A DNA stretch of 64,000 bases from Styela clava (lineage: Eukaryota). Each line of letters opens with the position of its first letter. Positions within the stretch are counted from its first letter, which is position 1. Shown here piece by piece: positions 1 through 64,000 of the stretch. A program made the translations under genes and the position numbers. The notes beneath the pieces are model-generated. The model was not told where the DNA came from. It worked only from the letters and a program-made list of their open reading frames with translations, and made no database searches. The stretch covers positions 24,304,001 to 24,368,000 of the forward strand of contig NC_135250.1 of the NCBI RefSeq assembly GCF_964204865.1, read 5' to 3'.

Positions 1-199
1 ATTTATTCAAAGTTCCAAGTACAGGTGAAATAAATGCATTTTAAAGCATGTAAATTTATAAAAATTTAGCTCTTTATATTTGCTTGAATTTAACATTTAA
101 GTAAGACTATTATATTCAAATGAATTCTACAATATACATGTTTTATCTCCACTACTGGGTACCCTGATGATTTTCAGAAAATGTGACAGGGTGACCATC

Positions 200-366
200 A
201 AAGAACAGAACCCAGGTCATTTTGAACATACTAAAAAGAACATAACTTTTGTGCAAAGCTTCTAGATACTGAAACTTCCTTGTACAATCATAGATAATAC
301 AGAAGTTCAAGTGTTGAAAAAAATTTGAAAAGTATTTATTGGTTCTATTTTATGGGTCACCCTGTG
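200..366. repeat. Old dispersed repeat, homologous to 30452..30682
   Basis: Shared blocks TCATTT.GAACATA, AACTTT.GTGCAAAGC, GTACAATCATA.ATAA, ending in GGG..ACCCTGT. Confidence 0.55.
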
Positions 367-1644
367 ATGTAACTAGCATTTTAAAAAAGCCTCACACAAG
401 AATATCAATAACTGATAATTCAAACAAAGATATGACAAAAAAATTGCACAATAAAAATTAATGAAATAACAATAAAATTGGTTCAAATCAAAATTTTAAT
501 AACAAACAAAATCTATTTTCATAGAATTCGAACATCTTGCTTTTTAATTGGTAGGCCCACCGAACAGTTTTGAGTGTAATAGCCAAAGGTGCATTTACTG
601 GAAACATACTCAATTTTTTCGGAATATATATGAAAGAATATAATGAACCTTCAAAAAGCAGTATATAAGCAAAAAAATAATAATAATTAAAAGGCTCTTG
701 AAACAAAATTAAACATTATTTTCACAAATAAATGGAGTTCAAAGAAATCTAATGCAATTAACAGGCCTCTTTATGAGTGAAATGCACTGTAGCTGTAAAA
801 GATAGCCAAAAACAAAAAAAATTTACTATACTGAATATGGATTATCACATATAACCCAAATTTGTTTGTCAGATAAATTTTCAAAAGTCAAATCGTAAAT
901 CTATAGAAACTGAATTTGATAATGTACAATTGTTGAGATAAACAAACAGCAGCATAGATGCTTAAAACAACATAATTTTAAAAGAAATTTCCTCTATTTC
1001 AGTTAGACTCAAAATTTGGAATCTTTTCAAATATTCTATTCATTTTGGACATGCTTAATTACCGATAATATGAGTAGCACAGAACGACAAAATAGAGTAT
1101 CCAGAATATGTATAAATATTGTTTACCATAGCTGTGCCCTAGACAGGTGTAGTTTGAAATTAAAAACTGCCATTATGAGCTCAGAATCATAATTTTCATA
1201 CAAAATAAGCCAAATTGATTGCTACGTATCAAGTCTAGGTGGTATTCAGAAAATATGGGAACTATCAGAACCATGCTTATGAAGGACGTTTTATTGGCTT
1301 TGAAATTAGAATTCTATCTGCATAATTTTCAAAAGTATCTATAATTTTTAGGCATCAAAAAATTAGCCAAAAAGGGTCATTATCAATATCGACCAAAGAT
1401 ATAAGCATGTCTTGAGTCTGTGGAATTTGGAACATAATTATAGGAACCATCAAAATTATGCTTATGCAGGACATTTTGAACTCCTTGATATGAATAATTG
1501 ATAATTTTGCTCTCAAATTATTAGCTGGACAATGAACATAGTGGTATAGTATGATTTAGACATACACAATTGTGGAACATATTCAATAACAAACAATTTT
1601 GAAGAGAAGGTCAAAAATATATTATAATATAGTGATGTCAAAAA

Positions 1645-4600
1645 CTATGTAATATCTATATCAAGTTTATTTATCAATTCAAGCATAATATGGTATGGAT
1701 TGTCTGGTTGTGCAACAGCTTTAAAAATCGAATGGAATGAGCGTCTGTCCAGTTCAGCTGATAATTGATTTGTATAAAAATCTTTCGCTGAAATGTAAAA
1801 TTTTTCAAAATTTGCTTCAGATGGTGGAAGGTGCATTTCACTCAATACGATCGGCAGTAAAGAATTGATCCAGTGATTTGTAGACGCACTGACAAAGATG
1901 CAAGTTAAGCACCATATTGCAGTAGATATCGGAGTTCTTTGAGTAAAATTTCCGAGTGATAACATTACCCATTCTGAAACAACAGCGCTTTCGCCTCGGC
2001 TGTGTAATATTTGAAAAACATGATGAAGTAAGGTAGCAATAAGGTCTGGGAAAGGATGGAGACTCGAAACAAATTCACCGATCACTTTATTCATCATATC
2101 TTGAGTAGAAAAGAAACTGTCCAATAATAGCGGCAGAACATGAATCAAAACTATTGACTCTTGAGGAAATCCACATTTAATTTTATCGAAAAGTAAAGTA
2201 ATTCTTTCCATAGACAAAAGCCTTGATTCTATTGTTTCATCCTCTGTGGAGCTTGTTTCCGAAACTCTCATCAATCGAAAATACATGCATGTGATTGTTA
2301 AATTTAACGAAGTTAAAACACGAATAGATGATTCACTAGCTGTGAACTGATCAACGGCTAACTTAGCAATAGCGTCACAATCACTGCCAGACAAACTATA
2401 ACTAGTTATAAGCGTTTCCAGGCTTCGTAATATCGACACGTAAACATCATTCGGAACATAATTTAATTGTGGTGAACCCAGGATACTTATTGCTCCTTGT
2501 ATAAATGTTTTAGTATGAGCAGGTGTCAAAAAATCTTGCCAATTTTTGATGAGAAAAAATCCGACCGACACGACATTGCGTAAAAACTGTTGTGAATAGA
2601 AAACCACACCAGAATTGATGATCTTGAACTTGTCGCACACAAACTTCGATATCAAGCTGACTAAAGGACGAGCATATTCTTTCAACTCACACTCGAGGAT
2701 GTAAAGAGCACCATACAAAGCAAACGTTGGACAAGAAATCAATGTTGATCCTAATGCAGATTCCATCATTCCTTGTAGTATATCGCAAATCTTTTTATTA
2801 ATTCCAAGCACAGCACCGGATTTACACATTCCCAATACAAGATATTGCAGCATAATGTCATCTTCCGGAGGCTGAACTAGCTGCAGCGAATTCAAAGATG
2901 TGAACATCCATTCAAATTGTTGACGCTCTGTGAAAAAATCGGACACAAGAATAAGAGAATGAATGCAATCGCACAAAAACTGACGCGGAAGTCGCATCAC
3001 AAATGAAGGAGCATTCCCAGACTGCTGATTCTGCGGTGACATTGCACTCGCTGAACGGAACCATTCGGAAAAAAGATCGATTAGAAATTGTACGCAAGAG
3101 TGAGCATCGACAGAATTTTGTTCTACTCGTACACGAGGAGGGGAGGGAGTAATGACGTTCATTTCCGTTGCTACATCACTGGCTTCACTGTTCAAATCAT
3201 CACTGGAAGTTACAGCACCAAAATTCTCATCATCACTCGAGAGTTCACTTGTTTCCTCTTCTAGAGGTGAAATATCATGTAACATCCTAAAGGACTTCAC
3301 CGACCTTTGACCTATGCCGTAATAAAGCGGTTTCATCTCTCGTCTTTCAGGATTTGCATACAACCTTGATTTGAAAACATCATTGGGTACTGAAGAGGAT
3401 TCTGCAACTTTCAAGTAGTTTGTCGCAAGTTGAAAAAAATCGAAGGTTTCGTGAAGTTGATCACCAAAAATGACATCTCTAAGAGCACATTCTATAGTAC
3501 ATTGTATAACGTGAAGATCATGGCCTATTTTGGTTTCTGGCAACACAGGAGACGAAACACGAGGAATATTTTGAAAAGCACCTAATGCAGGTTTCCCTCC
3601 ATGCGGTTTCATACAAGTATTCATGACTAGAGCTGTAAGACCACGAATAGTTAAACAACTAATTTGTATGGCGTTTTCATCAAGTGGCGTGGCATTTTGA
3701 CTGCTATCTCCAATAGGTTGAGAAACTAGGACACCCAACAGACTAGTCCATGTCTCTTCAAATTGCATTCTACTGATCCAACCTAGACTGTTAATGCGAC
3801 CAATATAATCCTTTAACATGTCTTTTTCTTGTAAATATTCGCCAGGTGGTACATGTGATAAGCTTTCAATTTCTTTCTCGTTCATATCGTTTTTGAATAG
3901 GAGTTGAGGAACACGTGCAAGATTATTGAAAAAAGGATGGCAGAGCACAAGTTGAACAGCCCGCTTAAATGGGGCATTCAAAACAGCTGGAATAATATCT
4001 AATCCAGAATTTGATATTTTATCAAACAGTCTGCAAGTTTTAACCACAGCGAATATAGGGGTTGATTTATTGTTTAGACAACGATATGGGGATTTTGAAT
4101 CATCAAAATGCTTATTGGCAACTTGAATATTCCCTGCGTATGCTTCATAGAGCAAGTTTAGACAATTCGCAATAGTCAAAGAATAAGATAGATTGTCATT
4201 TGCATAAAACTGCTTCTGAATTTCAGGCTTCTGTTGTAACACTTGTTGCATAAACTCGAGGCAAACTGATTGTGCATCAATTTCAATTTTCATTCCATGA
4301 AGAATGGAACATATTATGAGTTCATGGCATCCAACAGCCAAACGTAACAAATTTTCGCTCAAAGTGTCAAGTTTTTGAAATGGCTGACCCACAATATTCT
4401 TCCAAATGAGACACCTTGTAAACGCTTTGCAAAGAAGAATCATCAGATCTCTGTTTTCTCTCTTCTCAAATACAGAAAACAGTTTTTGCCAGTAAGCTGA
4501 AAGTGCAGGATAATTTTGATCGTCAATCACAAAAGTTGGCTTGTCAAAATCTTTTGCAAAATCTGTAATGGGGGTAGGTGGTAACTGTCGCATAATGCTT

Positions 4601-7600
4601 TCAAGATATTCTATTAAAACTTCTAAGGTTGCATTTAAAAGTGGAGACGTGATATCGTTAGAATATCTTGCGACAGCATCATCTGGTTTCGTAATTTCCG
4701 ATATTGCAAACCTCAAACATTCTTCAAGATAATTCATATTGAATGATTCGATCCGTATTATCTCTAAAATGTCTTCGTAATCTAGAACGTTAATTGCTTC
4801 GACAACATGGTTGGATTTATGACTTCCCTTAGTAAATGAAGAAACAAGAGCTTTATACCATGATTTGTTTACCTCCTGGTCTTGATGTGAGGCAACTATT
4901 TTCGTTGTTTTATTACTAGCATTATCCTGGCCATTTACAAGTATAGCAAAGAGTCTTTTTCCCAAAGCAGCGAGGCGCCCAAGCCTTGAAATAGACTCAC
5001 ATTTGTCAAATTTTGGTTGAAGTGACTTTAGGTGCAAAATGAGTTGTTCTTTCCGTGGGCTATCATGAGCTTGAGTGAGCATCATCTCAACTCTTCCACA
5101 AGCTAGTCGATCACAAAATTCTGAAATTGCCAAAATCGGTGAAAACACGAACCAGTCTTCTGAGAGCAATAGTGACAAAAGACTATCGGATTGGTTGAGG
5201 TGCATACCCCTGAGACAAAACAGTACTCTCTTTTTAAACGACGCCCTGAATTTGGTTCCCGAGGATAATAACGATTTCAATGATTCTATAAAAAGTCCAC
5301 TTGCTGGTGAGCTGCGATGGACAGCGCTTATAAAATCTTGAATCGGTGGCTCATTTTGAAGGCTTATTATTTCTCGAGTATGGTTAACTATAAGCCAGGA
5401 CATTATTTCAACTTCAGACTGGTTTTGACAGATATAATCTGCCAGCATTATGATAGATCCCTGCTGTACCATTCCAGTGTTCAAAGGTGGTACGTACTCT
5501 GCCGTTTCACGACTCTGTTTACTTTTACCGGTCAATTCTCCCCACATCGTAAGATCTGTATATCCGATGCAAGTTAACAGTTGTGACCATAGAACAGTTA
5601 AAATTGGAAATTTGCTCGATAGAAGATTAAAGTTTACACATAATTCCTCAGTAGAGTAGAAATTTTTGTTCTTATCCTCACGAGACAATAACAGCCTTGT
5701 AGAGTGAGTGAGACGCTTGAAAGATCCCGAGCGATAAATATAAGTCACTGTGAGCAAAAACTCACTGAAAAGTTGAGACAAAAGTTCGTATGATTTTTCT
5801 TGTCCGAATAATATGACAGGATTGAATAATTCATCAACCATTCGTTCAGTTGTGAATCCTATTATTTGCAAAAAAGTTGAAGCAATGACCTCTTCAGGCG
5901 GAAGCACATTATCGCCATTTTCAGCAGCCTGTTTTTCATCATTTGCGTGAATTTCATCAATAGATTTCAAAGATCGCAATAGCTGATTAGAAAACATGGA
6001 TGGATCGATTTGCATTTCTTTTACTCGGAGGAGCAAATATTCCTCTTTGAGATGGCACAAAAGTACTCGGAGTAGAGATACAGTCTTCGCTATCCATCTC
6101 TGATGATAAGCCACAGTTCTTAAATCGGAAGGCAACAGGAAAAATATATTTAAAACCAAGTCAATAGGACGCAATGCGGTTGGTGACAAGGCTTCAAATA
6201 GACTGTGCAAATATGCCATGTCAGAATGTTTTGTAATAACTAGTTTCAAGTGTGATATAAGAGGCAAAAGCACATCTGTAACTTGTCGTGAATATTTTTT
6301 CCACTGTTCCGGATTTTCTTTTCTATAATATTGTAGAATTGTTGTCACCATTGATAGAACTTCTGGATATTCAATAATTCTAAAAAGCATGCTTTGTGTT
6401 ACTTCACGTTGAGTATCAAGATCTGACGTATTATCATGTTTCATACCAGCTCGCAAAACAAAAAGATCATGTACAATTGGTTGCAATGCCGGAATTGTAT
6501 GAGTTACAGTATCACATCCACTTGCCATTATGCCATCACACAACTGAATTATTTTCGGCATTGTCATAACGCTTTTTGAATGATGCTTTTCATATGAAAG
6601 GAGAACTAGAAAAAAGAAAACATGCGGAATCAAAATATCTGAATTACGCACTAATCCACCTTCAATTGACTCAAATTGCTTGATTATAAATCCAATAAAA
6701 ATTTGGTCAGAATCAAGTAGGCAGTAATTGACCCGCAATTGCACGAGTTGCGCAAGAAGGTTTAAAACATGCTTCTGTAAATTCACGGAGCTTGTCATCG
6801 TGTAATTTTTTAGTGATTTAATAACAATCGACTCAAAGAGACGAATATAATTCTGAATCGACATTTTATCTCCTTTTGAACGTTTCGCAGTCAAAGTTAG
6901 CTTTTTTTCGACTTTTTTCTTAATGGATCCAAACCAACCTGAACTAGCTTTTTGTGTGTTTTCTTGCTGAAGATAATGGTGGAAAGATGCATTTGCAATT
7001 GCCATTGTAAGATCGTTTAATGGCCTATGAAAAACTTGATGGTAAAAACTAGCTTTGTAATGCTGTTGATCTTTTCCATGAGTCGGTAATGGTTTGAGTT
7101 TGATTTGGTCATCAAGATCAAGCTGGCTAACCAAATTCGTTCCGAAGAGACTTTTCAGAAGTTGTTGGACAGACTGAACAGTCTGTGTGGGTTCTATGGT
7201 GAAAATGGTTCGCAAATACATCAATAAATCTTCAGTGTATTTTTCAATGTCTTCAAATGTCGTGATCTCAAGAATTTGACAGAATACGTCCAAAACTGCT
7301 TGTAATAATATGCAAAATCTATCATTTTCATCTCCATCCAAAGTGGTTTTAAAACTATCATATGCACCGACTAGGAAATCATGAACCTTCATATGAAGTC
7401 TGGAATTGGCAAAATGAAAAGGAGAGTTCTGCTTGGATGGTTTCTCCTTTTCAGCTTCTTCCGTTAAAACAGGAGATTTTCCAGCTGATCCAGTCTTTTT
7501 ATGCATTTTTTGCTCAGTTGTAGAATTAGCATCTTTTACTTCAATTTTGTCTTTTTTCTTCAAAGTGTTTGGTAGCGAAGGGGTATTTTGTAGAGTTTGA

Positions 7601-10506
7601 AGAACACTTTTATTTGGTAATGATGGCACAGCGTCAGAAATAACATGATGAAATATAGATATAAGTTTCAAGATATGATTGAACAACTTCACAGCCAGAA
7701 TCCCAATTTTATGATCTGACAGTGATGAAAGTGCATTCGGACTTTCAGTTGTAGCCGATCCTTTTATGGGTATCAAAGCTTCTTGCTCACCGAGTTTAGG
7801 ATTAGGGCCGATAGTTTGAAAGCTATGATATGCAATACCGGACATGTAGTTCCCTGCTAATAGCAATACATTTGCATGTGTTGTTATCTCAAGCGGAACC
7901 CAGGCAGAATCTAACATAGCTAAAAGCATTGTTATAATACCTGTATGTTGCTGTTGGGTTTCGGGAACATTGGCTTCAACATTTTGCATTTTGTAGAAAT
8001 TACAATCATAAGAAACAGGGTGCTTTGATACAGAGTACTCATTTGAGAGTGTAAGGAGGGCGTGTATACATCCCTGAGTCAAAGGCTTAGAAATTGATCC
8101 CGCTAACAGAGATGTTAATTTGCCGACAATGACAGAAAGATTATGTGATATTAGTGAATTTTCATCAATTTTTTCATAGCCCCTGTAAATTTTTAACAAG
8201 TTTTTTACCGTTCCTTTTTGTGTCGGGTCAATTGAAGCAGGAGAGCCAGCAGAAACACTGAAACTGTTACAAATCACAGCAGCCTCTGATGTTGTCATAT
8301 TGCACGTTAAAGAATCTATAACAAGACCACCATTTGTCACAATCTTTACGAGCATCGCCGCTGACGTTTTACGAACTCTGACATCTCTATCGCCCAAATA
8401 TTCAAAGCACATATCAACTATTTCTTCATAAATTCGATTCAATATCGAAAATACTTCTAATTTCGGAATTTCTTGCGTTGATTCCGAAGCAAATAAAATC
8501 TGTCTAAAATTTATATTTCCCAGTAATTCCATGAGGTCAACTTTAACAAGCCAGTAAGTCGTATCTTTAAGTTCCAAAATGTTCCCCAACAATTTTACTC
8601 CTAGATTGATGAAATCAGACCTTAGCAAAAATCCTATACAGGTTTTCACAGCTTGAATACTAGCTCGTAAACAAACAAGAGATTCGTCTTTTAATCCATC
8701 AGAAAGGAAATCAACAAGATTTTCAAGTAGTATATCATCTCGATTGTTACCTTTAAAATTTTCATGAAGCCACGAAGTGTAATTATTTTGAGACAATATT
8801 AATGACGAAGCAATGTACTGTGAAACTGCCATCACAGTGCAGCCACGTATCTGTGGATCATAAAAAGATTTGAATGATAATATATCTGATACATGACAGT
8901 TTCTATTGTCGTAAACCGACATAAACATTAATTTAGGACGTAGCTTAAAAATCAACCCAATACATGAAATAGTCAAATTCATTGCACTCACACGAACATC
9001 TTTAGTAGATTCTGATCCTATTTTCAAAATTCTCTCACTGAGTATTCGTACAAACATTTGAATTGGATCTGCTTCACAATAAAGATTCTCGAGTTTGTTG
9101 AAATAAATTTCCTCAGATGAATTACAATCCAAACTGTCAAGATTGGCTATTTCCAATTCTGTATTCTGTTCACTATCCACCTCTTCATGTGTTATGTCTG
9201 ATGATGGCTCATTGATAATAGCATCAGGTTTGGCATCATTAGATTGCACAGTAGATATAGGTAGTTCATTCTGGTGTGTTGACACATCCTCGGATGAAAT
9301 ACCAGCTTCATTTAATTTTTCTGTTACACTTGTCATCGTGTCCTCAATTGTATTATTTTCAGAAACTGGTGTCTCTATAGTTTGAGAAGCATTCGTACCA
9401 CTGCTATCAAAATCTCGGTCCTGGTTCGTGGAACTTTGCTTTTTTATTCCTTTCGATTTCAAAAATGTCACTAATGACTTTGAAAAAACTGTTTCTTTGA
9501 TAGGCTTTGCTTCCAGTAACTCCTTTAGTGACGCAGATGGCAACTTCAACAAAATTTGTAAAGTCTCGAGTGAAGCTGTTACAACATTTGCTTCTTTGAA
9601 GCAAGAAAAATGCACACAAAGCTCGAAAATTTGGACAATTATATCATCGAAAACAACGTCAATTTTTGAATCTTTATCTGAACCAAAACTGCCAGTTCTT
9701 CTTGTAATTTTTGTCCCTACAATTGCAAACAGAGGTATCAAATACCGTAATATGATAAGACTTCCTAATATGAAATTGACATCAAAATTTTTTGTTGAAA
9801 ATGATCCAAGTATACTAGAAACAATGTTGAATAACATAACTTGCTTTTTACTTGAGTTGCTCACAACTTCGTAAATACATATCGAAGATGTCCTTCGAAT
9901 CGCTGCAGAGGGGCTCGATAAATTTTTCATCAGTGCGTCTATAAAACTTTGCAATTCTGCTTCCGCGGCAAACGACCCAATTAAAGGAAATATTTTAGAG
10001 ACAGATGCAGATAAACATTCTTGTATGCTTTCGTCATTCCGTTCGCATATTTTTATAAATGGTGGAAGAAGACTAACAACATATGGCCTGCATTTGCTTG
10101 GACGAATCCTGTGTGCCAAACTGGAGAAACGTACAAGCGCAGTTCTCAAACTACGACTTGATCCGTTTCTTTTAATTTCTTTGTAAAACTCAATCAAAAC
10201 TTTCCCAAAATGCAGTTCTTCTGTTCCTTTTATGATTCTATTAATAGATTCCTCAGCTGCGATTCTAACATCAGCCTCAGCATCCTGACAACACAACAAT
10301 AGCATTTCAATAGTCACACCCAATAATCCAGAATATTCATTATTGCCTTTCACAGGACTGGACAGTATGCTTTCCGCCATTGTTTTACAGCATTCCTGTC
10401 TTTCTGCCTTCGTCGGCATGGGAATCTGCTCCTTTTTATTTGCATCTGTTGTCTCTCCGCCATAATACTGTTTTATATTATTCACAGATTTAACAAGTTT
10501 CTCCAT
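1645..10506 (-). CDS. HTT: Huntingtin (HEAT-repeat scaffold protein), full-length 2,953 aa, single uninterrupted ORF
   Basis: N17-like start MEKLVKSVNNIKQ. Diagnostic huntingtin blocks occur in the right order over the whole length: LLLCCQDAEADVRIAAEESINRIIK, YKEIKRNGSSRSLRTALVRFSSLAHRIRPSKCRPY, YWLVKVDL, LRVNYCLLDSDQIFIGF, PKIIQLCDGIMASG, LGWISRMQFEETWTSLLGVL, EWVMLSLGNFTQRTP, ELDRRSF. ATG at 10506-10504 and TAG ending at 1645. Confidence 0.97.
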   Translation of the reverse strand: MEKLVKSVNNIKQYYGGETTDANKKEQIPMPTKAERQECCKTMAESILSSPVKGNNEYSGLLGVTIEMLLLCCQDAEADVRIAAEESINRIIKGTEELHFGKVLIEFYKEIKRNGSSRSLRTALVRFSSLAHRIRPSKCRPYVVSLLPPFIKICERNDESIQECLSASVSKIFPLIGSFAAEAELQSFIDALMKNLSSPSAAIRRTSSICIYEVVSNSSKKQVMLFNIVSSILGSFSTKNFDVNFILGSLIILRYLIPLFAIVGTKITRRTGSFGSDKDSKIDVVFDDIIVQIFELCVHFSCFKEANVVTASLETLQILLKLPSASLKELLEAKPIKETVFSKSLVTFLKSKGIKKQSSTNQDRDFDSSGTNASQTIETPVSENNTIEDTMTSVTEKLNEAGISSEDVSTHQNELPISTVQSNDAKPDAIINEPSSDITHEEVDSEQNTELEIANLDSLDCNSSEEIYFNKLENLYCEADPIQMFVRILSERILKIGSESTKDVRVSAMNLTISCIGLIFKLRPKLMFMSVYDNRNCHVSDILSFKSFYDPQIRGCTVMAVSQYIASSLILSQNNYTSWLHENFKGNNRDDILLENLVDFLSDGLKDESLVCLRASIQAVKTCIGFLLRSDFINLGVKLLGNILELKDTTYWLVKVDLMELLGNINFRQILFASESTQEIPKLEVFSILNRIYEEIVDMCFEYLGDRDVRVRKTSAAMLVKIVTNGGLVIDSLTCNMTTSEAAVICNSFSVSAGSPASIDPTQKGTVKNLLKIYRGYEKIDENSLISHNLSVIVGKLTSLLAGSISKPLTQGCIHALLTLSNEYSVSKHPVSYDCNFYKMQNVEANVPETQQQHTGIITMLLAMLDSAWVPLEITTHANVLLLAGNYMSGIAYHSFQTIGPNPKLGEQEALIPIKGSATTESPNALSSLSDHKIGILAVKLFNHILKLISIFHHVISDAVPSLPNKSVLQTLQNTPSLPNTLKKKDKIEVKDANSTTEQKMHKKTGSAGKSPVLTEEAEKEKPSKQNSPFHFANSRLHMKVHDFLVGAYDSFKTTLDGDENDRFCILLQAVLDVFCQILEITTFEDIEKYTEDLLMYLRTIFTIEPTQTVQSVQQLLKSLFGTNLVSQLDLDDQIKLKPLPTHGKDQQHYKASFYHQVFHRPLNDLTMAIANASFHHYLQQENTQKASSGWFGSIKKKVEKKLTLTAKRSKGDKMSIQNYIRLFESIVIKSLKNYTMTSSVNLQKHVLNLLAQLVQLRVNYCLLDSDQIFIGFIIKQFESIEGGLVRNSDILIPHVFFFLVLLSYEKHHSKSVMTMPKIIQLCDGIMASGCDTVTHTIPALQPIVHDLFVLRAGMKHDNTSDLDTQREVTQSMLFRIIEYPEVLSMVTTILQYYRKENPEQWKKYSRQVTDVLLPLISHLKLVITKHSDMAYLHSLFEALSPTALRPIDLVLNIFFLLPSDLRTVAYHQRWIAKTVSLLRVLLCHLKEEYLLLRVKEMQIDPSMFSNQLLRSLKSIDEIHANDEKQAAENGDNVLPPEEVIASTFLQIIGFTTERMVDELFNPVILFGQEKSYELLSQLFSEFLLTVTYIYRSGSFKRLTHSTRLLLSREDKNKNFYSTEELCVNFNLLSSKFPILTVLWSQLLTCIGYTDLTMWGELTGKSKQSRETAEYVPPLNTGMVQQGSIIMLADYICQNQSEVEIMSWLIVNHTREIISLQNEPPIQDFISAVHRSSPASGLFIESLKSLLSSGTKFRASFKKRVLFCLRGMHLNQSDSLLSLLLSEDWFVFSPILAISEFCDRLACGRVEMMLTQAHDSPRKEQLILHLKSLQPKFDKCESISRLGRLAALGKRLFAILVNGQDNASNKTTKIVASHQDQEVNKSWYKALVSSFTKGSHKSNHVVEAINVLDYEDILEIIRIESFNMNYLEECLRFAISEITKPDDAVARYSNDITSPLLNATLEVLIEYLESIMRQLPPTPITDFAKDFDKPTFVIDDQNYPALSAYWQKLFSVFEKRENRDLMILLCKAFTRCLIWKNIVGQPFQKLDTLSENLLRLAVGCHELIICSILHGMKIEIDAQSVCLEFMQQVLQQKPEIQKQFYANDNLSYSLTIANCLNLLYEAYAGNIQVANKHFDDSKSPYRCLNNKSTPIFAVVKTCRLFDKISNSGLDIIPAVLNAPFKRAVQLVLCHPFFNNLARVPQLLFKNDMNEKEIESLSHVPPGEYLQEKDMLKDYIGRINSLGWISRMQFEETWTSLLGVLVSQPIGDSSQNATPLDENAIQISCLTIRGLTALVMNTCMKPHGGKPALGAFQNIPRVSSPVLPETKIGHDLHVIQCTIECALRDVIFGDQLHETFDFFQLATNYLKVAESSSVPNDVFKSRLYANPERREMKPLYYGIGQRSVKSFRMLHDISPLEEETSELSSDDENFGAVTSSDDLNSEASDVATEMNVITPSPPRVRVEQNSVDAHSCVQFLIDLFSEWFRSASAMSPQNQQSGNAPSFVMRLPRQFLCDCIHSLILVSDFFTERQQFEWMFTSLNSLQLVQPPEDDIMLQYLVLGMCKSGAVLGINKKICDILQGMMESALGSTLISCPTFALYGALYILECELKEYARPLVSLISKFVCDKFKIINSGVVFYSQQFLRNVVSVGFFLIKNWQDFLTPAHTKTFIQGAISILGSPQLNYVPNDVYVSILRSLETLITSYSLSGSDCDAIAKLAVDQFTASESSIRVLTSLNLTITCMYFRLMRVSETSSTEDETIESRLLSMERITLLFDKIKCGFPQESIVLIHVLPLLLDSFFSTQDMMNKVIGEFVSSLHPFPDLIATLLHHVFQILHSRGESAVVSEWVMLSLGNFTQRTPISTAIWCLTCIFVSASTNHWINSLLPIVLSEMHLPPSEANFEKFYISAKDFYTNQLSAELDRRSFHSIFKAVAQPDNPYHIMLELINKLDIDIT

Positions 10507-10797
10507 TTATATAAACTCTTGTAAGAATTCCAGTCACAAAATTACTAGTACCATCTACTTTATTACTTGGAAAATGATAGTTATAAAGAATTACATTGTG
10601 AAACTGAAGAAAAAAATGATTTTATGATAAAGTGTGAAATGAGTTATCCCAGCTAACTGAGAATAGTACGGTACATAATCAAAAACAATGACAAAAGTGT
10701 TCACATAGCGCGATACCGGTACTGTAATACCTTGAAATTTACAAGTCCCGAATTTTAATTTTTGCCTATATTATTACCAGATATTAGGACTGTAGGA

Positions 10798-10910
10798 CAG
10801 GATTTACATATTTCTCCCCGGAGAGAGGAAAGTCGATAAGACAGCTTAACCATTCCATACCCGACATGGAATGGTAGTCGGACGAGTGGCCGTGGTTCGC
10901 CATATGGTTA
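10798..10910. repeat. Dispersed repeat (probable SINE 3' part), copy A
   Basis: GGATTTACATATTTCTCCCCGGAGAGAGGAAAGTCGATAAGACAGCTTA aligns to the reverse complement of 12481..12556. Confidence 0.6.
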
Positions 10911-11791
10911 GAGAGAGAAAAACTTTATTTCCACAAAACAATGTTAAAAAAGGATAACAGTACATATTTTTATGAAAATACAGTGCAGTGGATATTCAAA
11001 CATTAAATTGTGATGGTCAGTATGCAAGACCTTCACAGGTCACCGAGGCTCCCGACCATTTTATTTACGCTGTGATCAAACTGTCAGCATGGATTATCAC
11101 GCTATGAAATTATAAAATAAAGACAGAAAAATGAAAAACGAGTCGGCTGATAAAGAAAAACTTTCTACCATTCAACACTTTACATTAGATTCATTGTATA
11201 GTTCAGAGGGCATGTGTAAAAACTCTATATATATTATACTACACTTTCATCAAGTACAATACTAATCAAGTCAACCAGAATACAAACAGTCAACTTTAGA
11301 AAAAAATTTGGCAAAATTAAAATAAAAATTGCTTTGGTATGGACAGGTGGGAGCGATACGCCCATGCGGCATGCATAGGAGTCATCAAAGTCAACTCCTA
11401 CCCTATTTGCTGATGTTGCTGATTATGATGTTGGTCTGGCAAATAACACATTAATAAATTCGATATATTGTAATCCCAGAAAAACTTCACATTGGGTGAG
11501 GGCATATTTTGTTGAAAACTCATTTAAACAATAAATTCTGTGGGCTTTAGATGATGTTAAACAATAATATATACAAACATTCGATATATGAAAAGAGCAA
11601 AAATAAAGATATATAGTCTATATATACAAGCTATGCTGTATACGGTATTAGTGGATGGTGAACTCAAAAAATGTGGTAAAAATGTACCGTATCACCAGCA
11701 TGACAAAAGATTAAATGCAGCTTAGTCAGTTCATGGAATTCCTAACATATTTAAGCCAGTAACCAAATATACCGGTACTACCGGTATAGTA

Positions 11792-12437
11792 CAGTGGTTC
11801 CCAACCTTTCTACCCTGGTGGACCGGTTAAATTAAATTAAATGTACTCGAGGACCGGCAAAAATTGAAATGACCGGAACATAAAAGAATATCGCATATTT
11901 GCGTAATACAATGCAACGTCGGGCACTCAATATGCATCTAGACAAAAAGGCACACTTAAAAAAACATCAATTAACTAAAAATTTTGCTGCTGTTTAGTTT
12001 CCAATATGGGATTGCAAACGATGCCTCAAGGAAGTTTCTGCAACACGTAGCCCTGCAGCGGCGTGCAACCAATTTCCTTGCTTCGCTTTAATTAAAGCTA
12101 GTGATGAAAATATTTTCATTTAAAAGTAATAAAAATATAAGTAACTCGTTGAAAATACGGACAACAGTTTGATTGCTCGATTACTTAGCGATGGGTATTT
12201 GTTATCAAGAGATATCCAAAATTGTGACAGTGATTCTTTTTTAAATCTGGACTGTAAAGTAGAATCACAATTTGAATCAAGCTTTTTCATTGGGTTTATC
12301 ATATTAATCCCTGCCATGGACCATCCCTGCATGGGATTCGAACCTGCGAACCGACGCAGAGTAATTAGAGGTGCGGTGGCGAGCGTATTCCTAACGCTTA
12401 GCCCGTTGAGCCACACCGCCGCGGTTGGGAACCAATG
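11792..12437 (-). mobile_element. Deleted hAT/Charlie (Buster-type) DNA transposon with transposase C-terminal remnant
   Basis: TIRs CAGTGGTTCCCAACC (11792) and GGTTGGGAACCAATG (ends 12437); degenerate 8-bp TSD gtatagta/ctatggta. Minus strand reads RFKKESLSQFWISLDNKYPSLSNRAIKLLSVFSTSYL, then after a break FSSLALIKAKQGNWL...LRVAETSL, matching the hAT dimerisation domain. Confidence 0.85.
12304..12420 (-). mobile_element. tRNA-derived SINE head (Pol III A and B boxes)
   Basis: Minus strand GGCGGTG-TGGCTCAACGGG (A box) ... GGTTCGAATCCC (B box). The spacing and lack of an acceptor stem do not fit a real tRNA. Confidence 0.7.
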
Positions 12438-12480
12438 CTATGGTATATGTAAAACAGAACACAAGGGAAATTTCTAATTG

Positions 12481-12556
12481 ATCACTAAGCCATCTTATCC
12501 CTTTCCTTTCCCCAGGGATACGGTAAATAGAGAAATACCGGTATGTAAATCCTATG
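12481..12556. repeat. Dispersed repeat (probable SINE 3' part), copy B, inverted relative to copy A and carrying a CCGGTA insertion at a TA
   Basis: Reverse complement reads GGATTTACA-TA-CCGGTA-TTTCTC...GGAAAGGGATAAGATGGCTTA. Confidence 0.6.
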
Positions 12557-12703
12557 CTTTATTGCCTACACTTAACGCTGTAACGTTAAACCATTACCGG
12601 TACCGGTCCTATTTGTTTATACCAAACGCAGTCTTACCCAATAAATTAGCCTACCCACGGGCCACGGCATGTCTGTACAGCTGTATGTTGCGCCAAACCG
12701 GTA

Positions 12704-14604
12704 CCGTAAAACCGGCTAACTTCGGATGATTTCACTATATTTTGAACAATATCTCCGCCGCATGTTGTTCAACTGAAGCCAAATTTGGAATATAATACAT
12801 TGTGGCTATTCTCGTCTTGATAAAGTCGGTTCCATATCCATCAAAGCCTTTTTTCATTGAAATTATTGTCTTTATTCGTCTATTCTAAAATTATCTAACT
12901 TCGGATGGCCACTTTTCTCTTTGCGTCAACTCGTCGTGAGAGAGAAATGTCTGCGTAAGCAATGACGCGTGACAACGTCGCTGAATAGACCTTACGCCGC
13001 CACGACCTGTCTTGCGTGTTGAATACTGACGTTTGTACGTGACGTTACTCTTGCCGCTTCGCGAAGCTTAACTATTTATTCTTGTGTCCTTTATTATAAC
13101 TCGTATATATTTCACTAACTACTCCTAATTTATTGCAAAATGCTAGTTCGTTCTTTTATGATCGTTTATTTTCAATGCAATAAAAGGATTAGCAAAAAAA
13201 AAAAACGGAAGAATTGAAAGTACCTAACACTGGTGTAGGTTGAAATTGAAATGCAATATGGAACAAGTAAAGAATGAACAAAAATTAGACAATTAAAAAT
13301 AAACGGATGAATCGAATGAAACACTGGCAAAAGTAAAAATTGAAATCAAAAAGCAATATGGAACAAGTAAGGTATGAACAAAAAATCGACAGTTAAAAAT
13401 AAACAGATGAATTGAAGGAAACGCTGGCAAAATCAAGAATTGTAATCATTTCCACATGGGTTAGACGGGTCTTGTGGAACCAATGTGTTTCGCTGCAGCT
13501 TTCGCAACCGACCCATTCATCCTCAATTTCCGTACTTCCATTTGGTTCATTCCATAATCCACAAGCAGAGCAGGTTTCGTCTTGATTATCACTTTTCATA
13601 TTTTCTGATTTTCTCAGAGCTCCCCGTTGATCGGCTCGGCAGAGGTTCCTGCCCGGTGTGACTTTCGATCCTCGCTTTCGTTTCACTTAATAAAGTCAAA
13701 TGACAATAAACGGATAAAAACGGCAAAAAGAAACTTTGCCACTTTTTTTCATTTTGCGCCTCACCTGTATGTGGTCCAACCTCCTGCTGTGTGCATGTAT
13801 GTAGAGTTCTACGCTCACCTGTTAAAGATATTATTATCATCTGCCGATCGTAAACAGACATATCTAATCATTATGATCGTATAGATACATGTTTCAGGCC
13901 TAACGTATTACCAATTGCTACGGTATCTATCGGTGTCGGAGGAAGTATGCAAAAACAAAAATCGACAAATTTCATATGCATTAAGCGTATGCATACCCAT
14001 ATTTTTAAATAAACAACATATGACTGAGACGATAGTGATGTTTTTGTAGGATTTAGTGACTAGGATCATGTATAAGCATAATTTTTAAATTTCACAAAAC
14101 TGGGCGCCGCGATGTCTGGCGTTCAAATGTCGCAGCGAGTAACGCACGAGCTACGCAAAGTGACGTCGGCTACGAAGAGAGAGAACGGGATTTGCGTCGT
14201 TGACGTCACGCTGTACGTAATCATCAAAACGTCAATATTTTAATGTAATTTTTAAATCAAAATAACCGATTTCACTCGAATCTCGTACGACACCTTGTGA
14301 TCACTGTATTTTTTTGTATACATTGTGTACGCTCTCTAGCGCTTGGCGGTGATTTGACGAAGGTAGCGTCTGTAGAAGTCACGATTTGAGCCGCTCGAAA
14401 AAACGGTGTCATTTTTTTGGTAAAATATGATTTTTTGAATGATAAAAAATCAAATCGAGCGATTGGAGGCTACGGCAGATTCAGATATGTAAGGCCTTAC
14501 TATAGAAACCGACAGAAGCGCAATACGACGAAATTTAGTTGAGATATGAATGATTGAAAATTTCATCCGAAGTTACAAAGCATCCGAAGTTAGCCGGTTT
14601 TACG
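12704..14604 (-). mobile_element. Non-autonomous pogo/Tc1-mariner-superfamily element (about 1.9 kb) with PHD-finger remnant
   Basis: TA|CCGTAAAACCGGCTAACTTCGGATG at the left end and CATCCGAAGTTAGCCGGTTTTACG|TA at the right (24-bp perfect inverted match, TA target duplication). Extra subterminal TAACTTCGGATG copies near 12896 and 14564. Internal minus ORF 13393..13686 reads CSACG...DEWVGCESC..HWFH (PHD-like). Confidence 0.85.
13243..13432. repeat. Two-copy degenerate tandem duplication (about 95-bp unit) inside the pogo-like element
   Basis: GCAATATGGAACAAGTAA...TTAAAAATAAAC.GATGAAT.GAA.GAAAC.CTGGCAAAA occurs twice. Confidence 0.8.
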
Positions 14605-14998
14605 TACCGTACCGTAACGGCTTACAACTAATACCGGTATCATTTCAGTCGGCACTACTGCTGTACTGAGTAAACGCTAATCACAGAGCGATTGCGTTGT
14701 GAGTTTTCTTTACTGGTACCGGTACCGGTGAGACTTTATGATTTTCACATTTTTGAACACGTAGTGGACATAACGATCGTTTCAATATTATGTTGTTCTT
14801 GTTGTTTGACACAGAATAACACACCTAGTGGAAATATTAAAAAACCGCTTTTCTCTTCGAATACCGGTACTGGACCAATTGCTTTGAAATTTTAATTGGT
14901 TGAAGATAAAATTTTTTCCCAGAAGGCTATTACTTTTATTCATTTTAAATATTTCTGTTAGCTCTGTGATATTTGTTTTTGTTTGCCATGATGTCGGA

Positions 14999-15078
14999 CG
15001 CCATTTTGTGTCCTACTGTACTGCTTCGCTTGGTGTGAACAATGACATTAAACAACATGATAGGCAACTCTGACGTCA
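14999..15078 (-). promoter_or_regulatory. Candidate HTT promoter (YY1-like CAAAATGGCG and CRE TGACGTCA)
   Basis: CGCCATTTTG at 14999-15008 and TGACGTCA at 15071-15078 in a locally CpG-richer patch about 4.5 kb upstream of the HTT ATG. A minus-strand splice-acceptor-like TTTTTTCTTCAG lies at 10604-10615. Assignment to HTT is inference. Confidence 0.3.
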
Positions 15079-16332
15079 CTCCATAAGACTACAGGCAAAA
15101 CATTGTATTTCATGATACGCTCCAATGCACATATTTCTCGTCGCCTTTCGCGTCCGTTTTCCGCTCGCTTTTGCTACTCGGCGTCTTTTTTACGTGTAGT
15201 ACCTGCCTTTTTGCGCCTGTAACGAAACAAAATAATCTCTATATCTAAGAAGTTTTGCTTACTTGGAAAGCTGGAATAACAGGCAAGCTGTAAAGAGCAA
15301 TTCTGGACATCATAGACGTTTTTTTTTATCAGAAAAGATTACAAACGCGATAGCGGATTATTTTCTTCAATTTCAAATGCAATTACATATTAATATTTGC
15401 ATTCCACTATTATTGCAACATTTGCAAGTTACAGTATTTATTATAAAAAATCGTAAAATTCTATGTACAACCATCAAAATCATATTTGAACAAGCTTTGA
15501 ATAAGGAAAGAAAAATACATACACTGAAAATAACTTAATCTAAATATATGAACCTAAAATTAACAAAAATACTACAGTATAAACTCAATGTTTTAATAAT
15601 TACATTCGTCCTGGCGTTTGGCATCTTTTTTGTGTCACCAGCATACTAAGGCCAGTCTGAAATGATTTTATAGTACCAACTCTAACTAACGAGGCCACAT
15701 GATCATGGGTTTATCTGGATCTTTACGAATGTTTAATTAATTCCAGTAATGCAAAAAAGTTACTTTTATCATTTCATGTATAGATCAGTAAAAAAACAAA
15801 TGACAGATTTTTCCGACAAGACATTTCGCACTACATTGCGTGGCATAGGATTGCTTGAATTATTATTGATTTTGATTTTTAGTAACTAAGTCGTTGTATA
15901 ATTATATTAATATACAAACACATGGAAATTTTCTGTTCGAAGTTGGTCTTCGAATTTGTCATATTGACTGCTGAGCTTATTGTGTTTTTTGATTGTATTG
16001 ATGGAAATATGACAAATTAAACAATGTGCTTCAGAATTTTGTGAAGAGCAGAAATGTTACAACTCCCATTTTCTTCGAAAATGCCACCTTCTTCGTGTAC
16101 TTTGCGTTTAATTTAATTACTCAAGTGTTTTATTCAAGTATTCTTTTGCTAGCTTGATGTGTATTCTTAATTGGGTCAAAATGTGGACAAAAAAAATTAA
16201 TATTCCAAAACTACTTTCAGTAAATTGTTTTCTGTGTGAATAATCAATTTCACTTTAGAAGGTTTGAAAATTCTATTACATTTAGATAAAAAAAAAACTT
16301 CCAAAATACTATTACAATTATTGTTAAGCGTT

Positions 16333-16380
16333 CGAGGGCCGCACTGGAAGTTCTCTGGGGCCGCGAGTTTGAGATCCCTG
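16333..16380. mobile_element. hAT-type MITE terminus
   Basis: GGGCCGC...GGGCCGCGAGTTTGAGATCCCTG followed by GTCTAGAT (Charlie-type TIR CAGGG.TCTCAAAC and NTCTAGAN target). The partner end was not found. Confidence 0.5.
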
Positions 16381-19300
16381 GTCTAGATTGAAGTTGTTCA
16401 AAAAATATATTATAGTATTTTATCATGAATGATGATTATACCCCTTTCGGAATTTCTTCTATAGTACTACCAAAAGTTGATGAACCAAATATAACACAGG
16501 TGCAGTGAGGTACCCGTAATCCTCATTTCCAAAGCTGTTTTAAGTATGTCTGGCGTGTTTTGTGCCTTTTTACAAATAAGACCGCTTATGCAATCTTACG
16601 CTTTGGAATTTTTAGTTATTTTCCTAAAGCCCTGCAGGATGTGGGGGCCATACACAACTCTACCGGAGGGTCAAATGTCTTTGCATGCCTCCATAGGTTG
16701 TTTTTCTATTGCAATTTTCTATTTTCAATTGCATTATATTTCTTGGAATCACACTGTCACTGATATGTCGCCAGACTTCTGATATCTCCACGTCTGCTAT
16801 AGTTGTCCTGTGAATAAATAATAGGAAATTGAGATTAGACGAATAGTTGAAAGTTTTGCTTTATGTCGGCTTAATTTCTTGATTGATATACTTACTATTT
16901 CTGCTATTGCCTCTTGTGCTGCAAGAGTCTCACAATGCTTAGACAGGTTTGTCCACAACTTTCACATCTGAAGAAAAAGAGGAGATTTATTAATTTTCGT
17001 TAAGAATAAATAAAGCAGTCTATATGATTCAGAATGGAAAAGCTAATAAATCCAATATCTCATGTTTTATTTAAAAAATATTTTACTGAATTTTGGAAAA
17101 TAAACCAACTAATAAAAGGGTTTAGTCAGAAAATTACAAGCATTCGTGGCTCCAAATACTTGAGAAATCAGACTATACAATATAGACCGGTATGAGTGAC
17201 ATGTTAGGTGAACTTGTTAACACTTTGATTAAATACGCAAATAAAAGTGAATGCGTAATAGTATGTTACAATGAGCAGCAATCAACAATGAGTATATATC
17301 CTCACTGATTAAAAAAAATCTAACTGGAGGTGCATGAACTATTTGAAACCATAAGGAGTAAGTAAATATGTAATTTCGGCAAATGGGCAACTACGTACCG
17401 TACTGAATTAATAACTTCGTAGTATTTGACAAAGGCTGGCTTTCCCACATGTACTTAACAGTGCGATGCCCGGGTGTGATATACAACAATAGTATTCACC
17501 TTACCTTTTACCGATTTCTTTTTACCCCAACTTTCAAAAATATCATTAAAATCGACAACAACTGTCAAAGCAGGCACGAACACCATTCGTGCTACGCCTT
17601 GAAAGCAGCACACATCCGCTCGTTTTCGTCTCGTCAAGTATGTGCATTGGAGCGTGCTATCGAATACGATCTTCGGACAAAAATGCCGGAGTTGCGCATC
17701 ATGTTGTTTAATGTCATTGGTGTGAATATATTTGTAGACTGTGATTTGACGGTACGGTAAACTGTACTGTACTGCGAAGGTACCGGTACCGAACTGGTCG
17801 CCGGTAACTGGTCGCAAGGTACTGCACATTTGTGAAGAGTCATATTGTTTATTGCAATATTTTTTAGTTTATAAAAATCCAATAAAAAAATAAAAAAGAA
17901 GAGTCAGCTTCAACAATGGCTACCGGTACTGAATAATTGGCGACGAAAAGCGTTTATCCCAGGGCACTAGGAAAAAGAAAGAACGAAAATGTGGCTTTAT
18001 CATACGGATAAGTGAACAACAGCCTTACTTCCGGTTACATGACCCATGTCCGGTATGAGGACAGTTGAAATTTAATTCGAATGAAATTAATTAAAAGTAC
18101 AGGTATGTTATCTACACGGAAAGTTCGGAAAGCACTGCTCTAGCTGGAGTAACAAATAGACTTCATATTTGCAAGTGGAATTTCGACAGAAGAATAGGGC
18201 ACAGGTAGTGTTTCAATGGGCACTGGTCTCTGACCAAGACGGAATCTTAATTGCAAATACCAAATTACATATTATGTAATATTTTGATTGATAAGTTTTG
18301 TCCTAAAAACACCACGCACTAAATGTTAATTCTAAAAATGTTTTTGTATTTTACGTAATGCTAATAGATGTTACCCCGGTTTTTGTCCCCAGAATATTTC
18401 CTACATATGTATATACTTTACTAGTTTACTTATGCGAAATTTTTATGCCTATCATCAAATAATTTTTATTTTCAATACTAAGAATTTTCAACCACCACCA
18501 TTAAAATGTACCTGCAGCTATATGTCATCTTTTTCTGGCATTTTAACAGCAAACTAAAATTGACTAAGATACAAAATGACCACCGCTAGTTAGATTTACA
18601 CTTACAATTTGAGTCACAAAAATAGAACTGAAAAATATTTAACAATATCACTTATGAACACACATATCCATCTGTTCTATAACAACCTTATTTATTACCA
18701 TGCATCATTCTGGTTTGGGCGACTTTATCTGATCTCGAACCACATTGCCAATAAGAAAAAGTTAACATTCTTAAATAGCGTATGGATCATAATAAGTTCA
18801 AAAACTATACAGATAAGAAATTATTTAGCAACATCTTTCCTAACACACATATATAAAAATTCTCGGAAGAGATGAGGTTCGAAATTTTCGAAAACATGTT
18901 TTTTTTATTCAACTGTCTGAAATATATATCCTTCTTTTGGAAAACCATAACGAACTTACAGCTCTAAAAAAACAGTTTTATAACAGTTACGGTTTATAAA
19001 GATGGTGTAGGCGAGAATTTAAACATTTCGTTACCTATATTTGGAATAATGTGCTGTAACAGCCTCTTGTTGGCTTGGCCTTACCTGGCGTGACCTTCTA
19101 TGTTTGTTGACCTACAACTTGAAACAGAAGGCCTGTAAAGTACAACAACATTGAGAATTGAAAAGTGAAGGTTGAATTAGGATAATTCTCGTCGTATATA
19201 TTATAACGTTAGATTATTCTAACAATAGAAGATGAATGAACAGGCCCGAAGAAGTTTGCTTCATATCTGTATTCTCCATGCAGTCTAGTTATACGTTGTA

Positions 19301-22285
19301 TGCAATATTTTTCTTCCTTTTTTTTGTCTCCTATAATAAATATAAATTCTTAGAGTTACGGTAGGCTTTCAAGTGCAAACGGGATCAGATAGTTTCACAA
19401 TTTGACATTCAAAACTTGGTTTTCGTGCAACAACTTGTCTTTGTGAGACTTTGTGATTCAGTGCATTGTGAAATCAAAAATGTAGCACCAAAATGGAGAT
19501 GACTAGCGGCTATACTTAGAGAAAGCCTCGTACGATTTTGAAAACTTGCTGGTGGCAAACAAGCGCATCTTTCTCATAAGTGCAATTTCGAAGAAATTTT
19601 TGATAAAACAAATGCTATATGTATAAGGTGATAATAGGGTAAATATTGACTTAGCTATGGCAGTACAACAACATGGTCTTTATTTATATGTGAAAACAAT
19701 CCCGGATTAATTATGTATCTCAATAATAATAGATAGCACAAAAAAATGAGATGATTTTTTTCCAGCAACATCAATCACCCTAATATCAACAGCAAAAATT
19801 TACCAGGTACTATTCACACACTTCAATACATTCAAATTTTGGATTCCTCTATCCACGACGAATGTTTTACTTATCAGCAGTAGCTTGGCTCCTGAGCCAT
19901 TCTCGCCCCTGCATTGAAACAAATTAAAATGTCTAAGGCGATCCTTTACCCGACTTGGACTGTGTATGAAAACATGTTTATATTTATATATATCCGATAC
20001 TTTAAATGCCTGTCATTCCTAACTCGAAAATGATTCGCGACTGTTTTGTTTGGCTTAAAAACTGACTTGATTTGTCCTCAAATATATATATTCCTTTGTC
20101 GCGCAGCTCACTCAACAAAGAGTCTTGTTATTTACCTGATACAACTTTTTACGCTAAAGAAAGCGATAAAATCATTGATCAATCTGGTCTGAGCATTAGT
20201 TAGAACGTTTCTAAAACAATACCAATTTTGGAATACCTTACTATCCTTGTACCTACAGCTTCACTCAAGAACGCGAATTGAAAAGTGACGGTGGAAATAA
20301 TTCAGCAAATTCGTAAGTACGTTACTATATTTTAACTTCACAATCAGCGCAATGAGATATATTGGTAGCATGATTGAGACGTCACGAAAGCACATGGATC
20401 CTGTAATTAAGCTTGAAACGTATGAAATAGTTTAGTAAGTTACCTGTACCGCAGTCTTCTTTTAATCACTGAAGCGATTTTTTTCACAACAAGAAGAAGA
20501 AAAGAAATACTAACAAGAACGATATAATAACGAAACGACCCGCTAACCGGCAGTTCTGATGAATATTTCCAATGCGACACGCCGGCAGCATTGATTGATA
20601 AAGTGCCAATACGCCAATGAAAAGCCAAATGCAAATAGTTCTGACGATTTCGAAAAAGTCAAAGTTCTATAGGAAATGTATATGTACAGCTGTATTGTAA
20701 AAGAGAATCATCTTTGAGCGAAACTGCTGGTGATCACTAAAATGCCAAGAGCTATTGAGACAAAAATTATTATAGTATAGAATGATTTATGTGAACGCAT
20801 TGCTGGATGTTGCCCAATATTCCATAATTTGAAACATAACTTCAGAAGAGTAAATTATATATGTTATGATTTTACGCGATTATGAGGGAATGTTATGTTT
20901 ACATTCTTGAGGCGTTAGTATTCTGGTTCGAGTGTATTTGGTATTTTGTACCCCGAGGTCAAAAGACAACTCATTCTCTATTGACTCAGATCATCGAATT
21001 CCTGAAAGGTGATACATCAGGATCGACTGTCAGTTATGAAAGATAATTGTTTAGAAAGCTGAAATACTATGTTCAAGTGCAGAATTTCAAATCGAGTAAG
21101 TTTTGTATTCGTTTGGCATAACTCTTAGCTTCATTCGGGTTTCCCTTTCGACACAAGTTCAAATTGAGCCAACGTATTGTGGAATTATTACATTTAGTCA
21201 TCAATTCTCTAGAACAGAATGTCACAGGCCGTGAAACATGAATAACACTATTCATTCAATTAGATTATTTTAAGATTTAGATACAAAGTTTTAAGGCTGG
21301 GCTTGTACTTTCGGTTTCAAGCCAAGTTTCCACCTAGATGAGGAGCTAGCTTACTTCCCTCTTTTGTACATTCTTGAGTGTACTTGTTTGGATCGAATAC
21401 TGGAAAAATGTACACATGTCTCATAAATTTATTTATTGTGTGTATCTTTAGACCGTATTACCTATTAGCAACCAGTTTGTAAATTGAGAAGCCTGGAAAT
21501 GCACGAAGTCAAGAGTTACCGTGTTTTATGTTTCCAAACTAGATCCATCTAAGGCTATGCAAGCTAGTTATTACTATTTGATTGAACGAACATTCTTAAG
21601 GAATGAAGTCGACCGGAAAATCTTCCGTCACGTGCGTGTGACTGCTTAAAAGTAAAAAAAAATCACTTAATTTTTGCGTAATCGTTACCACAATTCTAAA
21701 TTATTTCAGAGGCCCGAAATGGTCATTAAAATGTTGTACCGAGCGGATCCATCATTACCTATGCAATTATCCATGCCCCTGTCTCCTAATAGATTATTAT
21801 AAATGGATTAAAACTATCATATTCCGGCATACTTGAAATTACACTTTGATTCATAAAGTTTTTTTTATCAGTCATTACGAGTTATTCCCAGTAATAAGTT
21901 TTGTTTGTGGTCTCTCTTATGTTCTTACCTAAGATAACGCGCATAACATCTTGTGATTTTGGTTTGGACATTATTCTGTACTAACAGGAATAGTAGTGCG
22001 CGGTATGATTTCGATTTTTCAGAAAGAAGAACATATTTTAAACTGAAGCAATGATTTATCTAGACGTTTGGGCAAAAATGTCTTGTCTTAATGCGTCTAC
22101 ATTTTCAAGTATATATTGATATATATTTACCAAGTATGGCTTGTCCATTGTGTTGCATTCCTTTGCGTGTCGCATATGACTCGAAAGCATGAGATTAAAC
22201 AACACCAGATATATATTTTAAATGTTTGATGATGCGTGATTTAGTTATGACGAAGCCATTTTAGTAAAACATATGTGATTCAGCC

Positions 22286-22503
22286 GGCGCTCCAGAAGTG
22301 TGAACCAATATGGAGGTAACTAATTTTGTTCGCCTACTTTACATCGAGTTGTGTAAAGGGACTGAAGCCCATGGGCAGGGGTATTTCACTTGGCTAACAC
22401 AGACAGTCCCGGAACTCGTAATGAAACTAAAATGAGGAAAATCGGAATAAAATTATGGCCTAACCCTAACCCAGTAACCTGGTACACACACTACGGGAGT
22501 ACC
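22286..22503. mobile_element. Small non-autonomous repeat family with TAACCC motifs, copy 1
   Basis: CTCCAGAAGTGTG...TAACTAATTTTGTTCGCCTACTT...GGAATAAAATTATGGCCTAACCCTAAC...CTGGTACACACACTACGGGAGTACC; aligns with 38788..38966 and 60909..61143. Confidence 0.75.
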
Positions 22504-25500
22504 GTTTTGCCACTCGTACAAATACTTGTTCATTCCATTAATAATTATTTGTGTACTAATATATCACTGCTGACCACTTATAACGACTCCAATCTTTGCA
22601 AATAAATGAAAGGCTTAGAAAGATGAAGGATTGTACAAACAGTATGTAGGCTATTCTCTTAACTCAAGTATTTAGTATAGCTCAGAACTTTCTTTGCTGT
22701 CCTATTCCGTTTGTGTCATTGCTGAGGCTACGTCAGTGTAAAAGCAATTAAATTGGCGTGTATATTTTGCAACGTAAGAAACTGTGGCACAGCACGTTTT
22801 GCGATGCCTTACTATATGACTTCCTGAATGGTCGTCATCAGTTAGGCTGACCGCAGTAACGCTTCCTGCGTGCAGTCGTGCGACAGTGAGTGACGTAAGT
22901 CGAGGTGACGGTTCGTGAACAGCTGTGATATTGTACCTTTGTACTATAATGCAGTAACGGCAGCATAAGCGATGGTGAGGGTTTTGTACAAGACGTGTAG
23001 TTTAGTAATGTTGTATGTCTTATGATAAAATGGGTTTGAAGTGGTGTTTTTCTACGGTAAAATCAAGATCTTTATTAATCCATATACGCTATGCCAGCTC
23101 GATTCACGCAACGAGGAGATCAGATGAGTTTCATTTTCGGGTAAAGCTTCCTGTCCAGTTTATAGTTATTGATTAGTCAATATTAAGCAAGCATACATGT
23201 CAGTAAAAAATCGACGTTATTTAAGAAGTTTTTTTAGAAAATGGGAATACTTAAGTTTCAGTTGCGACTTGTTTTATTATCAGCTTGCCTTGTATCATTG
23301 CGACATTTGTGTATGAAATCATTTAGAACATTCCTCAAAGGCGTAGAAGAAAAAATTGGTGATTTCGCAAAATTCTACGTAATTCAAGAGTCTCGCCATA
23401 GCGCAATGTATTTTTGTAACTATATTTGAAATATGATTGTTTGAAGAAATCTGGAATTGGCAAGACGAAACGTTTCTGAAATACATTTGTGTTAGTATGT
23501 ACTGAATCACTGAGAATGGTGATTTATATTCTTGCTAGAGTAAGTTACCTATATTTTAAAACCCGGGAAATAGGAACGTTATATAAAATCGTGTATAGGG
23601 TATGTGTTTAACGTTTGCTTTCTTTTCCGGGCAAACGTATTGAGGCGTAAAATTGCCGATTCCAAAAATTCCTTTACATATTCGTAACAACTCGACCCTC
23701 ACGTTGTGGGCGGATACCTGGCTTTATCAATAGAAAATGAAAATATTTGATGTTTTTGTTGGCGAGATATTTGAAAGATATAATACTAATAGAGATATAC
23801 GAATGATTTTCTTTATTGGCGCAGTCTACTAGAATGTTAGAAAGTGGTTTCAATTCTTACTTGCAGCTTGTAAACTCATTTTATTTTTATTTTTTTGAGA
23901 TACTTTGAGCAAATAATAAAAAACCAAACAAGTCGAAAGAAGAGATTCTAAAGTGAAAAGTATGGTAGAAAATATGTTACCAGAATTTTGTACATTTTAT
24001 TTTGCATAATTTACAAAATAACGAAATGAGCAAGTTATATATAAAATGACGATACGTTGACATATACACTATTATAATTAAATTGCAGAATTTGACAAAG
24101 TTGGTGTTATTATTGAAAAATATTTAATTCGATTTCCGAACTTAGCCACCCTTGCATTTATGCGGCTTTCAAATATGGCTTCGATATTTGAGATATAATA
24201 TGCATTGTTAATTTGTTATATTTGAAATGCAACGCATGTTAAAATATTAAGTTACAATACGTGATAGCCCCAAGAGTGCCAGTGTTTCTATTCAAGTTAT
24301 GTTTTTGAGGGGGACTGGCAGATAATTGAACTGGTTGTGTACGCCGTGAACCGAGCAAATATAATTATGAAAAATATTTTCAGTCAAAAAGTTTATCAAC
24401 GACCATCCATCATCAAACGAAAAGAATGCGTTTGAAGAAAATTGATTTTTTGATTGATAGACTCTGGTATGAATATTGATTAGGTGATCTGTATCATATG
24501 ATAACATTAGATACTTTCAATTCTCTTTGTACCTGGAGTAAGTAATTAGATAGATATAGGATTATAATGAAGGTACGTGATATGTTAATATTTTCAGGAC
24601 GTCAATATTTCTCAGAGTTGTACAAGGCGATAGCAAGGTTGACAGTCAAACAACGATGAAGTTCTGAATGTTACTCTATTTGGATTGTTATGGAGATATA
24701 TGGTTTTATGGTACTTTAATTTTAATTAATAGTTTATAAACCAAGATAGAGAAAATTTATTATTGGTAAAAATGTTAGTTAAGTGAAGTTTACTTCCGGG
24801 ATTGTCAGTTGCTGTAAAGTAACCCATGATGAGGCGCATGAAGGCCATTTCAACGTATGGGAGACAATGTGTTTATAATTAGGAAATATATAGGGCGGTC
24901 TGCGTTGCAAGATTCTAAATTTTAAACTTAAAGTCAGTGTTGAGATTCAGGGTGTTCGCTCGAACCCGGGCTCGGAATGCCGCGATAATTAATCAGTGAA
25001 CCTGTTCTTGTGTTGTTATAGCTATAACGTCGCCGTGGTTTTCAGACATGACGGAATATGTTGTTCGTGAATTCGATACAAAAGAGAACCTGATATTAAA
25101 GTTTTGAATTCCGCCTCTGCTTAAAGTATATAAATATATTTTGTTCGAAATATTAAACATGCGCAAACAATATAAGTTCATTTCGCTTTAAATTCGATTT
25201 TTCTGGTTGATTCCATAATTGGGTAATGGGTACATATCTGTGCGTGCATAACTAATGCATTCCAGATAATGTTGCGCAATATATAATTTTGACTTGATGG
25301 TATTTCAGAAGACTTTTAGAGCGACAATGAACAGGGACTAGTGGATGAGTTGAAAAGGAAATCCAGAACTGTTTTTTTAACTGAGTCTTAACTTTTGTGT
25401 GGTAATAAACCAACTTTTTTCATCACAAATTTGCTTCCAGTATCAGTTTTCAAATGAATAAATAAAATTCGGAATTTTTATAGAGTATAATAGTTATAAT

Positions 25501-27127
25501 ATTGGAAATAGAAATATTATTGGAAAATAGACATGCTGGCCTCCTTTTATCAAATCGCCTGACCATAAATGGACCCGTAATTCGCCGTATCGGTATGCTA
25601 CTGTAGAAGAAAACATTTTGAATAAGTAGGCCAATGTTCTCCTGGTCGTATTCATATCAATTGGCCACAAATATCCGATACGTTATCTTGTTTATGCTCC
25701 CATCGTAATATTGCCCAAGGCTGCTAGACAGCAGAGACAAACGTGTGTATAAACGTGTGTATACTGCAGCAGGTGAAAGTACTTGATTACGTAAACATTT
25801 ATATTCAATCCAGCAATTAGTAAAATGCGTTCACAAGGTTGGAATGTGATAGTTTATAATGCTATTCAGAAATTGCAAATGCAACATAGAGTATGAGTTT
25901 GCTAGTCCAACCAAGCAGATAATGGAATAATGACGTTGTAAAGTAGATAGTATTCGTCTGAACGGTCGCGAGTTGATAGACGCCTGGTTTACTTGTATAC
26001 AAAAAGTGGACGTTGGGTATGATGCCACACTATTTTTGACATTTTGCTATCAAAATTGCTTATTTGATGCGAGTTTTTACAATGCGAACATAATTAGTTG
26101 ACACTGCTTAGATCAATTAGAACTGATGGAAGTTTTCATGAAAATTTGAACAAATTTGCGGGTCGGAAGTCAAGTTAAACTATGTATTCACTTTTTTCTA
26201 ATAATAAATAATAATATGATACATTCGTCTCCAAAATTATTGTCTAGAATTAAATGCACCTGAAATATTCCAATGTAATTTTACGCTGCATCAGGATAGT
26301 ACTAAAAGTGTTAATTTCACAGTAATTACATCTGACAGACAAGCATTTATTTATACTTGTGTTTTCGCACCTTAGAAAATATAGGTGTGTTGTAAATACC
26401 TAATTTTCACTTTGCGTAAATGTAAAAGAATTTGAAATCGATACTTAATTATAATGTTCGTCAACAAACCGTTTTAGCGTGAACATTCCTGACGTATGAG
26501 CTCACTGATGACGAATTATGTACCAGCAGGTAAATACAATTTTTTAAACAAAAAAATGGAGGAGTCTTTTTCTCATTATTTTGGCAGGCTTTGCATCCCA
26601 GCTTGTTATCTAATGGCTTCGTATATAACTGAAAGACAATATTAGAACACCAATTTCTCGATTTTCAGAGTCTTGCCTACAGCGAACTGTAATTTCCCCA
26701 TTACATTGTAGCTTTAAAATGTATAGCCTAACACTTCACAGTCGGTTATTTCTCTACGCAGTCTTGTGCGAGTACTATACATTTATCAATGATTTTCACG
26801 CATGGCCGAATATAAAAAGTAAGCATTTTTCCTCTATTGCTTCTATGACGTATTATGCCATTTCGTTTCTCTGATTGTATTCTGTTGTTTTTTAAAAATA
26901 CCTGCCCAGTTTCGTGATGTGCGTTGTACTTACCGGTACGAAGGGAAATTTCCTCTTCAAAACAGGAAGGAATCTATACAACAAGGGATTTCTGCTTGAA
27001 CGCCGCAGTGATTCAGTCATTGTGTCAGTTGCCATTTGTGTAGTCTATGAACGTGAAAAGGGAGCATTTTGCCGCCCTTATCATATATATTGGTTCAGGT
27101 GTAAGCTATAATATAACATGTCTGCGA

Positions 27128-27461
27128 ATGCCTTACCTGTATGTAGATTGGACCCTTCACAAAAACAAAGGGTGCTAGCGAAGCGCGGGTTCACCACACT
27201 ACAACGCGAAATCTACATTAACGCGAGGCCGAGGTAAACTTCATGGCATCATTTTGTATTGCCTTCAATCGGTGTTAACTAGACTATAACATTCCCGTAA
27301 ATGCCTTACTGTATGCTGTTGTTAGACCTTCGGCGTAAAGAAAGGGTGCTACCATAGCGCGAAGTCTACCACACCATAGTGCGAGATCTACCTCAAGCGT
27401 GAGGTGTCTGTTGAGGTCAGAGTGCAGCTCTAGGAGCGATTTGAACTGCCCTCAATCGATG
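27128..27461. repeat. Degenerate two-copy tandem repeat (about 172-bp period)
   Basis: AATGCCTTAC.TGTATG...AAAGGGTGCTA...ACCACAC...ATCTAC...TGCC.TCAATCG.TG occurs at 27128 and 27300. Confidence 0.7.
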
Positions 27462-28675
27462 AACCAGTTCAGGCCGGGAAGGAATATGAGACTGCGGCAA
27501 GGTATTCGACATATGCCGCTAGACCTCAAGCTATAAGCACCAAGAAAAGTTTTGGGAAGGCTAGAAGAAACTCCCATCTTTTACGGCATACAGAGAAGTA
27601 CATGTAAAGGGAGTTGATCCAAATGTACTACTTCATACTTACCGTTGTGTTTTAGATTGATGTGTTTTTTCGGAAATTAACCGGGTCTTTGTTTCGAAAC
27701 TGTTCGCCAGATACGACAGTAAATAGTGTTTGAATATGCCCAGGCCATGAGCCTAATGGTAGATTTTCACTGATGTTCCATAAACTACAATAGCATTTCG
27801 TAGCCGCAATTGTCGTAATTTCAATTGATTGATAGACCCAAATGATTGACAATGTTGTCGCTCCCACTGTGGTAGTCGACCAACTCGTAAACAATAATCG
27901 ATTCTCATGGAAACAAATTGACTTGTAATTTAACGGCGTCGTAAAATGGCAATTTTTGCACCCATTGCCACCGCGAGCAAAAGCAAGCCTGGGAAATTGT
28001 CGCTCTACGAAACAACCGATTTTACATAGTGCTCGTAATCGAACTTTCAATTTTGAAAATGCGATATTTCACTATCAGATTTCAGCTACGAATATGGCGT
28101 AAAACGGTTAATATCAAAAAACTCTGGTATGTCAGTACTGGCAAAACCTTTTTCATGCGTTGCCTGCAATCATGCCTTCCAAGCATTCGAGTTTCTGTAA
28201 TGCATTAAAAGTATATCTTGGCGAAGTAATGCTGATTTTATGCGTTACTGGTGAATGGGCCTCTATATTCAAGTTTAACGAGACATTTCCTTAAATGTTC
28301 TAGAATCTAATTCTAGACTACAACACATTGACTTTTTGTGCAGCCTTTGCATTTATTTTTTCTCTGGTCGTTGAATGCAATTAAATCTAATTCGTTAATT
28401 GAACTTGAAATGCATAACAATCGATTGAAATGAACGCAATATTATTTTATGATCATTTAGAACATTACGATCAAAATTTTCATTCAGTATTCGTTGTTAC
28501 CAATTTCCGAATTTTAGTAGACTACGTCAACATAGGCTTTTAATTTTTACGACAGTCACTCAACGCTATTCTTTGTGAATCTTTAGAAATGTAGGCGGTG
28601 TGAAATAATGTATAGCGTGAGTAGTCTAATTTAAAACAGCAATATTTGAACGAATTGCCGTTCTTTTGTATCAAT

Positions 28676-36544
<7,869 letters not shown>

Positions 36545-37138
36545 TGACGTCATAAATAGGCAATATAGTTAGTTAGGCAAGTTAATTATAAACCCCGTCT
36601 TCCAGTTGCCACTCTGCCAATTGAAATTTTATGATATTATTGCTATTTTCAATTATCGTCGCATTAGGAATTACGTCATGTGCATGGTGACGTCACATAC
36701 TAATTCGAATATACATCTCGTAGAAGAAAGTCTTTTATTTATCACGCTCCCAGATTATATGAAAAATTTGAAAATTCTTTATATTTTTATTTTTTTCTCT
36801 CTCGTAGCTATCTCAAGTTTTTTTATTCTGTTTTTTCATAAAATAAGCTTATCAACTATTGTTTTTCATTTTATCGTCATATTTTATCCAGTTCCGCCAT
36901 TGCAGTAAATTATCGTAGATAAGAACATTATTATTTTATGATTTTGATATTTTTTATTCCAATGTTACGACATTCTTCTTATTTTGATTTGTTCGTAGTG
37001 TTTTATATGGGTGTTTCCGATGCCTCAACATTAGCGTATATGCGGTCATTTCTTTTTGTATAGAAGATTTTGCGTTGTTTTAATTCGTTTACTAATATGT
37101 GGTCGAAGGCAACGTCTCTGTATATTTTGAATTTTCCC

Positions 37139-37332
37139 TGGGGTGTCTCAAAAATGTCGTGTCCTGCTTGTTCCACACTCGTACCAATTGTATGAATCTC
37201 ACTCCATGTGGATAGAATGCTTACTCGAACGGCTTTAATCTATCCTAACCAAGAGTAGTTGTGCAAGTAGGACAAAATGGGACATGTCTGGGAAGTAGTA
37301 AAAAAAAACATTTTTGAGATACAGACACCCCG
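37139..37332. mobile_element. Degenerate MITE-like fold-back element
   Basis: GGGGTGTCTCAAAAATGT ... ACATTTTTGAGA(TACA)GACACCCC terminal inverted repeat, plus inner GTCCTGCTTG/CAAGTAGGAC inverted pair. Confidence 0.55.
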
Positions 37333-38787
37333 TGTCGGGATTTCATAATTCTAAAATTACAATCTATATCAAAAAACTATTGCAAACAAAGTTTTCGCAG
37401 TCAAAATTTTGCCATCATCAAATAGGAGGCGAGTGTCAGCGGTGCAGCGCAGTTGTGGAGTCACATTTTTTCACCAAAATCAGTTTATTGGATAGTCCTA
37501 TCCGGTCTCGTCTTTTACGCGACACTGCTGGCCTGCATATACTGCAAAGAGAAATTTGAGCGACTATATTCACCATGATAACATTGGGTGAAAGTTTTAT
37601 ATTTTCAAATAATTCGTTTCAGGGTTTATTTTGCCATAAACTAACCTTCAATTACTTTTTATTTATTCATTCTCTACGATTGTCGCTCTGTATAGTCAAC
37701 CTACCCAATTTCATACACAACTGGGGTCGTCGAGTCTTTCAGTCCCAAATCTGAGATACCTGTATATTATAGTGAATTCGGGTCGTCGCGTTTTCTTGAA
37801 TATCTTTTTTTGTGTACAGTCTTATAAATTGCAACATTGATCATCATTTCCATGGCAGTATTTTTATGATTTACTCATTATATATATATTGTGTTTACGA
37901 TAATATTGTTCTATAGTTTTCTTGCTCTATTGGATCGTTATTGATCTTCTTTTCAATCTTGCTTTAATCGATCTTTTATATTAAATTGTATTCAATCAAC
38001 GCCCAGTTTGATATGTGGAAGCAAGGAAGACTGTAATCATGCACGACCTTAATATAATGTGCTGTTTCTTGCTGATGAGCATTCAGAAGACGAACCCGTT
38101 CTTAAAATGTCCGGCCAGCGTTATATTTCCAAGAATTATGTTTAAGATTGGTGCAAAGCGGGTCATGTTGATGTAGCTTACGCAATGACATATATCAGTT
38201 AATATAGAGTTCAAATTCTTCTTATCATGTAATCTTATGTTAAGTTCTCGTATTTTTATAGATTTCTGAATAGTTTTCTGAAACAAGGCACCTTTTGTTA
38301 GTGCTTTTGATATCAAGAAACTTTTTTAAATTTTAAATCCCATCGCTGGTGGCATCATGTAGTGTGCAATAATTCTTAATGTTATGTATATCCGCAGAAA
38401 ACTTGAATAAAGGGCTATAGCATAAATTTGACGAGCGAACGAGCGGTTACGGGATAACTCCAAAAGTGAATACCCACAGCCAAACTATTTATGCTGTCGT
38501 GCCGACTTTTATCTTTCGATTCGATTACATATGCGAAAGCTAGGCAGTGTTTGTATTTATAAAATATGCAACATAGCTGCCGTGTTTGGAATACTTGATA
38601 GACCTGGACTTTCAACAAATTTAAGGGTCACATTAGACAATTTTACGATCAGTCAATCGCATGCATGACTTGATATTAGTTTCTTGCTCTAAAAGTCACC
38701 ATACTTTTGTATGGCACCTGAAATCAACGATGCAACACAAAAAGTAGTGCGACAAGCAATGGCAGTCGATTCTTCTATAAATAATTT

Positions 38788-38966
38788 GGCACTCCAGAAG
38801 TGTGTGTGCCAATATGAAGATAACTAATTTTGTTCGCCTACTTCACATCAAATTGTGCAAAGGGACTGAAGCCTATGGGCAAGAGATATAATAATCACTT
38901 TGCTAACACGGACAGTCCCCAAACTCCTAATACACTAAAATACGAAAATGGGAATAAAATTATGGC
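38788..38966. mobile_element. Same family, truncated copy between TTC22 and LURAP1
   Basis: Colinear with 22286..22460 over about 175 bp. Confidence 0.75.
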
Positions 38967-39775
38967 TTATTTGGTTAGATAAGTCTATCACGGCACACAA
39001 CGAAGATTTGTAAATATAGCAAGCAATCCCTAACAATCCGTGTCTTGATTCCTAGGATAGAGGATATAGTGCGTCCTTGAGTCTCACAGTTTGACACTAT
39101 TAAACATCTCACACCAAATGTATTGTAATCATTTCATCTGCTTGTATTTCATTTTTGATTCCAAAAAGGGAAAATTAATCGAAGTAGAAACATAATTTAA
39201 CAACAAACATAATAAAAACAGCAAATTCGGCCATATATAGAGCCGACATGCGAATCGTAGTAAACACCTATACACAGGTTATCAAAAAATTCATCGGTCA
39301 GTTTTTTCTTTTCAAAAATTTGAAAGGCGGAAAAAATGATAATTATTGTTACGTCATAAACAAGTTGGAAATTGTCCTTGAAAATGACAGTTTTTGTGAA
39401 TGAGAGAACAATTTTAATCAGTAAGGTCGTTTACAGGACGCCTTAGACTTTGGCATTATTTTTAGGTTACAAGTATGCTAACATTTATGGAACATCGTTA
39501 CAAAAAAGGTCGAGTGGCAATATAATAAGTAAAAATCACAAAAATTAAAAATAAATATTGCAGAAAAAAATGAGAACGGCTAGCAAAAACATACATAACA
39601 AACACGGATGATCCATACATAGTCCGTGCTTGTCCGAATACAATAACGACCATCTTGCAAACACGCCTGCGCGCCACAATGTGTCAAACAAAACAACCCC
39701 ACTTTCTTGGTTTTTCTTTGGTCGGTTGCTAACCAAAGGCATAGTACGTCATTGGCTTCGTACACTTTAGTGACA

Positions 39776-41506
39776 TCACAAGTACGTGACGTCATCTTGC
39801 GTTTGTATCCAGTTGTAAACCGCTTGATTGGAACCCTTGTTTGTGGGTTTGTAAGATACAGTCAAAACACGGTCGGTTTCGGTCTTCGTGTGGTACGATT
39901 TTGACCGAATTTTCGGTACTGGTCTGGTCTGGGTCGGTTCAGGCAAATTGTGGGCTCCCTGGTTCGAATACTTTGGTGCATATGACGCTGGGAACGCTTT
40001 ACTGTGCGGTATGGCAATATATTCGTTAGACTGTACAGTGTGCCGCCTTCTCTGGACCCAAACAGGTTCTTGTACTGGTCTTGAGTAACTATCAGCTTCG
40101 TTCATGACAAATTTCGTTGGGGAATGTAACGACGAACTCGAACTTGATGACGTCAGGGATGACGATGACGTACGTGAAGATGATGACGTCAGCGATCCTG
40201 CTGAACCAGCAGCAGAAGGCTTTCGCACCACTGGAGGGCATTGTCTTGTGCTTCGTAACGGTTGTCGTTGTCTTGAGACATCGATAAGATTTTGATAGTC
40301 TCGACGTTCAATTTCAAATTTTGTGCCTGCGTCCGAATCGTTGGAGTATAATCGTCCATTTTCGTACATTATGTCTGGTTCTTGTTCAGCAATAGGTACA
40401 AAAGCTAAATTTTGTAACTGGTTTCCGACGTTCATTCGTGCTATATGTCGTTTATGTGAAGGATGTTGCAGGAGCCTGTATGCAGCTGACTTTTTATCGT
40501 TTGCAGAATACGGACGACGATTAGGAACGCTAGGAAGTGCATCATGAGTGCCATCAGGACGAACAGAAATCCTTTTAGCGCGGTTGCGAATATCTTGAGG
40601 TTCTAGATTAGAGGAGGCGGATCTTGGCCTTGGCTTTTGATACGCATCACTGCTAGAGCGGAACGGGCCAGAATAACTTCTATTTATAATGCTTTTCCTT
40701 ACAGCAAGTGCGTATTCTGCAGCATCGCGGGAATCAGAACCGTTTGATCCTCTTCGTGTAGAATAACCAGAGCTATTATGAATCATACCATCGTCATAAT
40801 GTTTTGTGCTGTTCTGGTACACTCCCGCATTGAAAGACTGCGTTTGGCGGGGAAACGGGTATGACCCACGTTTCATAGATGATCCGTGCATACGATAGTA
40901 TCCTTCTATATCACCGGCAAAGTCTTCTTCTATTGAATAGTCTGTCTGTCTGAGTGTCGCTGGGTGATTACAGTCTGTCTGTCTGAGTGTCGTTGTTCGC
41001 TCACTTTTTTGTGAAGCTTTATCTAATGAAGAAGACCCCGTGGATGCGTTAGATATATTGGACGAAGGTGGACTCGAGGATCGGTTTGATACTGGAAGAG
41101 ACGTCGTCGATGACAGTGTAGAGGAGGCACCGCTCATTGAAAGAGCTGAATCGCTCGATGTAGACACTAAGTCAGAGTCTAAACACTTTTTTGAGGCCAC
41201 TATAGGAGGTTCCTGATTTACAGGTGTATCATCAGCCGGTAATGTGTCATCGTTATCAAAAACCTCACAGCTCGAATTTTGGCGCGAAAGTACAGACTGT
41301 ATACTTTCTTCGTCATCTTCTTGTTCTTCCGGAACAATTTCCGGTACGAGGTCAAAGTTGACAGTTACGGGATCTTGACCTTCTTCACTCAAACTTCGTT
41401 TGATCGCTTCTTGTTTTTCTTCCACCATCCACCGTTGTTCTTCTATTCTATCGTTGATCACTAAAAACTTCCGCAGGATGTCTCTGTCGAGTTGGCGCAA
41501 TTGTTT
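39776..41506 (-). CDS. LURAP1: LURAP1/LRAP35-family leucine-rich adaptor protein, coding exon 2 (576 aa, ends QDDVTYL*)
   Basis: Acceptor tttaatttcag| at 41507. Exon begins KQLRQLDRDILRKFLVINDRIEEQRWMVEE, the second half of the LURAP leucine motif (cf. vertebrate LRATDVRLMRQLLVINESIESIKWMIEE). C-terminus WIQTQDDVTYL resembles the LURAP1 PDZ-binding end QDDVTFL. The ORF-track start is a TTG inside the exon, not the real start. Confidence 0.85.
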   Translation of the reverse strand, partial: KQLRQLDRDILRKFLVINDRIEEQRWMVEEKQEAIKRSLSEEGQDPVTVNFDLVPEIVPEEQEDDEESIQSVLSRQNSSCEVFDNDDTLPADDTPVNQEPPIVASKKCLDSDLVSTSSDSALSMSGASSTLSSTTSLPVSNRSSSPPSSNISNASTGSSSLDKASQKSERTTTLRQTDCNHPATLRQTDYSIEEDFAGDIEGYYRMHGSSMKRGSYPFPRQTQSFNAGVYQNSTKHYDDGMIHNSSGYSTRRGSNGSDSRDAAEYALAVRKSIINRSYSGPFRSSSDAYQKPRPRSASSNLEPQDIRNRAKRISVRPDGTHDALPSVPNRRPYSANDKKSAAYRLLQHPSHKRHIARMNVGNQLQNLAFVPIAEQEPDIMYENGRLYSNDSDAGTKFEIERRDYQNLIDVSRQRQPLRSTRQCPPVVRKPSAAGSAGSLTSSSSRTSSSSLTSSSSSSSLHSPTKFVMNEADSYSRPVQEPVWVQRRRHTVQSNEYIAIPHSKAFPASYAPKYSNQGAHNLPEPTQTRPVPKIRSKSYHTKTETDRVLTVSYKPTNKGSNQAVYNWIQTQDDVTYL

Positions 41507-44500
41507 CTGAAATTAAAGAAAATGGAGTAAATTACTAAATTCTCACAAAAATAACGAAAATCAATAGTTTTATGCCATTAAAATTCATATCCAAAATTTT
41601 GACAAATAAATATTAAGCGTGATCTTTTACAGTCAGGGTATAAAAAAGCTATTGTGTAACCCACGCCAAAAAATCCGTTCTAAACTCGTTTATGAACCCA
41701 GATGTGGGGCAGATATCATGCAATCAGTAAAACTATGTAACTCAAAACAATGCACAACAGTTTAATTGTCTTCGTGTCTGTCTATAACACACAAACAAAT
41801 GACATCGACAAATACACTTGATTGTCTTGTGAATGATTTCAGTGACTTTTGTTTGCGCAAGACGACCTTTTAAATGTTTGACATTGCGCAGGCTCATCTT
41901 GAATTTTATTTCATTTACATTGGCCAAGGAAGGTTCAATGATAACCTAGCTCTATTCGAGCTTGATTATCAATGTACCATACAAAAGTAAGATATGAAAT
42001 TACGGTATTTATTTTAACGTAGGTAAAGGTCAATGAGTTACTTGTGATATGTAACCTTTCGTACAAATTTTGAAAATAATGACGTCACAAAAGTGACGTA
42101 AGACTTTCATAACAAAATTAATGACCTTCACACAAACAACTTAGAAATCCTGCTATGCTAATTAGTTGAGGCAGTAAAAATTTACTGAAATCTACATTGC
42201 GGCGATTCTGTCTCGAAAGCAATAGTAGATTCAGCAAAAACCCAAACGAGTATATACAGACAAGACATTCCAATTATGCATCTATATCAATATAAATTAT
42301 TAATAGGTATGAGACAGATAAACCAACAATATGCAAGTCATGGCCCAGACCGAACTAGACGCCTTCTGGTCGGAACAATGTTCCTTATCTCACAAAAGTG
42401 GAGATACCTTGGTATTTCATTGCATAACTATCAAATGGAATTCTTTCCATATAAGAATTACAGATTCAATATTCGTTGCAGCACAAGTAAAAATGTACAA
42501 CTTCATCACACATAGAAATTCAATTTGCATTTCGATATATATGATTGTTAGTATGCTTTCCTTCTTGCACAAATAATTTTTTTGCTGCATTTACGCCAGG
42601 GTGTTAGATGCTCAATAACCATATTTTACGCTTATTTTTTAGTCCATCATTCGTGTTTATAAACAATAAAAAATTTCTAAATTTTGCTCGGTTTCCGGGT
42701 ATGCGCTTAAACTTATTTGGCGACGTTTAATCATTTTCCGGCTAAAATTCAATTTATTTTTGCATTGTTTTGGATTTCATAGAAATGTCGATACCTAAAT
42801 ACACAGATAAGAATTGTTGTTTTTTGCATTTTCCAGTTAAGTGACCTAGAAAGTTGTGAAAATCAAATATTTATGATATAAAAGACACACAAACCAATAC
42901 CCAGGTACTGATAAGAAAATTCAACAATTCAAAATGGGTTAAATCCACACCATTATCATGCATGGTCCGAACTCGTCAAGTGATAAACCTTAAGTTCGAT
43001 CGCGCATAAGTTCGACATATATCAAGGTTTTGAGTAGCTCTTCATTTCTACAGTATATATTTTTTAATAAAGCAAATATTATGATGTCACGTACGCGTGA
43101 CGTCAGTATTATCAATTCCACAGATTTTTTCTAATTATTTTTTGGTCAGTAATGAATAATAGCTATATTCTAATCGAATCGAAGTACCCTTTCCCTTGTT
43201 AACCACAAAATTATAGTCTAGACCCGTTAATGCACTCCGTTAACCCTCGATGACGCCCGCTATCAGTCTTTGTCAGAAATAGTAAGCCATAAAGCAAACA
43301 AACACAAGTTAGCGGGTTGATTATTTCGATTTAACCAATGCCAAATTACGTATCAGCCATATATAAAACAGGTCATTTACCGAAGGTCCATCCTTAACCA
43401 CCATTTTTGAGAAAATAAAAACTACTAGTTTACCAAACTTGCCGATGATGATGTATGTCTTAGTCGTGTCTTGACGCTACAGGAACCCAGTAAAATATCG
43501 AACCAAGACACGACAGAAACGATAATTGCATTTTTGTGTTGTAAAATTGTACATTTTTGTGTAAACTTAACACAAAACAGATAAAACTATACCGTGATAA
43601 GCGTGATAATATGCAGACCTTTTCCACTCACTAAGTAATGCGGTCTCAATGAGTAAAATAAATCGCCCAAACTGGAATTTTAATAACTTTCTAGTTTTTA
43701 TTTCGTAAATCATCTCATTTATCATTACGGATAGAAAAAGAGAGAGAGATGGAGTACAGTAATTTGGTAGCATTGAGTAAACCAAGACTAGCAAGATTTA
43801 AATCGACTGGAATCAAATTTTGAAAATTGAAAAAAGATTCCCTTCCGCACGAACGATTGTTATATGAGCAAACATATAATCAACCCCAATAACTTCGTTT
43901 ATTTCTAGATTTTATAGTTTCCCATTTTGATCATGTAGTGTAAAATCGATCAAATATTTAGATGGCTCCAAAAATTGCGAAATAAAAGCACGCAATTATT
44001 ATAAAAATATTGGATATCATTTATCATTCGATCCAAGCAAAAATATATATATAATGCCACTGTATTGGTTAGGTAAAATTTCGGAGCGTGATAATAGAAG
44101 TGTAAAGGATGTCGGTTTGTCCATCCCATTTATATTCTAACGTCCTTCTCTACTCCCCTTTGCACAATCGCCGTAGGGGTTGTTTCTATTTACGATCGTA
44201 GTAATTATAAGGTTTCTCAATGAACAGGTGCCATATCAAAGGTTTGTCACGCCGATTATTATAGATTTTACAAGTAAAACTGATTAATCGTTTCACAGGG
44301 AATCGTGTATGGATGATAAACATGTTTTCGTAAATTGAATGGGTAATTGTAACTGTAAGCAATTATACAAGAAATTATAACCATATTCTTATTTAACGAA
44401 ATATGAAATGTGTGGTACTCAATTCTGTGCTACGATCATTTTTTTGTTGTGATACCCTGTACTGGCATCCACTAAATGCTACTTTGTGTGAAAAGACCGC

Positions 44501-45511
44501 AATCTTGCTTTTTTGGTATTGCCTACCTGATGTATTACGTCCTGGTTGATAATTTAAATAAGTTCGTTACATTTTTTTAACAAAATTCAAAATAAGAAAT
44601 TGCCAGTTTGGAAGGACAGAAATCTTTCCTGCTTAGCATTGCCAAACCCGGAATTTGGGCTCGCTATGTTTAACCAGCGGTAATTAGGCCCATCACTCTA
44701 AGAAACGGGTTTTCCTGCAAAGTCGAGATCGGCAAAAAATATATCAAATTTTGCTTTTACTGCAAGAATACCCAAATTCTGCCAGATATATAAAATATCC
44801 GTTAAATATTGAAAACCGCAATCGCGGTTGATTAGAAATATTTACAGCGCATAATTCGCAATACAGTCAGCTCAAACTCACGCCCATGAATTGTCAAGAG
44901 GGTTTTTCATGACCATTTCGTACACCAGTAAAGCCCAATTAAACGAACCTAGCGGAAAACGCTTCGCTAAACTCAACGAGGTTTCGCGGACCAAAACAAA
45001 ACTCTTTTCGTGCCTATCTGCAAACGTATTGTGGAGCATTGAAGCCGGGTTTATCGTGGTACATCTGAATAGCTTTTGAAGTGCTTTACAAATCTAAAAC
45101 CTCTCAAAATTGGAAGTTTCTGCTGCTCCTCTAACTCAAGAGAATTCAAGAAGCAATCAAACAATTATTAAAAGATGCTGGTTTCCGAGAGTATTACTTC
45201 TTCAGAAAACGGAAATTAGTGTTTGGCATAGTATGGCCGCAGATAAAAGTTTGTATTATAAGTATGTCCCAGGCATGATTAAATTCATCGGTGTTCTAAT
45301 TTAAAAAACCTAAAGAATTTTCAATAAGAGATTCAAGTTTTTTGTCAATCATACTTACCTAATGATAATCACACCCTGAATGAAATTTAGTTCAAGTCAT
45401 AAGATTCTTGAAGTACAATAAGAGGAATGTTAAAAGAGTGATGGAAGAGTTCCTCGCCATATCAAAGCCACTAAAATGTTGTAGTGTATAACGGAAAGTC
45501 AACATTGCAAT

Positions 45512-45654
45512 AAAATGTAAAAATCTGGCAACCATAGTAAAAAAACTTAAATACTGGCAACCATCGTTAGAAAATGTAAAAATCTGGCAACCATTCTTGA
45601 AAAAATTGAAAATGTGGCAACTAACAATCAAAAAACTTAAAAATCTGGCAACAG
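45512..45654. repeat. Minisatellite, 5 copies of a unit of about 30 bp with TGGCAAC core
   Basis: TGGCAAC at 45526, 45555, 45585, 45615 and 45646, separated by A-rich degenerate linkers. Confidence 0.85.
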
Positions 45655-48600
45655 TTAAGAGATTTAGTTAGTGTTAGTGAAGTTGATAATGTATATTATA
45701 GAGGTTTGGTCACAAGACCTGTGGGATAGTTAACGTGTCTATTTTACAGAAATTTCAGAGAATTTCAATTTCAGAAATATTATGACAGACTAGTGCAAAA
45801 GTAACCTTTACCTGAGTCATATCCACACTGCCACGTGAAATCGTCGCTATTTTCACTCGCTACAACACATTCATCGATATCGTATATACACCATAAGGAC
45901 GCTGAGATAACAAAAGGCTGATTTCACACGAGCCTTGTTTATTTGTAATATCTTAGCAGAACTTTAAAGGCCCGATGCCGGACGACGCCGTGTTTTCATT
46001 GTAACTAGAAAACTTAAGCTCAGAAAGGAGCCCGTATTAACAATACTTTGTCATATTACCCAAGCCAAAATGGAACCTCCTATGTTTTAATTTATGATTT
46101 CATTTTTTAATTTACAACAGGACAAAGATGACACACGTATAATTTTAATATGTACCATATGTGTTGGTGGAATACAACGTTTTCAATAAGATGAAATCGA
46201 TCCCCAACGCGATAGTATTGTCCACAAGTCTATTATGTAAATGCTTACTACATAAACGGTCCCAATTGTCTTTCGTTGGCACGCTTGTTGTTACCTGACA
46301 GATGACAATCTGGTGACGACGTATTGAATGAAATTAACCCTCTATGCCCACCCAAAACATAATGTTATTTATTTGAAAGTTCAAGGGGTTAACGTCGATT
46401 GGGGCAATAATTGCATACGAAATAACAGGTTTTCGCTTGCTATTTGATGCATCAGGTGGGCTATTTGCCGTTTGATAACCACGGGTTAATATTTGTTATT
46501 TGATACCTATCCCCATTACTTTACCACGGTTTATTAAATAAATGCCAATGAAAGACGAAACGGAAATATCAGATTTGTTATTGTTTATCATCTATATCAC
46601 GGTACAGTAAATCAAAATCAATCATGGTAGGATGGTCATTCTGTGTATATTTCCACTGAAGCAGCAATGAGATACAGATGTCGAAATGAAACAGGTACTT
46701 CGGCATTAATTTACCCCCTACAATATTTCAAGGTGCGATTCCATGTAACAGTCGCGGGGAAACCCTCTTTGATTTAGTTGTTAGTGTTACCCAACCCATA
46801 ATTACCCATAAACATAATGGTTGGTTGAGCCTTTTTAATTCCAAACCGCGAGGAATTGGCTTTAATTTATTAAAAACCGTTCTCACGAACATTCTCCATT
46901 TTATGTGTAATTTTAGAAGCCTAAGACATTGTTTTGGGACAAATTTTGAACTAAAAATAAAGTGCTTTCTTCAAATATTTGCACCTGTGTTTGGCACGCG
47001 CAAGCTGCTGTTCGTGGGGCTTTGCACATATATACAATGTTACCTCAATTGGATGCAATTCGAAATGCATTGTGGCATTTTTAGTCAGTAGTCAAAACAA
47101 ACTCTTGTTAGGGAACTACAGGACCACAAATTCCTACAGCTTCTGTCATGATTGCATCATCGAAATTGGTCAAGGACCGAGTTTGCGTTGACACATACCT
47201 TGAATTGAAGGCCATATTGATGAAGGTTTATATTTTACAAATTTTGACAAATTGTGTTTCTCTGCGACAGCCGTCAAATACGATCTAGATACGGTACAAA
47301 ATAATCGACGAAAACTGTTACAATACTTAACAATATCGATTACCTTTACGATTGAGTGAAATATTGCATACGATGCTATATAGAAAAATATAAATAATCT
47401 TAGATATATTTATATTGGGAAGTCACAAATTCAATTCAGCTTCAATGAACAAGCAAGTAATTCTAAAACAACTTTGTTTTTAAATGTGAAGTCAAGCGCT
47501 TATCCTCTCCTTGTCAGGAAGTCATAATGAAAACAAAGATTCTTCAGTGGGCGGTGACTGAAATTGGCTATTTAGTGACTTTGCCAATTTGCCCTGTTCG
47601 GTATGAATCCTACGCGCGAACTACTGTTTTGTTTCGCATTTCCCGCCACTGATAATTCGAAAATCAAATTGAAATCACATTCATAGACAATGACTCAAAT
47701 TTATAGGTGAAGATTCCAAAGCACACTCATTGAAAAGTCATTCGATAAACAAAGTTGTTAAATCTACAAAGCGCTGCGGTTTCATAGTCACGAATTGTGA
47801 ATTTGATTTTCTCTGTGTGTACATGACAAGATCCTTGTTCGGGAGCGATGATATTAGAAATCTTAAGTAATTGTTCATGGAATTTTAGGGTTATTCACAT
47901 AACAAACAGTATATACTGTATAGGCTGAGCAGCTCCGCGAATTCTATGACTGTCAGAAAACCGCAGATGAAAGCAAGCTATGGGATAGAAAAATTCATCT
48001 CCGTTATTTGCGTTGCTAAGGTTATACGAGCCTATGTCTCTATGACAAGAAAATTTAAATTAGTTTATGAGTGGGATGGATATATAATTCTATACGCCAT
48101 TTGAATGGCCCATCCGCAGAATAAAACTCTTCGAAGTGATATAATTAAATACGTCACTTCGGAAATGACAGATACTTGAATTTATTTCGTGAAGCAAGTG
48201 TCGTCTTAACTGTTAATGTGGTTAGCAAACATGAAGGTGTTAGTAAAGAAAATGATTGCTGTTTGTTGATGAATTTTAGCGAGTAATAAATCAGAATAAT
48301 TATATTCCCACGCGCATAAAATACTCGCAGAATTGAAGTGTCATTATCATAATAAGTCGCTAGACTGGACAATCATAATAGTGCATACCGCAAGTGCAAG
48401 TTTGGATTTTGAAAAGTAAAATTCTGCATTAACAGAATATTTCCACAAATCTTAATAAAAATGGAAACATTTATCCGTGTAGGTATGCATTTTCCAATAA
48501 CTCGAATCCCTCAGCTGGAAGCTCAAATGCTGTCACAATAAGCCCCATCGAGTAATTTTAGTAGCAGACAGACAACCACAGAACAACACGTACTGTGGTA

Positions 48601-51600
48601 AACCACACAAAATGGATAATTCACACGTACTCAAACCCCTATTCGACTCTCAACGTTAAGTGCTTGTATCTAAGTTCCATCTCGTCTGATAACAAGTCCG
48701 AGAGCAGTGTTTTCCATCGCATCCTGGTAACAGGACTGTTGCCTAAACACTAATTTCATTGTTACCAGGCACCCAATATTGCGGGGAAAATTGCTAATAG
48801 CAGAAAACGACAAGGGCAAAGCGTGAGAAATTGGCGAAAATGCACGATTCTGTAATGAAAAGCACTTTATTGTGCTTCGTGTGAAAAATACATCTACTTC
48901 GCATAAGCGAAAGCCAGAACACGTCTCGGGGTCAAATTCCATGCCACACCACCTCACTCAGCGTACTATAATAATGGGTAGACAATGCTGAAACGAAAAG
49001 ATTACGGTCCCTTCAAAAATATTAGCTATTACATATCGTTAGATATCAATGGCTGCATGTACTTGGCCTTGTTCTGGGCGAAGGACGCGAAAAGGCGTCA
49101 TATGAAAATTGTAATATTGCCGACGTCCAGAGTTACAAAGTGTGTAGGCGATTCTTTAAAACAACATCGACTTTCCTATCGCAACGACGGCGTTTCACGT
49201 TAACCAAATTGCTTATATAAAAGCTATGTCGAAATACAAAAACTCTTAACTCTTGTCGACTTTATCCTGTTTTAACAGTGGGCACTTGACTTTTGTTCAA
49301 CGATTGTACAAGTCTGCTACTCCTGAATATTCACTTGTTCCATGTATGGCGGAATGGTTGTTAAATATTTGCAGAGCTACCAGCAGACGAGTTAAATGTG
49401 TTGGCTGTGCCGCTAGCGGTATACAAAGCTATTAAAATCAGCATACCCAAAACAGCATTATCAGGCTTCCCAAGAGATGAATTTTGATGTTCTTGAGATG
49501 GAAATTCCGAAATATTACTTTGTTTACTGTGCAGTTTTGCTAATTTTTTTTTAATCATTTATTATTATAGTAACCCATATTTATGGACACAAACTAGTCA
49601 AGCTGTGCAAAACCCAGTGTGCGAGGTGCGCGTACAACTGGATAAGGATTCTTTGAAGATTGAAGAAAAAACGTTAACGGAGTTAATAGGCCTAGAGGGG
49701 AAGATATCGAAAAAGGTTTGGAATCTCCTGTCCAACCATATGTATAGTAGTTTGTATAAGGGACCGATTCATATCTCAAATAAATAGCATTCCAAGGTCT
49801 TTTTTCTAAACGTTCGGATTCCGTGTGATTTAAAATACACTAAAAGGACATCACAAAACATGTTATCGCAAACATTTGTGTGAGAAAACACAACTTAAAT
49901 GCCAATACCGTGTTGGAATTCGAGTTATTTTCTACTCTCACTCACGCAATAGATTTTATTCCACGCGAAAAAAAAAACTTCAAAAGTACATCGATACGAC
50001 TTAGCGTGACAAGACTCGGCGCTGAGAACGACAAAAGAAATCGGCGTCTGATTCTTTACAAGAGGTTCAACAGAATAGAAATCCTACACTTCAAGGCGAC
50101 AAACATGGTTTCACAAATTGTTTTGGGATAAATAAGTTACATACAGACCATGTATGAATATGATATAGTCTATCCATTGCTATACTTTTGACGGGGTGAA
50201 ATAATTTTGAAATCCTTTACAGATTCGTTGAGGCTTTGGTTAGTTGCCCCCGGACTAAAATCGTTATGGTACATGATTATCGCTTAAAAGCGCCCACCCA
50301 ATGGGATAACGAGCACAAATGAAGGATAATTGTGCTTTAGGCGCGATAAATCACATTAATGGCAGGATTGAGAAATTCCTATTTTTTAAATTTTTGATTC
50401 CGTTTTATTTTTGCCAAACTGTGAAGAATGTTTTAACAAATTCATCTATATGGAATTCATTATACTATTCACTAGCAAGCTTGCGACAATATGTATATCA
50501 ATATAGAGGTTTCGATAATTATTGAGTTACTGGAACTAGAGTTACCGTTTGGGTACGTGAATGCGTTTCAAAACTTCGGCATAAGTTCTTGTTACATTCA
50601 GTACATTACGCAAATAAAGCTCCGTGCAACTCTCCACACCCTGTCTTTGTCGAGAACAACGCCTCATTAAACTTACTGCCTTTGGCATGTTATGAACGTA
50701 TGTACCGTATACGAACTATCAATTCTAGGTCAAAGCGCTCATAAAAACGACAAAAATTCAAATATACGATCTAGAGTCGTAAAATTACAATCGGGAAACA
50801 AAATAAATTAAGCTACATTAACGCATCTTTGAGTTATAGCCTGTCGAAACCCAAATTATCAAGATTTGTTATGTCATATTGATTTGATAAATATGTATCT
50901 TTTATTGTGAAGAGCAATTACACTCGAACATATATCATACTAAATAGAAAATAATCATTTATGTATTTGTTCATATGACGAACATCACGGCTATCGCTTC
51001 AAGTGAAAAAATACATTTTTAGGTTTTGATAAAAATGCCAAATTAAGATAAGTCGTTGAGAACAATTTCAAATATAAATGGGCTTGGTAAAAATACGGGT
51101 AAACGAGGCATCATAGAGGTATTACCATCAGTCATATGTGAAGAGACATTCTGGCGCTAATATTTGATAACTGAAAGGCTACAGAATCTAAAAAATAGTC
51201 AAACACAAGACGTGATTGAACCACACTGTTCGTAATATTTTGATCGAAAGATTATTATCATGGGCCTTTGGGGAAACAATACTAATGAATTTTAATATTA
51301 GGAAACATAATTACTTTTCCATTTTACGGTAATCTGCGTTTATTTGTGTTGAATTTTACGGTTTATGATCAAAAAATAACGCGACAAATTTCAATATAAT
51401 CTTTCACATTTTACACTTTTACCTAAAATAAAAGTAAACAAACTAAACCTAAAATTTAGACGCATCACCTTGTTATCAAAATGCATGACCAGGGTGTTAT
51501 TATGAATCGGGCCCAAAATATTTGCGGTATTCCGATGAAGTGACGTTCAATCAAGGTTTAAGACGCTAAAATCAGTCTTGAATTGGGCAACTGGGGTCAT

Positions 51601-54600
51601 TTGAAATATTTTAAATGAAAACTCTACAGATGGTGATCGATGAAAAGTTACGATGTTTGTTTTCATAGCTGGTCAGTCCAATGAAAACATTTTGAACGAA
51701 GTTTTAACAGCATCGCGTGGCAAAATATTAAAACAACAAAAATTTAATTAGAATTGGTGCAATCATTAATATTGTAAATTATATAACATTTGTGGAACTA
51801 TGTCAAATAACACTTAAATTTTTTCAGTCTCGAAAAATCTAACAACTTGAAACGAAAGCGAAATGCTTCTGAGCGTACTGCACAAACAAGCGTGTAGATA
51901 GAAAAACACATTGCACTCAGCAACCCTAGTTCAGTAAGCTGAAATAATTCGGCTATGTCCACCACTCATTGTCCACTTATATAAAAACCTAAGTGCTTTT
52001 GGATTTGAATGCTATGTTCATAACGAAATACATTGGACAATTAGGGCCGGGTATATTATAGTAAATGAACCGTGTAGGTATAGCGGGGGTTGCATACTTA
52101 ACGTTGATAACATCAGGGCGTTGAAATTCATTTGTCAAAAATGGATTAAATGGTTTTGATTGATTGATCCCTTTGAAGCACTTTTGTGTGGGAATAACAT
52201 TGAAGGATAGATGCTTGAAAAGCAGAAATTACTGCTATCACCACTACTGAGACCAATTCAAAAATGCAATATAAATTTCACTCTAGAATGTGTCACGCCC
52301 TTGGTTACACGCTTTGAATTGAAATTTGTTTGACGTCATATTACGTGTTATATTACCCAATATTTTGGATGAGCTTTTCTTGGTGGTTTTTGGCTTCGCG
52401 GTAAAAGATAAGATTTCGATCGACGATAAAACGACGGTGTAATCGCTGATAATTTCGATGTTCACGATTTTATCCGAGTAGGTACGTTTTCCCACGCCTT
52501 CCACATACATTTAAATTATCGTAGACGTTGAGAATAAATCCTCTGTCATAGCTACGAATGTCACAGAAAGCTTCGTAACTTGGGCACACATTGGTATCAA
52601 TGGAGTGAGTTTATCCCTTTACATCGAGTTAATACATAATCAAATAGGCGTTTCGGTCACCATCCGTGTATCGCAAACTCGTTTATGAGTTACAATACGA
52701 CCTGAGCAGATCACACATAAAAAGTGACATTTGGAAAGGATTTTGTGTGTTTCAAACAAGGCGGGAATTGCCCTAAAATCACAGCCATATTGTCATTTTG
52801 GATTGATGTATGAGGGAACGTAAAACCTTGGTAAATAGATGACGTTAAAGGCAATGTATAGGTATAAAGTGGGGAATAGCGGACTGTGTTACTATATCTC
52901 AATGGAGAGAGAGCAGAGGTAACTCTAAAAAACATTAAACTCTCTAATCTAGTAATCATGTTATTATAGTCCGATAAAATAGTACATGGAGAAGTTTTCA
53001 ATTGCATACTTGCGTCCAACTTAATTTTTCTATGACTTAATCGCATGTACTTATCATTAAACGTTGCAGACTAATAAACAGTTATAATGCACAATCGGAT
53101 TTCAATATTGTATAACAAAGAGATATTAAAACGGCGTATCAAGTAGGATACTTTGTATAATTAGAATGTCAATATGTGGAGTTATGATATTATGACTGTA
53201 AAACGAAAACCAATCAATATATGGATAGTGAGGAATGAACGATAGTAATATGAAATCGAGTAATATTTTGTGGTGGTGGTTATAGCATACAGCTGGCCTA
53301 AAACCACGGATTGCATTTCAAAATTTTTGACTGGTTGGATTAAGATTAGAACCCTTAAAACAGAGCAATTTTGATTTATCAAGACAAAACTTATACGGAT
53401 TTACGACCTTTTATTACGGCACCAATCTCCAAGAAAATTGGACATCAAAGAGAGGATTATCTCTTAGAGATGCTATTAGGGCGATAATAACAATATATCC
53501 CTCAAGAGAGGGGCATGGATACACCGTGCTTTATGTACATGCCATGGATAGTCACTGCTAGATTCAACAACTCCCATGGTATAGGCGTTGTCTCTCAGTT
53601 TTCATAATAAATGTGAAGGATATTATCCTTGTGTTGCAACATCTGACGAAATTGAGTAACATGTCGTAGCATCGATACCGAGGAGAGTAGTTTGGTGCTA
53701 GACTCTTGCGTGCCTTGGGGCAAATATAATATTATGAAAGGTCATAATCTGGGATAACATATCACCACAAATAAATTCGATCATTGAAAAAATAAACTTG
53801 ACTTTTGCCCAGAACATCTTTTTCACAACGATCACAAATCAAAAAGCTTCGTGCATAACGCAAGAATTAAACGTCTAATTTCCATAACCTATACATAGAA
53901 GTCTTCGCCGCAAAATTTAACACAAACGGTAACAACAAATAATGCATAACCGCTATTCAGCGTGAAAAACACCACGAATCTCGCTTTTAAGTTCATGCCA
54001 CGCACAACACCTACGAACCTTTTTGACCTTTGATAAAAATCAATCTCAATATGAGAAAGTTTCCAATGCGCTTATAGCATACTACTTGGAGGTATAACAA
54101 ATGGGGTATGATCGATTAAGCATGAGAACAACGCGATATATATGTGGGCCACACTTAGAAAATTAAATCAACCAAATATCGAAAATGTATAAATAATAAT
54201 TCGAACGCTTTATTGTGGGTTTACGTAAAAACATACGTCAATAAAGTTAATGCTTTGTGGTTAGATCAGCAATTTGGATCTTGTTTTTTATCTTTCATTG
54301 TTCAGACCCAAAAATAGTAAACAAATTAAGCCACATCGCTAAAGTTTGGGCCGAATTTTTGTATTTGAATAATCTCACATTAAAAAAATCTTTAATCATA
54401 TGAAAAACTTTCAATTTAAGTCAGTTCAGTTTTAGACACTCATACGAAAACAGGAAATCCTATATCAACCCCCGACCCCTTTATACAGCCCCATGGACGA
54501 TCCATCTCGCTATTTTCGTCGTATGCATTGATGCGCTAATTTTAACGTCTGAACTCTTTTTGCTGATACCGTAATCGTAATTTCTTATGTTAGTCATATC

Positions 54601-57600
54601 CATATTTGATGTATGGAGTCATGTTAAGGTGTTTATAGCGCAATTCAATACCGACATCCAGCCATATTAGGAGTGTGACGTCAAAAACCGTGAATAATTT
54701 TGCTCCAAATTTTATGAAACGTTGAAAACAATACCGGTAACCGTAACCGAATGCATAAAGACCTATTGTACTTAGTAGATTGAGTCCCTGACAAAGCAAG
54801 TCCCATATCTGTACGTTCCAAAGCGAGGGTTAGAACTTGAAACAAGACTATTTTATTCCTGGTTTATCTTTGGTTCATCTCTGGAAATAGATGAAAATGT
54901 TTTTTTAACTAAGACGAATGGCTAATTAGATGATGTCATACGTTAAAAATTCGCGTTTTCGTAACACCAATAAAAATTTTAAACGGTTTTCAAAAATAAA
55001 CGTAAGTGCGAGAAACTGAACGTAGATGGGAGTTGAAATGCGGTCAACAGCCCTTCGACCTGGAGAGTTGAATTTCACTTCACTTTGGCGGAAGATAATT
55101 TTCTATCGATGACGAAGTTTTGAAATAGCTGAAGCGAAAAAAACACAAAGGAGAACTGATGCGAAATTTTGATAACAGAAGTCTTGTTTCTATGTTATGA
55201 CGCACCGTTTCTTCTGCTTATGATAAAGTCCCGTTAGAATAACTTTCATAAATAGGGTAAATGCTGTCAGCGGACACACTCCCATACACAGAAGTTCATA
55301 TGTATAAACAAGCCAATATTGGAAGAAACATACGACTTCGTTTTGCGAAGTTATTGGGTGGAGTGGCTATTTGTCTGAAAGAATAGAGAACACCTATGTC
55401 AATATAGAACATTGCTACCCGGATTACGCGCGTTAAAACATTTCAAATACACCGTACAGACACGTACAAAATTCTATTTTTGTCCAGTGGCAAAGTAGCC
55501 GCTGTAAAACCGAGATATTGGATAAAAATAACGCACAGGTGTGATAGACGAAACTGACCAACGGTTCAAATTTATATCTTCATGGATACCGAAGTAATTT
55601 AGCATAATACAGTATTCAATTTACCTTGTTGGCAAGAACCATATGTGATTTAAATATATTTTTATAAATGATTACAATAAATTTAAAGATATTAAAATTT
55701 TAATGAGATAAGTTTGATAGTATAACCATTATAGCACAAATTCGAACATTCACATCGTTGGTAGAGTTGTATTTGAAAAACCTCACATTAACAAAATCTC
55801 GAATTATGGAAGAAGCCAATTTCCGTCGGTACAGTATTAGAAGAGACTCGTATAAAAACAAGGAATCCATATTAAACACCCAACCAACCCCCTTATGTAA
55901 CTATTTCTCTTTTTGAAATAATGATTGAAATATATTTTCAGATTTCAAATTGCAATTTGAAAAATTTCGTCCGAAACCATACACGGTTTAACTACATCAC
56001 CACACAATCGGATATAACCCATGGAATTGATCTTCAAATTCATTGCGTGGGAAAAACTCTACAGGCGGTCCGATTTGTCTCACAAATTTAGTTCCCAAAA
56101 CCGGTTACGTAATGGGAAAGACAAAAAAAACGAGAAACACAAAATAAAGCGGTAAAGTACGAAGCTCAAGAGAGGGAGGGATATCACACAAAAACTACCG
56201 GATGTTGTTGTTCTTACGTTCCGCTTTTACTACCAACAACCACAGTTGGGAGTTTATTCGGACAAATAAACTATTTTTCGGTTCCGCGAATGTAAGAAAA
56301 TACAGCAATTTCATTGGTTTAACGGCAGTACTTCCCAATTCATCAACAATTTTCTTACTTTAGTTCAGTGGAAATAACCTTGATCGAAAATTTTGTGAAC
56401 GATACACTATGTGCGAACGAAAGGATTCACCCGTTGAAAATCCTATGATCCAAAATAGGCCAGGTATAATGATAGCCTGCGCTGTCCGCAAATCTTTTCT
56501 GTGCGTGCGAAACAAATAATTTCAAGGCAAGGGCTATAATTTGAAACAATTGAATCAGAAATACAGAAATGCGTTTAAATCGTGGATATCACGCAATACT
56601 GTACTTCATAAGAGATACGTACATACATATAACTAATGAAAAAGCGATAGCTGTTCGGTTATACTGATAACTGGCTAACTGCTCAAAGCGGTCAGAAAGG
56701 GGCGGACATACTAACGTTAATTTGTATCCATATTCTGGGTTTAATTTCATATTCGGATAATAAACTAGGGACTCCTTTCACCACTGATTCTTACGAATAT
56801 CCAATATACATCGGTTATTGATCGAATTAAATCACGGTGATTTAGGCCGCACGTTGTCGGTTTGTTCTTATTGTTAATAAGAGCGTAATAATTTAAATTC
56901 ACTAATCTCTTTGTATTAATGCATCACGTGATGTGACGTAATAATCTTGGAGCAAGGTACATGGTGACGTAACAAACCTCAGATTAGCGGAGATGATGTC
57001 TTCAAGGAAATTGGAATCAGTAAACAAAGTTTCCTAAATTAACTGGCTTCCATTAGCAAATAATAAACATGGCTGCACAAAAATAGAAATTAATAAGCTA
57101 GCTGTCGATATGGTGAGGTAGCCAACGACAGGGTAATTATTATGAATCGATTTAAACCAAGAATCGAAGACAATTGCCTTTTATATTTCAGCGTTTTGTG
57201 CTGTATTTATTGGAAAAAAAATTCTATTTTCATCTTCGATGCGCACAATGATATTTTGGACTCGATAAATGTTACATGAACTGCAGAAACAACAAATATG
57301 CTAATTAAACGTTTTTAACTGCAATTTTAAAGCAAACGATACAACAAAATTAAAAATTTCTAGGTAAGGCAGCGCACAAAGTGCAATTTTCTTGAGGAAT
57401 TTCATTAAACGCAGACAAAATTTCGGAATAGGTTACAATTAAATGCGAATTGCGCGTGTTACGGTCAAGTACTGGAATTTATTTACGACAAACAAATTAC
57501 AGGACGGTGCAGTTGTAAAAAAATTCTTTTTGGTTACTTAAATTTCATTGTCAATCATTCTGTAATAAAATGTTTACACACTGAGCCCTCTTATGTCCCC

Positions 57601-60600
57601 AATAAGAACGTAGAAAATTAGTAATATAGAAAATCTGAAAATTTAATGATGACATATTTTGTCGACTAAAACAAAAGTATCCCAAATGAACAAACATATT
57701 ACAAAAGAAGCATTGAATTCGTATAATACTTTGAACAACAAAAAATTTAGCCTTTTCCACTAAGACGAAAACTTTTGATTTAAGCCGCTTTAGTATTTAA
57801 AGACATGTCATGTGGCCTTTGTTAAGCGCACCAAGCCGGATATTCGCTGTATTGGTTTTGATAAATATATATTAAAACTGATTTACGCCATTGAAGGAGT
57901 GACAAAGTACTTGCATATATACCTTGTATAACTATATTTCAAAATCTGTACAGCTAGGCAATACGACCAAACTGCCTGATCACCCCGTCGTCTAAAAAAG
58001 TACCGTAATTCTAATTGCATCACCTCTACGTGATCTATTGGAAACGCAACGAAACCCATTATACACAAAAATCGTTGAAGACTTCTATTTTCGTTTAAGA
58101 TAAGACCGTTAGATATGTGATTCGTTTTCGATTTCGACTATTGTAATCATTAAAACCCTACAATACGGGAATCCACGCATATCGGCATTAAAATTCTTAC
58201 ACGCGATTATGACGTAATAACTCCCAGTGTTTGACAAGTAACGGTGATTTATATTGAATGAAACCTTTACAAAAACGCCAAACCGAAATAACACTTTAAC
58301 TAAATATAGATTTCATTTTGATTTGTGTTACTATTAAAAGCTGTATTCAATATAGCGTTACAACCGAAGCATTACAGAGCGTTTTTGGCAGTATTTTGGC
58401 GCCAAAAGAAATATCCGGTAACGGTTTCACCTATGTTTTGGGTTGTAATATTAAAACTCGGTTTCTTTACGATTCTTTTCATTAAATACCTTTCTCTAAC
58501 AGTGGTCACTTTTGTATGAAATGTGTACGCGTATTTAGTTACACCAAGGACGCGTGTTTCTTCCGCGTTGCAATGTATAACAGTATAATAGTCGATAATA
58601 GGCAATCTGTTATCACTTGTACGATATCTACATCTTATAGACTTAGAGTCAGCCATCTGGCGTATAAAGCTTTGTCGTATTTCAAAGATATACCGAAGTG
58701 AACAGAGCGGTAAATAGGTCGAACAACGTGATACATTATAGTTTTAAACTCTATTTCTTTGATATAGAAACACTCCATGCTGGGATATTAATCGATAGAT
58801 ATTGCATAAATGTTTGTATCCTGTTTTATATGAACCGGTCGAGTTTCTACAAATTATAAATATTTTCACAAAATTGATGAATTGGCTTTTTTCAAATTAT
58901 ATGAAATTCAGCATAACATTATAATTAGTCCGTAATCGGATAATAAGTACCACCAAATTTGGTGTTTAGTGACAAATTTGTAGGTTTTTCAATTATTTCA
59001 CTGGAAATTATATATAATTGATATAAATTAGAAGCATTAAGAAACTAGGTACTGGTAACGAGAATATTACAAAATTGAATTCAAAATAATCTGAATCTTC
59101 AATAATATTTCCATATATTTATGCGAAAAGCCTTCGAATTAAACAAGGTCCTAGAACAGCATACTACTGTACACAATAGACCACTCAATATTAGAGAGGG
59201 ATGAAATTGAACCGCCTAAGCACAGCCCTACCCTTTTAATGCCATGTGCTGTGATAAATTGGTGGGTATGAGGGTGAAGCTCGAGATATAGATTGTCCAA
59301 CAATGTGAATATTATCTCGATTTATAATAAAATCATGACATGACAGAATAGATAAGTGGTTTCAGCAATGTTTTCTGATATGGGGGCGCTCACCAGATGC
59401 AACGATTGCTGTGATACAAAGGGTAACGGACTGGCGACTTTGTTGCGAAACCGCCACGCGTCAACCATCATGGCGTAAACAAATCGCGGCGCCTTTTGCT
59501 AAGAGCAAATAGACCAAAACCAAGCGGTTTACAGACACATATCAGGGGTATCTATTACATAGGACGTTATAGTGGGCTTTTAGGTAAAAGCCTTGAGCAG
59601 AAAACCATTTTGGTAGCCAGGTGGCCATTACAGCGATGCGTCTGAGAAATAGGTTTGGAGGTCGATGCTGATATTTTTAGGCTGTTCGGGATTTTTTTCT
59701 AAGTTAAATGCAGAGACGCTGATGCTATCAGCTAAACATAATGGGACAATTGCCGTGTGGTGAAACTCGGGACAATTTTGTATAGATTCGTAAAATCATG
59801 GTCATTATCCGGAATGGCGACATGTACTGCGTGATATATATTATACGTAATGTAAAAATAATAGTCACGTTATTGCGTCAATTCAAAATTACGTCATCAC
59901 GCAAACGATAATTTTAAGCGAAGTGCCACGTATCACACAAAGGCATAAAATATTTAGTTCTTGGTCGTGTATGGTGTATGATTTACCCCGCTACGGTATA
60001 TAGGCTATGGATCAATCGCTTAAATGAATAATTAAATACTCATGCCACGATAAACTTACAATAATCTTCGTTTTGAAAAAAATAAATGACCATCGTTCCC
60101 TAAATTCAAAGACAATCATACGCTAACGTAAATTCGGTCGAAAATTGATACAACGCTAATCCTCAATTTCAAGGTAAATTGGTCTACTGGGAAATACCCC
60201 ATCAGTTTATGCAGTAATCCCGTTTTATCTCAGAACTTAACGTGGACCGAAACATTTCAGATATACAATTATTATTGAGACGCGCAATCAAGCATGACGT
60301 ATGGCATTTGACCTCTAATATCAAGGCCAAATTATTTGCATCGATCTTTCTTGGGTCGATATTGGAAAAGTTTGGCGAGCCAAACTATATGGATGAAAAA
60401 TAACAGACTTGAATCATTGGCCAGAGATAATCAATGTATAAAATGCCAGCCCACGAAAAGCACATGTATGATAAACATATAATATGTTCGCGACATTTTA
60501 GTCAAAATACTTTCGCCTGGAAATCGATAGGGTGCACTTCCATTAAGAGACATTTTCTCATCTTTTTGCCTCATTACCATTTCAATCCACTCAATTCAGC

Positions 60601-60908
60601 AACCAAGTATGGCCAAATAAGACTTGAATATAAATAGAAAACCGAACATAGCCTACAGAAGGTGGTCAAGTTTTATTTCGCAATAAGACGATACTAAATT
60701 TCATCAGACCGTTGCATTAAGTAACTCGATCGCACCTGTCACCCGAACGTTACGGGAACTAAACGTAATAGAATTCCAAAACGTTTTAAATTCCCAATGT
60801 GACGTCATAAATGCCAACAGTATTGGTGAAATTTCAGTCACAAAATGCTATATGCTCAACTAACACACGAGGAAATAAATCCATACGGAATTTCAATATA
60901 CTAAATCC

Positions 60909-61143
60909 GGCACTCCCGTAGTATGTGAGGCAAGATGGCGGACACCGGAATGTAGTATGTGTACCATGTTAGGGTTAGGCCATAATTTTAGGTACAAATA
61001 CTACGGGAGTCAGTTGGCTAGTCCCCTAACTCGTAATAGAACTAAAATAAGAAAAATTGGAATAAAATTATGTCCTAACCCTAACCTGGTACACATACTA
61101 TTTTCAGGTGTGCGCTATCTTGGTTCAAATACTTAGGAAGCAT
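60909..61143. mobile_element. Same family, palindromic copy just inside the LURAP1 intron
   Basis: CTCCCGTAGTATGTG.GGCAAGATGGCG...GTTAGGGTTAGG...ATACTACGGGAG...CCTAACCCTAACCTGGTACACATACTA...ATCTTGGTTCAAATACTT. Confidence 0.75.
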
Positions 61144-61205
61144 TAAATTCTGTACGATGACATACAATGGTAAATGCTGAAAAGATGGAATAAACTCAGA
61201 CTCAC

Positions 61206-61667
61206 CATTCCAAATAGAAGATGTTGTATTTTCGCTGAAAGTACGTCCTTGTTCTTTTTCTCTGGTTTGGGAAGAGTGTCACTATCCGACGATGAAGAGG
61301 ATGATAAGTCATTATTGTTTTTTGAATTATTATTGTTCAAGTTTTTCAGTCTTGAAGCGTTAAATTGAGATACACTCAATCTTTTTCTGATTATCTTTTT
61401 TCCGCTTTTTGTGACGTCATGATTTGCATTATTGTCCGTACAATTTGTGAAATGATTATTCACGTTTGGTTCTACGTTTTCGTCATTTAAAATACACTTT
61501 GGCATTTTTAAGCTGAGTTTACTGTCGACATGTACATAACTCGAAGCATCGAACGAATCGTCGGAGGCAGCACTGACACGACGCGACCCATAAGAGTCGC
61601 CGTCCTCCGCGTAATACGTAGCAGACATCCCTGTTACGGGTTCGCCGTCAAATGCTTCTTTCCACAT
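61206..61667 (-). CDS. LURAP1: LURAP1-family gene, coding exon 1 (MWKEAFDGE...LSAKIQHLLFGM, 154 aa)
   Basis: First in-frame ATG in AAAATG context at 61667. Ser-rich tract followed by LSAKIQHLLFGM (cf. LETKLHLLRQEM) and a phase-0 donor ATG|gtgagt at 61205, which joins in frame to 41506 and completes the LURAP motif. Intron 41507..61205 (19,699 bp). Confidence 0.78.
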
Positions 61668-64000
61668 TTTAGGCCACCAACTTTTTTTCGTTGCACAAAA
61701 CACTTCTTTGCTTTTTAGATAGTTGTTGTCAAAATCAATTCTGATACCAGTTCAAAAATCCACATCAAAATAAAGCTCTTGAGTCGATAATATGTTTAAT
61801 ATTTATGCACGTATATCTGAACATAAAAAAACCCTTTGAACTTCGGAATAATTGAATGCAGTAAAAAGCTACAATTAGAACGTCTGACTTTGTTGCCTAT
61901 AAAAAAGTTCTCTTCCAAGATACAAACCAAATATAAAACTGTAATTCTAACATGTATTTTCAAATTCCCTCGCTGGCGTCTAACACAATATGGAAACAAT
62001 ATTTAGAAGGGAGGAAACTGTCAGATATGATTTCCATAAGCTAAATACCATAAAATATCAACAATCTGTCAAACACAACTTAGTTAGCCAAACTAACAGC
62101 AGTACTCGATTGGAAATATGTCACGAAAACTCGACGACTACGACTCGCGAACCAAGTCGATGACAATAAGTCGTTTCGACGATTGAAATTTGAATCAGTG
62201 ACCCAGCGGGTTCTCTTCTATTCTCTTTAATTAATCCTCTCACTTTCATGCCTTTTTTCTATTCGCGCCTCCGAATCCTCTCTCTTAGTTTCTTATTGCA
62301 TTTCGCGCCTTCGCTAACCATTTGCTTTGTTTACATGTGACGCAACAATAGATTTACTCGAGTTCCAGATTGACTGATTCCTCCTTGGCGTGCGACAATA
62401 GATTTCGTTTTATGAAATGTACAATACTTATTGTAATTCTATTGACAATACGTTTACTACGTCGCACTTGTTAATAATGCCATTTCCTGTTAAACTAGGG
62501 CGCAATGTTCTGGGATCTATTTCCGTCGCAGTTACGTACAATAAAGTAAAGCATCTACCAGTCGGGGTTGCGTATGGCTAACTACCTTTCATTACTTATT
62601 GCCTTTGTGCAAGTGAATCCGTATGCATAGAATGCAAGAATGCTGTGGCAAGAATTATGATGACGTTCTATTTGATTCAAGAGTATTAATGCACCCTGAC
62701 ACAAATTTATTTCTGTAACGTTTCGTTCGACGTCAACTTTTACTTATTTGCATACTATCGCTTTTCTTAACATCGTTGAAATATTCTTGTCTGACCTGGG
62801 TGGGACGAAACTTTGCAGAAATATATTTGTGCAGCAAGACTCTTGGGTCAAATATAAAAATAGAGTATGTTAATGCACAAGCATACATTGATGATATTGT
62901 TGAACAACAATGACTTCCAATATTCGTCAAGTAGGCTTATTTAATCCCAAATTTCAAACTAGTTACAAATGTGGGCTATGCCTGCTGCGTCTATATCATT
63001 CTTCTTATTTACTGACCTATTACTGAAATATATAGGTATATATATAGCAACATGGTACATCCCCGATATTTTACCGTGTGAGCCTTTTCCAACTTTACAC
63101 CTTTATATAAGTGGCGTGTGATGGCTTATCAGTCGCTTAAAATTGGCGCCAAAAAGTACATTCAGTCTCATGTTCAATTCGATTTTACTATGACGAAACT
63201 TCTAACAAGTCTGGCACCGGTGATTTAAATGTACTTAACACGATTTAGCCAGCGCCATTGTGATTCACAATTTGGTGTCGCAAGTCTACTGCAGAAATGC
63301 AAATAACTGCTTGTTAAATTACTGTTGGTAGACGGGAACCATCGACATTTAATTGCGAGAAATCAATCCGCGCCGAAGTGCGAATTTGACATCATCAGAC
63401 TTCCTTTGATCCTGTCTATTGTCAAGTGCTCAATTAATTAACTCATTAATTAGCGTAAATGAAGGTTGGTAGCTGCGGGTGCCAGATGAGCAGTAAACAA
63501 ACAAAACGCTATCTGAGAGTGTCGCTGGCAAGGGGCCTGCTAAACTGTGCCTTTTATCAAGTTATAAGATATAGCCGCACTTGTTTCTCTGTTATTTCAC
63601 GTGAGGTTAGTTCTGTTCCTAAGCTTGACTGCCGGAATAGAAGATAACTGACGAATAGACTTCCTTGTGAAGGTAAACAAATGCTTCCTAAACAGAGACT
63701 CTTGGATAAACACTTGCTTCAGAGCTAAGGGTTCATCTAACGGATGTCGGCGTGCTTTGTCACTATAGCACCTACAGGAAGGGTTTGTGCAAATATGAAA
63801 ATAAGTCGGTGCGAATGAATTTATTCTGTTCTGTCCTAGATTTTTGATTGCAAGTCCAGATCTGGTAGCCTACCCTTATCGGAAAAACTTTAAAAAATTT
63901 TCTTCCTAATACATTGGCATCTATTCACCTGTGGTAAATTCATGTACATATTACAACCCAAATCCATAAAGTTGTCTTGGCAGAAGCAAAACTGTGATCG

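What the first reader, a model, noticed from the sequence alone, without database searches (positions are those of the whole stretch)
1645..10506. Full-length huntingtin with no introns in the coding sequence (8.86-kb single ORF)
Seen: one stop-free 2,953-codon frame carrying N-HEAT, bridge and C-HEAT huntingtin motifs in order, in a genome whose next gene (TTC22) has 10 introns in 1.8 kb of CDS. Established: human HTT has 67 exons, and from memory Ciona and amphioxus HTT have about 60+ coding exons and Ciona HTT is about this length, so hidden stop-free introns are unlikely. Inference: all coding introns were lost through reverse transcription of a ~9-kb mRNA, either as a retrogene that replaced or supplements the parent or by cDNA gene conversion in place. 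The intact frame in AT-rich DNA suggests purifying selection. I saw no poly(A) remnant or target-site duplication downstream, which fits an old event. Such a gene could not make exon-skipping or incomplete-splicing HTT isoforms.
Basis: partly seen in the sequence, partly recalled or inferred. Interest (0 to 1): 0.9.

Follow-up and report, generated by a model that had tools for sequence, protein, structure and literature searches.

The report
Intronless huntingtin gene in Styela clava
The sea squirt Styela clava encodes its only huntingtin gene as one uninterrupted 8.9-kb reading frame, where its relative Ciona has 61 coding exons. This is not special to huntingtin, because the same genome also holds intronless versions of other giant genes such as ATM and dynein-2 heavy chain.

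Summary
Window 1645-10506 (minus strand) is one 2,953-codon ORF carrying all four huntingtin Pfam domains in order. It is collinear with human HTT and is the only HTT match in the 377-Mb genome. The genome is Styela clava: the ORF is 98% identical to RefSeq XP_039263514.1.

There are no hidden introns. No insertion longer than 7 aa exists relative to spliced Ciona, Clavelina or vertebrate HTT. Coding signal is continuous in all 97 windows tested. The frame reads ungapped through 48 of the 60 Ciona intron sites.

There is no poly(A) relic, no target-site duplication and no spliced-leader relic.

I verified single-ORF DYNC2H1 (4,311 codons), ATM (3,165 aa), XPO5, alpha-catenin, PI3K p110 and about seven kinesins in this genome, next to paralogues split into many exons. 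The scan's earlier notes had flagged many intronless housekeeping genes elsewhere in this genome; HTT itself was noted only on this stretch.

The best reading is loss of all introns through a cDNA of the spliced mRNA, as one case of a genome-wide process. I could not separate retrogene replacement from in-place cDNA conversion.

The parts
1645..10506 (-). Complete huntingtin coding sequence in one exon: ATG at 10506-10504, stop TAG at 1647-1645, 2953 codons
9850..10302 (-). Htt_N-HEAT_1 domain (aa 69-219)
   Evidence: E 1.6e-53
9124..9156 (-). 33-nt (11-aa, aa 451-461) stretch in the poorly conserved acidic/Ser-rich linker. It is absent from RefSeq XP_039263514.1 of another S. clava assembly. 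It is read as an indel polymorphism, because it is too short for an intron and the flanking residues also differ.
6217..8862 (-). Htt_N-HEAT domain (aa 549-1430)
   Evidence: E 1.8e-226
4954..5742 (-). Htt_bridge domain (aa 1589-1851)
   Evidence: E 2.5e-54
1831..3993 (-). Htt_C-HEAT domain (aa 2172-2892)
   Evidence: E 3.9e-139
10604..10616 (-). Candidate 3' splice or SL trans-splice acceptor: a pyrimidine run followed by CAG, with the G at 10604, 97 nt before the ATG. Inferred from sequence only.
   Evidence: Read. Ciona HTT mRNA is SL trans-spliced with a 98-nt 5' UTR. Not tested with reads.
1290..1295 (-). First AATAAA after the stop codon (350 nt downstream), a candidate polyadenylation signal. 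No A-run of 7 or more follows it.

Best explanation
This is the genuine, single-copy, functional huntingtin orthologue of Styela clava. Its whole 2,953-codon coding sequence lies in one exon.

The ancestral tunicate gene had dozens of coding introns: Ciona keeps 60, of which about 32 to 39 are shared with vertebrates. In the Styela lineage all of them were removed precisely. The most likely route is a full-length cDNA of the spliced mRNA made by a retroelement reverse transcriptase. That cDNA either recombined with the resident gene, or inserted elsewhere and outlived the parent copy.

The event is not specific to HTT. It is one instance of a genome-wide, largely all-or-none loss of introns from a subset of large conserved genes in this genome.

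It is probably old. There are no scars, and single-ORF HTT proteins were recovered from three other Styela-side lineages, one of them on a 20-kb contig.

Shown here: the ORF, its identity, its single copy, the absence of hidden introns, the precise read-through of Ciona intron sites, and the other intronless giant genes.

Inferred: the involvement of cDNA, the age of the event, and expression by trans-splicing at the acceptor 97 nt upstream of the ATG.
For: -: the ORF.
- four HTT domains in order and collinearity with human HTT.
- one HTT place only in 377 Mb.
- 98% identity to S. clava XP_039263514.1. A 2953-aa NCBI protein (P0121) sits on a contig of the same length as C1. The only gap against the RefSeq protein is 11 aa.
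- the neighbouring ORF is 100% identical to S. clava LOC120339464 on a contig of that same length.
- no insertion longer than 7 aa relative to spliced HTTs.
- frame 0 is the best coding frame in 97 of 97 windows, using a codon model trained on other genes. P(ORF by chance) is about 1e-94.
- using the published exon sizes, the ORF is ungapped within 5-6 residues of 48 of 60 Ciona intron sites. The other 12 lie in indel-rich segments.
- Ciona has 61 coding exons, and the chordate ancestor had at least 40.
- intronless DYNC2H1, ATM, XPO5, alpha-catenin, p110 and kinesins sit beside paralogues split into many exons.
- P0002, P0003 and P0004 are single ORFs of 2869-2923 aa that form a 100%-supported clade with S. 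clava. P0003 lies on a 20,272-nt contig.
Against: - Expression, the 5' UTR structure and the absence of splicing are therefore not shown directly.
- None of the classic marks of a cDNA insertion is present: no poly(A) tail, no target-site duplication and no spliced-leader relic.
- The Logan contigs could not be fetched.
- Some of Ciona's 60 introns may be Ciona-lineage gains that were never present in the Styela ancestor.
Confidence: 0.8

Rival explanations
1. In-place replacement. A full-length (or several overlapping) cDNA of the spliced HTT mRNA recombined with the resident gene and erased the introns. The promoter, outron, trans-splice acceptor and chromosomal position were left untouched.
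For: - Single copy with no relic of a second locus.
- No poly(A), target-site duplication or SL relic at HTT or at five other intronless genes.
- An acceptor-like site lies 97 nt before the ATG, a distance similar to the 98-nt trans-spliced 5' UTR of Ciona HTT.
- Read-through of the intron sites is precise.
Against: - Erasing about 60 introns over 9 kb needs a full-length cDNA with cross-overs at both extreme ends.
- In animals this route is documented mostly for one or a few adjacent introns.
- If the event is old, the lack of scars says little.
- Conserved position could not be tested.
Confidence: 0.4
2. Orphan retrogene. A processed full-length HTT cDNA inserted at a new site and gained expression, possibly helped by SL trans-splicing, which lets a promoterless insert in a transcribed region make a capped mRNA. 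The multi-exon parent was later lost.
For: - The pattern across the genome is all-or-none.
- Other intronless genes sit directly behind unrelated ORFs on the same strand. XPO5 follows another coding frame by about 40 nt, and p110 follows an LRR ORF by 222 nt. That suggests relocation into transcription units.
- The precedent of HAP40/F8A, which became a single-exon gene by retroposition with loss of the parent (PMC7725122).
- The HTT neighbours here (a caspase cluster, a TPR-like gene, a LURAP-like gene) are none of the vertebrate HTT neighbours.
Against: - No poly(A), target-site duplication or SL relic.
- No parental remnant.
- HTT lies alone, with about 20 kb free of recognisable genes on each side, so it is not inside an obvious host transcription unit.
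- Tunicate synteny with vertebrates is poor anyway.
Confidence: 0.4
3. Stepwise loss of introns one by one through genomic deletions, without any cDNA.
For: Tunicates have high intron turnover. Some genes of this genome show intermediate states with long but not complete exons, for example open frames of 500-1000 aa in several kinesin and PI3K loci.
Against: - Sixty independent exact deletions in one gene, while paralogues and neighbours keep their introns, is very unlikely.
- There are no indels at 48 of 60 sites.
Confidence: 0.1
4. The frame hides one or more in-frame, stop-free introns that are spliced out of the mRNA.
For: The linker at aa 360-480 is poorly conserved, and an 11-aa difference from the RefSeq protein lies there.
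Against: - 33 nt is too short for an intron, and the flanking residues differ as well, as expected for a haplotype indel.
- No insertion longer than 7 aa exists relative to spliced orthologues.
- The protein length of 2953 aa compares with 2946 in Ciona and 2942-2953 in Clavelina.
- Coding signal is continuous.
- The protein recorded at NCBI for this assembly is also 2953 aa.
Confidence: 0.03
5. Assembly artefact or cDNA contamination.
For: None beyond the unusual structure.
Against: - The locus lies inside a 32.7-Mb contig with ordinary AT-rich, repeat-bearing flanks.
- A second S. clava assembly gives a collinear protein differing by 2% and one indel.
- At least six other large genes on other chromosomes show the same structure.
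Confidence: 0.02

Closest known systems
Ciona intestinalis/robusta huntingtin (Gissi et al. 2006, PMC1636649)
   Same: It is an orthologue of almost the same length (2946 against 2953 aa) with the same four-domain layout. It has no polyQ or polyP tract. Its mRNA is SL trans-spliced with a 98-nt 5' UTR, and Styela has an acceptor-like site 97 nt before the ATG.
   Different: Ciona has 61 coding exons with introns making up 73% of the gene, whereas Styela has one coding exon. Protein identity is only about 38%.
Orphan retrogenes, that is single-exon genes that replaced a multi-exon parent, e.g. HAP40/F8A in amniotes (PMC7725122)
   Same: A multi-exon ancestral gene is now represented only by an intronless copy with no parent left and no poly(A) relic. 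The example given is huntingtin's own binding partner.
   Different: HAP40 is a gene of about 1.1 kb. Here the intronless CDS is 8.9 kb and replaces about 60 introns. Relocation, which is the defining evidence for F8A, could not be tested here.
Reverse-transcriptase (mRNA-mediated) model of intron loss, e.g. PMC3652778; classic in yeasts
   Same: Introns are removed precisely, adjacent introns are lost together, and the gene stays single-copy.
   Different: The usual signature is loss of a few, mostly 3', introns. Here every coding intron of a 9-kb CDS is gone, and the same has happened to CDSs of up to 12.9 kb in this genome.
Single-exon gene population of Ciona (Satou et al. 2008, PMC2760879; PMC3155783)
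   Same: Ascidians carry many single-exon genes: 15% of non-operon and 38% of operon genes in Ciona. These are enriched in ancient conserved genes. Several Styela intronless genes sit in operon-like positions.
   Different: Those surveys describe mostly short genes, with a mean of about 390 (reported there as bp) for intronless sea-squirt genes. Giant intronless orthologues of 3000-4300 aa were not reported in the papers I could search. HTT here is not in a tight operon.

Membership tests
Huntingtin (HTT) orthologue | Htt_N-HEAT_1, Htt_N-HEAT, Htt_bridge and Htt_C-HEAT present in this order, each above the Pfam cut-off | tested here: met
   181.6, 754.9, 184.8 and 465.6 bits
Huntingtin (HTT) orthologue | Near full-length collinearity with experimentally characterised human HTT | tested here: met
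   aa 479-2945 aligned to 680-3135 of 6x9o_A, 1521 bits
Huntingtin (HTT) orthologue | Orthology: single copy, and placed with tunicate HTTs in a tree | tested here: met
   (one place in the genome). (clade with other Styela-side sequences, with the Ciona+Clavelina and vertebrate sequences falling outside it; all forks 100% SH-aLRT, quick tree)
Huntingtin (HTT) orthologue | N-terminal polyQ/polyP tract (a vertebrate feature, not defining for invertebrate HTT) | tested here: not met
   The N-terminus has no Q or P run. Ciona HTT lacks them too.
Huntingtin (HTT) orthologue | Binding of HAP40 | not tested
   No complex prediction or HAP40 search was run
Processed retrogene (retroposed copy) | Lacks all introns of the parental gene | tested here: met
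Processed retrogene (retroposed copy) | Poly(A) tract at the 3' end | tested here: not met
   the longest A-run in the 1.5 kb after the stop is 6 nt
Processed retrogene (retroposed copy) | Target-site duplications flanking the copy | tested here: not met
   no shared word of 13 nt or more between the 1.5 kb upstream and the 1.6 kb downstream. The 11-12-mers occur at chance level.
Processed retrogene (retroposed copy) | 5' end carries the mRNA's own 5' end (here a spliced-leader relic) | tested here: not met
   no SL-like 16-mer (4 mismatches or fewer) within 400 nt upstream of the ATG
Processed retrogene (retroposed copy) | Lies at a locus different from the parental, intron-bearing gene | not testable with these tools
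The one neighbour search gave no Clavelina hit and only an old Ciona accession.
In-place mRNA-mediated intron loss | Exact removal of introns without indels at the former sites | tested here: met
   48 of 60 Ciona intron sites are ungapped. The remaining 12 lie in indel-rich regions.
In-place mRNA-mediated intron loss | Ancestral chromosomal neighbourhood retained | not testable with these tools
   As above

The most novel reading that the evidence does not exclude
Styela clava, and probably stolidobranch ascidians more widely, have replaced a sizeable share of their large, ancient multi-exon genes by full-length intronless versions of up to 13 kb: DYNC2H1, ATM, HTT, XPO5, alpha-catenin, p110 and roughly a fifth of the kinesins. 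The process is all-or-none and mediated by cDNA. It would imply an unusually processive germ-line reverse transcriptase or an efficient cDNA-genome recombination pathway. SL trans-splicing may make it viable by allowing promoterless copies to be expressed. As far as the searchable literature shows, this has not been described.
Probability: 0.35. Interest if true: 0.75.

Novelty: new member of a known kind. Interest (0 to 1): 0.55.

Why it matters
For huntingtin research: this chordate makes full-length HTT from a CDS with no splice choice at all. No exon-skipped or intron-retained coding isoform can arise from within it. It is a natural test of whether HTT function needs any coding-region splicing, and the complete ORF can be taken from genomic DNA.

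For genome evolution: losing about 60 introns from one gene, and doing the same to genes of up to 12.9 kb while paralogues stay intron-rich, is an extreme example of mRNA-mediated gene restructuring in a chordate. It gives a countable set of events with which to ask three questions: which reverse transcriptase did it, whether copies moved or were converted in place, and what trans-splicing and operons contribute.

Tried and rejected
- **Logan contigs:** The contigs of P0002, P0003 and P0004 and the Clavelina and Ciona loci could not be fetched. This ruled out direct intron maps of relatives, synteny and dN/dS.
- **Synteny by a neighbour gene:** the 578-aa ORF at 39779-41512 is S. clava LOC120339464 (LURAP-like). 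It gave no Clavelina hit and only an old Ciona accession, so the result is inconclusive.
- **Spliced-leader relic:** I looked for the Ciona SL and a Styela SL-like variant upstream of the ATG. There was none.
- **Insertion scars:** no target-site duplication or poly(A) at HTT, and no consistent poly(A) at five other intronless genes. ATM alone has an A10 run 135 nt after its stop.
- **Flanking frames:** Pfam on 14 unnamed open frames around HTT (10, 4) gave nothing. No gene is recognisable within about 20 kb on either side.
- **Metagenome scan:** no tunicate contigs were recognised. It did return distant HTT-like genes in long frames from unknown eukaryotes.
- **TTC22-like neighbour:** its exons were not joined into a model, and that step was left out.
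- **Literature:** searches for intronless huntingtin, Styela intron loss and Styela single-exon genes found no prior description.
- **Rejected readings:** hidden in-frame introns and an assembly or cDNA artefact.
Full report
**1. Observation**

One search lists one ORF of at least 150 aa in the first 14 kb of the window: 1645..10506, minus strand, 2953 aa, starting with ATG.

Pfam places Htt_N-HEAT_1 (aa 69-219), Htt_N-HEAT (549-1430), Htt_bridge (1589-1851) and Htt_C-HEAT (2172-2892) in this order, all far above their cut-offs. The sequences of solved human HTT structures align from aa 479 to 2945 at E = 0.

At the window's composition (A 0.324, T 0.318) a stop codon is expected in 7.06% of codons. 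A 2953-codon open frame therefore has a chance probability near 1e-94. The next longest open frames in 104 kb around the gene are 578, 387 and 285 codons.

GC at the three codon positions is 0.453, 0.347 and 0.304.

**2. Whose genome**

The best database hit is Styela clava XP_039263514.1 (2942 aa): 2890 of 2953 residues identical, with one gap of 11 aa at positions 451-461.

The same 90% cluster holds a 2953-aa protein from NCBI (P0121) on a contig of 32,746,820 nt, which is the length of contig C1 of this genome. The ORF at 39779-41512 is 100% identical to S. clava LOC120339464 on a contig of that same length.

The window is therefore S. clava. The annotation of this assembly already records a protein of exactly the length of the ORF.

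**3. Are introns hidden in the frame?**

I aligned the ORF with HTTs whose sequences come from spliced models or cDNAs: Clavelina, two Ciona species, chicken and Anolis. No S. clava segment longer than 7 aa lacks a counterpart.

A codon log-odds model trained on four other S. clava genes scores frame 0 best and positive in all 97 windows of 180 nt. Mean scores were +15.2 for frame 0, against -27.9 and -31.4 for the other two frames.

The 11-aa difference from the RefSeq protein is 33 nt, lies in the poorly conserved linker and has differing residues on both sides. I read it as an indel between haplotypes, not an intron.

**4. Read-through of known intron sites**

Gissi et al. (PMC1636649) report 61 coding exons for Ciona HTT. 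They also report SL trans-splicing with a 98-nt 5' UTR, 32 introns shared in position and phase with vertebrates, and an ancestral chordate gene of at least 40 coding exons.

Their Additional file 2 gives the exon sizes, which sum to 8841 nt, or 2946 codons plus the stop. Projecting the 60 intron sites onto the alignment, the S. clava frame is ungapped within 5-6 residues of 48 of them. The other 12 fall in indel-rich stretches.

Intron absence is therefore exact. This is what a copy made from spliced mRNA predicts.

**5. Copy number and scars**

A six-frame search of the whole 377-Mb assembly finds a single HTT place, with one candidate at the first look and one scored.

After the stop codon the longest A-run in 1.5 kb is 6 nt. 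AATAAA occurs at +350 and +1305. No word of 13 nt or more is shared between the 1.5 kb upstream and the 1.6 kb downstream, and 11-12-mers occur at chance level.

Neither the Ciona spliced leader nor a Styela SL-like variant leaves a relic upstream of the ATG. A pyrimidine run followed by CAG ends at 10604, 97 nt before the ATG. It is a plausible splice or trans-splice acceptor, but this is untested.

**6. Surroundings**

- To the left of the window, at about 22 to 33 kb away, lie caspase-domain genes. One has the whole domain in a 387-aa single ORF.
- To the right, a multi-exon gene with TPR-like exon translations lies on the + strand at about 31.2-35.2 kb. Further right is the LURAP-like gene.
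- Fourteen unnamed open frames around HTT gave no Pfam match: four and ten. No gene is recognisable within about 20 kb on either side, so HTT stands alone and is not part of a tight operon.

**7. The wider pattern**

Earlier notes of this scan list dozens of intronless housekeeping genes in this genome. I tested that lead independently.

| Gene or family | Result |
|---|---|
| PI3_PI4_kinase family | The kinase domain lies in open frames of 3169 and 1066 aa at two loci, and in pieces of 40-220 aa at about ten others |
| ATM | The long frame is a 3165-aa ATG-initiated ORF, best matched by human ATM (2.4e-256) |
| PI3K p110 | A complete class-I PI3K catalytic subunit of 1054 aa, with an LRR ORF 222 nt upstream on the same strand |
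| Exportin-5 | One 1214-aa ORF, with another coding frame ending about 40 nt before its ATG |
| Alpha-catenin | One 901-aa ORF, while vinculin on C14 is in small exons |
| Dynein heavy chains | One lies in a 4311-codon open frame, C5:15083432-15096364, and is DYNC2H1 (PDB 6rla, E = 0). The other dynein heavy-chain loci match in frames of 41-220 aa |
| Kinesins | Seven loci hold the motor domain whole (model positions from 1-34 to 325-327 of 327) in frames of 497-1144 aa. Some 25-30 others are fragmented |

Complete intron loss from very large conserved genes therefore recurs in this genome, and HTT is not the longest case. None of the six genes checked has a consistent poly(A) relic.

**8. Age**

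Three further full-length HTT proteins were called as single ORFs on Logan contigs:
- P0002 and P0003: 54% identical to S. clava and 88% to each other, on contigs of 8,951 and 20,272 nt.
- P0004: 49% identical to S. clava, on a contig of 9,689 nt.

They form a 100%-supported clade with S. clava, apart from Ciona+Clavelina and the vertebrates (this is the quick tree, because the careful search did not finish).

A 20-kb contig around an 8.6-kb ORF is more likely genomic than transcript. That would put an intronless HTT in a second, deeply diverged lineage. Because the contigs could not be fetched, this is an inference.

**9. Mechanism**

The shown facts are these:
- The read-through of intron sites is exact.
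- All coding introns are gone at once.
- Paralogues and neighbours remain intron-rich.
- Many genes show the same structure.

These fit an origin from cDNA of spliced mRNA much better than sixty separate genomic deletions.

The evidence does not separate the two cDNA routes.
- **In-place conversion** is favoured weakly by the absence of any scar at six genes and by the acceptor-like site at a Ciona-like distance from the ATG.
- **Retroposition with loss of the parent** is favoured weakly by the all-or-none pattern and by intronless genes sitting directly behind unrelated ORFs. There is also the precedent of HAP40, huntingtin's partner, which became a single-exon gene that way in amniotes (PMC7725122).

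If the event is old, scars would have decayed under either route. I give each route about 0.4.

**10. Known or new**

Ciona surveys report many single-exon genes: 15% of non-operon and 38% of operon genes (PMC2760879). These are enriched in ancient conserved genes (PMC3155783).

I found no paper that mentions an intronless huntingtin, or intron loss or single-exon genes in Styela. One paper notes introner elements in S. clava (PMC12130899).

The gene model is visible in the public annotation. I therefore class HTT as a new member of a known kind (complete mRNA-mediated intron loss, or orphan retrogene). The genome-wide set of giant intronless orthologues is the more interesting lead.

**11. 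Limits**

- Expression, UTR structure, synteny and dN/dS remain untested.

Noticed in passing
G000:C5:15083432-15096364 (+) (L064:3432-10000 plus L065:1-6364): A 4311-codon stop-free frame encodes the dynein-2 heavy chain DYNC2H1 (PDB 6rla, E = 0). At 12.9 kb it is a longer intronless CDS than HTT. The other dynein heavy-chain loci are split into small exons.
   Followed up: partly
G000:C17 (L060:489-9986, -): A 3165-aa ATG-initiated single ORF encodes ATM (PI3/4-kinase and FATC domains; human ATM 2.4e-256). An A10 run lies 135 nt after its stop.
   Followed up: partly
L061:1669-5313 (-), L062:1970-4675 (-), L063:3094-6258 and 6480-7703 (-): Exportin-5 (1214 aa), alpha-catenin (901 aa) and a class-I PI3K p110 subunit (1054 aa) are each a single ORF. 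XPO5 and p110 follow another ORF on the same strand by about 40 and 222 nt, an operon-like arrangement.
   Followed up: partly
G000:C3:24,847,000-24,962,000 (sample L008): About 90 tandem copies of an 18-mer that differs from the Ciona spliced leader plus donor at 2 positions. They are spaced 0.5-1.9 kb apart and interleaved with tRNA genes (11 tRNA hits in 3.6 kb). This may be the S. clava SL RNA gene array. The motif is followed by TT rather than GT, so the leader boundary is unclear.
   Followed up: partly
L010:7233-8393 (-), L012:2844-3677 (-), L012:6954-7286 (+), i.e. 22-33 kb left of the window: A cluster of caspase-domain genes. One has the complete Peptidase_C14 domain in a 387-aa single ORF.
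   Followed up: partly
window 12290-12440 (-): A tRNA-like stretch upstream of HTT with a box-B-like GGTTCGAATCC motif. It looks like a tRNA-derived SINE.
   Followed up: no
L017:10735-18552 (+), contig JAAUXU010170678.1; also L013 and L014: Metagenome contigs from unknown eukaryotes carry distant HTT-like genes (26-28% identity) in very long frames: 2605 aa in L017 and 1570 aa in L013. Intron-poor HTT genes therefore exist outside chordates.
   Followed up: partly
window 39779-41512 (-): A 578-aa exon of S. clava LOC120339464 (730 aa, weak LURAP match). It evolves fast: Logan relatives are 81, 56, 48 and 43% identical, and Ciona is 35% identical over a third of the length.
   Followed up: partly

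Follow-up and report, generated by a model that had tools for sequence, protein, structure and literature searches.

The stretch of Styela clava DNA analysed here (64,000 nucleotides, referred to below as the window) contains, directly upstream of the huntingtin gene (HTT), a cluster of short words in which two TA dinucleotides enclose CCGG (TA-CCGG-TA, TACCGGTA), CCG or CGG. Three of these words were tested and are 5-6-base insertions at an ancestral TA; the words as a whole are, with high probability, excision scars of CCG-ended pogo transposons that likely hit the promoter region repeatedly. The HTT-upstream cluster lies at the strong extreme of a pattern seen throughout the genome and is not peculiar to HTT.

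Word cluster upstream of HTT

The identity of the gene, as proposed in the initial annotation, is borne out by a single uninterrupted 2953-aa open reading frame on the minus strand (1645..10506) with four huntingtin Pfam domains (Htt_N-HEAT_1, Htt_N-HEAT, Htt_bridge and Htt_C-HEAT); a literature search on intron loss gave no match. The near edge of the cluster is the HTT ATG, with the first words 161 and 208 bases upstream of it. All ten TACCGGTA that had been reported in the cluster start exactly where the initial annotation placed them (10714, 11770, 11779, 12536, 12595, 14632, 14717, 14862, 17781 and 17921), as do the two beyond it (26931 and 54732). This density (10 per 7.3 kb) compares with the 0.047-0.242 predicted by Markov models of orders 1-4 fitted to the window (Poisson p at most 1.5e-13), in agreement with the earlier estimate of well under one, and with 0.59 expected from the genome-wide rate (30,656 TACCGGTA in 376.8 Mb; p 8e-10), these p-values being generous because the region was picked after the fact. 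The words thus exceed a Markov background. In a genome sample of 1.2 Mb, made up of six 200-kb blocks, none of 162 non-overlapping 7.3-kb bins held at least 10 TACCGGTA (6 in the fullest), and no sliding window held more than 7. Within the region, CCGG alone stands out among the 256 TA-4-TA words, and CCG/CGG rank first among the 64 TA-3-TA words. All ten TACCGGTA fall in the ~1.9 kb that lies outside four inserted elements; the 7.3-kb span consists mostly of later insertions. Note that Tandem Repeats Finder detected no array of such words, and a tandem-repeat origin of the cluster was rejected.

The region also holds ten 7-mers (five TACCGTA and five TACGGTA), where 0.32-0.45 of each would be expected under Markov models of orders 2-4. 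The initial annotation had noticed eight of these, with one position to be corrected from 11686 to 11685, and had read its words as probable excision footprints. Four of the ten are not local scars: the 7-mer at 12702 consists of the target TA followed by the opening bases of a resident element (element A), and those at 13919, 17396 and 17753 belong to repeats of which most other copies have the word too.

Ancestral state of the words

It had been suggested that the words would turn out to be 5-6-bp indels at ancestral TA sites. Wherever an ancestral state is visible, the words are indeed 5-6-bp insertions at a single TA, or else polymorphic indels, and the word is the derived state at all three informative sites of the window (14862, 11685 and 11641) when compared to a single ancestral TA. 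The cleanest case is the TA-CCGG-TA scar at 14862..14869, which lies in a high-copy repeat of ~350 bp and corresponds to a 6-base gap in 29 of 29 paralogues, nearly all of them with a plain TA at the gap. The TA-CGG-TA scar at 11641..11647 lies in an old low-copy repeat and is missing from all 12 aligned paralogues (29 were fetched). The TA-CCG-TA scar at 11685..11691 belongs to the same repeat; its 12 aligned paralogues are all without CCGTA (ten have a plain TA, one has another small insertion and one a deletion). Moreover, a plain-TA copy was found for 7 of the 72 CCG words with a paralogue in the 1.2-Mb sample, against 2 such cases among 199 control TA-n-TA words (p=0.002).

Haplotypes were compared using runs X1-X4 (two samples from one study), a fifth run (X5, Hi-C) having been dropped for its almost complete lack of cover in unique parts. 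The X1, X2 and X4 contigs omit 5 bases at 11684. In the CCGG chain at 14717..14729 one 6-bp unit is polymorphic, 6 bases being omitted at 14715 in X1, X2 and X3 and in about half of the X4 depth. The stretch 12519..12607 holds words at 12519 (CGG) and 12536 (CCGG) and a CCGG chain at 12595, in which X1 and X2 have 7 additional bases (GGTACCC) at 12600; taken literally at that place, this insertion is not a standard scar. Polymorphisms of the window thus include -6 at 14715 and +7 at 12600, as well as an element-free allele at element A.

For the remaining words a scar is the probable reading. The promoter-proximal TA-CGG-TA at 10667 and the TA-CCGG-TA chained to CTG-TA at 10714 (together 10667..10726) have no paralogue among the loci compared, and the X1, X2 and X4 contigs cross both ungapped. 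Two TA-CCGG-TA that lie 9 bases apart and abut a hAT-like insertion (11770..11786) have no informative paralogue among those loci, and the two at the far edge of the cluster (17781 and 17921; 17781..17928) have no paralogue there, the spanning contigs carrying 1, 7 and 1 gap letters at places not given. In the few haplotypes of the two samples from one study, no indel was seen at 10667, 10714, 12519, 12536 or 14632. The ancestral state is therefore known for only one of the ten TACCGGTA (14862), and one more is polymorphic without polarity.

Element A and reuse of TA sites

The initial annotation described a resident element that begins TA|CCG, and this was confirmed. Element A (12704..14604) is a non-autonomous, internally deleted pogo element of 1901 bp, recognized by its inverted repeat, a terminal inverted repeat (TIR) beginning CCGTAAAACCGG and a TA duplication; its right end is without the final G. 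About 30 near-identical copies were found, and TA is present at 62 of 64 family-A ends. Element A retains a transposase C-terminus on the minus strand (13393-13686), in which 26 of 28 residues match the end of a DDE_1-type transposase ORF. Between TIRs of the family-A type at another locus (L143) there are Pfam matches to DDE_1 (E=1.6e-19) and HTH_psq (E=3.3e-6), with 35 residues between the second and third Asp by hand count (DD35D). The features of pogo elements are thus all found (DDE_1 with DD35D, a helix-turn-helix domain, a TA duplication and a short TIR), the window copy supplying the C-terminus only, and the resident 1.9-kb element derives from a pogo DD35D transposase. Among the family-A copies no complete transposase ORF was identified. 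A sister family and other CCG-ended TA elements occur in the genome. The elements end in CCG...CGG, and the cores of the words (CC+GG, CCG and CGG) are the elements' first and last 2-3 bases; in other words, a cognate TA-duplicating family is present in the same genome as words in which a duplicated TA surrounds a few bases that match its termini.

Element A is itself polymorphic for presence, a joint from 12700 to 14609 being found in all four runs. The element-free allele appears to hold one CCG unit fewer (the letters of the joint are unconfirmed), and it is a sister or ancestral state, because it is shorter than an excision product of the window allele would be. No site was observed in both states, once filled by a particular element and once marked by its scar.

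Shared TA sites carry stacks of elements and scars. A TA-CCG-TA-CCG-TA chain immediately adjoins the right end of element A and is followed by the TA-CCGG-TA at 14632 (14605..14639), and 17 of the 64 family-A ends touch a word directly, compared to 0.29% of TA sites, an excess of about 90-fold over a random TA. Genome-wide, there are 1,090 doubles, 68 triples and 3,129 mixed chains, against 5, 0 and 10 for controls. Tight sub-clusters also occur: 29 7-mers lie 13-100 bp from an 8-mer where 2.5 would be expected. After simple repeats TACCGGTA is the most over-represented 8-mer of the genome sample, and it outnumbers the resident-family copies found by about a thousand to one. The insertions at TA, the indels and the word-touching element ends largely support the original proposal that the region was repeatedly hit and vacated by CCG-ended elements, and neither of the two outcomes that the initial annotation had named as refuting it was observed.

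Two other insertions were considered as word sources. One (11792..12437; sequence reading and depth profile) is a non-autonomous hAT-like element with ends CAGTGGTTCCCAAC that holds a high-copy repeat; its 8-bp flanks agree at 6 of 8 positions, and from its terminal sequence and duplication length we take it to belong to the hAT superfamily. The other, element B (15040..17719; sequence and copies), is a high-copy non-autonomous DNA transposon with the TIR CAATGAC and a 7-bp duplication (GTGTGAA); it sits within the repeat that bears the 14862 scar and carries the word at 17396 by inheritance. Both were rejected, their termini being wrong and their duplications 7-8 bp long. A second word family (TAGGCCTA/TAGGCTA/TAGCCTA) occupies the same spots as the CCG words. 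TA-flanked GGCTTGCACG elements were rejected as its source, and no source of these GGC words was found, because two of the three GGCTTGCACG elements carry 8-bp duplications.

Gene starts, alternative explanations and precedents

In the 2 kb upstream of 19 gene starts, words are enriched 2.6-fold (27 sites against 10.3 expected, p=0.002), and p is 0.036 with the 8-mers alone. These starts are ORF starts picked by hand, and a single 200-kb block supplies 12 of them. There was no enrichment downstream of the 19 starts (9 against 9.0 expected), nor of control words, CpG or TA upstream of them. Nine of these starts have at least one site, compared to 6.3 expected (p=0.13). From this 5' bias in 19 genes only, we infer that the sites hit were in germline-open chromatin. 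With ~30,000 copies of TACCGGTA genome-wide and upstream enrichment in a small sample, such words likely mark repeatedly hit DNA.

CCG-ended elements, as observed here, duplicate TA on insertion. By established Tc1/mariner chemistry, the transposase would make staggered cuts a few bases in from either end of the element; once the broken ends are joined, those terminal bases would remain between two TAs. Reuse would have two layers. The regional one (about 10-fold within 100 bp, with the 5' bias) most likely reflects accessible germline chromatin. In the sequence layer, each scar would add two TAs in the G-rich GG-TA-CC context that the family appears to favour, and therefore scars would draw further insertions and grow into chains. 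Tentatively, scars may constitute a self-seeding genome-scale mutational layer in which promoters gain chains of scars and some 20,000 independent scars permanently record germline accessibility, in a form that the assembly by itself would reveal. Some TA-xy-TA motifs elsewhere may have begun in this way: since the product resembles a palindromic promoter motif, abundant ones may be scars later adopted by transcription factors.

An alternative that we consider unlikely, if worth weighing, is that the words are scars but that their clustering stems from retention or local hopping rather than from open chromatin. Elements near promoters would be harmful, so that excised alleles would be favoured, or else element A and its predecessors would have hopped nearby. 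The 5' bias and the tight sub-clusters (29 against 2.5) suit either version equally well, and element A does lie in mid-cluster. However, strong purging is at odds with the persistence of large elements of several kinds in this region, and there are dense clusters beside which no CCG-ended element was found (among them 12 sites within 420 bp of C13). Co-clustering of GGC-type words (14 against 3.0 within 100 bp) is a weak counterargument, because a control word co-clusters as well (10 against 2.2).

It is very improbable that the words and chains arose by replication slippage or by amplification within repeats. The indel at 14715 does span a single unit of a 6-bp tandem, three window 7-mers are inherited, and the arrangement of some mixed chains as inverted pairs, 110-140 bp from each other, points to a repeat family. 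In the genome sample the word is common to the paralogue at 21 of the 27 8-mer sites that have one (21 of 106 sites overall), so that roughly one word in five is a copy that a repeat has carried along. Yet for 79 of the 106 sites the DNA compared contains no paralogue, there was no CCGG or CCG to copy at the ancestral 14862, 11685 and 11641, and mixed chains exceed pure doubles (3,129 to 1,090; 15 of 21 adjacent word pairs in the sample are mixed).

Least credible of all is an origin as selected transcription-factor sites, such as those of Grainyhead/CP2 (consensus AACCGGTT): the words are palindromes, occur in clusters and are over-represented upstream of gene starts, TACCGGTA retains the CxxG core of a site in which outer A/T changes are better tolerated (PMC13105062), and an analogous Phytophthora word, TACATGTA, is bound by PsMyb37 (PMC11134190), but the words arise as whole 5-6-bp insertions and stack on element ends, the 7-mers disrupt the CxxG spacing, and TACCGGTA (112 against 7.9 expected) lacks the graded variants that a selected site would give (AACCGGTT 10 against 12.9, AACCGGTA 11 against 10.1 and TACCGGTT 9 against 10.1 expected). 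This origin is refuted; later co-option is a separate matter.

Excision footprints and reuse of sites are already known, and the original paper on the Tc1 footprint is reportedly that of Eide and Anderson in 1988. In Tc1/mariner elements a duplicated TA likewise surrounds 2+2 or 3 terminal bases: TA-CC-GG-TA parallels the Caenorhabditis elegans Tc1 footprint, given as taCATGta in PMC3520976, and TA-CCG/CGG-TA parallels that of Sleeping Beauty, described as cag/ctg between TA duplications (PMC5224488). Unlike those, the scars here have the CCG termini of a pogo family, occur as both types in bulk in one genome, and are natural, germline and numbered in the tens of thousands rather than rare. 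For a Stowaway MITE in intron 4 of Triticeae beta-amylase, Mason-Gamer (2007, PMC1925063) describes natural footprints with 1-4 terminal bases, several types per site and a complete element that had inserted next to an earlier footprint, at the same TA; that is one plant locus across species, whereas reuse is counted here family-wide (17/64 ends) and genome-wide (thousands of chains). The DD35D families of the pogo superfamily described by Gao et al. (2020, PMC7386202), Fot/Fot-like and Passer, share with the elements here the TA duplication, a short TIR, DDE_1 with DD35D, a helix-turn-helix and a length within 1.2-5.2 kb; DD35D being common to Fot-like and Passer, the assignment here is to pogo, from domains, spacing, TIR and TA. 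The main text of that paper does not use the word 'footprint'. The Phytophthora word (motif-1/AM-20) is also a palindromic, footprint-shaped TA-xy-TA that is abundant upstream of genes, and the accounts of it set a footprint origin aside for its abundance and conservation and report binding by a Myb protein (PMC3520976, PMC11134190); unlike that Myb-bound word, the analogous word here is not known to be bound by a protein, and arises by insertion.

Excision footprints tend to be seen as uncommon oddities of single loci, and one published study cites high abundance as grounds for denying a promoter word such an origin (PMC3520976), whereas the footprint-shaped word here is both abundant and biased towards gene starts. 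In the largely open-access literature searched, we found no report of genome-scale footprint words. Such words are a warning for motif finders, and scar counts tally earlier transpositions of which the surviving copies give no sign; two questions become testable from sequence, namely which germline sites DNA transposons insert into and whether reinsertion is drawn to scars.

Finally, a CpG-specific decay of the words was rejected: TACTGGTA/TACCAGTA are raised (58 against 36), but TATCGGTA/TACCGATA are raised equally (57 against 30), which therefore points to general transition decay or to repeats. An effect of CpG islands was also rejected, word density being unrelated to CpG observed/expected (rho 0.004) and CpG not being enriched upstream of the 19 starts. 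The seeding of new CpGs that the initial annotation envisaged is real but small, amounting to 20 of the region's 273 CpGs and, across the genome sample, to 0.9%.

A word cluster upstream of HTT

The initial annotation had read a dense set of words upstream of HTT (10660-17930), namely the 8-mer TACCGGTA (TA-CCGG-TA) and the 7-mers TACCGTA and TACGGTA, as footprints of repeated excision by CCG-ended elements. Judged by word counts, paralogues, haplotypes and element ends, the cluster is genuine and its interpretation was right. We are highly confident that the words are of scar origin, and consider it probable that the overall explanation holds, namely that they are scars of CCG-ended pogo elements that hit this region repeatedly.

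All ten copies of TACCGGTA in the region, and two outside it, were confirmed in the window sequence; Markov models of order 1-4 trained on the window predict 0.05-0.24 copies in the region. There, TACCGGTA is the sole outlier among 256 TA-4-TA words, and TACCGTA and TACGGTA, at 5 copies each, top the 64 TA-3-TA words. Because the single HTT ORF (2953 aa, minus strand) starts at 10506, the near edge of the cluster lies 161 bases upstream of the ATG. Of the region's 273 CpGs, 20 are supplied by the words; in a sample of 1.2 Mb (six 200-kb blocks), their share is 0.9%.

The region is made up of insertions nested within one another: a short high-copy repeat (~10793-10910), an old low-copy repeat (~11480-11772), a hAT-like element (11792-12437), element A (a resident non-autonomous pogo element, 12704-14604), and a high-copy repeat of roughly 350 bp interrupted by element B, another DNA transposon (15040-17719; TIR CAATGAC, 7-bp duplication) that we take, from its TSD length, to be possibly of the P superfamily. 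Subtracting four insertions leaves ~1.9 kb, which holds all ten 8-mers. Four 7-mers were rejected as local scars: that at 12702 consists of the target TA and the first bases of element A, and those at 13919, 17396 and 17753 are carried by most other copies of their respective host repeats. (Element B gave more than 2,400 first-look candidates with a query that also spanned part of the host repeat; its copies are near-identical, some arranged head-to-head or tail-to-head.)

Scar-shaped words of a CAG-ended type, TA-CAGCTG-TA (12676-12685) and TA-CTG-TA (10720-10726), also occur in the cluster; TACAGTA/TACTGTA are enriched just 1.3-1.4-fold in the sample. Outside 10660-17930, the window is rich in TGACGTCA, presumably CRE-like (16 copies versus 1.25 expected).

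Abundance and position relative to genes

In the sample, TACCGGTA occurs 112 times against 7.9 expected, the highest 8-mer behind runs of TA and C. Genome-wide there are 30,656 copies, compared with 4,861 of a reversed control, and by our own rough estimate, with background and repeat-borne copies subtracted, ~20,000 independent scars. For Phytophthora TACATGTA, which is bound by a Myb protein (available text of PMC11134190), abundance is among the published reasons against a footprint origin (PMC3520976, in the part available); in Styela clava, abundance alone does not exclude such an origin. The mechanism is ordinary; what is notable is scale, site reuse and 5' bias. The footprint forms are textbook (accessible portions of PMC3520976 and PMC5224488), and single natural footprints have also been read from pangenomes (bioRxiv 10.64898/2026.10.12.758581, as far as available). 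In a literature search limited largely to non-subscription papers, no account was found of footprints forming a leading genomic word with a bias to promoters.

The 5' bias was assessed at 19 ORF starts judged to belong to host genes; they were chosen among 139 long ORFs, of which a Pfam scan covered 92. Within 2 kb upstream there are 27 sites, against an expectation of 10.3 from block-matched placement (p=0.002). At least two upstream sites are present at 7 of the 19 genes, compared with 2.1 expected (p=0.003). Downstream there is no excess (9 versus 9.0), and control words, CpG and TA are flat at these starts. In this small, hand-picked set, the upstream excess supports the proposed link to promoters; it does not itself demonstrate a chromatin state. 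It is compatible with either targeting or retention, between which it cannot separate, and retention or local hopping is a live alternative for the location of the cluster. Open chromatin is, by a little, our favored regional cause.

The HTT ORF is uninterrupted (1645-10506); huntingtin usually has dozens of exons. Many housekeeping genes likewise look intronless or nearly so (L153:2710-4308, L151:6951-7469, and blocks on contigs C4, C8 and C13), among them leucine aminopeptidase, GRIM-19, an ELP2-like WD40 protein, NPRL3, CLPB, SelO, LSG1-like and RBM19-like. Some are operon-like, head-to-tail, such as Sedlin then CLPB on C4. A literature search on intron loss found no paper.

A second scar-like family is present in the sample (TAGGCCTA, 28 versus 5.9; TAGGCTA/TAGCCTA, 160 versus 67) and at 12647 in the window. 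An empty copy was found for 7 of its 40 words with a paralogue, and no GGC-ended source element was found.

Empty sites in paralogues and haplotypes

At 14862, all 29 fetched host-repeat copies have a 6-base gap, nearly all being plain TA. CCGTA at 11685 is absent from all 12 copies that span the site (29 fetched), none of which carries the 11641 word either. Slippage, which with repeat amplification explains a minority of the words, is ruled out at these three sites because the empty sites contain no CCG to duplicate. Across the sample, a paralogue was available for 27 of 106 8-mer and 45 of 170 7-mer sites; it was plain TA for 3 and 4 of these, respectively, versus 2 of 199 control words (p=0.002), and the remaining words are mostly present in the paralogue too. 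Origin as Grainyhead-type sites is unlikely, as the consensus AACCGGTT (PMC13105062, available part) and neighboring words are not enriched.

Contigs from four sequencing runs (two samples, one study) were compared with 12426-14800. X1, X2 and X3 lack one 6-base unit of the 14717 chain, as does X4 over half its depth. At the 12595 chain, X1 and X2 carry 7 additional bases (GGTACCC), at literal placement no standard scar. An allele without element A is present in all four runs; provided that its joint holds no letters, it would contain a single TA-CCG-TA in place of the window's element and two such units, and the window lineage would have received at least two further hits at that TA. Other indels here lack CCG words: 8 bases at 12573 and at 14656 (14656-14663, a polymorphic TACTGCTG inside the cluster) and 9 at 14687. 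No indels were listed at 12519, 12536 or 14632 among the four runs' contigs, nor gaps at 10667 or 10714 in spanning contigs.

Pogo elements and site reuse

Element A has ~30 near-identical copies, 1.1-1.9 kb where ends could be paired (one is 8.3 kb with an insert), and TA precedes CCGT at 62 of 64 ends of its family. The match lists reach relatives of 83% identity, so near-identical copies were probably all captured. The window copy retains the C-terminal end of a transposase. In a relative of 3.4 kb that shares these termini, a frame of 447 aa contains HTH_psq and DDE_1 domains, the latter showing DD35D spacing. This fits the pogo superfamily as described in the available text of PMC7386202. 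Individual scars cannot be assigned to one family, since there are sister families as well as other TA elements ending in CCG, and pogo-type frames are much commoner genome-wide (95 matches).

Words directly adjoin 17 of 64 family ends versus 0.29% of TA sites, a comparison in which queries carrying a few flanking bases possibly favored word-adjacent copies. Reinsertion next to an old footprint is known for Stowaway, at one locus (PMC1925063, in the part available). Genome-wide there are 1,090 doubles (control, 5), 68 triples (control, 0) and 3,129 mixed chains (control, 10), the last overstating independent events because some such chains form a repeat family. A further unit directly follows TACCGGTA in 3.6% of cases, compared with 0.1% after any TA. 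Once stripped of scars, element ends have G at -1 at 0.48 (background, 0.18) and at -2 at 0.35 (0.17), and all four 3-base-unit pairs in the sample are CGG-then-CCG, creating GG-TA-CC. At 13-100 bp from an 8-mer, 7-mers number 29 versus 2.5 expected, a regional effect on top of which there is probably a sequence preference for insertion that the scars themselves satisfy.

A cluster on contig C13 (~4,074,700-4,075,160), with twelve CCG sites in 420 bp, is denser than that at HTT and is interspersed with GGC- and CAG-type words. Elements of family A and its sisters use each other's target duplications as insertion sites; they are found joined end to end with one TA in common (L143:525-8414; L142; L017). 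On contig C6 (21.82-21.84 Mb), a pogo transposase region sharing 37-41% identity with the family-A enzyme is present in tandem, in six or more copies spaced 2,937 bases apart, and equal-scoring dispersed copies lie on six other contigs.
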